A DNA stretch of 64,000 nucleotides, taken from contig FLMG01000335.1 in assembly GCA_900088475.1 (NCBI GenBank), positions 62,001 to 126,000 on the forward strand, written 5' to 3'. Below the pieces are notes generated by a model. It saw only the letters and a list, made by a program, of their open reading frames with translations, ran no database searches and had not been told where the DNA came from. Made by a program: the position numbers and the translations under genes. This document shows positions 1-64,000 of this stretch, one piece after another (positions within the stretch are counted from its first letter, which is position 1; every line of letters begins with the position of its first letter). The DNA is from Hyphochytrium catenoides (taxonomy: Eukaryota > Protista > Hyphochytriomycota).

Positions 1-399
1 TTTAGTGGACAAGTGCAGAAAGATTGCATGACCAAAACGTTAGGGTATGACTCTGTGGACTCACATCCGGCGCACTACAAAAGACAGAAAGAGCACAGGA
101 AGCGCTATAGACAGCAACCGCCATAGACAGCGCGAGAAGTCAGAGGAATGAAGTGAAACATTGCAGGAGACTTCGCTCAACCAGAATGGCATATAAGCCA
201 TAGACGCGCATACAGTTAGGCGTGTTGAATCAATGGAGGTAAAATGGCAAGTGAGGACCTCACTCAGCTAGGAGAGTGGAGAGACTTAGTGAGAGAGCAC
301 TGCTCCAGGTAGATAACAAAGAAAGGTATTTCAAGGGGTTAAAGGAAGGCTTCTGCAGGCTGACATGGATAGCTTGGAAGGAGGAATTGAGCAGCAGTC

Positions 400-1219
400 G
401 TCGTACATATTCCACTTTCTTCACCAAGGTTCCCACTGGCACTTTGATTATAACGTCCTCTCCGGCTTTTCCTCTCTTGTCATCACCCTGCCCATTCTTG
501 CCAGGTTTCGCATTATATCGATAGCGAGTGCGGCCTAACCCACTGACGTGCTGGTCGGCTTGAAGGATTATGCTGCCGCCCTTTCCACCGTGACCACCAT
601 TGGCTCGTATTTTACCAGGTCCGACCACTTCGCGAATGGATAAAGAGAAGTGCGGTTAGAGCTCTCAGCAGTGAATAGCAGAGGATGACGAAGACAAGAA
701 AGAGATGATCTTCCTGAGATCTCATTGAGTCATCCAAAGGATGGGGGTCGTCTCTGTCTTTTACCTTGGTAACTCTCACAGCCATCACCCCCATGCCCTG
801 CCTTCAGGCTTAGTCTGATCGTGTCAACAAACTTCCGCTTAGACGCAGCTCTGCTATAAGAGATCTTATTCCTCTTCCTATTCCTCTATGAAACGAAAGA
901 TGAGCAGTTAGAGGGTTCCTGGAAGCCCTATAGCGAAAAAGATTGGAGTTCCAACTTAGGTTGCTAAGAAGTTTTGCCACGACTCCGGGGCACGGTATTC
1001 CGGTGAAAGAACACTTTGCTTCCTCACCTCTTCCTGGACATCGATAGGCTCACCAACAGAAGGATCCAGCGTGTGCAAAGTTGGTGAATCTTCGGTTGAC
1101 AGTAGACGTGCAAATATTAAGCTACGTTTGGCAGGATAGCGATTAAGGAGACTTGGCGCGAGAGCAGGTCCATGCCATCGGCCAGGCGCTATTCGCAGTC
1201 CTCCTATAAGAGTCATCAT
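400..1219 (-). CDS. MTG2: Obg-family GTPase, organellar (MTG2/GTPBP5/ObgE-like); 5' exons only, gene continues past the window start
   Basis: Arg-rich transit-peptide-like N-terminus (MMTLIGGLRIAPGRWHG...RLLS). Exon ~765-885 reads KRKFVDTIRLSLKAGHGGDG. The next exon reads GGHGGKGGSIILQA...AKPGKNGQGDDKRGKAGEDVIIKVPVGT, the glycine-rich Obg fold. Confidence 0.88.
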
Positions 1220-2081
1220 CCAAACGCCGCCCAGTACAGAGGGTGGGAGCTGTGGGTGAGGACTTTGGGTTATTTGTACCCCTTCTTACGCTTGAGGTCA
1301 CTGCAAGCTGTCCGGTTGGCCAAATCGCCACCTTGAAGGAAGGGGATGCCTAATGCCCGAACTTTTCTCTCAAGTATAACGCCATCTGGAGAGTGAGAGG
1401 CTTTGACAATGGGTACAGACTAAAGGCCTTTTAGCCGTAGACGCTCTCAGAAGGCAAGGCTTAGCGGCTGTGGCTGTCAACTGTGTGCTGCTTGCTGCCT
1501 GAGCCACTTGAGTCTCAGTTTCTTCTGCAGATTCTGAGCTTCGCATATCTCGTCTTCCAGCCATCAAGCTGGAAAGCATCATTAATCCTGTTGCTGCTGA
1601 AAACCTGCGGAAATAGAGCCGGTAACGGTATTCCTGCGAGAATGTGGTGAATAACTCCGCTGAAACTACGTCCTGTCTCTCAACATACAGTGAAGAGCAG
1701 GTAAACATAGATCGGATTTCCCACACCTTTCGTAGGGTGATTACCTCTATTGGCGCGGTTACTCAATAGAAAAGGCAAGTGGGTGACCTGACGGAAGGTG
1801 TGTCAGATGAGGCTTAAAGGCAAACCGCCCTTTTGCCTGAATTTGCGCCCGGATCTTTTACGAAGAGTTTGCGGAGAGAAGCCAAAGGATTTCTGCAGAT
1901 CTTCGAACAGCTTCACGAAGATTCGTTTCTCTCCGACATCGGCTCGATCTACCGCCCCCATACGGCACCCCAAGCTTTTGTCTTTCTTTCCTATATTCCT
2001 TTCTTATACCTGGTCTCGCCATTAGCGTTGGATAAGAAGCTGGAGTGAAGTACTAGTGGCTTACTGAAAGCCTGTAGAGCT

Positions 2082-5055
2082 ATGGGAGGACCTACTGCCC
2101 CAGCGAACATGGAGGTTGAGGAGACTTCAGTAGAGCCTGAGGTGCATCCCTTGAAGGCTAAATTTGAGGCAGGCGAAGAGGTGCAGGATGTGCATCCTGC
2201 TCAAGCTATGCAGATCTACCGAGAGATTATTGATGATGGTATCTTTATCGATGTCGGTTTGATGAAACTGCTCCTTAACTGACCAGAATATCGCGTCGTG
2301 CCCATGTGTTGCCTAGTAGAAGACAAATCAGAAGCGGTCCAGCGCATCAAGGAGCAGTCTATATACCGACTGGCACAGCTTTTATCCAAGGAAGGGTGAG
2401 ACACACGTGACGATAAAGAGCTTCATGATCCATCTAAACGTCTTTGCCAACAGCAACGGACAGAAGCTGAAGACGCTCTTGCATGAGCTCCGACCATTCT
2501 TTGCTGCAATTCCCAAGGCAAAAACCGGAAAAATCGGTAGGCTCTGCGTGCTGAACATTCTTATTGTCGATTCCGACTGGTGCATGCATAGGCTGAGAGC
2601 GCTGATCGACGGCTGTTCGATGAGTTCGCTTGTACCTTTCTTAAGAAATAGTTTGGTTTCTCCTAGTGTCATAACCCAAGCCGTTATGAGTTGGTGGCTG
2701 CATTGGCTCTTACACTTTGTCTCCTTGCTGCTCACACCGCACTATTTACCTAGTGCGAACTGTTATCGATATCGTGGCAAGGATCCCCGACAGCCGAGAT
2801 TTGCAGATTGAGCTCTGCTTAGATAGCATTGAGTGGTGTACGGCCGAGAAACAGACGTTCCTGCGCCAGCGCATTGAGGGCAAGCTTGCATCTCTGTAAG
2901 TAGGCTCTAGAGAAATGTCAGCACTGGGAGGAAGGAGAGAGCCGAGACATCTACAGAACTGGCACCAAGCATGAAGCTTAGCTGGGCTCTCACCCTTCTA
3001 TAACTTTATCTGTCTCCGCCCTGTAGCTACTTTGATAGCAAGAGATACCACCAGGCGCTTGATTTGGTCAACAAGTTGATTCGCGAGATAAAAAAGCTCG
3101 ACGACAAACAGCTGTTGGTAGAGATCCACCTTCTAGAAAGTAGAATCCATCACGCGCTAAGGAACCTTCCTAAAGCAAAGGTAACAGAAACAACCCAGCT
3201 AGAGAGGGAGAAACGATAGGAAACGTGGTTTGCGGGTTTTGCTGTCTTTCGGAGGCTCTACTGATGGCTTAGTCTCCACCTGCACTCACCAAAAGTACCC
3301 ACTATACTCGCTTAACTGCACCTGTCCGAGTGTATCTACAGTACCCTTCCTCCTTTTATTTAGTACTTCTGAATGATCAACCACATCCTCTGACATCAAA
3401 GCGGGTCTGCATCATGTCCATTTTAATAACCTTTTCGTTGTCCTATGTCACTACCTCTAATACTTCCCCGACTAGGCTGCCTTAACAGCCTCCAGAACAG
3501 CAGCCAACGCGATCTATGTGACTCCGAGAGTTCAGGCCCAAATTGACAAGACGTCTGGGACCCTTCATTCTGAAGAAAAGGATTATAAGACTGCATACTC
3601 CTACTTCCTGGAGGTAAGTGCTACTTAGGCAGGCAATGAAATATGCTGGGAGAAGGGCAAGGTTGCTTAGGTTTATGCGGACTCTGCGAGAGAGAAATCA
3701 GGTAGCTTGTCTTTAGTCTCAAAGGAGGGTAGCGGATCTGGAGCTGATAGTACGTCTGAGTAGTTCACAGTCCATGCATTGGGGTTTGTACAGTTTTCGC
3801 GATTTAGCTGGCTAGATCCTTTGACCATTCAGGTGTCTATATGATGCCCACACAGTCCTTGCTTGAGCTTGAGTTTCTTACCCCTATCAGGCTTATGAAG
3901 CCTTTAGCCAGATGGACGACCCCGAAGCTCCACTTTGCCTCAAATACATGCTACTCTGCAGAGTTATGAACAACGAGGTAGGTAGGGGGGGGAGAGAGAG
4001 TGTGGGTGAAGGGCGGCCAAAGCAGCTTGCCCGAAAGACACAAAGTATGAGTTATTTTCAGCCTCCTGTTACTCTTTTGCGGCGTCCAGCTTTTTCGCTG
4101 CAGCTATAGGCACTCTTTACGCCTTATGAGCCTCTCTTTGACAGTATGATATCATCCGCCCTGTAGGCCTCTGAAGTAAATGCTATTATCAATGGCAAGG
4201 CTGGTTTAAAGTATTCTGGTAAGGACCTCGAGGCACTTAAGGCAGTGGCAAATGCCTCGGTGAAGCGTTCTCTGGAGGAATTTGAGGCTGCCACCAAGGA
4301 GTATCATAAAGGTAGGCATCGTAAACCAGCAATGGCACCATTTGTCAAGGCTCCTTTAGAGAGAGGTTTCCATCGTTAGACGCATTGACGTCTTTTTGTT
4401 CTCCCCTAGAACTGGTTGGAGACGATCTTATTGGACGTCATCTGGCTGAACTGTACGAGCAGCTTCTGGAGGCAAACCTAACAAAGATTATTGAGCCTTT
4501 CTCTTGTGTTGAGATCCAGCACGTCGCAGATCTAATCAAGCTTCCAGTTGGGCGCATAGAGACGAAGTAAGTAACAACCAGAAGTAACAAAGAGCTGGTG
4601 TGAGGAGCCTTTATGATGTCTTCATTCTACCTTTTCCTTATTGGACGCGTTTCTTGGGTGCACTGAACTTCCAGCTGTTTTAACCTAGACGCAAATGCTA
4701 TTGTTCAGTTACCAATCTCTTCAGTACGTCCATGGCAGGAAACAGTTTATCTCTGAACATTTGCCGGTGATCCTCGTAGGTTATCTCAAATGATCCTAGA
4801 CAAGAAATTCCATGGCATCCTGGAACAGGGTAAAGGCCAATTGATTATCTATGATGAGCCACCTCGCAATGTAAGTTCCACGTTGGAACACTATATGATG
4901 TACACCAGCAGCACCTGTTCTAACACTCGTAACTCATTGTTCTATCGCCTACTCTCACTGAGCAGAAGACCTACACTTCAGGTCTTGAGGTCATTAGCAA
5001 TGTCGGAAAGGTAGTGGATAGTCTGTTCCGCAAGACAGAGCAACTGCAGCACTAA
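2082..5055 (+). CDS. RPN6: 26S proteasome non-ATPase regulatory subunit RPN6/PSMD11 (about 11 exons)
   Basis: Spliced peptides [27 protein letters not shown](VRTVID), [111 protein letters not shown] (PCI domain). Stop TAA at 5053-5055. Confidence 0.96.
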
Positions 5056-5249
5056 GCGTTAAGGATTGACGCTAGGACCTAGCTTCCGCGGATACTCAGC
5101 CACTAAAGCAGAAGTATAGCATAGCAAGAACTGCATCTTTATTCATTTGGCAGTTCCGGATACTGAGTGCTGACTTCGCTCACCATGTGCCAGTACGAGA
5201 GTTAGACGAGGTCTCTGCAGACAAGCGATAGTACAAGAAATAAATACTA

Positions 5250-6760
5250 TTGGAGAAATCAAAGCGTCCCTTCTGCCTCCCAGATCTCATTAAGGATATC
5301 CACCATTTGAGGAAGAGGAACTGGCTCTGGGAGAAGACCGTTGCTATCTGCAGAGAAAACAGCGCTGATCACTGCCTCCACATTCAAGGACTTTGCCAGC
5401 CTGCATTGAGCAAGAAGAGTGTGAGGCAGTCGGAGAATACCAGCTTCTGCCAAGATGAGAACGAGTCTTCAGAGCTGAAAGACAAACTAGAAGTCGAACG
5501 CCGTTGAGGGCTGTAAAACCCCTGTGGCAGTCTTACCGAGGCTGGGCGGGAGGTGCCGAAGGATCTCCTTGCAGCCACTTTCTTCTTTGCTCTTCCCACC
5601 GTCTAAGACCTAGTATGGAAAGGGCGGGGGCTTGAGCGTGAATCATTTTATGTAAAGCGAGCTCGGAATGACCAAAATGTTAAAAAGCTTGCGGGAGATA
5701 CCTTCATTCACGAACTCTTCCCTATATGAGGAAGTGGATGTGATGCTGTCCTCTATGTACGAGGATGAAGACTGTCGGCTAGGTTCTAGACTCACGGAGC
5801 CTAGGAGGGCCGTCAAACAGTGAGACATTTTCTACCTGACTGGCTGGTAAACGTCACTTGGTTCTATGCCATATCCCCGATACTGATAGCCCTCAGACTG
5901 TTAGTCAGTTAGTCCATTCTTCGCCAATACTTTTGCTCGGGCCAGTCCTAACCTGATGCTTGGGCTATCACGGAACGGCTTCTACTTCATTTGTGCTAAC
6001 TACGGGAATGGGGTCTGTTCCCTTTCTCTTCTTTCTAGCATTCTGTCCTCTGCCGCTAACACAGAGCTTGGTCCTACCTTTGTCGCTGCTTTCCATCCTA
6101 ACTGTTCTGCCTCTTGTCCGGCGCCTGTGCCTAAACTGACTTAGCTGACGAGCCCCGTAGTTTCCCGTCTTGTTATTAATCTTTCCAGTGACAGTGAAGT
6201 TACTACCATCTCGTCAGCAGAGACAATCAATGAGGTGCTTACCAGTGGATACACAGGAGATCTGAGTGAGGCCTGGCCCTGCCGCGAGAGATTGCGAATA
6301 AAACCTAACTGCTGACTATGGGTCATTCTCAGCAAGTGTGCAGCGAAACGGAACGGCGGCTTTCCATTGGTTTGAGTATCACTGACACCCACAGGAGCAA
6401 GAGGGCCTGGTTTTGGAAGAAGCTGTAAGGTACAGGCATCACCAGCAGTAGCACGACAGCAACGACGCCAGTCTCACTGTTCAGTCAATGGAGTTTCATA
6501 GCATGGAAAGAGGTCGAGATGGGGGAAGAGAAGGAAAAGAAAGAAGAACATCCAAGATCCTACCGCTCACATGGGTTGGAGAATAGAAAGAGGCAGGGGA
6601 GGATTTCGTTTCAGTAGCCTACCTCTGCCTGGTGGATGAAAATCGATCAATCACAAGCTCCTTTCCATCTGAGGCAACTCCGATCAATAAGGCAGAGCTG
6701 GTCTTGCATTGAAGAGATGACCCTCGCGTGGAGAAGAAAGTATCTCAAGGCCCAGAGATG
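5250..6760 (-). other. Possible divergent hypothetical multi-exon gene (structure unresolved)
   Basis: Protein-like minus-strand segments flanked by plausible splice sites, e.g. ~6623-6740 SALLIGVASDGKELVIDRFSSTRQ|GTAGG and ~6243-6425 ending |GTAAG. I could not build a complete reading frame. Confidence 0.2.
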
Positions 6761-7598
6761 TGGGCAAGCACGGAGGAGAGAAGTGCAAATGAGCTCAAGT
6801 CAAGAAAGGTGACTCTGTCTCTAAAGATGGCAGGCTTCGTTATGCCAAAGTTGACTATTATATAGGTCAACGGCGGTAAATTTATAGAATGACAAAAACC
6901 TTTCAGTCAAAGCTCCACCTTAACCTCGAGTCTTTTATATTTAGCATGTCAATGACGATGGAAGCTGAGGTTGCGAACAGTTATTGACATGTAAAATAAC
7001 ACGGGCCCTTGTAGTGTTGACAGTTCATGGTCCGTAGAAAATGTTGCTCGATGATGATGATTGTCCCTCTTCCCCTCCGTCCTTGTGGTGTGCGCTACAG
7101 GCTGTGAAGGCCCTACTAGCGCTACTATGTCTAACGAGATCGAACCGTAGCGCAAGAGGACGAACTGCGCATGGTCAGTCACTTGCTACTTTAATGAGCA
7201 AAGCGTAACTGTGTGGTGCTGACAAATAGGTTTATCTTCCATTGAATCCTTAACGGGGATATGATGGCCAAGCAAGTGAGCGAGCACCATCGTTATATTT
7301 GCAGGTTAGACTTTCGGATTGTTATAGCATCAGGTGCTGGGTATGGTTTGCCAAGCCATGCGGAAAGTTCTAAGCCATAAAGCGCAAGGGTACCATCGAA
7401 AGCTGTGGGCTCTTTGGCACGCCGAGACTATGGCATAACTACCACCAGTTCCTTTCAATTTTCTTCTCTTCTTCCTTGGTTGCCGCTCACCAGCAATCAA
7501 AATGTGACACCGCTCCACTCTTAAATAAACAGATAGAGCTTAGTACACTGTCTCATCCCCATTAGTGTCTCCAGTCACTACCAGCGGCTTAGGATCAG

Positions 7599-8185
7599 TT
7601 AGACCTTCAAAAGCTGCTGAAGAGCCACCTTCAAGCTTCCTTGCGCTTCTCTTAACTTCCTCTCTGCCACGGCTTCGCTGACTTGGAATTCCCTAACGAT
7701 GAGGCTGATGTCTTCCTTCTCCACCTTGACAGCTGCCAATTCACGCTCTCTGGAAGAAAGAGAAGTGCGAAGTAAGCAAGAGCAAAACAAAAATCACTTT
7801 GAGCACAAAAAATGGTTTGAACAACATTCCGCTTCTCCGTTGGGAAAGCGTATCCAGACATGAGAGGTCCAAGCGTAACAACGACACTTCAGGGATGCAG
7901 GAGAATGCCTGACCGTTTCCTCTCGGCTTCCCGTTCAGCTGCATCTGCCTCCCGAAGCGCTGCGAGGGCTGCCTTGACCTTTGTTTCGTCCATTTGTTTC
8001 TCTTCAACATAATCCGTAACCTTCTCTAAGGACTTCGCTGATTCTGCCTCTGCCTTGCTTGCCTGCTCCTCGGGCACTTCCTCGGTATCTTCCTCCTCCG
8101 CAACCTCGGCATTCTGCTTAGCAGGAGGTTCCTCTGACGTAGGGTTATCCTTTGCCTTCTGCCCCTTTGTCTTCTTTGACGGCAT
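7599..8185 (-). CDS. HYPK: Huntingtin-interacting protein K (NatA regulator, C-terminal UBA-like domain); exons 8185-7914 and 7749-7599
   Basis: SLEKVTDYVEEKQM...ERKR|ERELAAVKVEKEDISLIVREFQVSEAVAERKLREAQGSLKVALQQL is typical HYPK. The GT-AG intron at 7750-7913 restores the frame. Confidence 0.92.
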
Positions 8186-8929
8186 AGTTCGTTAGGTCGG
8201 TATCGTCTTCGAAGAGCTAAATGTGGCACTCAGAGCAGTCCAAGTTTGTAAGTAGAACTAGGTAGAGGTTTGTTACGTCGGTCGCGGGCGATTGTCGGTG
8301 CTAAATGGGCCTCTTTGTCAGCAGTCTCTTTGTCGATAATGCAGTACAGGGATCTACAAGAGCCTCTGTACCTTGTGCTTGTCTGAGGATATAGAATGGC
8401 AATCCCATCGCCCGACCACCTGGGACCGCCGCTGGGATAAGGCAAGACAAGAAGATCAGCGCTCAAAAGAAGGCTCCGAAACTCAGGAAAGCCCCATAAC
8501 CAAAGCCAATAGTAAGCTGGTGGTATTTATTCCGAAGAACGTACACGTTATGCAGCTTCATTATGAATATCAATACTATTATTTGGGACTTTTGGGATCT
8601 GAACAAAATGTTAGCGCTTCATCAGCACTTTCGACGTCAGAAAGCCTTCGTTGCCGAGCTGCAGAACACGATCGTCAGACTTCTCTCTCCTCGCTCCTCC
8701 TTCCTTCTTCATCTCAAGAGGCTCATTGTCAAGCAAGGGCATCATCTACCCGCAGACCAATCCTCTTCATTCACTGAGCGCAAAGAGGAAGTTCAGGCGG
8801 AGCGGATGGACGAGGTGTGGAAAGCTTAGGTCTGATATAGATAGGGAAGGCTGCTCTGCTCTCTGAACCCTGAAGGCACAGTCATAAGGGCCTCTGTGGG
8901 ACAACAATTGCCCATCGCTGCAGAGTAGG

Positions 8930-9501
8930 ATGGTAGTGAGGATAGGAGACTATGAGCTGACGCCGGAGGAAGCTATCTGGTTTAAGCAGGCCAAGAACCA
9001 GATGATAACGATGGTGTACGTCTGTGCTAGCAAACGCTGCTGTCATGTACCATACACCATCATGTTGGCCTTGTTCTTTGCTAAAGTCCCTAAGTCACGG
9101 ATTGCCTCCATTTGATACCTACTTCTCTCTCTCCTCGGATCGCAGGTCTGCTTGTTCTCTTATTGGTAGCGCTGGAACATTTGGTCTCACATGTAAGAAC
9201 CCACCCTGCTATCATTGATTGGAACCTGTGTGCGGGTTGACGATCTCTCAGCCTATGTGGTTCCGTCTAACGAAACCTATCGTCTATGCGTCCAGACAAC
9301 CGCCCCTACATTCCGATGCGTTATCGCTTTGGTCTTATGCTAGGCGTCGGTATCCTGGCGGGAACCTTGTGCGCCAGACATACATATAAGCAAGCAGTGT
9401 CCAAGCTGTTAGAGCTGCCTGATGAAGACTCCCCTATAGCATCGGAACTACGAAGACTTGCAGTCGAGAAGAGTATTGGCCGGAAGGCGGATTCAATCTG
9501 A
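8930..9501 (+). CDS. Small two-TM protein, OCIA-domain-like (3 or more exons)
   Basis: Spliced: MVVRIGDYELTPEEAIWFKQAKNQMITMV|SACSLIGSAGTFGLT|YNRPYIPMRYRFGLMLGVGILAGTLCARHTYKQAVSKLLELPDEDSPIASELRR. It has an LTPEE start, two hydrophobic segments and a KL..LP..SP.A.ELR ending as in OCIA proteins. Confidence 0.5.
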
Positions 9502-9847
9502 AGTACTTTCTCTGCCGTGCCTCCTGCACCATCGGCTACTACTCTGTTCGGGCAGCGGAACGGGTCTCAGCCGTTCGTGGTATGCCCATCTGCCATGTAC
9601 CACCAAAGCTCTGTACACGTTGGAAGGAAGCTAAAGCTTCTTTGGAAGGCTTAGGTCGCTTTTCAAAGAGTGACGGGATAATAGACAGAAGAAAGACCTT
9701 AGAAGCCGATGCAGCCAAGGGAAGCCAGGGTTACTGGTTCCGCTCACCCTCGACAGTTATCCAGACTTCTGACGCGGTGCGGTGCAGAAGTTGCTAGTCG
9801 CCAGGCCAGCAGTAATGCCTGCCCTCAACAAGCGATAACATGGAAAG

Positions 9848-9968
9848 TGCAGTTTTCCTGCCTTTCCGGCACATAGTTAATATAGCAGCTCCTTTTTGCA
9901 GTTCCACCTGCAGTTTTCCTGCCTTTCCGGCACATAGTCAATATAGCAGCTCCTTTTTGCAGTTCCAC
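9848..9968. repeat. Tandem duplication, 2 x 61 bp
   Basis: TGCAGTTTTCCTGCCTTTCCGGCACATAGT(T/C)AATATAGCAGCTCCTTTTTGCAGTTCCAC starts at 9848 and again at 9909, with one internal mismatch. Confidence 0.95.
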
Positions 9969-10958
9969 TCCTTCAGTTGGGAGCTTGTTGTCAGGATCAA
10001 GATCTGTCGTCTTGGGTCCCAATCTATGCAAGACCAGCTAATGATGCCTATGTCCAGTAGTCTCCCAGCTAGGAGAACTAGAAATGCGACTGACAACGTA
10101 GCACTGTAGATTGATACTATGCCATCTTCGCAGCAATCTTGAGCCAGAGAGGTCACCCAATTGGGGGTCGTTGCTGAGGCTGATGAAGAGACTTATGGAT
10201 TGAGCTCTTGGTTTGAGCCCTATAAGCAGCCGATAAGAAGGTTGACAAATGGAGAAAGAAGGGAGCCTACAGGCCGTCTCTCCTGGACGTCAACACCTTA
10301 AGATAGTGGACGCCCAGGAACAGCGTGCACCTTCTTCTTTCGAGTTTCGAGTCGGCTACTTCTTTCAGTCAGCAGCAGCAGCTCCCGCCCCTTCCAAAAG
10401 CTGATAATCCTCCTTCCTCTCACGTAGCAGCACCCCAGCCCCCACCTTCTGCTTCGTCGGCCTGGCCCGATCGATGCTGCTGCGAGGATGGATCCGTTTC
10501 TATGAGGAAGGAGGAAAGGGATCACTATCGGTTTGCGGCTCCGCTCCTCAATAACACACAGAATGTCCAGAATCCTATCATCCTCTGTATGGGACGCAGA
10601 GGAAGAAGATCGCAAGCCAGGAGTTACGTAGAAGCAGTCGATATAGAGCTTCCTATCACTGCCATCACTCTTCTTCTCCATCGTCATGGCTCTCCGCTCT
10701 CCATACCTCGCTGGAACATATGTGGAGAGGTGCATCATCATTAATAACACTCAATACCAAGACTGGCTACCTTTAATGGGCTAGGTGTCTTATAGCTCTT
10801 GCCGCTGCTTCATCTTAAAGCTCATGGCAATCTGAGCCATCAGCTTCCTATTCCACAGATCTAGTTCCGCCACTTTGCTGAGGGGTTTAGATCTTTCGCC
10901 TAACCCTTAAGTCCTCGCTCTGGTGAAGACCGAGACTCGCTCTATCCCGAGGGTGACG

Positions 10959-12301
10959 ATGCGCTTCGCTGTGGGAGCCTTGCGAGCCCTTGTTGCGCTA
11001 GCTTCAGCTGTGCTGCTCCCGGCCCTGATTGCATTGGGCCTGCTTTATACTCCTCGATATTACCCATACACTACTAGCCCCGAGGAATGCTGCAATCTGA
11101 CCGACTACGAGTCCGTCACTATCCATAGCCGGAACACGGATGTCCTCCTGTCTGGATGGTATTTTCCAGGTGCGGATGAGCTGACGATGCAGCACAGCGA
11201 GCTGCAGTCGGTGCGAAGGTTGTTCAACCCCAAGAACAAAGGCCACTGTGTGGTGGTGGTCCATGGACATCATGCACATATGGCAAAGGAAACATCGTGG
11301 GAGAAGTCAATAATGACTAAAGCTGTGCTACCTTTCGTTGCTGCTGGTAAGCTTCAATGTGAAACATAAAGATGGGGAATGGACAAAGGAGTGACACATT
11401 TAAAGAACGTGAAGTATTAGGGCTGCTGTAGGGTGGACCCGTCGAGCAGGTAGAGGAATACGAGCGTTGAAAAGAAGATCAGAGGGATAGAAGGGATAGG
11501 AGAGTTAGGGAGGCAGATGAAGAATTGTATCGCAAGGCTGAGCACATTTTGGGGCAATGGTACTCGCTTACGCCCCTCTGATTCTCAACTCCACGCCTCT
11601 GACCGTGCGAACTCGTAGGTTTCAACGTCATCACCTTTGACCACCGCAGCCATGGCCGCAGTACGTGGTGGAGACCTGTCACGATTGGATACGAAGAGGC
11701 CAAGGAAGTGCTGGCCGTCGTGGACTGGATATTGGACCAATCGCACTGCCCAAGCTCACAAAATAGGCGTGTCTTTGTATGGGGCGAAAGCATGGGTGCC
11801 GCTGCAACGGCCTTTGCCGCAGCACGGGACAAAAATCAAGCCAAAGCAGGAGAGAGAAAGATAGCGGGTATCATACTGGACAGTGCCTTTGAAAGCATGG
11901 ATAAGGTTATATCTCACTTTCTCAGTGGGACATTATTGTTTCCCCAATTCCTGGGTAACTCTGTGGTGCAGCTGCTGGATTTCTGGACTTGCTTACTTGG
12001 CCCTGTCTGCTTGCGAGACATTGATGTTTCCAAAGCGGTGAGAGATGTAAGAGTGCCAGCGCTTCTCGTGCATGGGTTAGGAGACAACCTTATCCCCTAT
12101 TCACACGCTGAGAGCCTTCTAGCTCATGCAAACAATCGCACGGCCTGTGGGGAGCCGGTGGTCACGGAGAGCTGGGTCCATGAAGGAGACCATGTGCGCT
12201 CCTATCTTTATCATGAAGAGTACTACCCTCTTATCGTGAACTTTCTGGAGAGAATCATAGACAGAGGGAATCAGACACTTGACTGTGCTGACGAAGACTA
12301 G
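10959..12301 (+). CDS. Alpha/beta-hydrolase (serine aminopeptidase S33/YqkD-like) with N-terminal membrane anchor; exons 10959-11346 and 11619-12301
   Basis: Hydrophobic N-terminus; LSGWYFP; VVVVHGH; GFNVITFDHRSHGRS across the splice; nucleophile elbow WGESMG; ILDSAF; PALLVHGLGDNLIP (catalytic Asp); GDHV (catalytic His). Confidence 0.9.
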
Positions 12302-12834
12302 GTCCAACTAGGGTTTAGCTGCGGGAAAGCGCCAGATAAAGTCAGGATTCACGCTCTGACAAGAACCGTGGCAGCAGGGTTTTAGGGCTATTGCCGAGGC
12401 AGTGATAGTTCTAAGGCAAGAACTCTATCCAGCGCTCTTGGCACCCGGCGTTATCCAATGCTGTCCCGATGAATTGTCTTATGCTAAAAAATCTGAGGCT
12501 TAGAGCGAAACAGCGCCAGTGCTAGATAGAAAGAATCCGCTGCTATGGAGGACCGTGTTGTGGAGCCTTGCCTACCCAGCGCCAAGAAATCATCAGGCAG
12601 GTACAAGAGCACACCACAGCGTGACCACATCATGACCATGGGTAGCGCATTGCCAGCTTCCACGGTGTTAGAACCGAGTCTACATCCAGTCTCGGGCAAC
12701 TTGATAGCGAGCATGATATATAGAACTATATGGGCGGGCGAGGAGAGTGAGAGTTGTGGAAAGAGGCACTGACTGAAAAGATACGACTTGGCTTTGTCAA
12801 AATTTTATATATAGAAGAATTGCACACGCTAAGT

Positions 12835-15800
12835 CTACATAAAGCCAAGTTGGTCTCCGATCTCACTGATAAGTTCTCCAGGGAGCCCTGCAGTATTGAC
12901 AGCCTCCATAAGGGCTGGGTTTCTCTTTACGAGAGTGAGGCAAACGTCTCTTAATGAGTCAGGCTGACGAGGCCCACAGAGTACAACCGTACAATTGTTA
13001 CCACCAGCCACCTGAAAGGAGCAGAGTCACCGGGTGAATTCATTTAGCGATAGGCGTAAACAAGAGGAGGTCATGTGACAACTCACTAGCAAGATCGATG
13101 GATCTTTGTGGTGCTTTGTATGCCAAGATCAAAAGAGCGCGAGATAGGAGTAGAAGCGTCATCGAGCTACCTGTTTAACCCTCCGCCTGCTATCTTTCAG
13201 GTCTCTAACCAGACGTGGTAGATGCTCATTGGCTGTATTGCCATGACCTAATTGCCCACTCTGACCATTGCCAAATGTATAGACCTCACCATTTTCTGGG
13301 AGGAAGTTCAGGTTAGGCCGTATAGGGGTTGAAGGAATGGCTTAAGAGCAACGATCCTCACCAAGTAGAGCTGCTGTGTGTTCTCCCCCGCAGGCGAGCT
13401 GTACCACGTGGCGCCCGACCAGTGCTTCAACTCTGGTAAAGGTACTCTGCACAGAGCAGTATTCAGTTAGGTTTGCGCCATTTTGTACTTAGACGGAGTG
13501 GTGTGAGCTACAGTGCCCGTTCTCCTTCCTCCACACGTCCCTCCAACTCCCTGTAGCTCCTGCTGGCTCCCTTGTTGTGTCGGTCTCGAGCCTCGACCTG
13601 TCATAGTGTCTTGCCTCTACCTGGAATGGATGCCCCCTTTCATTCCTAGGGAAGTTGGCAGGGTCTCCGAGACCGAGTTGGCCCTGCAGATTCCTCCCAC
13701 ACGTGTAAATATGCCCACCACGGGTCAAAGCGGCACTGTGGCCCCAGCCAGCTACGACCTGACATACACCCTTGCCCCTCAACGACTCAACGAGCTATCG
13801 TCAAGGAGGGGCATGAAGCTCATCAGTACTCATTTGGGCTAGCGATTTGTTGAAAAGCTCAGATGGTGAGCGCGCCAAAAATAAGGTGAGAGGAAGAACA
13901 TCCTCAAGAACAAAGAGCAACTGGGAACGCGAGGGAGTGCTAAGGATGGGTACCATACGCCGATGGTTCACTAGTACGCTCTCTTACCCTTGGTGTAGGC
14001 AGAAAGAAGGCCCCGTCTCTGTTGCGGGGAACAATATCAGAGTTCTTATAGCCCAGTTGACCGACGCGATTGTGGCCCCAAGTGTATACGTCTCCCTCCT
14101 CAGTTAGTGCCATTGTATGGTATCCACCGGGGCCGACGCTTACTTGGACCACACGGCTCTCTCCAAAAGCATCAAGAAGAGTAGGCACAAGGACGTCTTC
14201 GTAGAGACCGTGACCCGTGTACTCGTACTGGTCACACAAGCAATTTTGTTATATAGCAGAACCCCAAGGCAGGATGGAAGGCGAGACAAACAAGATGTCA
14301 AACAAACACATTAAAGAAGCTATTCTACATAATGGGCTCCTCTACCTTGCCAAAAGAATAAATATGGGAATCATCCGTCAATATACAGGTATGGACGGAG
14401 CCCGCAAAAACTTGGCGCACTCTTTTGCCATCAAGCGACCCAATCTGGGAATACAAGGAAAAAAGTGAGGGGAGATAGCATGTTTTTGCTTGGTTGGCAA
14501 TTCTTGCGGCTCTACGTGGGTTGCTCCTTCCAGGACCTTACTAGGCATGACTGTTCAGCTACCTACCTTCACTGGAGTGTGTACATCCCTAATGTCGCCG
14601 GTGCCAAGCCTGCCATTTTCCCCTGCTCCCCATACATACAATTCACCTGCACACATTAATAAGAATCCTGATGGGTAGCACTTACATGGTCTCCGACACC
14701 TTACCTCCCTTTGACACTGCCGCCGTGTATGCAAAGCCGCATGCAACTTGCATACAGTCAACCTAAAGGAAAGGCGGCAGCGATATGATGATTAACGGGA
14801 ATCGATGGGTTATAATCGCAAAGTAGGACGCTTATCCCAACATTCTGGGAGTCCACCCCAGCAATACAGAGCGGCGTTAACAAGGGGTAGAGAGGATCAG
14901 GGTAGAACACCTACGTTAGACAGCGCCTGGATCTTTTTCGGTATCAGAACGTCATTAGCGTTACCGTGTCCCAGTCTCCCGAAGCCACCCCTTCCCCAGG
15001 AGTATATCTCGCCATAATCAGTGAGTACAGCAGCATGCTGGCCTCCACAGGACACCTAGAAATGCAAGAGTAAGTTCACCTAAAAGTTGAAATGGTTGAT
15101 ATGGATAAAGGCAAGGAGGGCAGTCAGGACCTGTGTGACGTGGAGCCCTAAGAGACTCTCCATCATAGTGGGATTCACATTCTTCGTGGTTTCTTTATCT
15201 TCTACGGTCCCCATCACGTAGACAACCTGCCAGCGATATCTTGTATAAGTGGGGTGAAGTTCGAGGTGACTTGTTGAGGTTTGGCGATTGCAAGGATATG
15301 CAGGCATGTCCACTTTATCAGATCCATGTGTACAATCTTACTCTATTCGGGTCCACAGCACTTTGAAAGCTCTGATATAAACTCCGACCCTCTTGGCAAA
15401 AGGCTAGATAACGCTCCAAATCCACCCAGTGATCCTCACTGAGCTCAGGTTAGAACAGTTCGACACAGTACAGGACCAGCTTTGACGCACAGGAGAGGGT
15501 ATAAGGAGATCTAAAGCGCAATTCCTAACTTCGTTCTTAATTGGCAAATGAGTCATAGAGAACTAGCGAAAAAGGAGGGAGGGACGCAAAGAATCAAAAG
15601 ATGGTACAGACCTTACGCTCTTGGTGATAATAACAGCCTTGAATTTTTCCATTACGGGAGGTACCTGCACTCCGTACTCTAATGTGAAAGCTTCGGCGAA
15701 GTCATTCCATGAGACTTTAAGAGGCATCTGCAGCGATTGAAAGGAGAAAGATCTTAGATTGAGAGCACACACAAGTGAAGAAGCGAAAGCTGCTCCTTTT

Positions 15801-16768
15801 CCTCCCAAATCGGGGATGGACTTAGGTAAGACGCGAGTAGAAGCAGATCCATTTGCCAGACATGCTTATTGCTTATAGCTCGGTGCCATGAGTGACAATC
15901 CAGACCTGTTTTCCAAGCCGCTTCAGCCAAAATCCCAGTGTGGCTGAGCGGGTTAATAGTGCATCTCGTCCTTGAAAGAGTGGGCTTAGCTGTCTGTAAG
16001 CCTCTGTTGGAGAGGAAAGAATCCATTGTCCCATTTCCTAGAGAGATCGAGTTGGCGGACAGAACCACGGTGAGGGTAGGGCAAATTGTGAGTGTCAGTG
16101 CTTCGTACTTCCACGACCTTTCCTTCCAATTTACCTTCAGAGTGCCAACCTCACTTCCATATATTGACTCTTTGTATATTCCTGTTGCAGACGCCACCTT
16201 AGTTTACAGAGAGAAGAGCACAATAATAAAGCGCAGTACTAAGCAACGTGTGAAGAAGGGTGAGGAGCAGTGTGTTCGGCCCAAAGCAAGCATCGGTGCT
16301 GCCTTGACACTTCAGCTCTAGGATAGTAGACCAAGATTTTTGTCTACCAAATGGCATTGATTGGTACTATGCGAGTATAAAGGAAAAGCTTCTCCACCCT
16401 ACCGAAATAGTTAGGTACATGTTCCGCGTTGTCCTGCAACAATCTGACTACAGTCAACAGAATGTTCTCCAGCAAGCCAAAGATAAACGAGAGATCTGAA
16501 GGTAGCGGGAGTTCGAAAGAACTACCGAGAGGCAGTGTCCCTGAGCAGTACGACAGGACCTAATATGGTTTGAAATGTAAGCCATTTCTGCGCCAACTTC
16601 CTAAAGCTTCATATAATGCATCCAACAGCTTGCTTCTGCCCTATTGCTGGTCCTTACCTTACGAACTAGAGCTGAGAGGCCAGGGATGTCCAGAGCGCCC
16701 GAGGGGTTCTTCTCAATGAGCTCCAGAATAGCAACAGAGTGCTTGATCAAGCGCTTAGTCTGAGCCAT
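12835..16768 (-). CDS. RCC1-repeat beta-propeller protein with N-terminal Cbl-EF-like region and C-terminal BC/SOCS-box-like motif (many exons)
   Basis: RCC1 blades: VSCGGQHAAVLTDYGEIYSWGRGGFGRLGHG, ELYVWGAGENGRLGTG, VSVGPGGYHTMALTEEGDVYTWGHNRVGQLG, VVAGWGHSAALTRGGHIYTCGRNLQGQLGLG, LACGGEHTAAL..GEVYTFGNGQSGQLGHG. Start MAQTKRLIKH at 16768. The last exon ends ...GDQLGFM* at 12835. Confidence 0.88.
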
Positions 16769-17665
16769 CCTAGCCCCTAGCCGAGTACCAAGAACCTTGA
16801 AACCCTCCCACCTTTCCCGTTGTGCTCCTAGAGCTGACGATGTTCAATAATATGCGAGCAACCCTAACGTCAGCAGCGACGTTTATCGCAACCTGGCTGC
16901 CTGCCCCTTCACCCTCTTGCGCTCAACCCGTGTGAGGTGTGATGACCTTGGGAAAGAGCTCTGAGATGTTTCTCAACTCAAGGATGGACCTGATCTTTTG
17001 CCTTCTGATGGCTGGGCTCGCCGGTGGCAGCGTTGGGAGCGGATCCGAGCAGCATCAGAAGCTGCAACGCTTTGCCGAGGCGAGTAACTGCGAACGCAGG
17101 TGGGAAACTCAGAATCGGACTTACCTCTACCCAATTCTCTACCCAAACCTATGCCGTGCTAGCGATTAGGAATTATTGCCCCGTAGAATATTCTTAGATT
17201 CTCAATAGATATTGTTATAGAGAGGCCTATTCTGTATCTTTATAACCTACGAAACTACAACACTTATGTATGACAGAAGCGTCCTGAACATACTCCTCCT
17301 ATCGTGTTCGCCCCGTCGTGCGTGCCACTTCTGACCTACCTAGCACCTGTTCGGCAGCACCAGGACCGCAACAGCAGCAGCGTGACGAGGCTCATAAGCA
17401 AGCAACCAGAGAAGATACCCTTGATGAGAACAGACCTTGCGGGTTGATCCTTCCCCTCATCAGGATCCAGAAAGGGAAGTGAGAACAGCAGGTAGCCATG
17501 GCGCCATGCCATATTAAAGGCTGTTCGGTACACTATCATGGTGAAATTTTCTGATCTCCCTCTCTCTTCGGCGGCGGAGAAGGAGGTGCATCGTATTAAC
17601 CAAATCTTTCAATGCGGTAACGATTTGTCAATGTTTGGTTGTTCTCAACGGCAATAATCGATACA

Positions 17666-19204
17666 TTAGCCGGCACCTCGCCGCTTCTCTTTCTTCATAG
17701 TTCGCTGCTTTGCTCGCTCTTTCCTGAGCTGTTCTTTAAGCTTTAGTTCCTTATTCCTCTGAACCTCCTTGTCATGTGCTGCCTTGGAAGCTTCACGCTA
17801 TGGGACAAGAACCATCGATCAGGGGTGCTTAAGGACGCAAGATGGAAGAGGGAGGTTTCTGCCAGTCCTCAAAGAGAGAATCGCTCTGGGGGAAGGCATT
17901 CGATGTGGTAGCGGAGAGATGACGTTCAAGGAGTAGGAAAGTGCAACGAAAGACCAGCACTAGTAGGCAAAGAGACGGGCAAACCTAGCGAGAAAGTGAA
18001 ACCAACCTGCGCCTTGAAAACTGCGGCACCTATCGCTCTATTCTGATTGAGGCCTAAACCCTCCCCATCCTCTTCCTCTTTCTATCATACCGATATAAGC
18101 ACAATAACAGGTCAGATGTGGCTTCAGATAAACAGTATGAGCTAGGTATAGTCCGCACCTCTTCTGAATAGACCAAGTTCCCATCCTCATCAAAGTTTGA
18201 TATTACATTGAAACCGTATTCGTTGAGCAGCCGCTCCCGCTGCTGAAGTTCAGCGCTTGACCTACGAAGAGTGACATGAGCAGGACATAAGATAAGAAGA
18301 TATTTCCCTCATGCCTATCTGTTTCTCTCCTTGTCCTTTACTTCTTCGTACGCCGCTCACTTCCCTCTGTTCCTCCCCAACTCTTCATCATCGTTCCCTC
18401 ATGCTTCGTCCTGCCTATAAGCATTGTGCTTCAATCTGTCTTCTCCATGGTAGCCTTTTCGATACAAGTTCTGAACCCTGGTTGCCTCTCTCTTATGCCT
18501 TCTGACAAACCAGCGATTCTTAAAGAATACTTCTGTCGCCATCCGCTTATCTCTACGTAAGCCCCAGTTCCCTCCCTTTAGCATCCATTGTTCACTGACC
18601 TCGCTTTCCTATTGTCAGACTCTAGTTTCTTTGCTAATAAAGCTTCTTCGCTCTCCTTGAGATCTTTTTCTAAAAGCTAGATAATGGCGTAAGAAGGCCA
18701 CAGAACAACGGTCAGAAGTCTAGCAGTCCAATAAAAAAAAGTGACAAAATGCAGACCTTCTGCTGGAGGATCTTCCTCTCTTGTTCTTCTTTCTCTCTTG
18801 TCTCTTTCTCCTCCCGAAGCTTCCTTTCCCATTCCTCAACCAGCTCGCCCTTAAAAGAGTCCGGAATGGCCTGAAATGGAAAAAACTAAGCCGTTATTGG
18901 GGAGTACGTACGTATATTGGAGATTGGTGGTCAGAGCCGGGAACCACCATCCGAAGACTATCCTGCACCGGCAAAGCTGCTGAAGATGTAGTGGAAAGGA
19001 AAGTGGGTTGAGCGCTTCAGGTCTGCATACCTCCTCAGCAGCTCCTGATAGGATGTCCATCACGGTCTGCGCTGTGTCTTCCACTGCACCTTCTTCATCC
19101 TGCAATAGTCCAGTAACGTATCCGGCGTACACCTCTGTGTCTAATGAGAAGCTCTCGAGTTTGGCCACAAGCCAATCCTCGAAGTTTGACTTGTGGTCAA
19201 CCAT
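17666..19204 (-). CDS. CCDC43: Coiled-coil domain-containing protein 43 (PWI-like N-terminus)
   Basis: N-terminus FEDWLVAKLESFSLDTEVYAGYVTGLLQDEE; middle RERLLNEYGF; C-terminus REASKAAHDKEVQRNKELKLKEQLRKERAKQRTMKKEKRRGAG*, matching the CCDC43 pattern. Confidence 0.82.
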
Positions 19205-19726
19205 GTTCTGCTAGCTATGAAGCTTTCACGTCAATGTTCCTAGAAAGCCTGCACAGACAGAAAATGCTTCTTGGTCCAGCCTTTACGTAGGCTGTCACAA
19301 CGAGGAGTGTTCTCTCCGTCCAACCTCCGTGTAACTGGGGAATTCCTCACACTGGACGGCGTGCGCGTCGATGGAATCGCACCGAAGGTCAAACTGGGGC
19401 ACCACTCAGCGCAAAGCCCTTTAGGAGGGAGCTCATGACGTCATCAACGAGGCCTTTGCAGAGAATGAGGTTTGAAGCTTGTGCCGGTGCTGCTGCTGCT
19501 TCAATGATGAAGTGATTGATCCTGTTGATGAGTGAGTGTTGTGCCGCTTGTTCACAAAGAGGCTAGTTGATGGTTCTCACCTGTGCCGAATATTTCGTCG
19601 AACATTTCTTTTTGGTCTGGGTTAACGTGCTACTGATAGGCCTTTCCAATGAAACGTTCATAGATGAAGCTTTGGAAACCTTCATCATATGACCACTAGC
19701 TCCAATAAAGAGAAAAGCTGCAGCTG

Positions 19727-19748
19727 GATGATGATGATGATGATGATG
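19727..19748. repeat. (GAT)n microsatellite
   Basis: About 7 perfect GAT units are visible. Confidence 0.85.
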
Positions 19749-22012
19749 TTAATGATGTCCAGGGCTTACAGAGTGGGAGAATAATTGACTCTCTCCTCGT
19801 CCTTTGTCCTTCGCTGCTCTTCTTTTCTTTTCTTATATCTAAGAACACTTTTGTTGAGGAGGAACAGAAGAAACCAGGAGGGCGATGATTGAGAAGACGA
19901 AGAAGAACTAAATGAGGACGAGGAGACCGCTTGTTGCGGTGACTAACTCTTGCTACTTCTTCATCAACAGCCCACATTATGATACCTCTCTGGGCGACCA
20001 ACTAATGGAAGAAAGATCACACTTCTTCCTCATTCTTTTTCAGCAGTGAAATCCAAGGAGGAGGAGAAAAGAAAAGGAAGTAGTAGCTCGCCAGATGAGG
20101 AGAAGGCGGTTTGACCTGAGGAGGAGGAGGATGGTGATGAGGATGATGATATGATATTTAGTGATTTGAACTAGGTAGATAGTCGTTCATGCATTATACT
20201 CAGCTACCAGCCGCTTCATCTGGGATAACAACCTACAGCTCGTATCAGTAAAGTTGTTCCTGCCACTGCCAGTATTTCTTCTTCTTGTGATAGGGCCTGG
20301 TTTCGTTGCGGCAAGTTCGGCTCTCCTTATTTAGCTCTCGCATAGTGGTGATCTTCCATGATGAGGAGGACGAAAACGCAATTCTTTTAGGGCCTTTCTG
20401 TCTTTGTTTGCTCTGACAATAAACATTTCTCCCGTTGTAGGATTGTTCGTTCAGGGCCAAGAGAAAGTAACTGGACATCCTCAGCACATCTCTGACGCAT
20501 GCAATGATAGACACTGTCCACGGCAAGCAGCCCCTATCCCGTCGTTCAATATTACCACCTCTTGTCGTTCATTACTTGGATCAATAATCCTCCTCCTGCC
20601 ATATATGCTTGATCTTGTCTTTGATGTTCGTTGCCTGCGTCTGATGAGAACTACTCTTTTTCGGGCGGGCCATTTCTTTGGCGACTCTAGCCGCTGCTGC
20701 TGGATGGAGTCATGGCTGGACTACCACCTAATAACGTCACCTTACCCAAAGGGTGTTAAACCGAAAGAGACTTGACTTACTGCTCCTACAAGTTGTGGCC
20801 CCTACCTCTCTTAATGCATGAAAGAAGACGAGGAGTTCCCGCAACTGATCATCTGGTATACACTAGAGTTCTCTCCAGGTCCTGTGTCGATGGTATCCTT
20901 ACCTTCTTCTTCTGTGCATCTACTAGATGGTGATGTCATCGGGCTCGTCTCCTCTCTCCTCTTCTGAAGTTACAAACGGTGGTAACGTACACAGTTCTTT
21001 GTGCTCACTCAAGAATATATATTTCAGAGCTGCTATCGGAGCTTTGTAGTAGACTCATCATCACGTCGTCTATCTTCCTGCGACACTCTCGCAGCAGCGC
21101 GACAAGAACATACACATAATATGCCAATAAATTGTGGCTGGACAATTGTTGGACTAACTAGGAAGCTAGTCACACTAATTCTTTCAAATAACGAGCTACC
21201 TGTTATTACTACCTAGCCCTATGACTGTAGAGGAGCTTCTCCCACAGTTAACAGTCTCTCTCGTTTGCATCATTCTCCGGAAGCCGTGATTGTTGGCTGT
21301 GCGTATGATAGACTACTCATTATTATAGTGACTCGTCACTCGTCATGTGACACGAAGAAGCTCGAAGATTCGTCACGGCGATAGAGCCTAGACCTTACTA
21401 ATAATAACTAGGGCATCCACCTTCATCATAGATACTACAGTGGCGCCGGTACAACTCGAGAGTTAGACCTCACAGCACGGTACACGTACAAACTACAGTT
21501 TTACAGTAGTACAGGTCTCCCTCTCATGTAGGGCCATGACAGATGACTCAGGCCATCCTAGTAGATTATTATCAACCCTATACTGATGATCAGTAGACTG
21601 TTATTATGATATGAAACCGCTCCTGCTATTCTCCCAAGAGTCGCGTCCGCCGACGCGCGCTATTGACGCCACCGAGCCGCGGCTATCGGGCTCGCTTATC
21701 GACTTCCGTCCGCACCAGGCATGCATCCCAAGATCTGTGAGCCTATGAGCGGCAGGTTTCCAGACCACTCAGAGCTTCTTTCACTCCTTATTTATTAGAT
21801 TCTGCTAGTTTAGCGCCCAACAGCCATCATCTAGCTTTCGATCACCGCTGCGTCGTTGCTGCTGCCAGTAAGTCAAAGGTCACAAGCAGCCAGTCAACAT
21901 ACGTGCATAGCTTTCCCCTATTCCCAGGGCCCGTAGAGAGCATCATTTTCTGCAGCCCTGTACTTGCACCTCAAAATTATGATTGGGCCATAGAGAGAAC
22001 GCAGTTGGAGCC

Positions 22013-25000
22013 ATGACAGAGGAAAGCAGTGGCGGTGGTGCCGCCATAGTGCCCCTGGGTGAGGCCCGTTATGAGTTCATTCGAACTCGTGTCGCCACCT
22101 GCTTCAAGAGTATCCCCTCTGCCAAGTTTAAGAAATGCTACGAAACTGAGGAGAACAGGTAGAGAGATTTTTCGGCGGCGCATACCTTGGGTTACTTCCC
22201 ATAGAGCCCTCGTTCTTTCCCTTTTAACTTGCTGCTTTTGCTATGTAGTGACGCTATCAAGGAGTTTCTTAATGAAGAAGAGATTTCATGCCTGTTCGTG
22301 GGAGGTGATAACATTCAGGCTACCACCAAAATAGACAAGAAGCTGCCTAAGGGAAAGACCATCTGCTTCATCAAGACAAGCAAGGAACCCATCACCAATA
22401 GCAACGTCTCACAACAGGTGCTGGTCCAGGAGTTGTCCCAGGATGGCCTCCAGCACCTAGAATTGCTTGTCCAAACGGTGTATCTGCCTATATTTTCCAA
22501 CCCTCTGAATCAAGAGTCATGGGGAGAAGTAGCTTCGAAAGAGATTACGGATCGCCTGCACAGCTTCCTAGCGAGCATCTCAATAGCACTGGGACACGTA
22601 CAGGTCTGTGTGCAGTTACTTTGCATGGGTCCTGCCTGTCTGGTGCCTCTTTCCTCTTGCTCTTTTATGTTTGTGCCCTGATGCATTTCCATCTCTTTGG
22701 AAGTCTATGCTGAGCGGCTATATTTAGATCGCTCATTCTTGCTTCGTCCATTTGACCTTAGTTGACAGAGGAGACTGTTTCATCTTCGTCTATACATTAC
22801 GATACCTGTCTGAAAAGAATTCATGCTTATGGCTTTACAGGGAAAAGCGTGTCTTCCTCTGCCACAGGTGGAGTTTGATGCAGGAAAGTCGAAAGACAAG
22901 AATCGCATCTCTGTCTTAGAGGGCTCCATTATCACGTGGACCAAACAGATCAAGAACGTATTGCGGCAAGACCCTGAGAGCCTTCTGAAGCAAGGAATGC
23001 ACCCAACGCCAGATGTCGAGATTGCCTTCTGGAAGTCAAAAGCAGCGAATCTCAACTCTATATTTGAGCAGCTACAGAGCGACAAAGTCCGGAAGATGCT
23101 CAGAGCCCTGGATGCGTCCAAGAGCACGTACTGCACAACCTTTGCACGGTTATGTAAGGAGGTTTTTGCAGCTCGTCTGGAGGCTAATGACAACGTAAAG
23201 TACTTGCGCACATTGGAGAGCTGGTTTCAGCGATTGAATGGAGAAGGAGAATTTGCACTAATGGTGGAGCTGTTCAAGCCAATGATGCACATTATCCTGC
23301 TCATTTGGAAGAATTCAAAGTACTATAACACTCCAACCCGACTAGCAGTCCTCATGCGGGAGATCTGCAACTCCCTTATCATGCGCGCCGTCAAGTACGT
23401 GAGCGGTAAGGAGATCTTCACCCTGATTGAGCAAGAGGAGGCAGGGACCGCTGTGGAGCAGCTAAAGACTGTTCTTCGCATATGCGGTATCTTCAAGAAT
23501 ACGTATCTTGAGTACAAGGCTACTGCTAATGCCGAGTGTCCGTCCAATCCCTGGCGTCTGCAGAACAACGCGCTTTTTGTCCGCCTGGACAGTTTTCTAG
23601 AACGCTGTCACGACATTTTGGACCTGACCCAGACCATCGTCCAGTTTGCTAAGCTGGCGAAGATAGAGGTAGGCGGAACCAAAGGAAAGACCTTGACTGC
23701 CAGCGTCCAGCAGATCTATCTAGACTTTCAGAACGCCGTGGCAATCTTCAAAAAAGTTAATTACGACGTTATGGACGTAGAGGCCAAAAGCTTTGACGAC
23801 GACTTTTACGGCTTCAGAAATCAGATCAAGGAGCTAGAACGGCGCTTGGGTTCTGTGCTTACCCAGGCATTCGATGACTGCGCCACGATATCTGGGAAGT
23901 TTAAGTTGCTAGATAGCTTTGAAGGGCTTCTCGATCGGCAAATCATCCAGGACGAGCTCGAAAAGAAGCATATTGCTCTGGTCAGCTCGTTCGGCAAAGA
24001 GCTGAAAAAAGTTCAAGAAATCTTCATCAAATGCCGGGACGCACCACCCGTTGCTAAAAATCTGCCTCCAATTGTTGGGGCACTTGCTTGGTGTCGAGGC
24101 CTCGTAGACCGCATTCGGGAGCCAATGAAAAAGCTGAAGCAATTGAATAAGACCATCATGGAGCGGGAGGAGACGAAGGAAATCTGCAACATCTATGCAA
24201 CCATTATGTCAAGCTTGCACGAGTTCGAGACTCAGAAGATTGAGGAATGGGGCAGGGACGTGGAGATGTCCTCTCAAGCTAAACTCAAGCTGTCTCTTCT
24301 GCAAAGGGACAGCCACACCCGCCTTCTGACGGTCAACTTTGATCCAGGGCTTGTGAAGCTACTTAGAGAGGTAAAATACTTTCTCCTACTCGCTGTCTCG
24401 GTGCCGGATGCCGCGCTCGAGATTTTCAAGCGCGCGGAGACATATCGCAGGGACACTGGCAACCTCGACATTATTGTGGACATGTATAACAACATGATGA
24501 CCTCACTTTTGCCAGTAGAGGAACCACTGATCAAGACATACCTGGACAACATCGACAAAATCGTCAACAGGGGCATTGAAACGCTGAATTGGAAGAGTCA
24601 GGGTCTTGATGAGTTCATCAAGGAGGCAATGGAATCTGTCAAAGCGGCAAATGCAATACTTACCATGCTGAAAAGCAACCTACAACATATGGAGAGCATC
24701 TTGCATTCGTGGACTCCGCCGATGCTGGAGAGGAGCAAAGCTAAAGCACTGTCAGTGGATGAGTTTGAAAAACACTTCAAGGCAACCAAGCTGGGCCGCT
24801 ACACCGCCATCAAGCAGGGTTCAGTAGAGATCCAGCAGTTCTTGAAGGAAAGCAACCGGGTCCTGAAGGTCTCCAACACCGCCCCCGATTGGATCTCTTA
24901 TGTGGAGTTTATAAGCAACGTGATGATAGAGGGTATTGCCAATGCAGTGAAAAGCTCACTGGCAAGTCTCTTAGATATCATCACAGGCAAAGGGCAAGAT

Positions 25001-28000
25001 AAAGGTGCAATGATTGAGATCTCCCTCGATGTCGTCAAGGGCTCCTCCACGTTTGTACCACCCCTCGGCACGGTAAACGGCAAGGGAGTTCGGGAAGCAG
25101 TTAATGAATGGATTAGGAGCTTCTTACAAATCGCGATGACCGTCAAAAGACTGGACTCTGAGGGTACATATATGAAGGAGATGTTAGAGAACACGGATAT
25201 TTGCATGCTCCTGGCGGACATCAACGACGCGCTTAACAACCATGAAGAGCGGTGCAGTGAAGTAAAAGCCCGATATGATGCATACTCCTTCCTTTGGGCT
25301 TCCAACCTTCAGGCAATCTTTGATAAATTCGTTAACGACGCGACGACGGTCTCCCCATTGGGTACACCTATGTACGACCTGCGCAAGTTCGAAGAAGACA
25401 TTGTTAAGTACAAAGAGATAGAGAAGAGCGCCCAAGAACTGAGTAGCTCCGTAGAACTCGTCTGGCTGCGTGTCAATGCACAACCCATCAAGAACTGCAT
25501 CGCAACTTGGTGCGCTCGCTGGATTGGACAGTACACAGCCTTTCTTCAGTCTCATGTGACCGAGAAACTGAACGCCTTCCAGTCCTTTGGCGTCAGGGCC
25601 AATCAAGGCCTCATGGAGGAAGTGGCAGAGAATGACACTTCTGCGCTGATGCGGGTTATTTCTCATATCAGAGATGTCAGGAAAGCGATGGACACGACAC
25701 AAGAGATGTTCGCCCCGTTCAAAGAGACAATCTTTTTGCTTAAGAATCATGGCGTCAACCTGGATGACACGCGTATCAATAATAAGCCCATTCAGGATTA
25801 TTTGGAGTCTGCGCCAATGGAATGGGAGAGCACCTTGAGTAAGGCCTTTAAGGTAAAAGAGAAAATCTTGAAGATGCAGATGGCCGAGGTGGAGATCATC
25901 AAGGACAAGGTAGAGAAGTTCTTCCTGTCTGTGAGGGAATTCCGGAACCATTTCAGGGCAAATGCTCCATTTGCCTTCTCCGGAGATTGCGACGACGCTT
26001 ACCGGCAGTGCGACGGGTTTTTGCAGAGCCTTAAGGAGAAGATGGAACAAGAGAGTAAGTTGAATGAGCTGGAGGAGCTGTTTGAGCTCCAGGTGTCAAA
26101 GTACCAAGAGATGAACGACACTCTCTTCGAGTTGAAGGTCCTAAAGAATGTATGGGACTTTAAATCCTTGGTGATTTGCACGTTTGAGGAGTGGAAGACT
26201 CTGCTGTGGAAAGACATCGACACCGAGGCGCTTGAAGACCAGACGAAAGCCTTGATGAAGCAATTGAAAGAAATGGGCAACGAGAACCCCATCATCAAGG
26301 GTTGGCAGACGTATCGGGATATAGAGCTTAATGTTAAGAACATGCTTACGGTTCTACCTCTCGTTAATGAGCTTCATAGCCCCGCCATGCGGGAGAGACA
26401 CTGGAAGCAGCTCTCGGCAATCTGCAAGACGAAGGCAATCCGACCTGATAATGGAAAATTTAGTCTTGAAGATCTGTTGATGCTCAAGCTGCACGAGCAC
26501 GTGGACGATACCGCAGAGCTCGTGGAAACCGCAGCCAAGGAGCTTAAGATTGAGAAAAAGCTTGAGCTCATTGAGAAGACGTGGCAGAGGCTCAATATAG
26601 AGTACATTCCTCATAAAGAGAGTGAGATCTGTATACCGAAGGTCTCCGAGGAAGTCATTGACAACCTGGAGACGCACCAGATGGAGCTGCAGACCATGAT
26701 TGGCATGGGGAAGTTTGTGGACTACTTCCGAGACAGGGTCGTGCAATGGCAACAGACTCTAGGAAATGCCGAAGAAATACTGAAGGAATGGACTCAAGTT
26801 AGCAAGCAGTGGGCCTCACTGGAGAGCATCTTTCTTGCCTCTGCGGACATTCGTTCTCAGCTCCCAGACGATACCAAACGCTTCGAGGGTATCGATCAAG
26901 AGTTCAAGGAGATGATGAAGGCAGCAGTGCAGACACCTAACGTGATTGAAGTGTGCTCTGTTGAAAAGTACCATGAGGTCCTTCACGGTCTTACACAGCG
27001 TCTAGAGATGTGCCAGAAGTCTCTGAACGACTACCTTGACATGAAAAAGAAGATATTCCCACGCTTCTACTTCGTCTCCAACGTCGCGTTACTGGAGATT
27101 CTGAGCAACGGGAACAACCCACCAAAGATCTTGCCCTTCCTCTCTGATTGCTACGACTCTCTTGCCTCTTTAAAATTTTTAGATGGCACCACTAACGTTG
27201 CCACAGTGATGATATCAAAGGATAAAGAGACAGTACCAATGCCAGAGAATTTTGTCATCACGGGCGCAGTAGAGCAATGGCTGAACAACCTTACGGACGT
27301 GATGAAGAACACGCTCAAGTATCACATGTTCAATGCAGTCGAGACTGCAGTGAACTGGGAAGTGGAGAAGCCGCGACATCTCTGGCTCTTTGACTACTGC
27401 GCGCAGGTTGTCCTAACAACCACTCAGATCTACTGGACCGAGGAAACCGAGTCGGCATTGGAGGAGTACGAAGGGGGTCAGGAGGACAGCGTCAGGCGCT
27501 ACCTTCAGACATGCAACCAACGACTGAGTGAGCTCATTCGGCTGGTATTAGGAGAGCTGACAAAGTCTGACAGGTGCAAGATTATCGCACTCATTACTCT
27601 GGATGTCCATGGAAGGGACGTCGTTCAAAGGTTGATCGATGAGAAAGTGTCTGGGCCCTTATCCTTCCTCTGGCAGCAGCAGGTAATGCAACTGAAACAT
27701 CTATTGTCCACCAGCGGGCACCTTTGCCGTCTTCATGTCCTATGCCTGTGTCCCCAACGCTTTCTTGTAGCCTTCTAGATACTGGACTCACTCTTTACTT
27801 GCACTCTTTTTCTGCAGCTTCGCTTCAACTGGCAGCAGGACACCAAGGACGTTAACATCAAGATCACCGACTTTCGGAGCAAATATTCGTATGAGTACAT
27901 AGGAAACAGCGGAAGACTGGTTATTACGCCGCTCACAGACCGCTGCTATATCACCCTTACAATGGCACTTCGACTTTTCCTCGGTGGAGCTCCTGCTGGC

Positions 28001-31000
28001 CCTGCCGGAACTGGCAAGACTGAGACTACCAAAGACTTGGCTCGGGCACTTGCTCTTTGCTGCTACGTTTTCAACTGCTCAGACCAAATGAATTATCAGA
28101 CTATGGCCGATATCTTCCGCGGACTTAGCCAAACCGGCACGTGGGGTTGCTTTGATGAATTCAATCGTATCAACATTGAGGTACTTTCAGTCATCGCTAC
28201 CCAAGTTAAGACGGTCCAGGACGCTATCGTTTATATGTCCATACCTGGCAATAGAGCACCAGAGTTCCAAAGTTTACCAGCCGGCACACCACCATACAAG
28301 GTCGGCATGTACACTTTCATGGGCGATACGATATCTCTCATCCCAACCTGTGGCATTTTCATCACTATGAACCCGGGCTATGCTGGTCGTACTGAGCTGC
28401 CAGAAAACTTGAAGGTTCTTTTCCGTTCATGCGCCATGATTCGACCGGACTTGAAGCCCATCTCTGAGAACATGTTGATGTCGGAGGGCTTCCAAGAGGC
28501 AAGGAAGCTGTCGGTCAAGTTTGTGACACTCTACTCCCTTAGTGCGGCGCTTCTTTCTCCTCAGCCTCACTATGACTGGGGTCTCAGAGCTGTAAAGTCT
28601 GTCCTGAGGGTGGCAGGAATGCTGAAGCGTTCAGAACCAAACTTGGCGGAGGAACTCATCCTTATGCGAGCGCTAAGAGACTTTAACACTCCGAAGATCC
28701 CTCATCATGACATCCCCATCTTCCTGCGCCTAGTCTCCGACCTCTTCATGGGCTGCGAGGTGGCGCCTAAACAGAATGATGAGTTGCGACAGAAAGCCAT
28801 CCAGATCGCCAAAGAAAGAAATCTACAGCCTGAAGAAGGCTTCTTACTGAAAGTTTGTCAGTACCAAGAGCTTCTTGACGTACGGCACTCAGTCATGCTT
28901 GTAGGGGCTGCTGGCAGCGGCAAAAGCACCATCTGGAAGACCCTTGTAGGTTGTCACAATCTCGGAAAGGTAAAGCCGGTCGCCATCTATGAGACCATCA
29001 ACCCTAAGGCTGTCACCGCAGACGAGCTTTACGGTTATATGACGCTCACGAAGGACTGGAAGGATGGCGTCCTCTCTATCATCATGCGAGGCTTCTCAAA
29101 GAACTATCACGAGCTGGGCTATCATGAGTACCAAGATTCAAAGTGGGTTGTCTTGGATGGCGATATTGACGCTGTCTGGATTGAGTCTATGAACACTGTC
29201 ATGGACGATAACAAGGTGTTAACTCTGGTCTCCAACGAGAGAATACCATTGAGCGATGCGATGAGAATGATATTTGAGGTGAACACGCTGAAAAATGCTA
29301 CGCCAGCGACTGTCTCTCGTGCCGGCATTCTCTATATCAATGAAGGTGATATTGGCTGGAGACCCTTTGTTGACAGTTGGCTCGCAAGGAGAGAGGCTAA
29401 TGAGAGGAATGTTCTCACGCCACTCTTTAGTAAGTATNNNNNNNNNNNNNNNNNNNNNNNNNNNNNNNNNNNNNNNNNNNNNNNNNNCCGTCTCATCAAC
29501 ATCGTCAGTACCATCTGCTACTTGTTAGATGGCCTTCTCAGCTCAATGGCAGGCATTAAAGAAAAGCCCGCAGAAGTCCTTGAGGCACTTTTTGTCTTCT
29601 CAGCCACATGGGCTTTCGGAGGGCCCCTTATTGTCGATAAGGGTGGCGACTACCGCGCTAAGTTCCATGAGGCCTGGACGCAGGCCTTCCAGTCTCCACT
29701 GAAGTATCCAAAGGAAGGCCAATGCTTTGATTACTACTTTGACCACACCACCAACCAGTTCCTGCCATGGGTTGACAAGGTACCTAAAGTGGCTCCAATG
29801 CCCATCGGCAATGACTCTGGGCAGCTGCCCTTCTACAAGATTGTCATTCCGACTGTCGACACCACGCGACTGACCTTCCTCTTGGATCTTCTAGCATCCA
29901 AGCAACGAGCGGTCATGTTCGTTGGAGGGGCAGGCACAGGGAAGACAACCATTGTGAAGGAATACCTGCGTAGTCTGGACGGCGAGATGCTCTCTGCCAC
30001 GATCCAGATGAACTACTTTACAAATTCTGCCAGTATACAGGAGCAGATTGAAGGGCCCATTGATAAGCGTTCGGGAAAGATCTTTGGCCCTCCCGCGAGC
30101 AAGAAGCTAATATACTTCATCGACGACATTAACCTGCCCTACATAGAGACATACGGTACACAGAATGCTCTTGAGCTTCTACGGCAGCACATTGACTATG
30201 GGAACTTCTTCGATAGAACGGATCTAGGTTTCAGAAAGGAGGTGGTAGATGTGCAGTACGTCTCTGCAATGAATCCCACATCCGGCTCGTTCACTATCAA
30301 CGAGCGCCTACAGCGCTACTTTGCCACATTTGCCTGCATTATGCCGACTAGCCTGGACCTTCAAACAATCTACAATACAATCCTGAAGGGTCATCTCAGC
30401 TCCTTTAGCCCGGTTGTGGCGGCGTTGTCGGAGCAGATCACGCTAGCTACCATCTCCTTGCACGAGGAGGTGAGCCAGAAATTCTTGCCCAGTGCCACAA
30501 AGTTTGTCTATAACTGGAACATGCGGGAGCTATCTAACGTCTATCAGGGCCTCACTCTCGCAAAGGCAGAGTTCTTCACTCAGCCGATAAAGCTAGTTCG
30601 CCTCTGGCTGCATGAATGTCAAAGGGTCTTCGGAGACCGGCTAATCAACGAGGCTGAGAACGAGAAGTTCCAAGAAATATTAAAGGCCTCAGCCATGAAG
30701 TGGTTTAAAGACCATGATGAAGCTTCCCTCTTCGCCAAACCATTACTCTTCACGCAGTTCGCTGTGGTGACTGCGGGTGCACCGGCTTATCTTCCTGTGC
30801 CTGACAATGATCAGCTAAAAAAGGTCTTGGATGCCAGGTTGGCAGAGTACAATGACTCGAATTCTATGATGGATTTGGTACTTTTCGAGGATGCCATGGC
30901 GCACATCTGTCGGATTGTTCGCATCCTGCAGAACCCAGGAGGCAACCCAATGCTCATCGGTGTTGGAGGTAGCGGCAAGCAGTCTCTCTCCAAGCTGGCA

Positions 31001-34000
31001 GCCTTCATTATTGGCTTTGAGACCCGACAGCTTTCGGTCACTTCGAACTTCAGAGTAGATGATCTCAAGGAAGCTCTCAGAGAGATGTACAAGCTGGCAG
31101 CGATTAAGCTGACGCCCATCATGTGGTTAGTGCCTGATACGCAGATTGTCAACGATAAATTTCTCGTGTATATCAACAACATACTCTCATCGGGTTGGGT
31201 TCCCGATCTTTTTGATAGAGACGAGATGGATGGCCTCTTTGCCTCCATTCGCAACGAAGCAAAGGCTGCCGGGGTTTCTGACTCTTCGGACGCTATGCTG
31301 GACTATCTGGTTGGCAGAGCGAAGGCAAACTTTCACGTCTGTCTCTGCTTCTCTCCTGTAGGATCTGTTTTCCGTGTACGTGCTCGACGTTTCCCTGGTC
31401 TTGTTCTTTGTACCTCAATCGACTGGTTCCATCCATGGCCAAGGGATGCGCTTGTTAGCGTAGGTCAGAGGTTCCTAGACGATATTGAGCTCAGTAGCGG
31501 AGAGCTTCGAGATGGCATTGCCAATCACATGGCCGAGGTTCACATCTCCGTCAAACAGATCAGTACAAAGTACCTGGCGGCTCAGAGGCGGTACAACTAT
31601 GTCACACCCAAGAGCTTTCTTGAGTTGATCTCCTTCTATAAGCACCTCCTTACTCAGATGCGCACTCAGCAGCAGAGACTTATTGATAGACTGGATGTCG
31701 GTCTCAGCACACTCAGTAAGACTGCCAAGGACGTGGCGGAGTTGCAGGTGGATCTTAAGCACACAATGGTGAAAGTGGAAGAGAAGAAAGAGTCCACCAC
31801 ACTTCTTCTCGTGCAGATGGAAGAGCAGAAGAATGCCGCTTCCGTGCAGAAGGAGCTCGCCTCCCAGGAAGAGGCCAAGGCTACGGAGGCTTCTCGAATC
31901 GCAGCTCAGATTGAGAGCCAGGCTGAGAACGAGCTAAAGGAGGCAAAACCAGCCATGGATCTCGCTGCGGCGGCTGTGGACTGCCTCAGTAAGGCTATGC
32001 TGACGGAGCTTAAGTCCCTTCCTAAGCCGCCAGCCGGTGTGGATAAGGTGACCAAAGCATGTCTAATAATGGTTGAGCAGGAGTACAAGGACCACAAATG
32101 GGACCGGGCCAAAAAGATGATGGCGCAGGTTGATAGGTTCAAAGAAACGCTGCAGACCTACGATGGTCGTACCATCCCGGAGGAGGTTGTTGAGATGATA
32201 GAACCTCTCGTGAAAGACCCGGAGTTCAGCTACGAGAACATGGCATCAAAGTCTGCAGCAGCTGCCAACCTTTGCAATTGGGTTGTCAACATTTTCAAGT
32301 TCAATCGCATATACGTCAAGGTCAAGCCTTTAATGGACAGTTTGGAAGAAGCCCGGAGGAGCAAAGCAGCCGCTGAAGAGACCTTAGGTAACGCTCGCGC
32401 CAAAGTGGCCGAAGTAGAAAAGCAGTTGCAAGAGCTGCAGGCAAAGTATGACTCAGCCGTGGAAGAAAAGGCCAAGGTCGAGGCCGAGGCAAAGGCCTGT
32501 TTAGAACGTCTAGACCTTGCTGAGCGTCTTGTTAATGGACTAAGTTCCGAGAATAAGCGATGGGGCGATGAGATTCAGGCGTTGCGGGAGGGGGCAATCA
32601 GTCTTACTGGAGATGGTCTACTCGGCGCAGCCTTCGTGTCATACATTGGGGCATTCGATCAACAGTACCGCAATGAGCTTTGGAAGAACTCCTGGATCCC
32701 GGATATGCAGGCTAGAAATATCCCTCTTTCCGCCAATGTAGACCCCTTGAATGTATTGACCACAGAAGCAAAGACAACGAAAATGCTCTCACAGGGCCTG
32801 CCTGCAGACCGCATATCTATTGAAAATGGAGCAATCATTTCAAACTGCAAGCGCTGGCCTCTCATCGTCGATCCACAGCTCCAGGGCATTAAATGGCTTC
32901 GGACCAAGGAGGAAGGCACTGGGAAGCTCACTGTTGTCCAGCTCACACAGCCGAACTGGGCCAGGCAGCTGCAGAATGCCATTACCAACGGAAGTTGCGT
33001 GATCATTGAGAACGTAGGGGAGGACCTTGACGCCACGCTAGATCCTATCCTTGCTCGCGCCGTCTATAAGAAGGGACGGACATTGCTGCTGAAGATTGGA
33101 GGAGAAGTGGTAGAATACGACTCCAATTTCAGACTTTACCTACAGACAAAGCTCTCAAACCCTCATTATAAGCCTGAGATTGCAGCTCAATGTACCATTA
33201 TCAATTTTATCGCTACGGAGATGGGTCTTGAAGAACAGCTGCTCGCCAAAGTAGTGAAGATGGAGCAGAATGAGTTGGAAGCCCGAAAGCAGAACCTAGT
33301 CCAGGCTTTTCAGACGTACAAGATTCAGCTCGTAGAGCTTGAGGATCAACTCTTAGAACGGTTGGCTAACGCTCCTGAGGACATCTTATCCGATATCCCT
33401 CTCATTGAAGGGCTTGAGGCTACTAAGGCAGCTGCGGTCGAGATCAGCAAAGCTGTGGAGAAAGGAAAAGAGACAGAGATAGCTATCAACCAAGCGAGAG
33501 AAGTGTATCGCAGGGTAGCCTCTGAAGGCGCGATGCTCTACTTCTTACTGACAAGTCTTTCTACAATCGATCATATGTACCAATATTCTCTCGATGCCTT
33601 CACTGATTTCTTCAGGAAGGCCGTGGAGCGAGCCGAGCCTGGAGAGACACAAGAGCAGCGTGTGCTAAACATCAGAGAGAGTCTGCGCTTTACCATTTAC
33701 ACCTGGGTAAGCAGAGGGCTTTTCCAGTCTCACAAACTCATCTTCCTCACTCAGTTATGCTTCAATCTCATTCGACGGAAAGTTCTGCCTAATGTTGAGG
33801 TCAGCGAGAATCATTTCCAATTCCTTCTACGTGGGCCTAAGAAACTTGGGGTCGAGAATCCTCTTCCCTGGCTGCCTACGCCGCAGTGGAACGCAGTGCA
33901 GGCCCTTTGTGACCTTGAGGAGTTCAACCGGTTCTCAGCTGACCTAGTTGATGCTGCAGCTCCGCGTTTCCGCGAATGGTACAATCACACCACCCCGGAG

Positions 34001-36007
34001 ACTGAAAAGCTGCCTTTGGACTGGGCCGGTCTCGACCGCACACCATTCCTGAAGCTTCTGGTGGTTCGCTGTCTGCGACCGGATCGTTTGACGGCTGCGG
34101 TTAGTAAGTTTGTCGAGGAGGTGCTTCCAAACGGTTCAAAGTATGCCAACTGCGACGCCGCCCTCTCTATGGGAGAGATTATGGACCAATGCAGACAGGA
34201 CTCCACCCCAGCCACACCGCTGTACTTTATTCTTTCTCCCGGTGCTGATGTGGTTGGAGATCTAGATCGTATGGCAGCAAGAAATGATTATGTCAAGGGA
34301 GAGAGCTATCACAACGTCTCTATGGGGCAAGGACAGGATATAGTGGCCATGGAGCGGTTAGAACAGGCTCATCGCAACGGCCACTGGGTGCTGCTGAACA
34401 ACATCCACCTCATGCCGCGATGGATGATTGAACTGGAGAAAAAGCTAGATGAGTTTGCTCTGGAAGGCTCTCATCAAAAGTTTCGTCTCTTCCTAACATC
34501 AGAGCCATCGAAGAACATCCCCATTGGAATCCTTAGCCGAAGTATAAAGCTCACCAATGAGCCACCATCTGGTCTAAAGGCCAACCTAAAGCGGGCATTA
34601 GCTAGCTTCAGCAAGGAATACATAGATGACTCTGACGCTAGAATGAAGAGCATTCTCTTTGGACTTTGTCACTTCCACGCTGTGATGATGGAGAGAAAGA
34701 TGTTCGGTCCATTGGGCTTTAACATGATGTACCCTTTCTCTCTCGGAGACCTGAGAGATTCGGCGGTCTGTCTCAGTAACTATATGGAAAACTCAGCCGG
34801 AGGAAAGATACCTTGGGCAGATCTGAAGTACATATTTGGAGAGATTATGTACGGCGGTCATATCGTTAATGACTTTGACCGGCTGCTGGCCAACACTTAT
34901 CTAGACTTCTTCATGAAAGATGAGTTGCTGGACGAGACCGAGCTCTTCCCCTTTAACGAGGAAGAGAAAGGAGCGTCTTTTATCTCGCCTGCGCCTACAT
35001 CCTACGATGCCTACTATGAATACATTGATCAGAACCTGAAAGGAGAGACGCCAGTGGCCTTTGGACTACATCCCAACGCTGAGATAGACTTCCGCACAAC
35101 ACAGTCTATTAACCTCTTCGCCACCCTGTCAGATCTGCAGCCAAGCGATGGAGCAGCAACAGAAGGCTCGCTATCTCCTCAGACAGTGGCAGAGACTATG
35201 CTTAATGAGATTCTTGAGCGCTTCGGTGATAAGAAGTTTGATACTGAGGAGGTAATGCGCTCTTTAGAAGAGCAAGGTCCCTACCAGAACGTCTTCCTCC
35301 AGGAATGTGTGCAGATGAATAATCTCCTCTCAGAGATTCTTCGCTCTCTTCGGGAGCTTGCTCTCGGATTTGCAGGAGAGCTGACTATGTCCGATACAAT
35401 GGAAGCTCTCTCCGATGCTCTTTATAACGACAAAGTGCCAAAGGAGTGGGCTAAACAAGCTTGGCCGTCGCTGAAGCCCCTCGGAGGCTGGTTGCATAAT
35501 ATGTCTCTCCGGATTGCACAACTAGAAGAATGGATCCAAAATCCTATGGAGATACCTCGGGCAACTTGGATTTCGGGTTTGTTCAACCCGCAGTCCTTCC
35601 TAACTGCTATCTGCCAGGTGACGGCACAGAGGAATCAGCTAGAGTTAGACAAGCTAGTGATACAGACAGAGGTGACCAAGAAAGTGACGGTGGCGGAGCT
35701 CGACAGCGCGCAGAGAGGAGATCTTGTCTACATTCAGGGGCTATCGCTTCAAGGTGCATCTTGGGATATGGCGGGATCAGTCATAGAGCGCGCAAAGCCC
35801 AAGGAAATCTTTTGCGCCATGCCGATCATAAGCTGTCGCGCTATCCCCTCCGACAGGATAGACAAGACAGGAATCTTTGATGCCCCTTGCTACAAGACGG
35901 AGCAGAGAGGACCGACCTTTGTCTTCTGCGCTCAATTGAAGACTCGGTCGCCTCCCGCTCGCTGGATTCTGGCTGGCGTTGCTCTCATCATGGAAACGAC
36001 AGGCTAG
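22013..36007 (+). CDS. DNAH9: Axonemal outer-arm dynein beta heavy chain (DNAH9/11/17, Chlamydomonas ODA4 type), ~4510 aa; exons 22013-22158, 22249-22603, 22841-27682, 27818-36007
   Basis: DHC tail; P-loops GPAGTGKT, GAAGSGKS, GGAGTGKT, GVGGSGKQ; CFDEFNRI; MNPGYAGRTELPENLK; stalk/MTBD; C-terminus APCYKT...WILAGVAL. EKPRHLWLFDYCAQV is typical of the beta class. Exon lengths sum to 13533 nt (4511 codons), including a 50-N gap. Confidence 0.97.
29438..29487. other. Assembly gap (50 N) inside the dynein CDS
   Basis: Run of N; the frame is preserved on both sides. Confidence 0.99.
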
Positions 36008-36576
36008 ATATGGGAGACATTTAGGGCAAAAGGCAGCGCGCGGATAAGGGATCTCCTAAGAGTTTAAGGGTATTGGGTCTACTTGGTCAAAGGGGAAGTG
36101 ATAGAACAGTCGAATGTAGTTTGTAGGCATTAGTTTATAGTTTATAAAAGTTAATGGAAGAACGTCTATCCTCTCCCTTTTCTTCAGCAACCGTCATTGC
36201 CGCCTGAGAAGGCTAGAATCAGCACAGGATCAATGCTTGTGAAGCTCTGAAGCGACAAGAGGGGGATGGGTTAGCGAGAGCATCGCATAAGAGAAGAGGC
36301 AGCTATGTGAAGACCGTTTCATTATGAAGGGCATTCCTGACCACAACATAGAGCTCTAACGGAATAAATATTTCAGCTGAGGGACCACATGTTGCCACCA
36401 TGAGCATTGTGGCCCATCTATATAACAGCTGAGGTGACTGCTACAAGCATTCAAGGCCGTGAGGGATCGCTAGACCAGAGTGATGTCCTCTCCATAGTTC
36501 AATGAATCCAGTCATAGGCTCTCTATCCCTCTTTCGCCGTCTCTGGCTTTCGTTTTGGCTTGTGTTCCTTTCAGTC

Positions 36577-38214
36577 AATCTTCCTGTCGACAGCCTGCTA
36601 GATACTGAATGTCTCGTTGGGTCTTTAGCTGCTCTTGGAGAAGCATCCGCTCCTGGAGCCTAATGATATTAAGACGGACCTCGCGGATGGACCTAAGTGC
36701 CTGTGTAGGCAGAAGGGAAATGCAATTAGGCAACCTCTTTATGGGGAGAATTACAATGCTGACAGAGAAGGCGGAGATTAGACAATCCGGTACCTAAAGA
36801 GCCATAGCCCGGGATAATTGGAGGGTGACTGATAGACCACAAGCAGTGAGAACTTGTTCTTTGAAAAAGGTCTCTCTTCCCACATCATTCATCCTTTCAC
36901 AAGAAAGACGCCCATCTATACCTGCTCATGAACTTCCTCTAAAACATCGAGCTGTCCCATGCTAAGCTCATGCAGTCCAACGTTACCGCAGGAGGCTAGA
37001 AGATCTCTACATGTCAGGGCCACAGCCTGTGTCCGAGGATGGCAGTTTTCCAGCATCCAATGGAGCTGGATAGGTAGAATGCAACAGACAGTCATCGAGA
37101 TGAGGTTAAGTCAAAGATGGGGACTATATAAGAAGATCAGATTAAGTCTGCCAAAGACAAACAAAATACACTTTCGCCTGCAGTAGACATTCTTGCTCGT
37201 TGTAGAGCGACGCTCCATATGCTCCATACAGAATAGCACGAGACTCGAAAAGAGAAGCAAAAGGAATATTTGAAGTATGAAGTTACTGAACCAGAGAAAT
37301 ATCGGAAAGAGGTACCTCGTCGGCTGCTGGCTGGGCCAATCTGACGCCATAATCCAAAGCATCACTCCCGGATTGGCCTTGTTTTGGTTGAGGGTCTCTT
37401 CCCGGGCCCATTGATCGTTCCCTGCCAACGATGTTCTTCGGGTCACCGACGCAACTCCTAGACTTGGCTGGGATTATGCGAACATGAGCGCGAATAACGA
37501 CTCCCATCCTAGTCAGTTAAAATCTCTAATGAGCTGTCCACAAAATATATCTGTATCACTTTCGATACCGCTCCTGCTCATTGTCATTTGTCGTCGCTGT
37601 GGCTAAGATCTGAATGACCACTATTCACCTAATTTCGAACTCTTTTCCCAGAATCTTTGTCGTACCTCGCTTAGTCGCGGACTGTGGTTGTGATGTCCCT
37701 GAGTCGGTCCTGGCTGCGGCATCAATATAGCGAAATTCCTACGTCCATTAGACCCTTGAGGTCATGTTATAGCACGTTTTCAGAGTCCACGAAGTCGTTG
37801 TACCTGGTCGCTCTTTTCCTCAGCCTCAGCCAGCCCTTGTGGTTGCCTACGCTTGGGGGTTGTAGGAAGATTGGAGTGAGGAGGCAGAAGTGGAATTCCA
37901 CTCCCCTCTTCAATCTTTGGTAGGGGTCGCTCTTCGCCTGCAACGATGGAGGCATTTGTGCTCAAGATGGGAGTCGTCTGCGAGATGTGGGATGTAGTGG
38001 TGGTTGTAGATGGTGGAGAAGTGGCACGGGATGCGTTTTGGCTGTCTAGTTGTAGAGTCCTTTTCCCTTTTTTCTCGGTCGCGGGCTGGGCACGGGGCGG
38101 CGAAGCAGACGCTGAAGAGGTACGTTTACCTTGCCGCGCAGCCGCCTGCGCTGCTGTGGCTGAGGCAGCTTGCGTAGCCGCTGCCATAGATGGGTCTTTC
38201 GGTCCCTTGTACAT
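36577..38214 (-). CDS. Hypothetical exons, probably the 3' part of the ankyrin gene (low-complexity region, then coiled coil)
   Basis: ORF 38214-37780 is Ala/Thr-rich. Exon ~37075-36921 LHWMLENCHP...GLHELSMGQLDVLEEVHEQ splices in frame to ~36702-36577 ALRSIREVRLNIIRLQERMLLQEQLK...QED*. Confidence 0.55.
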
Positions 38215-39019
38215 GCCGCCTCTGTCCTTCTCCTCTTCTTTCCCTAGTGTGCGGTGGTCAGTCTGGTGACAGTCCCAATATGCACATGGTACTTACAAGG
38301 TTGCCGACTCGGTTTGGCCTGCCTAATATCCTTACGCGGTAGTTGGGACTCCAGACTTGAGGCTAGCAGTATGGAAGGCGGTTAAAACGTTTGCTGGATG
38401 GTTGATCCTGTTCCCCTTCAAAACCCTTATTCATTTATGCCCCCCATTGCAGCGGCCCCTTATTAGCACCCTTTCATCGGACTAACCATCTTTCTCTTTC
38501 TTCCCAGCAAGTCCGTGCAATACCGCAGATGAAGATGAGGCTCTCTGCTTATTTATTCCGGGTGAGGAGTTTGAGGTAGTCAACATCTTCTCAAATTGTC
38601 TGCCTAAGTGGGAAGGGCTGTGCCAGCACCAAGGTGTACCAGAGGTCTTGCGTAAGTTGACAGCGCAAAGCATAATAATTTTGGATGCGGTGCGAAAGAT
38701 CTCAACCAAGAACAGCCTAGTGGTTTGCACCAAAAAAGAAAAGCCCATTTGACTCACAGGAAGAAGTAAATAGGTACCCTATCCAAGAATGATACGGCAA
38801 GAACCCTCAGTCATACCGGCGAATGACAGTGGTCCAATCATTGTCCGGACTCTGGCTGGGAAGCTCCTCCTCCTTCTGAGCAGTTGAAGGTTGTTCCTTG
38901 GTCCCAAGCGAGGACGATGGAGAGCTGATCGCCTCGGGTGCCCCTGAAGAAGCGGGAAGATTCATTAGCTTAAGCTGCATGTCCCACCCTTTTGGCGCGG
39001 GCAGAGCTGTGAATAATCG

Positions 39020-41398
39020 TCACTCTGACGTGCCAGAGAGGCGTCCAATTAGCATACCATCACTTTCTTCATCACTATGGTCCGATTCCTGCTCACTACC
39101 GTTTGTCTCTACTTCGGGACGTGCTGTCACTTCATTCCTTTCCATCGTTGAGTCATTCTGCCAATTGAGGACCTCAGCGATGGGAGTTTGTAAAGCTAGA
39201 CATGGAAGAATATATAAAGCCATATCGGCTCGATATCAAGATTAAGAGATAGGAATGGTAAGAAGGACAGAAAGAAAGACCATCAGCTACCTTATCCTCT
39301 GCTGCTAACCCTAAGGTGGCATCTTTGGAGGCAGCTTTGTGCTGCCGTTTGCCTTTCTTTCCCTTTCTCCCTTTCTTCGACTTCCTGTTACCATCGGAAC
39401 GCTTTGAAGCCTCTTCTTCTACGGAGGAAAGGTGGAGAAAATGGGGTTAGATTATTATCGTTGTCGACTGATTTGTAGTTCGTAGGCCGGGGTGTGGGGC
39501 AAAATCTCTGACGAGCTTATGATCCACCTCGAGAGCTAGAGTCATGCTTGGCGTGGAATCAGATGAGAGTAAGACAAAGTTTCGAGAACCAATCTTGGCG
39601 TTATTCTTCTTTCTCCCCAATCTTCGTTACCTTCCAACTGCAGCATAGACAGCATTTGAGCAGCAGCTTCTTCTTCCAGCATCCTCCATTGAACTCGAAG
39701 CAGTTCAACGCAGGCCCTGCTGCCAACAGTTCCAATTCCTTCTGCCTCCTCTAAAGCTGTCTGTCCTTGAAAATTTCTTAGTCGGATGTCCGCCCCGCCT
39801 TGCTGGAGTGCGAGAACGCACTGTAGGTGGCCGCAGGAAGCAGCAAGGTGCATCGCAGTACTACCATCTAAATCCTGTATGTTCACTAACTCCGGACATC
39901 TATTGCGGGAAACTGTTAGGCTCGTATAAGGCCGACGGCGAGGACAGGCATGTAAAGTATGAATAGCACAACGATTATCTGAGAGAGAAGAGGGGAAAGT
40001 TCCGCACAGTGGAGAAGAGAGTAAAGGCAGCACTCTTTCTCAAAAGAACAAGGTTCTTTGCCATCCAAAGGCGCAGCTATCAACATTGGGAAGCCAGGAC
40101 CACAGACATCACCCACCACAGCTAGCGATCGAACATTTTATCCAGCAGAAGACAGTAAATGACCCTACCTTTCTAATAGCAAGCGCACAATGGTTGCCCT
40201 CGCCTCGTCGCTACCACCGTCGTCATTCTCCCCTAGCATGACAGCGCACATCAACGGTGTTGCCCCATAGTTGTTCGTCATAGCAACCTCCGCCTTGTAT
40301 CGCAATAGAACCTTCACTGCTTCTAGGTGACCCTCTATGCATGCCCATATAAGGGGTGTATCTATGCGAAGGAGACAATAGCAAGTGACTGAGCGATCCG
40401 TTCTCCTAAGTGAGCTAGTGATACTGCTGTTGGTTGGCATCTACTTCTTGGATTCTTCTCTCATCGAAAACCCATCCCGTTCCGCCGGCCCTTGTGGTAA
40501 CCTATCCTCCATTGGCCCTTGCCTTCATACAAAAGATGTTTACGGCGCTCATGGCCCCAGTTCACAGCTCACAACGCGGCTTCCTTTCAATGCGGTCCTG
40601 TGTCTATCCGCTGCTTGGGCCTACTGTCGGAGCTTTCTTTCTTTCTTTCGCTTGCCCCCATTATCTGTTTCTCCAATATCACTCGTCCATCCCAAAATGG
40701 GCGAAGAAAAGCTTACAACCCAGGTCTTACCTCCATTGACGTTGTCAGTGTTCACGGTCTTCGGCTTCTTCTTGCATAAGGCCTCAATGATCCTAACATT
40801 CCCAGACTGCAAGGTATGGAGGTGGAGAAGCAAAACTCGTCAAAATTAGCAGATTGTAGAGGAGGTATTCCTGAACGCCAGCGGTAAGGAAGTCGGGACC
40901 AAACAGAGAGAAGCAACAACGCGGTGGTAGCAGATGCCCGATGCTAAAGATAAACAAAGCGCTATATTTTCTTCTCCTTACCTTGGCCGCAAAATGCAGC
41001 GCGATACTGCCAAGCTCTAGGGTCCTGATCGTCAGCGATGCATTCTTCTCCAAAAGTAGGTTAACAATTTCTTCCTGCCCCTCTGCACAGGCTATCATTA
41101 AGGCTGTAAAGCCATCAACATCAGTCTGATTGACATGCACTTCTTTGTTATCAATCATCTGCCGCACGCCTTCTATATCGCCATCTGCGGCCGACTCGAA
41201 GAATAGAGCGGCGGCATTGTCTTCAGCCCGATCCGAAGCCGGGAGGGACAGGTGGACATTAGCAATTTGCGAAGCATTTGCCATGGGCATCTGCTGCACT
41301 GACTCTGCTGCATGGCGCAAAGACTGGAGAAGCCTTTGAGAGTACTCATCCTGCGGGAGCCGCTGTAACTCCTCTTCTAGGTCCTTGTAGGCGATCAT
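39020..41398 (-). CDS. Ankyrin-repeat protein (multi-exon)
   Basis: ANK motifs DVDGFTALMIACAEGQEEIVNLLL, GSIALHFAAK, DTPLIWACIEGHLEAVKVLL, NNYGATPLMCAV, DLDGSTAMHLAASCGHLQCV, NFQGQTALEEA, followed by a Lys-rich/acidic tail. Confidence 0.9.
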
Positions 41399-42150
41399 CA
41401 GTCTTCCGCTTCTGCTGCAACCCTCACGCTAAGTCATCTCAATGTTCTGTAGGCTCGACGCTAAGATAAATAGCACGCGGTTGGAGGTGCAACAACAGAC
41501 AAAAGAGACAATCTTGCTGCAGTTATGTTAGCCCATCAACATCATAGCGCGAACGATTGCAGCCTCATCCGCAGATGCTCGCAGATGCTTCGACCCCGTC
41601 CTGAGCCGTGCTGCTGCTTGGTTCAGCTATCATTCGCTCCTCTTCTCTTCAAGTGAGTCTCTCTGTCTAATAATGACCATTGGCTTCCGACAGCATTATT
41701 TTGAGAGAAAGAGCGATAAACATCAGAACCCATCATAGGCTGCGTTTTGAATAAAGGGCAGAAACCCATCCAGAGCTAGGATAATAACAATATTTATCTC
41801 TAACAAAATGGTCTAATGCCGTTACCGGCTCTTACTCTGGGTACCTTGACCGTCTTCCGTTCCGCCTTCCCAAGAGTCATCATACTACCATCATAGTATT
41901 TGTTGTCGGTCATCACTCATCACTATCAGCGGGCCAGCGCCGCAGCGCGACTCCACGCCCAGCTTTTCGGTTGCAAATGCAAATGCTTCGCCAAGCTACG
42001 ACTAGAAGCTTTCCGGTAGGGCTTTTAGCTCGGTGATTGGCGCTAAGCAGTGCAAGGATTGTCAGTTTTCTGAACTGCCATAGGTTGCAGCTACTCATGC
42101 AACACAGCGACTTGGTGTCTGGTAAGGTGTGATAGGACCGGGCGAATAAG

Positions 42151-42787
42151 ATGCTTGCACCACGCAAGCTCCCCTATGCCACACCCATAGAAGTAGTTCA
42201 CCAGATATTAAGCTTCGGGTACATCAATGCCCGGGATACTGTCTACGACATCGGATGTGGCGATGGCCGCTTTTTGATCGCAGCTGCAAAGGCGACAGGA
42301 GCTAAGTGTATAGGAATAGAGATTGACGAGAGTCGAGTCCAAGCTGCACGAGAGACCGCGAAAAAGGAGGGTGTAGGACATCTCGTGACAATAATTCAAA
42401 AGAACGCCTTGGAGTGCAATATCGCCGATGCTACCGTTGTTTTCCTGGCGCTTACCACTAGAGGAACCAGGTATGTAAGATGACGTCCCTTAGTTAATAA
42501 TGGGGCTATTCTGCGGCGTTGAAGTCTAACTCCTCTCGTCAAGAATAATTCTCCCTCTTCTTCAACAGATTAAGCACAAAGCTAGGGTCTTGTCGTACTT
42601 GTTTCGTTGTGACGGACTTGAGACTGCATTTGAATGCAAGCGGACATGTCAACGCGATGACAAGATGAAAAGCATCTTTCCTCTTTACGTCTACCAGCTC
42701 CCGCTAATGAAGGAGAATATACTTGCCGAAGGCGGTGGAAATGAAGCGGACCACGATAAAGAAGGGGGACCTGAAGGAAAGCACTGA
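42151..42787 (+). CDS. Class I SAM-dependent methyltransferase (FAM173/ATPSCKMT-like small KMT family); intron 42471-42543
   Basis: PYATPIEVV; motif I VYDIGCGDGRFLIAAAK; post-I CIGIEID; ADATVVFL; RVLSYLF. Confidence 0.88.
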
Positions 42788-42970
42788 GAACTGAAAGCAC
42801 CACCTTGGCAACATCCAACGACAAGAATCGCCAGACATTCTCACTAGTCGTAGAAGAAGCGACCAGGAAGTTCCGGCAATCTCTGCAAAGCACCATACTT
42901 AGGCATCGCCTTGCTGAGAAGCCGCCTCTGCAGTGTTACGGTGATAGAGGCTAGGAGCATATGCTCTGTG

Positions 42971-43389
42971 CTAGAAGCGATGTTTATTCTTTATCTCAAA
43001 GAGCCATTTGTCATCATCTAATGAATGCGCTTTCTCGCGTAACGTAGCGAGTACTTCTTCCAGAACCTCTGCGCGATCACATAGCGAGGTTAAGATAACT
43101 GTCCTCCTGTACGGGAGTGTGTACTCTTACCCTTGCTTGAGGCCTCCTTGTCATCCAAATAGGAATCCACCTTCTCGGCTTTAGTCACCCATCGGTCGGT
43201 ACTGAAGTCATCTAATGTTAAGTGAGCGTGAGACCACTTCTTGGCGCTTTAATATCTCTCAAAATCACCTGAAGTTCGTCTAGGCCTCCTCATCGTCGCC
43301 TTTAGGGCTGGCGTGGATCTTGCGGCATTTGTTGCTATATCATCGGTGCCTCTGCTTCTTCTCACGGCCCGCTCTCTGTGAGCACTCAT
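42971..43389 (-). CDS. 99-aa spliced microprotein, possibly APC/C subunit APC16-like; exons 43389-43269, 43211-43131, 43068-42971
   Basis: Three exons (121+81+98 = 300 nt) with GT-AG introns give MSAHRERAVRR...DDFSTDRWVTKAEKVDSYLDDKEASSKEVLEEVLATLREKAHSLDDDKWLFEIKNKHRF*. Confidence 0.6.
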
Positions 43390-44004
43390 TGCTTTTCGTT
43401 CTTTGGAATTACCTTGCCTTCACTTCATAACAGAACTCAGTCTGTTCCTCTTCGCCCTCCAGACCGATTAGGTCGTGGGTTGAACGTCTCTGTAAGGTGG
43501 CATGTATGTCTCCCGCGCTTAGAGCTATAATAAGGGTGGCTGAGCAGCAGTGAACAAGGGGAGAAGGTCAGCTCTTTGCAATCTGCCGCCAAGAGTCTTG
43601 ACTCTACAGTATTATTATTGGATTGCGGCAGAAGCCAGAAAGTTGAGTACACAGTACTTCGCCAAGTGAGAGAGAAGAGAAAAGCGGCGACTGAGACTGT
43701 AGAATTCACCCATTATTGTAGAACTAGGAATTACAAAGTCTGGTACTTTGGTCTTTAGAATTGTAGTTTTACTATTTGGTGATGGCAGCACAGGACCTCT
43801 GTGGTACAAAGTTGGATGACATCTCTTTGCCAGAAGCCAACATCAGTCATCAAATGTCAAGCAAGACGCGTCAGAGCTTTCTTGGCATTCTAGAGCTTTC
43901 TTGGCTCACGCGAGGCAGCTGCTGAAACAATGAACATAGATTTCACGACCAGGCACGACATGCGCAAGATCAAGCATGTTTGAGCCAGAATCCTGCCGGA
44001 GAGA

Positions 44005-44484
44005 ATGAAGCGAGGAAACGGAGAAGGAGGTAAAGACTCTATATTCTCCAACAAGCGGCACGAAAGGCACAGCTCATCGCCCAAGACTGATTGTCGCGAT
44101 GACGAGCGCATGTGTCAAAGTAGAGATACCAGAGTAACTTCCTCAAATGACTTCGAGCGAGCTATTGGGTACGGAGCGTATTTGGCTCCCACTGTAGCTT
44201 CTTCACAGGTTCCTATTGGTATCCGGCATCAAGCGTCTGTGTCAGACCATCCAGCATGCATCCAAAAGCCATTGGGGACTGTCGAACAAGCTACCATGGA
44301 TCAAGATTCAGCCTTCAGAGCACGTGGTCATGACTCCAGTCCTCTGCCATCTCCTACGATGATCACGCCCAATTCCAGGGCACACAGTCACGTGTGGCTA
44401 AAGCCACCAGAAGTTGAGCATCACACTCGAGTCGGCGATGATTTTCAGGTCTTAGACCTACCCGATTATCGTCCACGTTGTTAA
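44005..44484 (+). CDS. Hypothetical protein ending in an ELM2-like N-terminal motif
   Basis: 159-aa ORF, mostly disordered, with C-terminal HHTRVGDDFQVLDLPDY resembling the ELM2 IRVG..FQA.IP motif. Confidence 0.55.
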   Translation: MKRGNGEGGKDSIFSNKRHERHSSSPKTDCRDDERMCQSRDTRVTSSNDFERAIGYGAYLAPTVASSQVPIGIRHQASVSDHPACIQKPLGTVEQATMDQDSAFRARGHDSSPLPSPTMITPNSRAHSHVWLKPPEVEHHTRVGDDFQVLDLPDYRPRC

Positions 44485-44601
44485 CGTGGCCAACTTGTGC
44501 AGCTTGGGCATATCAACACATAAAGACAATTGAAGATTATATGTTAGAGCTACCGCTGAGCAGCACTGCATAAATAGCAAGGTATGGCAGTTGTGCTTGG
44601 T

Positions 44602-46196
44602 TCAGGAGTACTCTGGAGGTACTGCCTCTTTCCTTCCATGGAAATATACCTTTCCTGCCTCATACGAGGTGATCACTGGATGAAACAAAGCCATTAGACA
44701 ACCAAGCATTAGCCAAGCAAGATACGGCACTTAGGCGACTTACTTATTGCGCAAGCCGGAGCCACTTTGGCTACCCGGGCTACAAAGAGGAGGGGCGTCA
44801 ATATTATCGTGACAGTTTATCATGATTAATGCAGGAAAGGCTTACCGACTGTGCCAGCCATTAGCGCCTTGATGCCCCCTTTGGCGTGTATGCTTCTAAA
44901 GGAGTGCAATAGGCCCATCAGCTCTGAAGACTCTTTGCGCCCATCGGTTATCTGAATCTGTTGGTGAGTTTTCACGACATCAAATGGTGTGGTCAATGTA
45001 GCGGCCACAACGCCCGATGCCAGGCCGGCCAGGAAAGACACCTACAACCAAGACAGGTCAGCTTTTCGTAAGTATTCTCATACTAAACCATGGAGTTATC
45101 CACCTCCACTATCGAAATATCTGGATAACGGCGCTTCAGCGCCACTTTAATATTTTCGAACCCCGTCCAGTATACTGCTGAGAATGCCACATCCCTATAG
45201 AGGGTTGCTTGAAGGCCCTTGAAACCGGCCGCTGTAAAGGAGAGTCCAGAGCTTCAGCGCCACAAGTATCTTCCGAAGTGCACTCTTCCATAATCTCTTT
45301 TACCTTCGCCATAAATAAGCTTGATGTTCTTCATTAAGCCCAAGTGACCGAACTCTCTCGTCATCATCCTGGTTCGCAGAATCTCCAGCGGAGCTACAGC
45401 GACTGTTGTCAAAGCTCGGGCTGTCGAACCGGTGACCATAGGGACGAACGGCTGGACAGTTGGAGAGCAATGCTTCGAGCTGTAGCTTTGTAAATAGTCA
45501 TACGTAGTATAGTACAAAACGTTGGAGGGGATCAAACTCCAAAGGGTGGGTTGTAAGCCTGTCAAATGCCATTAAAGCGACCTTCCATGTTAGGCCCTTG
45601 TACAGAGGAAGGGAACCTAGATTGCCAGAAGCAAGTAGAGAATCAAGTGGAGCGAGGTCCTGAATGGAGCTCAAGACCCAGGAGAGACTATCAAAGCGAG
45701 CGATGAAGCAGGATCCGAGGGAAGATGTCGCCTTAGCGGACTGCCATCCTTTTATAGCTTACCTGACCAGAGGTAAAGAGGTCCCTCTCTGCGTGCAATG
45801 GTGAACATGGCGTGGACAGTTCCTTTGTACAAATGCCCCCTACCAGCGTCAGCAGTTGACTTTACGCTTTGCGCTTGCAGGCGTGTCTTTACCACGTCTA
45901 GAGGGGTCACCTAGCAGTCCAAATGAATGACGGTCCTAACGTGGACGCTCACAACTAGAAGTGTACTGACTTACAAAAAGTGATGTGACAGCCCCTCCGA
46001 CGGTCGCAGCTGTGAACTTTTCCAGTAGCTCACGAATGGGAAAGAGTGCTTCTTGCCTGGTTATGGTCGTCGAGCTCATGTCCGGCATAGGTAGTTCAAT
46101 AACCGCACCACTACTCCCACTCCTAGCCAGACTAACCCCCGATGACCCTACGGCTCCCGCCGCGGGTCTCCAAGCGTTACAAGTTGGGCCAACCAT
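44602..46196 (-). CDS. SLC25A39: Mitochondrial carrier, SLC25A39/40 (yeast Mtm1)-like
   Basis: Three carrier signatures: VTPLDVVKTRLQ, APLEILRTRM, TTPFDVVKTHQQ. Also GLQPTLWSLIPSNVLYYTTYD, TLYRDVAFSAVYWTGFE, VAKVAPACAI|VISSYEAGK. Stop at 44602. Confidence 0.88.
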
Positions 46197-47053
46197 TTAG
46201 AGCCAGCGTAACATGGCCCGAACTAGATAAATGGGAGACTCAAACAACAGAATCAGACATCGCCTTCAAATCTCCGGACTAGGTGACCACCGGAAGGAGA
46301 TCAACCTTTATCACCGGTGTTCATGGACTGGGGAAAAGTAGCAGTTAGCAGTGGTTCAGGAGTCAAGCAAGGCTGATAGACATCGCGAGCTTATCGGGTG
46401 ATGTCATTCATAGTAATAATCAATGCATTTGTCAAGCTTCGGCTCATGCATCTTAAGCTGTCTCTGCTTCTGATGTGAAAAGTGGGTAGAAATTCCTTCT
46501 CGGTGCTTCTATCCACTTCTTTCTTCTTTCCTTGATTGATGGGCATAGTCTTTAAGTCTTTGAAAGCCCCTACTGGCTCTATCCCATTGGAAATATTGAA
46601 GGACTTAAAGAGCCATCTGGACCCCCACCGAACGTCTTGTGCGTCCGACCATGTACATCTCGTTCACTATTCCCTGAAAGAAACACTGAGTCATCCTCCG
46701 TGTCAAGACCTCCAGAACCCCTACTTCTGGGGTTTGGTTTCCTACAGCTTGGGTTTGGTCTGAGCTTCGTACAAATGCTCTCAAGCGTTAGATTTGTCTG
46801 AGTCCATTGTCAAGGTCTGGAAGTCTTCATCAGACGGCGTTGTTGGCTTTATGTGAAGCTTCAAGGCTGGTTCCCAATAGATCTTTCCTAGTCCTCGCCC
46901 CGCGGGATATCGTCTCTCAACTGCTGGAACACAACCATTACGCAATCTACCAGTTATAGTTCTACGTGTTCCTGACGGATATCTCTGAACTGTCCGGCCC
47001 ATTGATGCCAGCAGCCGCGACCTAAGGGGAATTCTCCAGACTCTACAAGGACC

Positions 47054-48371
<1,318 letters not shown>

Positions 48372-48429
48372 ATCTAAGTTAATAAACCCACGTTAGCCCC
48401 ATATGGGACAATGCGTGGCAACGTCCCTA

Positions 48430-51400
48430 AGGCACTCAGGCTCCCCATGGTGGTACTGTGTGTCTCTAAGGCCCCCACTTCCGAAAGGCGTGCACCTTTC
48501 TTCTATCCCCAGACAGGGACCTAGCTTGAAATAGCTCAAGGTTGCTTGTACGCTGGGTGAAAAGATAGAAAAGGTGGATCGATCGCTGGAATAAGTTGCT
48601 ACCTCAAGGCCCTATATGCCTGATCCTATTTTCTAATAGTAAAACGACTGACATATACTGCAGTCTCTCTTGGGGATGTTCTCCTCTGCATTGATTGGAG
48701 TTCGTAGCAGGTCCAAAACAGTGCTTGTGCTTGCGCTGAATGTGGCACTATTTCAAGACCAGTCGTCGGAGTCTGAAGCTGACTCTGTCTCATCTCCCTG
48801 TGTACCGACCAGTCCTCGTGCTGCCATTGCTGCTGACAAAGCATTTCCAAGTCTGAAAGAGTACAGAGGGGTAATGGCAACTTGCGTCATAACTCGGGAA
48901 GAACAAAAGGGAGAGCGCAGGGTCTGAACAAGAAGAGGAAGCGGGCGGAACGTTACTTACAAACCCCCGCCAACAACTGATATTTCTTGCGCTCTTGTAG
49001 TGGTCTCTGGAACTGGCTGTGGCGCTGCTGGAAGAGTCAGTGATGGAGATGACCTTGATAGCCCATCCTTAGCGTTACTGGAGTCGGGTTTCGAACTCCA
49101 GGATGGTAAGTTATCAGCACTGTCACTGCCGGATTCGCTTGTCTCTGCCCCTCCGGGCGAGGGCTGTCGAGGAGAGTGCGTAAAGGAAGAGGGGACCCTA
49201 CCTTCCCTCTTGCTAAGGCCCGAAGGTAAAGGAGGAGTTATGGAGAGCTTGGACATTGTTGACTTGAGGTCGTAATGTCTGTCTCCTTGTGAGGGCGAGC
49301 TTGGTGGGTTGGACGCTATACGGGAGGAGTCTTCTCCAACGTTAAGTCTTGGGGAAGGAGTGATTGCACTCTTGCTTGGTAATGGCTTCATTGCGGAACT
49401 CGTCATGCTAATATTCTCTTGTGGAGTGAGACTTCCGCTGGGATGCTGAAGACTGGTCTCCCCTTCCTCTTCCTTCTGTCGAGCCAGTCNNNNNNNNNNN
49501 NNNNNNNNNNNNNAAGTAAGCGTGGTCAATTTTTTCCGTCGGCTGAACCTACAACAAGAATTTAGGTCCTACTTGCTGCACTCGGGTTGGTTGGACCTGC
49601 TTCAACTGCGCGCCTTGTCTGATCGAAGCCAATAGGTCACCCATTCCAGGTGGTCCTAAAAATAGTACTTTAGGTCAAGTGCATCAGATTGGCAGGATAG
49701 TAGAAAGGGATGTGATCACAGTCAAAGTGATGCCATAGAGCTCTTCTGGAGTAAACCGCACAAGATAAGACAGATCGCAGGAGTTGTGTAGTCTAATTTT
49801 CCACAAAGGTGCGACCGACCATGGAAAGGATTCGCCAATTGTGTAGGAAGCATTCTTGATTCTGCATCCATTTCCATTCTTTTTGCACCTAATGAGCAAG
49901 GAAAAACGTTTAATGGTGGTCTTGAGGCTTTTTGAGTGGACGACATAAAGGAGTACAGACGAGAAGCGATCTTCTCCTGGATAGAGGTGCGGGGAGTATT
50001 GCCGGCCGGACCGCCGGGCGGTGGAGGGGGAACGGATGAGGCAACAGATCGAACGCTGGCTCTTGAAGTGCCACTGGGTACTCTTGGACGACTGCATCGT
50101 ACGCACAGCTGTTAGTTTCCAACTTCATCCACATAGCAAGCATAAGCAACAAACCCCTAATGCAGAAAGCATAAACGATAATACAGACACTGATTGCTCC
50201 GAGACACGAGTATGAAGGAACACATACCTCGCTGAGCTCCACAAACTATCTCCATCATCATCACTGCTACTATCAAACAAGCCCTTGCCTTGCTTGCTTC
50301 TGGCTGTAAGGGATGACAGGGGAAGAGCAGTGTAGGATGGCAATCAAGTCCATAAGGAGGTCAGCGTAGGCTATCAGCATCCAGACGTATCGTACATTGT
50401 GCTTTAGCTCCAGGCGGCGATACAGAACGAGGTACGGCCATTCCAGCGGTGAAGAGCTCTCTGCCATCATCGGCTCTCGAGCTGCAGGGGTTTAACTTAG
50501 GGAACTTCAAAATGGTCCGGGAAGACAAACCGAATCAACCGCATAACACATAGAGCTGCGGTAACAGTGTAGCAGCCAACACTTTCTTGATACCATGATC
50601 ATGAGAACAAGTGCGGGAAGCGTACTAGCAGGAAGCGGGGAGATTCAATACAGAAGGGAGGTTTGGGTGAAATGAATCGTCCGCAGAACAGGCTGCATTC
50701 ATCAGGGGCTTGGTCCTACATTTTGGCAAGATTCCTTGCGTTTAGCCGATGGAGTCGCTGCCCACCGCTTACGCTTACGCTGCTAGTACTCGCTGAAAAG
50801 GAGACCGCAGAGGTAGTTGAGAAGACGCTATCATCTTCCTCATCACTGCCATCATCATCGCTACCTAGGCGGTAATCATACATTAGGGATGAAATTGCAG
50901 TTCATGGCGGACTATCGTTAAGAAATAAACAGATGGCGTGCTATTACCAAACGAGGCGAAAGGAGTTACCTTCCAGAAATGATGGAGTGTATCGAGAGGA
51001 GTATGCGCTTCCTTCATGAGTGGGAAGGGGGGGAGGACTGTCAGGGGGAAGGGGCGGAGCATCCGTGGCTAGGGGAAAGCAGCTGGTTAGGAAATCTCGC
51101 CATAAAGGTTGAGGGTTCCCCCAAAGGATAAACCTCTTACAGTCAGAGCCGTCGGAGTCATCGACATCATCCTCGTGGTCCCTAGGCAGTGGGGGAGGCT
51201 CGTCATCCTTTACTCTGCTTCTGTATTTGATTCGATGCGACATCGGCTCTTCTTCCGGTAGAGGAGGAGCTATTGAAGGACAGATGTTAGAAGTTACAGT
51301 GGAAGGATTATTCAGAAGGATTAATCAGTCCCCTACATACACTGACGGACGAGAAGGCAAGAAAAGGGGTGGAAAGGAGATGGAGATAGCGCTGCTCAAA

Positions 51401-53311
51401 GGGGAGAAGAGGAGATTTAGCAATTGAGAAAAGAAAAGAGTAAAGATTAATGTCTCGTGGAGTGATAGAATCCACGCGGAAGGGCGCTACTTGAGGAGCG
51501 TGCTAGCACCAACCGGCGTCAGGGGGTGGTATGTGGAGTTTTGGCTTTGGCGTATATCTCTCCGTAACCTTTGGAACCAACTTGTCCACTCCTTCTACTC
51601 GACCTCCAGCAGCGTCACGAAGACGTTTGTCATAGGTCGCCCGCTTGACACGCTCCTCATTCTGCTTTAACCTGGAAGGATCAAGAGAAAAGGTGGGGGA
51701 TCAGTAAAAGAACAGAGTGAACTAAAGAAAAGAGTAGTATATGGAGGAGACGACAAATGGAATTTTCGGCGGTGCACAGCAGTCTTTGGAATTAACCGGT
51801 ATGGATGCGACGATCTAATGAAAGAAGGATCGCTAATGACAGGCATGAGCCACGTTCACTCTCTGTTGAAATGAGGGTGGCGAGTGCAAAAGCTGAAGGC
51901 AGAAGATAGCATGGATAACACACGCCACCACGCTCACCTCCTGGCCCTACGACGTCGAGCCTCCAGAATCTTTTGAGTCTCCTCATCTACCGTGCCAAAC
52001 TCAATCCTTCTTTCTAAAGGAGTGAGCTTGGCAATCCGCTGGAAGCAAGAAACCAAAGCCAGACAACGATACCATCCATCCTCGGTAAGAACAGGGAAAG
52101 GTAAGAACTCGTAAGTCGGGGACGCTAACCTCATCCTCTTCTCTTTTCTGTCTCAGCATCTCCTCGTACTTTAGTTTCCTTTTCTGCAGCACAGGAAACA
52201 GGTGTGTCATGATGTGGCCCAAATTCGGAGGACCAATACACCGAGAGAGAATCGAGCATCATCCAAAATACTACTGACCTCAAGCTTCGCTTGACGTTTC
52301 CTCTCCTTCTCTTCCTCTATTTTCCGTAGTCGCGCTTTCTCCTTGTGCCGCTGGCGCTTTAGTTCCTTAGCGGGCTCACTGTTGGAGTCCAAAGCGGCAG
52401 TCAATAAATAAACCCAGCGCTCCAAGTCCAGCCTGTTCAGTGCTACAGGACGAGAAGTGGGAAGATTACTTAGGGCATACAAAAGGAAAGCGATAGTTGT
52501 CAGCAGGAGATAGGGTACCTGATACGAACATTGCCTTGCCCCCGTCAAACCGAAGCTGAAGGCCATAGTTCGCATCCTTGGACAGGAGGACAGGGTCATC
52601 CCACTGACAGAAGAAGTTCACCTTTTAATAAGGGACATGGCTTAGTACATGGACAGAGGCCGTGGAGGAGTGGAATAACGATGGTCTGAGGGAGGACGAA
52701 TAGAGCTGGAGGAGAGACTTCTTATAAAAGATGTTAGGGAGGACTGGCTATTGTCAGAGAGGACAATGTGGAGGGAAAGGAGAGAGCGAGAGAGCCTGTG
52801 CGTGTGTGAGAGAGAGGGGGTGAGAGAGAGAGAGTGAGGCGGAGAGAGAAAGAAGCAGAGCAACAGGGACGACTGGGAAACTGAGTTGCAGCGACACCTT
52901 CCCCTCCTCCATGACTGGGCCGTTAAGGACGTCCTCTTTCCTCCGGTAGAACTTCAGCCTTCGGCCATAGAGCTCGCAATAACGATCCTCCCTAAGTCAT
53001 GCGCAGGTCGTTAAGAAGAAGGAAATGGCAACAAGCGCCAGGAGGAACGCACATGAGAACATGTCCATCACTAGAGATCTGCAAATATAAAGCAAGGGAA
53101 CAAGAGGCGCCTTCTTATCGGAGACTCACATCGTATACTTAGGCTCCTCATGTTTCTCGTCTAATCTTTCTCTCTGTACATTCCCTCCGCTGGTCGTTAC
53201 TCTATGGGCTTGGCTCTTTACATACTGCGTCACCTTCTGCTGCGTTCGTTCTGAAGGCCAATGCCGCACCCGCACGCGCAAGTAGCCGACCCCAAGGAGC
53301 GGGCCCGGCAT
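48430..53311 (-). CDS. PH-domain protein with coiled coil and Pro/Ser/acidic tail (many exons; 3' end uncertain)
   Basis: GYLRVR..., EDRYCELYGRRLKFYRRKED, YGLQLRFDGGKAMFVS|ALNRLDLERWVYLLTAAL (PH C-terminal helix with conserved Trp), then an E/K/R coiled coil and PPPLP repeats. Confidence 0.7.
49490..49513. other. Assembly gap (N run)
   Basis: Run of N. Confidence 0.99.
52780..52860. repeat. Imperfect (GA)n low-complexity tract in an intron of the PH gene
   Basis: GAGAGAG runs are visible. Confidence 0.7.
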
Positions 53312-54093
53312 TGTGTCAGAAAGTTATACTGTTCCCATGAGGCGGCACAGACTTATCGGTTTCAAGGGGTCAATACACCGGTCTCCTCCACCTTGGACTC
53401 CTCCGCCTTCTGATACTTCTTTCGGCCACCTCCTCTCAAGACCACTACCTTCTCACTTCGCTCTCGCCTTCTCGCGCCGTCGGCGATGTGTCTCTGCCCA
53501 TCTAGGAGACAGACCATCAGAAGAATGCTTTCATCAGCTGAAGGATATGTCAAGGAGGAGGTAGCCACACAGCAAAGCCGGAGTCAACATAGCACCTGTC
53601 AAAACGCAATCACTCCTCGAACCTATTCCCCCAGGTGTCCCACAGGCCTAATTACCCAAGCAAATACTTTGTCTCACACCCATTCCTTCTCCGACTGTAT
53701 CAACCTGGTCAACACTTGTGTCTCTCTCTCTCCCTTGCTTCATCTTCCTCTGTCGTCGCCACAGTCATCATCTGCCTGTGTCCTTCAGCACAACCGTCCA
53801 GCCCAATCAAGAGACATCCTCAGACGAAGAAACAGGACCAGAAAGTTTGGCTTGACTTACGCTCTCTGCTAGACAAGGCAAGGGCAAGGGCTGCCCCTTA
53901 GAGCACATCAGTCACACGCCAGTTGGACTTGCTGCGTCGCGAGCTCATCCCGGTCACGATTTATGACGAAGGGGAACCGTCGGAAGACACCGGGCAAGAG
54001 TCTGTCTTGAGCTTTCCCTAACACGCCCCTTCAATAGGCCTACTAGGGAGAGGCGAAGTGGGTGTTGGTGTTGCAAGGGACTGCTCTCTAAGC

Positions 54094-54964
54094 ATGTCGA
54101 GTCTTCCCGTGCAGAAGCTGGTCACTCTAGCCGTCAAGACAGTGACGAAGCCCGTGGCCAAGGCCGTGGCTGCACGAGCCAAGGAGACTCCGACCTTGCG
54201 AAATGTCTGTGTGGCCCTAGGCAACTTTTCCAACTGGTTCACGATTAGAGTCAACGTCTGGTATAGTAATGGCAAAGTGAAAGAGGTAGGGTGACTAGCT
54301 CCCATCACTCGCATTTTCCTGATATCCTATCTGCTTTGTGAGTCTGCTTTTTGGTCGTGCTACCGTCGGGTGTGAGCTTTACAGTTGGCCGAGCTCAGCA
54401 CAGCTGGCTTGGGCCCAATCTCGATGTCACACGCGCACGGATACTGGGGTTAAAGCCAGAAGACCAAAGCTTTCTTTCGACTAACGTCCCTACTTTGCAG
54501 ATAAAAAGGCTGGAGGAGAGTAAAGCGGTGGAGAAGGGCTCCGAGGTGCTAAGTGAGAGCATTATCTTTACAGTCAGTGCCGCTCTCATCATCTTCGAGG
54601 TGGATAGACAGAATAAGAAGTCTGCAAAGGAGAAGGCTCTAGTAGCCGAGAAGCAGAAGCAACTCCATCTGGTGATCATTGCACACTCCCGTTTATTCCA
54701 CCATCTATGAGCCCTCCGTCTCTTGATCTGGACGTCTCTTCATGTGGACTTCGCAACTCTTGATTCTCTCTCGCTCTGTCGGACTAATGTTTGTCTTTGC
54801 GTCTATCCCTGGACTATGTTCGAAATGACTAGGAGCTGGAGGATAGATTTGCAAGGATGGAAGAAACTCTCAAAGGGTTGCAGAGTGAAGACCAGCTTCT
54901 AAGAAGCAAGGTGGAGAGGACCATCGTGGACGTTACATCCGAGCTTCAAAAATTCAGCAGCTAA
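54094..54964 (+). CDS. OPA3: Optic atrophy 3 family mitochondrial protein, 3 exons
   Basis: LPVQKLVTLAVKTVTKPVAK...LRNVCVALG...|IKRLEESKAVEKGSEVLSESIIFTVSAALIIFEV followed by a coiled coil; stop at 54962-54964. Confidence 0.93.
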
Positions 54965-55448
54965 GAGTAGGAAGCCCAGCGATCAGCTAGCTGCTGTATA
55001 TTTATTAATCTGGTGAATTCAGAAGTAAGACGAAGGTCAAAGAAATGAACCAGGAGCAGACAGGTAAAGCCAGGGGAAGCCGGGAACAGAAGAAGAGCAG
55101 TAGTCTAAGAATTTGCTACGCCTGGCCACGCGAACAGTCCAGATCACCTTGTAGCTAACTCAGTGCTTGGGGTGATAGTAGCTCTGATAAGGCGTAGATC
55201 ATAAGCCAATCGTCAGATAGAACCTGGTTATTTCCCTGAAGCCTTTTCTCTTTCCTCCATCTCCCGCTTTCTTTGTTCATGGAGGGCCCTGGTTACGGAC
55301 TCAGGTCGGTCCGATCCAAAGTATTGATGTCGGTCCTTGCCTAAAGGGTTTGAATAAAGGGTTTGATGCGATTAGGAATCAATTCGTCACTTGCCAAGAA
55401 AACTATGCTGGCAATTTGCGTCCCGGCTTACCTAGCATATAGTACGGG

Positions 55449-55944
55449 ATGCCCGTGACTGTGAGCAAGAAGGCTAAACCTACAACAGTCTGCAAGATGT
55501 GGAGGGTAAGAAGCCATCTTCCTCATGAGTTGAGAGCTAACGGCGCCTTGATACCTTAGTTTTATCCCCGCCCGGCACCCGCTGAAGGAGTGAGTAGAGA
55601 ACCATGACTTTGGATGAGCGTGATCTCCGGTGCCACGGAACTACCGTGAATTTGTATTTTGCACAACCCGCTCCCTTGACTTTCTATGGTCAAGCGCTAG
55701 ACTGTGCCAGCCGGTTGTGTTATGTAGGCGAGAACTAGCTAGAGCCTTGGCTAGAGCGGTGAGTCTGATAGAGGACAAGATAGAGCGATCATTGCAGGAG
55801 TGGCTCCTGAAGAAGGCATTGGCCCATGGCGGTCCGATAATAGCAGCAGAGCTTCTCTCTCAATTACCAAAGGTCCCAATGGCGGTGCTGGTTGAGGAGA
55901 GTGATGATGTGATGAAGACAACGAAGGCACTGCCGTCGTCTTGA
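55449..55944 (+). CDS. Possible small hypothetical spliced gene
   Basis: MPVTVSKKAKPTTVCKMW then GTAAG; a later exon after TGTAG reads RELARALARAVSLIEDKIERSLQEWLLKKAL. No recognisable family. Confidence 0.3.
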
Positions 55945-56886
55945 TAATTGTGCATTGCGCTTCAGCATAGAACCATAGGCGGTAGGCTGAGTGTTGTTGG
56001 TGTGATGCCTTCTTATAAATGATAACCTTAAAACCATCATTTCTTGGTTACCAGCCATCTGGTTATCAGCATTAGACTAGTAATCCCGCTGTAAGTCATC
56101 TGTTAGTTATGATGTTACAGGGTGGATAGTTCTACTTGTTGTACTTGTACTTGCAGTTTACCTTGGGTGCGGCGGGCGTTACAGACTCATTTCCTAATCT
56201 CACCTGCCTTTGGACCTACTATGAGCCTCCCTCGTCAGCGCGCAGGGGGAGAGGAGCAGCAGCTCCACATTAGGCTTCTCTCCGCTGCCAGTCGACAAAC
56301 TCATGATTGTACTATGAAAAAGCCTGACACAGGAGAAAGGCGATGGAAGTGCTCCAGGGATGGGGTGAGACAGGCCATCCTTGTACACCAAGAAGAGTTG
56401 CCGCGTTTGTGAGATCCTTTATCGTGGCCACACTGGAAAGCAGATGGGAAGCAGATGGGGCTGTTTGTGGCACCTCTTCCTGCCAGGAAGAGCGAATAAA
56501 CAACGTATTTACCCTTTATTTTTTTGATTACAGGGCAGACGCATTTCTTGGACTCCTTGAAACACCAGTGTGCTGCCGGTAGAACGATCACCGTTTGGGT
56601 TAGACACTGAACTCCTGCGCATCATTGAACTGCCTAGTGTCATGTTGTCCAAGCATGATTATTGCCTTGACCTTCCACAGTGTACCATTTGAGATCAAGC
56701 TTCAAGTTTGTACCCAAAGCGCACACTCCGTGAACACTATGAGAAGGCGCACGGAGCAGTCTTTGAAAGTATAGGTGACAGAATTCATTGAGCAGAAAAG
56801 CTGAGCAGTCTACGCTCCCAGGCGTATGGCGGCTATGCTCTGATGTGAGTGTGCCGGGATCATAGGTGTAAGATATTAGCAGCCCA

Positions 56887-59800
56887 ATGGGGGTTGACAG
56901 AAAACCCTCCAAAAGGAGGCTCGAACCTGTAAGACTGAAGCGGTCTGAGCAGTCGGAGCATTCACCCAAAGATAAAAGCAAGAAGTCCTTCAGACAAGTC
57001 TCTAATGGCTCCGAACTTGAGAGTTCTATCAAAGGGGGACACCATCTTCTTCGCACAGCCATGGATGTAGGGGCTGCCAATGAGTCTGGTTGTGCTTTGA
57101 CTGGGCCATCGGCTGATCTGGTAGCAGAAGGAGGGCGGACTACATCTAGCCGTCCTAGCAGAAGAAGCACCGTGAAACCCACCCAAGCTAGGGTGGGCAG
57201 TACGAAGAGAGTCAGTCCAGAGCGAGAGCGAGGTGGCAGCGTTAGACCCTCGCTGAGGGCGGGAAGTTCAGTGAGTGCTACCAGTGAAGGCAACCATGAA
57301 GCTGAAAGGGAGTCGCTAAAGAAATCCGCGAAGAGATTAGAACGAAAGCCGTCCTCTGCTGTGAGTGAGACTGGTTTTAAACGCCCTTCTTTACAAAGTA
57401 CTGCCTCTACTGTCACCGTGGCTTCTATCATACAACGGCGATCAATCGAGAGAAAGAGGGTGCAGCAGGCCAAGAAGCACCCCCCTGCTATTGAGGAAGG
57501 GGAGTCCATTATAGAGGGTAAGCAGACAGACAGCAACTTCGTGGCAGCATTTCTCGCTCCTCGCCATCCATTCTCGCGCTGCTTAACCTTTCTTGGCTTG
57601 CGCCCCCTGGCTGTGAGTCATTTTGTGGTTTATACCTTCTTACGCCTACCTCTACAGCACACGCGCTGCCTTCCTGTCCTGCAATCTACGTTGTGCTCAT
57701 GCTACACCTTATCCTTCGACTAACTGCTGTATCTAGCTGCCGAGAAGCAAGCAAGTATCCCCCGGGCACGTGTGGTACCACAGTGGAAAGTCTCGCTGCA
57801 TCGCTTGATCAATAAGAAGCCCCTAGTTCCTCTTCCTCCTGCCGGACATCCAGCCGAGAACCTCCTTCACGAGCTCCGATGTAAGCTGTTAGCGGAGAGA
57901 GAGTAGACCAGCAACAGCCAACTGGAGCAGCCACCGCTGAGGACATTGTGTCACATCATAGCGGACTAACACTTTACCCTTCCCTCAATTCGCGACAGTG
58001 GACAATGATGACATGGTACGAATGCGATGGGCCTTCGAAGATATCGACGTCGAGTAAGGCATAGGACGTCCTTCACTAGTCTCTCTTCCATCACTCAACT
58101 TTACATGCCTTCTGATTCACCTCTGTACTCCTTCACCCTCGTCAGTCTCTCCTACTCCTCTGACACCATCCAGGCTTGGGTACTCTAAGGGCACTCACTC
58201 TCTGCGAGGAGCTCTTCTCCCCCTCCTTATAATTCTTTGGGCTCTCAGTGAGTGGGCTGTACCTGACGCACTTCCGTCCTTCGCTTATCCTTAGCTTCAG
58301 ATGCTACGTTACGGGTACCGAGCTCCTCGCAGCCATAGGGCGAAGCCCAAGTGAGTTTTACTCTCTAACGATTCGGAGAATTTGTAAGTACAAAGCGGCT
58401 GGTTTCGCTCAAGGTTCCGATGGCCGGGAGCGTCGTAGGGACAGTGGTTACCAATGTGCGGCAGTAGCGTGACACCAACAAAAGCCCAAGCTTCAAGAAA
58501 ACTTCTTTCAGACTGTTGACTGCGCTCTGTTGTTCTTCGCACAGTGGGCAGAGAGAAAGAGATCATGGACTTTAATGACTTTTTACACTTTGTTTGCTTC
58601 TACTGCAAGCTCTCAAAGCTGGAGATCACTCGATGTAAGTAGCGCCTTCTGAGCTATTAGGTGTCCTTCAATACGGAGGGGGCACCACCCTCTTCCTAAG
58701 TTAATTTTGACGCCGTTGACGATGATCTCGCGCTTACTGCCATGCCTGACTGTTTTTCTGGGTGCAAGTCTGCTTCAACCTCTTTGATGACGATGGTAAT
58801 GGCACTCTCGATGAGGTGAGACCCAAGCAGATTCTTTGTCATGCAAATTGACTACATACTCTTCTGCAGTCTTCTTTACCGATTTTATTGAACCCCGCTG
58901 ACCTTGGTGCCTGTACCCTGCTGCTTCCTTTCCATCATCTTCAGAAAGAGTTCATGTGCCTATCTAAGCTGGTCAATGAGTCCAATCCAGACTTTGAATT
59001 TCCTGGGAACTTCAAGACGGCTTTAAACAATTTTGACAGGTGAACGCAGAGAGACAATGGAAAGGATGAATAGTAACGACATGCCGAGACGGAGGGAACA
59101 AATGAGCGAGCATTAAGTCGGATGCGATTAGCGCACGACAAAGCCTGAGTGGCCCTTCCGGGCTTTTTACCTCTGGGCTCCTTTGCGGCTTCTGTACCAT
59201 TTGTCCAACCTGCTCCTAGGGCTGTGGAGATCTGTTGTCTCCCTGCAGCTGCACTCCCTTATCGTAACATTTCTTGGCCACCGTTCGTCGGCATAATCAC
59301 TAATTATCTGCGGTTCGACTAATTATCTGCGGTTCGTTAAGGAACTCTGATGGCGTGATCGACTTCGAAGAGTTCAAGTTTATGAATTATCGGTTCAACC
59401 TAGTCTTTCATCCTTTGTATGAACTCCAAGACCTGCTGCAGACTCTCACCTTAGGTAAGCGTCGCGACTTCTTCTCTAGTTTGTTTCCACCTTTCCACTT
59501 CGGGGTTCCCGCACTTCCAGGGCAGTTGTATTGCGTCGGTCTCCTTGACGTCCTCTAAATTTTGTCTAAGTCCTCCCAACCTGAGTGCTCTCTTTTGTTC
59601 TGTTCCTTTACTCTCTCTGGTGGTGCTTTCTCTTGTTCTGTTCATTTGCGCCTTTCCACTTGCACTCTTCATCTGTCAGGAGCGCTAAGTGGCTTTCCCC
59701 GTTCTCTTTTGACTCGTATACGTGGTGCAGGGGAAGGTCGTTGGCTGGCAATAGCGGAAAAGAACTTTCTCTACCACCAGCTGGACACATACCGCCTCAG

Positions 59801-59933
59801 CCACAACAACACCCTGCCCTCTCTAACCTTCATGCAGCGCGTTTCCGCCTTCTTCTCTCGCGGCGATATCTACGCCGACTATCTGGCTGATGCGCAAGAG
59901 AGAGAGAGAAGAAGAAGGGGCAGCGTCAACTAG
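56887..59933 (+). CDS. EF-hand (calcineurin-B/calmodulin-like) protein with long basic Ser-rich N-terminus, multi-exon
   Basis: Exons encode MRWAFEDIDV, MDFNDFLHFVCFYC, CFNLFDDDGNGTLDE|KEF, FD|..NSDGVIDFEEFKFMNYRFNLVFHPLYELQDLLQTLTLG|EGRW. Confidence 0.82.
59299..59336. repeat. Tandem duplication, 2 x 19 bp (intronic)
   Basis: ACTAATTATCTGCGGTTCG occurs twice, immediately before the TTAAG acceptor. Confidence 0.95.
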
Positions 59934-61892
59934 GCGCTGCAGGAAAGAGCAGGTGTATCACTTTCTGTTATTTACAAACATGCCTATTCTCCAGAACGGC
60001 CATCATACGCACATACAAAGTATAGTCCCCTGAGGTTGGGCAGCAGTAAAGAAAATATAAATAGACTTTCAATCTATTGATGCTGGCGCCGGATAATCAC
60101 AGCGCATGGACAGCTGACTAACCTCCTGATGGACAGCATGCTTTCCTAGATATATACGACACCGGGGACCCCTAGGGCTCGGGATGGCTGAGCCTTTCAC
60201 ACATATTCGTTCATTAGTCTCATTGGTTATTTGAGCCGGTAGTAGTAGGATGATGAGTTGAATGGAGCTTTCTCTTTCTCGTACACGAAGGAAAGAAGAA
60301 ATGGAGAAGGAGAAATGTTCAGCAACCGCGGAACGGAGCTGATAACAGAAGACGACAACACCGGACAAACGCCGGAGAGAAAGTTAATTTCTTACTCTCA
60401 TTAGGCTCATGCGAAGTTGATACAATGGCGATGACGCAGGGACATGCAGTGTAGACAGTAAGGACAAGACCACTTGCCACAATGGAGTTTTCACACGGAT
60501 TTGGGGACAAACAGAGCCCTCGCATACAACGTTCAAGTTCGGGGGTGGCCGCCTAAGCAAGATCACATAGAGAGGTATGCAACGAGCTGGAGAGCACGAC
60601 CTCTACGTCACTGTTCATGCTACGCTTGTTACAGCAAACCCGTTGCCTCGTGCACCGAAACCTAACCTTATAGCTACGAGTTCCCCAATCAAGCTTTCTG
60701 AGTTGCGGCTTTTGTCTAGTAATGATTCTCCCAGGTTAGACCTTGACTGTGGTCATCCCTTGTTAACGCTGGTGATCAAACCCTCAGCCGCTGTGAAGCA
60801 AGTAGTAGTCCGAAGAGAAGATTACATCTTCTTTGCACGGAGCAATGGCATTTTCTTGCTTCGAGTGATCAACGGAAAACCCTAAGCTCTCATTCTGCCC
60901 TGCAGCGCCTGGCCGTGAGTCTTGGTATCACATAGGAGCTCCGGCATAAGCTGTCAGGCCAGATAATTGAAACCAGACAAGGAGAGCACGGTCGTTTGCA
61001 CCCAGCTAGAGTTTAGTCCTTTTAGGTCACTTGATGACAGTAGGTAGTAATGACCCTGCTGCGCACGCTAAGGACTTTCCAAGACACTCCCTTTTGGACC
61101 CGGCCGAATGCGATAGGTGGCTCGTACATAGAAGAGGGAACACAGAAAAGGAGAGACCACCGTAGTCGTAGCTCCGCTCTTGCCTGTCACTCTTTTGTGT
61201 TGTTCTATGACTCCATCCATCAAATGACCATCTAGACTTTGAGGGCTGCGGATTCTGTCTCTTGCTTTTCGGAGTTACAGGATCTGCCACTGGATCCGTG
61301 GAAGAGATGGTTCTCAAAGGGGGGAGAACTCCTATACCGTCAGCTGCCCAGAAAACACCTCAAGCGACGACACAGTCCATCTACACCCAACATTCAAAGA
61401 TTAAGGGTTGCCAGGGGCCAGGGAGAGCAACAGAGACATGATGTGGAACTAGTGTAGGTTATGGTTAGGACCTCAATGATTAGCTGTCTTTGTAATGACG
61501 ATGCCCAAAGGCAGACTGGACGTATACAGCTAATAAGAGACACAAGGTATAGATGGGGAGCGTGATACTCTACCACGTAGTCTCCCTATCACCGCAAAAT
61601 CTGCCCCTGTGTTTGGACCCTTACTCCTAAGGTACATACGATAACCAATGGAGCCAACCCACCAGACTTTACACCTTTGAGTCCCCCAGTATAGCAGAGC
61701 AGAGTCTCTGTTTCGCTGATACTAGAAACACCGGTGAACTTCGTTTATAGGTAGGGAGGATACTATGCAGCTGTGGGCGCACAAAGGCAGTGGCACCTTA
61801 ACATCTTAACTCGCCAGGGCGATGCGAAGTTTGCTATCGCTTACGGCTGCAAAAACTGGAGCTCTTTCACCCCACCGTTTCTCCTCTTTGTC

Positions 61893-63790
61893 CTACTTTG
61901 ATCCATCGACAGAGAAGGAGATTCCATGACCGCATCGACTGCATCTAACGCCTCCAGCCTCCTTACTGCCGCAGTTGCTGCACTGAATGTAGTTGAACGG
62001 CCCAATCGTTTGAAGAATGTTCAGAGCTAGGGATGAAAGGACAGGAAAGGAAACTGTCCCCTCCGCCAACTCTATCAGAAGGTCCAACCCATGATAGAGC
62101 AGTCTCCTGCTGTTCTTCTCATGCCCCACTACTGCGTTCATAAGGGTTGCAAGAGAAGCCTCTAACAGTTCTTCCGCTTTCTGTGATAATNNNNNNNNNN
62201 NNNNNNNNNNNNNNNNNNNNNNNNNNNNNAGAACGATCTTAAAGTTCCAAAGGCAACACAGAAAATGCCAGTTAGTTTGATTAGCGACCCGATCGTCGAC
62301 GAGCGGCGGGAAGGTAAATTGGTAAAGTGAGAGAAGACGATGGCAACCCCTCTCTATACCTTAATACTCTTGCTTAGTACTGATGTTGCTGGCCATTCTT
62401 ACCTTTTTTTCGTCCTGGTATAGAACGGTCATTTCTATAAGAGCTTCCAGCCCATTCGCCCGTAGCAGTCGTCGCTATGGGAGGGTTTTGAGTTAGTCGA
62501 GAAACATCAGCGCAAGATTTACAAGCGACAGAGAACATGAAAAGAAATAGTAATTGTTTTTAACTGACATAAAAGCATAAATGGAGGAGAAGTGAAGTGA
62601 GAGAGCCACAGTGGTTGGGTTCCTGCCATCACTCATACAAACATTATGCTGGTGGTATGCTGGTGCAGACAATTGAAGAAGACGGATAGGACCTCAAACG
62701 AGGCGCAACAAAGCAGGCAGTCGGAGTAACCTGTGCTGTATCATCTTGGCAGAGGAGCTCGGCCAGTGCCTCTATCGCGTACGCCACTACTGCTTTGTTG
62801 TCTGTCTGGCAAAGTGCCAGCAGGCTTTCAGGCGTGGCTTCGCCCTGTTTCTCCTGCAATTGGCAAAGTAACGTGTCAAGATAAAGGGCGAGAAGAATAA
62901 CACCAAATTCAATGCTACCTATGTCTATGGGACTAGAAGCACAGAGACCGAGCTAAACTCTACCATGTAATGTCCAAACAACAAGAAAGAACGTGTCTAC
63001 CTGCAGACCCTTCGCACTAGTAAGGTCCGACAAGACGGAAAGGACCTCCATTGCGTACTTCCTGACCGCCTCTTCCTGACTTTTCTGCAGACCAACGAGG
63101 ACCTCAATTCCATCACAAGCGACTATCTTCCTCTTGTTTTGATCTTGTACAGCTAGATTGAGAAGAGCGAGAAGTGCGAACTCTGCCTCCCCTTTTTCTT
63201 CCTCTTTCTGCACAGTGAGCTCGTCTTCAACCTGCGCATTGGTCCCTTTCTGTTCACGTCTCAATGTTGAAAGAAGTGCTTCTATCAGACCCATGTTGGC
63301 TAAGAGGGCAGCGTTCCCATCATCGTATGCCGCTGCTGCTATGGCCCTTATGCTGTGTACCCTTAGCTTCCTACTCAGCGTCTCATAGGGACGGACACGT
63401 AGAGACAGCAATTGCGAGCTAGATGGGATCGTGGGGGCTTCAGACCCGTGGACAGCTAAAGAAGCGCGGTGGTCCATAGAAGGATTGACCTTAGCTCCGC
63501 AAAGCGTAGCTAGACCCTCCAGTGCTCCTGGTATCGCTTTTAACGCTTTCCTATTCTCCTCGTTGTAGAAAAGAGCGTTGGCAAGGAGAATGGTTGCGTT
63601 TTCCTGAGCTTCCTCCCACCCTCTCTCTTCAGAATCAAACACGAAAGCAAGAATTTTAGGAAGAAAGATCCCTATCCTCTCCTGATTCTCGGTACTCCAG
63701 GCGAGATTAGATAATGCCCACAGTGCTGTGGTCACCATCTCCTTATCATTCTGAGCAGTCATGGACATCAGGCCCGAGACGGCGCCCTAC
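61893..63790 (-). CDS. Armadillo-repeat protein with C-terminal CxxC...CxxC zinc ribbon; 5' end probably outside the window
   Basis: ARM repeats ALWALSNLAWSTENQERI, ALLALLNLAVQDQNKRKIVACDGIEVLVGL, AIEALAELL, LATLMNAVVGHEKN; C-terminus CSNCGSKEAGGVRCSRCGH. Confidence 0.85.
62191..62229. other. Assembly gap (N run)
   Basis: Run of N. Confidence 0.99.
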
Positions 63791-64000
63791 ATAATGCCAT
63801 GCGGAACAGTGATCAGCTAACGCATAATACGAAGTCGAGGGGATGACGAGGAATAGAATTCAGACGCACTGTGAGTTCCAAGTACCGCATAAAAGCCCAC
63901 CGCGGACGTAAGTAAACATTGAGGACACGAATAGTGTACGAAAGCCGGTGCTGGACAAGAGAAAGTGTGCACATCTCGTGAACTACCCAGGTAGCTAAAG

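Follow-up and report, generated by a model that had tools for sequence, protein, structure and literature searches.

To our knowledge, the TKB region of Cbl has been treated as one unit, made of a four-helix bundle, an EF-hand and an SH2 domain, which in animals, choanoflagellates and amoebozoans is bound up with phosphotyrosine signalling. In the Cbl family (c-Cbl, Cbl-b, Cbl-c and choanoflagellate Cbl), the SH2 is of a variant type and is accompanied by a linker helix and a RING. Other ubiquitin-ligase proteins contain RCC1-like domains, combined with BTB/BACK in the CUL3 adaptors RCBTB1 and RCBTB2, with a HECT domain in the HERC family and with an F-box in FBXO24. The SOCS-box receptors (WSB1, ASB9, SOCS2, SPSB) carry, after a protein-binding domain, a C-terminal box of ~40 residues in which a BC-box precedes an LP-containing helix; in WSB1 the protein-binding domain is a WD40 propeller.

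We describe here a gene of Hyphochytrium catenoides found at 16768-12835 on the minus strand of the window, i.e., the whole 64,000-nucleotide stretch of DNA analysed. It belongs to a conserved family whose members combine, in a fixed order, a Cbl-like four-helix bundle and EF-hand-like pair (hereafter the 4H-EF module), a seven-blade RCC1-like propeller and a tail of ~45 residues that reads as a divergent SOCS box. Unlike Cbl proteins, which belong to animals and their relatives, this family occurs in stramenopiles, lacks the variant SH2, the linker helix and the RING, and has an RCC1 propeller at the SH2 position; conservation does not extend to the Ca2+ loop of EF-hand 2, and the link to ubiquitin, if any, would run through the tail and a cullin and not through a RING of its own. 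It shares with the SOCS-box receptors the placement and build of the C-terminal box, and with WSB1 the beta-propeller that precedes it, which is however of the RCC1 type. It differs from those receptors by a putative Cul-box of the LPxxL instead of the LPxP type and, for the window protein, by a tail that stays below all thresholds. As in RCBTB1 and RCBTB2, an RCC1-like propeller is joined to a cullin-adaptor module (putative here), and RCBTB-like proteins rank among the next-closest database relatives of the propeller; unlike them, the family has no BTB/BACK, ends with the SOCS-box-like tail and possesses the additional N-terminal module. As in HERC proteins, the RCC1-like domain would be part of a ubiquitin-ligase protein, here devoid of a HECT domain, and the F-box of FBXO24 is missing as well. 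A full-text literature search returned nothing on an architecture combining a Cbl-like module, an RCC1 propeller and a SOCS box.

Gene structure

Splice sites and reading phases predict a gene of 16 exons and 661 codons, with no internal stops and with introns of 58-193 nt, all of them GT-AG. A family HMM to which the window contributed no sequence gave five colinear minus-strand matches at the locus (16768-16670, 16490-16383, 15995-15891, 15727-15611 and 15437-15339). We consider this a real intron-rich gene and a member of a conserved family, as judged from these sequence comparisons.

All exons are given on the minus strand. Exon 1 (16658..16768), with its ATG at 16768 and a GTaagg donor, codes for the first helix of the four-helix bundle; it is matched by the family HMM at 16768-16670 and aligns with the first helix of the orthologues. 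Exon 2 (16348..16559; AG acceptor, GT donor) codes for helices B, C and the beginning of D. It contains the family motif NYFG, in which the G of N.FG is near-invariant among orthologues. We favoured the long form of this exon because the HMM match at 16490-16383 extends through NYFG into RVEKLF. An alternative model, with exon 2 ending at 16403 and followed by an exon at 16317-16208, was rejected, as it breaks the conserved G and as the family HMM has no match on 16317-16208. The 43-nt exon 3 (16155..16197), which would supply the rest of helix D, is provisional: it was placed by splice-site and phase logic only, and we found no other GT-AG, phase-consistent link from exon 2 to exon 4 that preserves the long form of exon 2.

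Exon 4 (15906..16037) covers a variable linker and the entering helix of EF-hand 1 (…LGFWLKRLGKQ), which the family profile aligns with the Cbl stretch AAEFWRKAFG. Its flanking bases are ...ctctctAG before and GTctgg after, and its phase is 0. Exon 5 (15617..15727), between ...gctgcAG and GTaagg and also in phase 0, codes for the loop and exiting helix of EF-hand 1 (KVSWNDFAEAFTLEYG) and the entering helix of EF-hand 2. Because the window-free profile matches the two exons back to back (HMM positions 122-156 on exon 4, E 2.8e-4, and 151-189 on exon 5, E 4.8e-11), their join is backed by homology, and orthologues read straight through the junction, e.g. FWIKHFGRDVASVSWKDFEEAF. The preliminary description had proposed this phase 0 splice, and the AG/GT sites, the phases and the HMM agree with it; the translations of both exons read exactly as quoted there. 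The frame of exon 4, said to be absent from the ORF track, appears as ORF 15873-16034 in a list with a 30-aa minimum, and a track limited to 60 aa would miss it.

Exon 6 (15342..15443; HMM positions 198-230, E 7.6e-11) codes for the loop and helix of EF-hand 2 and for the last helix before the propeller (…LYQSFQSAVDPNR), with 41% identity to orthologue P0037 in the family alignment. Exons 7-15 (13171..15226), delineated by Pfam matches, orthologue identity and GT-AG introns, code for the propeller (15226-15131, 15055-14915, 14762-14705, 14646-14567, 14444-14346, 14227-13988, 13794-13621, 13446-13362 and 13295-13171). Exon 16 (12835..13011; AG acceptor) contains the last blade strand (VAGGNNCTVVLCG), the tail and a TAG stop codon. 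The helical exons before the exon 4/exon 5 join and the ~7 RCC1 blades after it, as initially described, are recovered, the former by the HMM matches on exons 1 and 2 and the latter by seven G-x-H-type blade strands readable after the EF module.

A wrong N-terminal gene model, with two genes or a noncoding exon 4, would make the module a joining artefact. Exon 3 is without homology support, and a phmmer search with exon 16037-15906 alone returned 0 matches among 1.8 billion representatives, as might be expected under such a scenario. However, intronless orthologues and complete transcripts hold the same parts in a single open frame, exons 1, 2, 4, 5 and 6 are colinear with the orthologues, and all splice sites and phases fit, which makes an artefact very improbable. 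A metagenome scan with exon 2 gave no match, nor did searches of Pfam and the PDB with the single N-terminal exons and the tail, all of which are very short queries. A paralogue search of the genome found no second copy of exons 2 and 4 or of the tail.

N-terminal module

We searched PDB sequences with the N-terminal family profile (alignment A2) using hmmsearch, and the best 16 matches were all c-Cbl TKB chains (E 0.003). With a profile restricted to the EF part, the best 17 matches were all c-Cbl (E 0.05). In Pfam, Cbl_N2 is the only family matched repeatedly, by 7 of the 40 N-terminal rows (best E 4.2e-4). None of these Cbl matches reaches its family threshold (E 0.003 to 0.05; 16 bits for Pfam, with a cut-off of 22). 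The EF-hand-like domain (Cbl_N2) is identified in the family. The pattern common to the family and Cbl is FW.K.FG....V.W..F..AF. The 'FQG' match to Cbl noted in the preliminary description is coincidental, since it falls in the variable linker; the Cbl likeness that it was meant to illustrate is upheld by the profile searches and resides in the pattern above. The window's own exons have no Pfam match corresponding to the N-terminal module. Searches of the whole genome with the Cbl_N, Cbl_N2, Cbl_N3 and SOCS_box profiles gave no match at the 16768-12835 locus and revealed no canonical Cbl; Cbl_N3, the variant SH2, matched nowhere in the genome.

Structure predictions were made on orthologue P0037 and not on the window's own protein. 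The AlphaFold2 model (pLDDT 87, pTM 0.81) consists of four helices followed by two helix-strand-helix units. The best 50 Foldseek matches of the whole module were all Cbl, Cbl-b or Cbl-c, and those of an EF-only model all belonged to the Cbl family (TM 0.62-0.70, rmsd 2.2-2.8). An ESM Atlas shape search similarly placed Cbl clusters first, with a TM of about 0.5 over 157-173 residues. The resemblance to the Cbl TKB that had been proposed for this module is found in the orthologue models. The orientation of the bundle relative to the EF pair differs from that of Cbl in the model (global TM 0.37). An HMM alignment that pairs 'NEYF' of Cbl with 'NYFG' was not relied on, as it conflicts with the structural superposition, in which each of the four helices has one counterpart.

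Might the likeness to Cbl be one of shape alone, reached by convergence of a generic helical bundle and a degenerate EF-hand pair placed after it, with no shared ancestry? The marginal sequence E-values, an identity to Cbl of 11-20% and the fact that many unrelated four-helix bundles match the bundle alone equally well would be compatible with convergence, and the link to Cbl would then have no functional meaning. In contrast, an unbiased search with the EF part scores Cbl higher than any other EF-hand protein, by 5 Z units, the two subdomains occur in the order and at the spacing of Cbl, the FW.K.FG....V.W..F pattern is common to both, and sequence and structure methods independently single out Cbl and nothing else. 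We thus regard convergence as improbable: by sequence profile and by fold, the closest relative of the module appears to be the bundle and EF part of the Cbl TKB.

The last EF helix runs directly into the first propeller strand (…DPNR, then VVYVMG), with no variant SH2 between them, and the propeller starts exactly where the Cbl SH2 would start. The linker helix and the RING are absent from the 661-codon model and from the orthologues of 655-694 aa, all of which consist of module, propeller and tail alone. This agrees with the earlier proposal of an RCC1 propeller in place of the Cbl SH2/RING. Because the SH2 is absent, phosphotyrosine ('TKB') binding is not expected for this protein family. 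The loop of EF-hand 2 is variable in length and sequence, with large insertions, and in the window protein it reads TKSLSEDHWVDLERY, with no DxDxDG-type pattern in the alignment. As the Ca2+ site of the second EF-hand of Cbl appears not to be conserved, calcium regulation is not expected either.

Propeller and C-terminal tail

Four propeller exons each match Pfam RCC1 alone (E 1e-12 to 5e-8), single propeller exons also match RCC1_2 and WD40_RLD, and exon 14227-13988 has 65-70% identity to orthologues. The propeller is of the seven-blade RCC1 type (PF00415, PF25390). The nearest solved structures to the orthologue propeller are the HERC2 RLD (E 5e-76) and UVR8, and its solved relatives as a whole include RCC1, RPGR, UVR8 and HERC2.

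A tail after the last blade is present in 37 of the proteins fetched. That of the window protein aligns with 27 orthologue tails (28-row alignment A3), with the consensus [PS]LxxxCxxx[ILV] for the BC-box, followed by LPxx[LV]. Its BC-box-like motif SLRDVCLTLV (12928..12957) fits (S/T/P)LxxxCxxx(I/L/V); among the 28 tails, the Leu residue is invariant and the Cys residue is kept in most. LPGELISEI (12859..12885) occupies the Cul-box position at the expected distance. It is not a canonical LPxP, and the Pro residue of LP is kept in at least 90% of the tails, one clade (P0040, P0052 and relatives) being devoid of LP. SOCS_box is the only Pfam family matched by more than one tail, namely by 4 of the 28 (P0050, P0011, P0064 and P0093). 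P0050 exceeds the cut-off (24.4 bits vs 23.5, E 3.6e-5) and the other three are sub-threshold; the P0011 match (E 0.013) covers positions 1-34 of the 39 in the profile and spans the LP part. The terminal BC/SOCS-box motif reported in the preliminary description is thus conserved as a BC-box in the family tails and reaches the Pfam signature in some orthologues, but not in the window protein, whose tail matched no Pfam family, SOCS_box included, at E up to 10. No BTB domain was matched in the residues after the last blade, and ESM Atlas features of the tail were uninformative. On the evidence of the conserved BC-box and the LPxxL that follows, the tail reads as a divergent SOCS box at the sequence level.

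Putative function and distribution

The H. catenoides genome has an Elongin C exon (G000:C4408; E 3e-5 to human Elongin C), all best matches of which are Elongin C. Typing by best PDB match assigned its four cullin genes as Cul1-like, Cul4-like, Cul4/3-like with a divergent N-terminus and unclassified, with no clear Cul2 or Cul5 among them. We propose that the protein is probably of an undescribed type, in which a Cbl-type 4H-EF module and an RCC1 propeller serve an Elongin-C-based cullin-RING substrate receptor. The tail helix would dock on Elongin C and recruit the cullin-Rbx core, and the propeller would hold the substrate. The Cbl-like module may offer a second, phosphotyrosine-independent docking surface that aids the propeller. 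The whole protein would act as the substrate receptor of the ligase, built like WSB1 (propeller and SOCS box) or RCBTB (RCC1 and BTB) with a Cbl-type module added. SH2-independent docking has a precedent in the SLAP2 tail, described as bound to the CBL TKBD in a phospho-independent manner (10.1101/2020.10.08.331397; structure 6xar).

With the same architecture, the tail might instead form a C-terminal amphipathic helix, packed against the propeller or the Cbl-like module, and be no cullin-adaptor box, the protein then acting outside the ubiquitin system as a scaffold or an RCC1-type regulator (e.g. a small-GTPase exchange factor). The many roles of RCC1-like domains, exemplified by the solved relatives listed above, would accommodate this, as would the lack of a Pfam match for the window tail and of a clear Cul2 or Cul5. 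Moreover, the tail profile has no significant PDB match, and the best rows are not SOCS boxes: the ASB9 SOCS box (E about 1) comes after an LRR protein and the NPR1 BTB-BACK (E 0.07-0.2). Nevertheless, the spacing of the BC-box is exact across distant members, including short AT-rich ones with a tail reduced to TL..LCL, SOCS_box is the sole Pfam family that several tails match, once above the cut-off, and Elongin C is present. A role outside the ubiquitin system is therefore rather unlikely in our view, and we retain the cullin-RING receptor function as the inferred one.

Database searches yielded ~35 proteins that share the N-terminal module and have the same three parts. They are 600-730 aa long, with 655-694 aa for the orthologues compared with the 661 codons of the window gene, and come mostly from ochrophytes, including Octactis, Aureococcus, an unclassified pelagophyte, Nannochloropsis, Tribonema, Ectocarpus, Undaria and Leptocylindrus. 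In the databases they carry the label "RCC1" alone, and no Pfam family outside RCC1 figures among their precomputed domains; standard annotation thus misses both flanking modules. Two of the three TKB subdomains appear here without an SH2, in algae without detectable Cbl, alongside a different binding domain and a putatively different ubiquitin route.

It is conceivable, and we suggest it tentatively, that the bundle and EF part of the Cbl TKB goes back to an ancient, autonomous module which also occurs beyond animals and their relatives. Coupled in stramenopiles with an RCC1 propeller plus a SOCS box, it would define a new class of Elongin-C/cullin substrate receptors. Animal Cbl would then have gained its SH2 and RING on top of an existing module of the ubiquitin system, or the module would have moved between lineages. 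If the Cbl-like module and the ubiquitin route proposed above hold, the family is a testable case for the assembly of the Cbl substrate-binding platform, and it brings a new kind of receptor to the cullin-RING repertoire of stramenopiles (among them diatoms, brown algae and Nannochloropsis), of which little is known.

A metagenome scan with propeller exon 14227-13988 also retrieved matches (L010-L012), which we set aside as a sister subfamily that has neither the Cbl-like module nor the tail.

Gene structure and splicing

The source assembly of the window spans 61 Mb in 4759 contigs, and the window itself is eukaryotic and intron-rich. By reading through the strand and checking each boundary, we delineated a minus-strand gene of 16 exons running from the ATG at 16768 to the TAG at 12835, with GT-AG introns of 58-193 nt throughout and a model of 661 codons devoid of internal stops. 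This joined model was used only to count length and stop codons; the gene was searched exon by exon, and folding and database-wide tests were performed on database orthologues, to which the window exons were linked by alignment.

The preliminary description had proposed that the exon at 16037-15906 (exon 4, minus strand) is spliced in phase 0 to that at 15727-15617 (exon 5, minus strand). This is borne out by colinear matches of a family hmm profile, built without window sequences, on exons 1, 2, 4, 5 and 6, with profile positions 122-156 on exon 4 and 151-189 on exon 5, and by the orthologues, intronless or transcript-derived, in which this junction is uninterrupted. The exon 4/5 join is thus supported by homology. 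Exon 2 (minus strand) extends to a 3' end at 16348, because this long form takes in the matched N.FG motif of the family and its following helix. Exon 3 (43 nt, 16197-16155, minus strand), the sole phase-consistent link found, was placed provisionally from splice sites and phase. A 197-aa ORF (11708-12301, plus strand), which converges on the 3' end of this gene, harbours a GESMG motif resembling the nucleophile elbow of alpha/beta-hydrolases.

The N-terminal module

Searched alone, the N-terminal exons gave no match in Pfam or the PDB, exon 4 none among 1.8 billion protein representatives, and exon 2 none in metagenomes. We generated a profile from 35 orthologue N-termini and the window exons; when it was searched against all PDB sequences, c-Cbl TKB chains took the first 16 places, each at E 0.003, with a choanoflagellate Cbl further down the list. 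Cbl_N2 is the sole Pfam family matched repeatedly, by 7 of 40 N-termini scanned singly (best E 4.2e-4); the match of P0037, the nearest orthologue, covers profile positions 9-68 of 84 (E 0.015).

An AlphaFold2 model of P0037 residues 20-250 from the same alignment (pLDDT 87, pTM 0.81) consists of four long helices, two helix-strand-helix units and a final helix. Each of the top 50 Foldseek matches of this model in the PDB is a Cbl protein (Cbl, Cbl-b, Cbl-c or that of a choanoflagellate), over ~220 aligned columns. The relative orientation of the two subdomains in the model departs from that in Cbl, which keeps the global TM at only 0.37. An ESM Atlas shape search likewise ranks Cbl clusters at the top, together with the RCC1 cluster of the family itself. 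The four-helix bundle is not Cbl-specific: in an unbiased search, MLKL, NRG1 and Rx coiled-coil domains, among others, match it equally well. The sequence core in common with Cbl, FW.K.FG....V.W..F..AF, lies within the first EF-hand, and where exon 4 meets exon 5 the window reads FWLKRLGKQ followed by MPLKVSWNDFAEAF; in the family alignment, conservation does not extend to the Ca2+ loop of the second EF-hand. The proposed likeness of the module to Cbl is supported, and the 'FQG' stretch initially included in it was rejected as coincidental, as it sits in a variable, non-conserved linker. Profile searches of the whole genome found no canonical Cbl.

The propeller and the C-terminal tail

As initially described, an RCC1 propeller follows the module, and SH2 and RING domains are absent from the gene: seven blades are readable, and single exons match Pfam RCC1 families. 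The solved structures nearest to the orthologue propeller are the HERC2 RLD and UVR8, and the next-nearest database proteins include RCBTB-like and plant PRAF-like ones.

An alignment of 28 tails, taken from beyond the final blade strand, shows the common motif [PS]-L-x-x-x-C-x-x-x-[ILVM], with an invariant Leu, followed 10-20 residues further on by LP-x-x-[LVI]; the window tail reads SLRDVCLTLV, then LPGELISEI. Judged from sequence, the first motif is a BC-box consensus and the second is Cul-box-like. The sole Pfam family matched by more than one tail (4 of 28) is SOCS_box, with P0050 exceeding the cut-off (24.4 bits against 23.5), P0011 matching profile positions 1-34 of 39 (E 0.013), and P0064 and P0093 at E 0.075 and 0.083, respectively. 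TL..LCL is kept at the C-terminus even in short, AT-rich distant members: in P0137 and P0141 (535-546 aa, with a reduced N-terminal module), the tail is trimmed to the BC-box (TLHDLCLNL and TLQDLCLKNFF). The main rival explanation retains the same architecture and denies a link to cullins. Consistent with it, the window's own tail matched nothing in Pfam, and the tail profile found nothing significant in the PDB, ASB9 appearing at E ~1 below an LRR protein and an NPR1 BTB-BACK helix (E 0.07-0.2); the conserved motif and the SOCS_box matches count against this rival.

Proposed function and partners

The gene encodes a Cbl-like module, an RCC1 propeller and a SOCS-box-like tail, from which we infer a substrate-receptor function as the most economical mechanism. 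The tail would recruit Elongin C and a cullin, the propeller would hold the substrate, and the Cbl-like module might offer a second docking surface. The SLAP2 tail is reported to bind the Cbl TKBD phospho-independently (structure 6xar; 10.1101/2020.10.08.331397), a precedent for SH2-independent docking.

The genome harbours an intron-split Elongin C gene (contig C4408, ~16650-17100, plus strand; L026, 1402-1752), one exon of which reads HEFFVDKRCAMVSGTIKAMLSG, including SGTIKAMLSG, and matches human Elongin C at E 3e-5, and a Skp1 gene (contig C3415, 24846-25116, minus strand). Four cullin genes were found, one Cul1-like, one Cul4-like, one Cul4/3-like and one left untyped. In the Cul4/3-like gene (contig C3462, 140612-143335, plus strand), the C-terminal half is nearest Cul4/Cul3, whereas the N-terminal exon, which would bind the adaptor, matched nothing in the PDB at E 0.01; this cullin may be the one that pairs with Elongin C in the lineage. 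Full-text literature searches turned up no account of such an architecture; the parts are each of a known kind, and their combination and taxonomic setting are new.

Family distribution

A propeller exon used as metagenome query yielded intronless genes, and relatives were collected with two successive queries, an intronless metagenomic gene and then P0037. The family comprises ~35 proteins, mostly of 600-730 aa, labelled 'RCC1-like' or 'alpha-tubulin suppressor-like' and with precomputed Pfam domains of RCC1 families only. Named sources include Octactis speculum, Aureococcus, an unclassified pelagophyte, Nannochloropsis gaditana, Tribonema minus, Ectocarpus, Undaria and the diatom Leptocylindrus danicus. 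One clade (the cluster of P0052; L029) consists of intronless genes of NCBI assemblies such as GCA_024449685.1, lacks the LP motif in its tail and includes a EukProt sequence labelled as the foraminifer Bolivina argentea; either the family may extend outside the stramenopiles, or this label may reflect contamination. A sister subfamily (P0001-P0008, on L010, L011 and L012; 551-634 aa) has a propeller of close similarity, 56-59% identical within one exon, and a different N-terminus with no family hmm match, and lacks a SOCS-like tail. On metagenome scaffold L027 (1-408; 3001-5019), a GT41 gene (PF13844) lies ~2.6 kb from the intronless P0037 gene.
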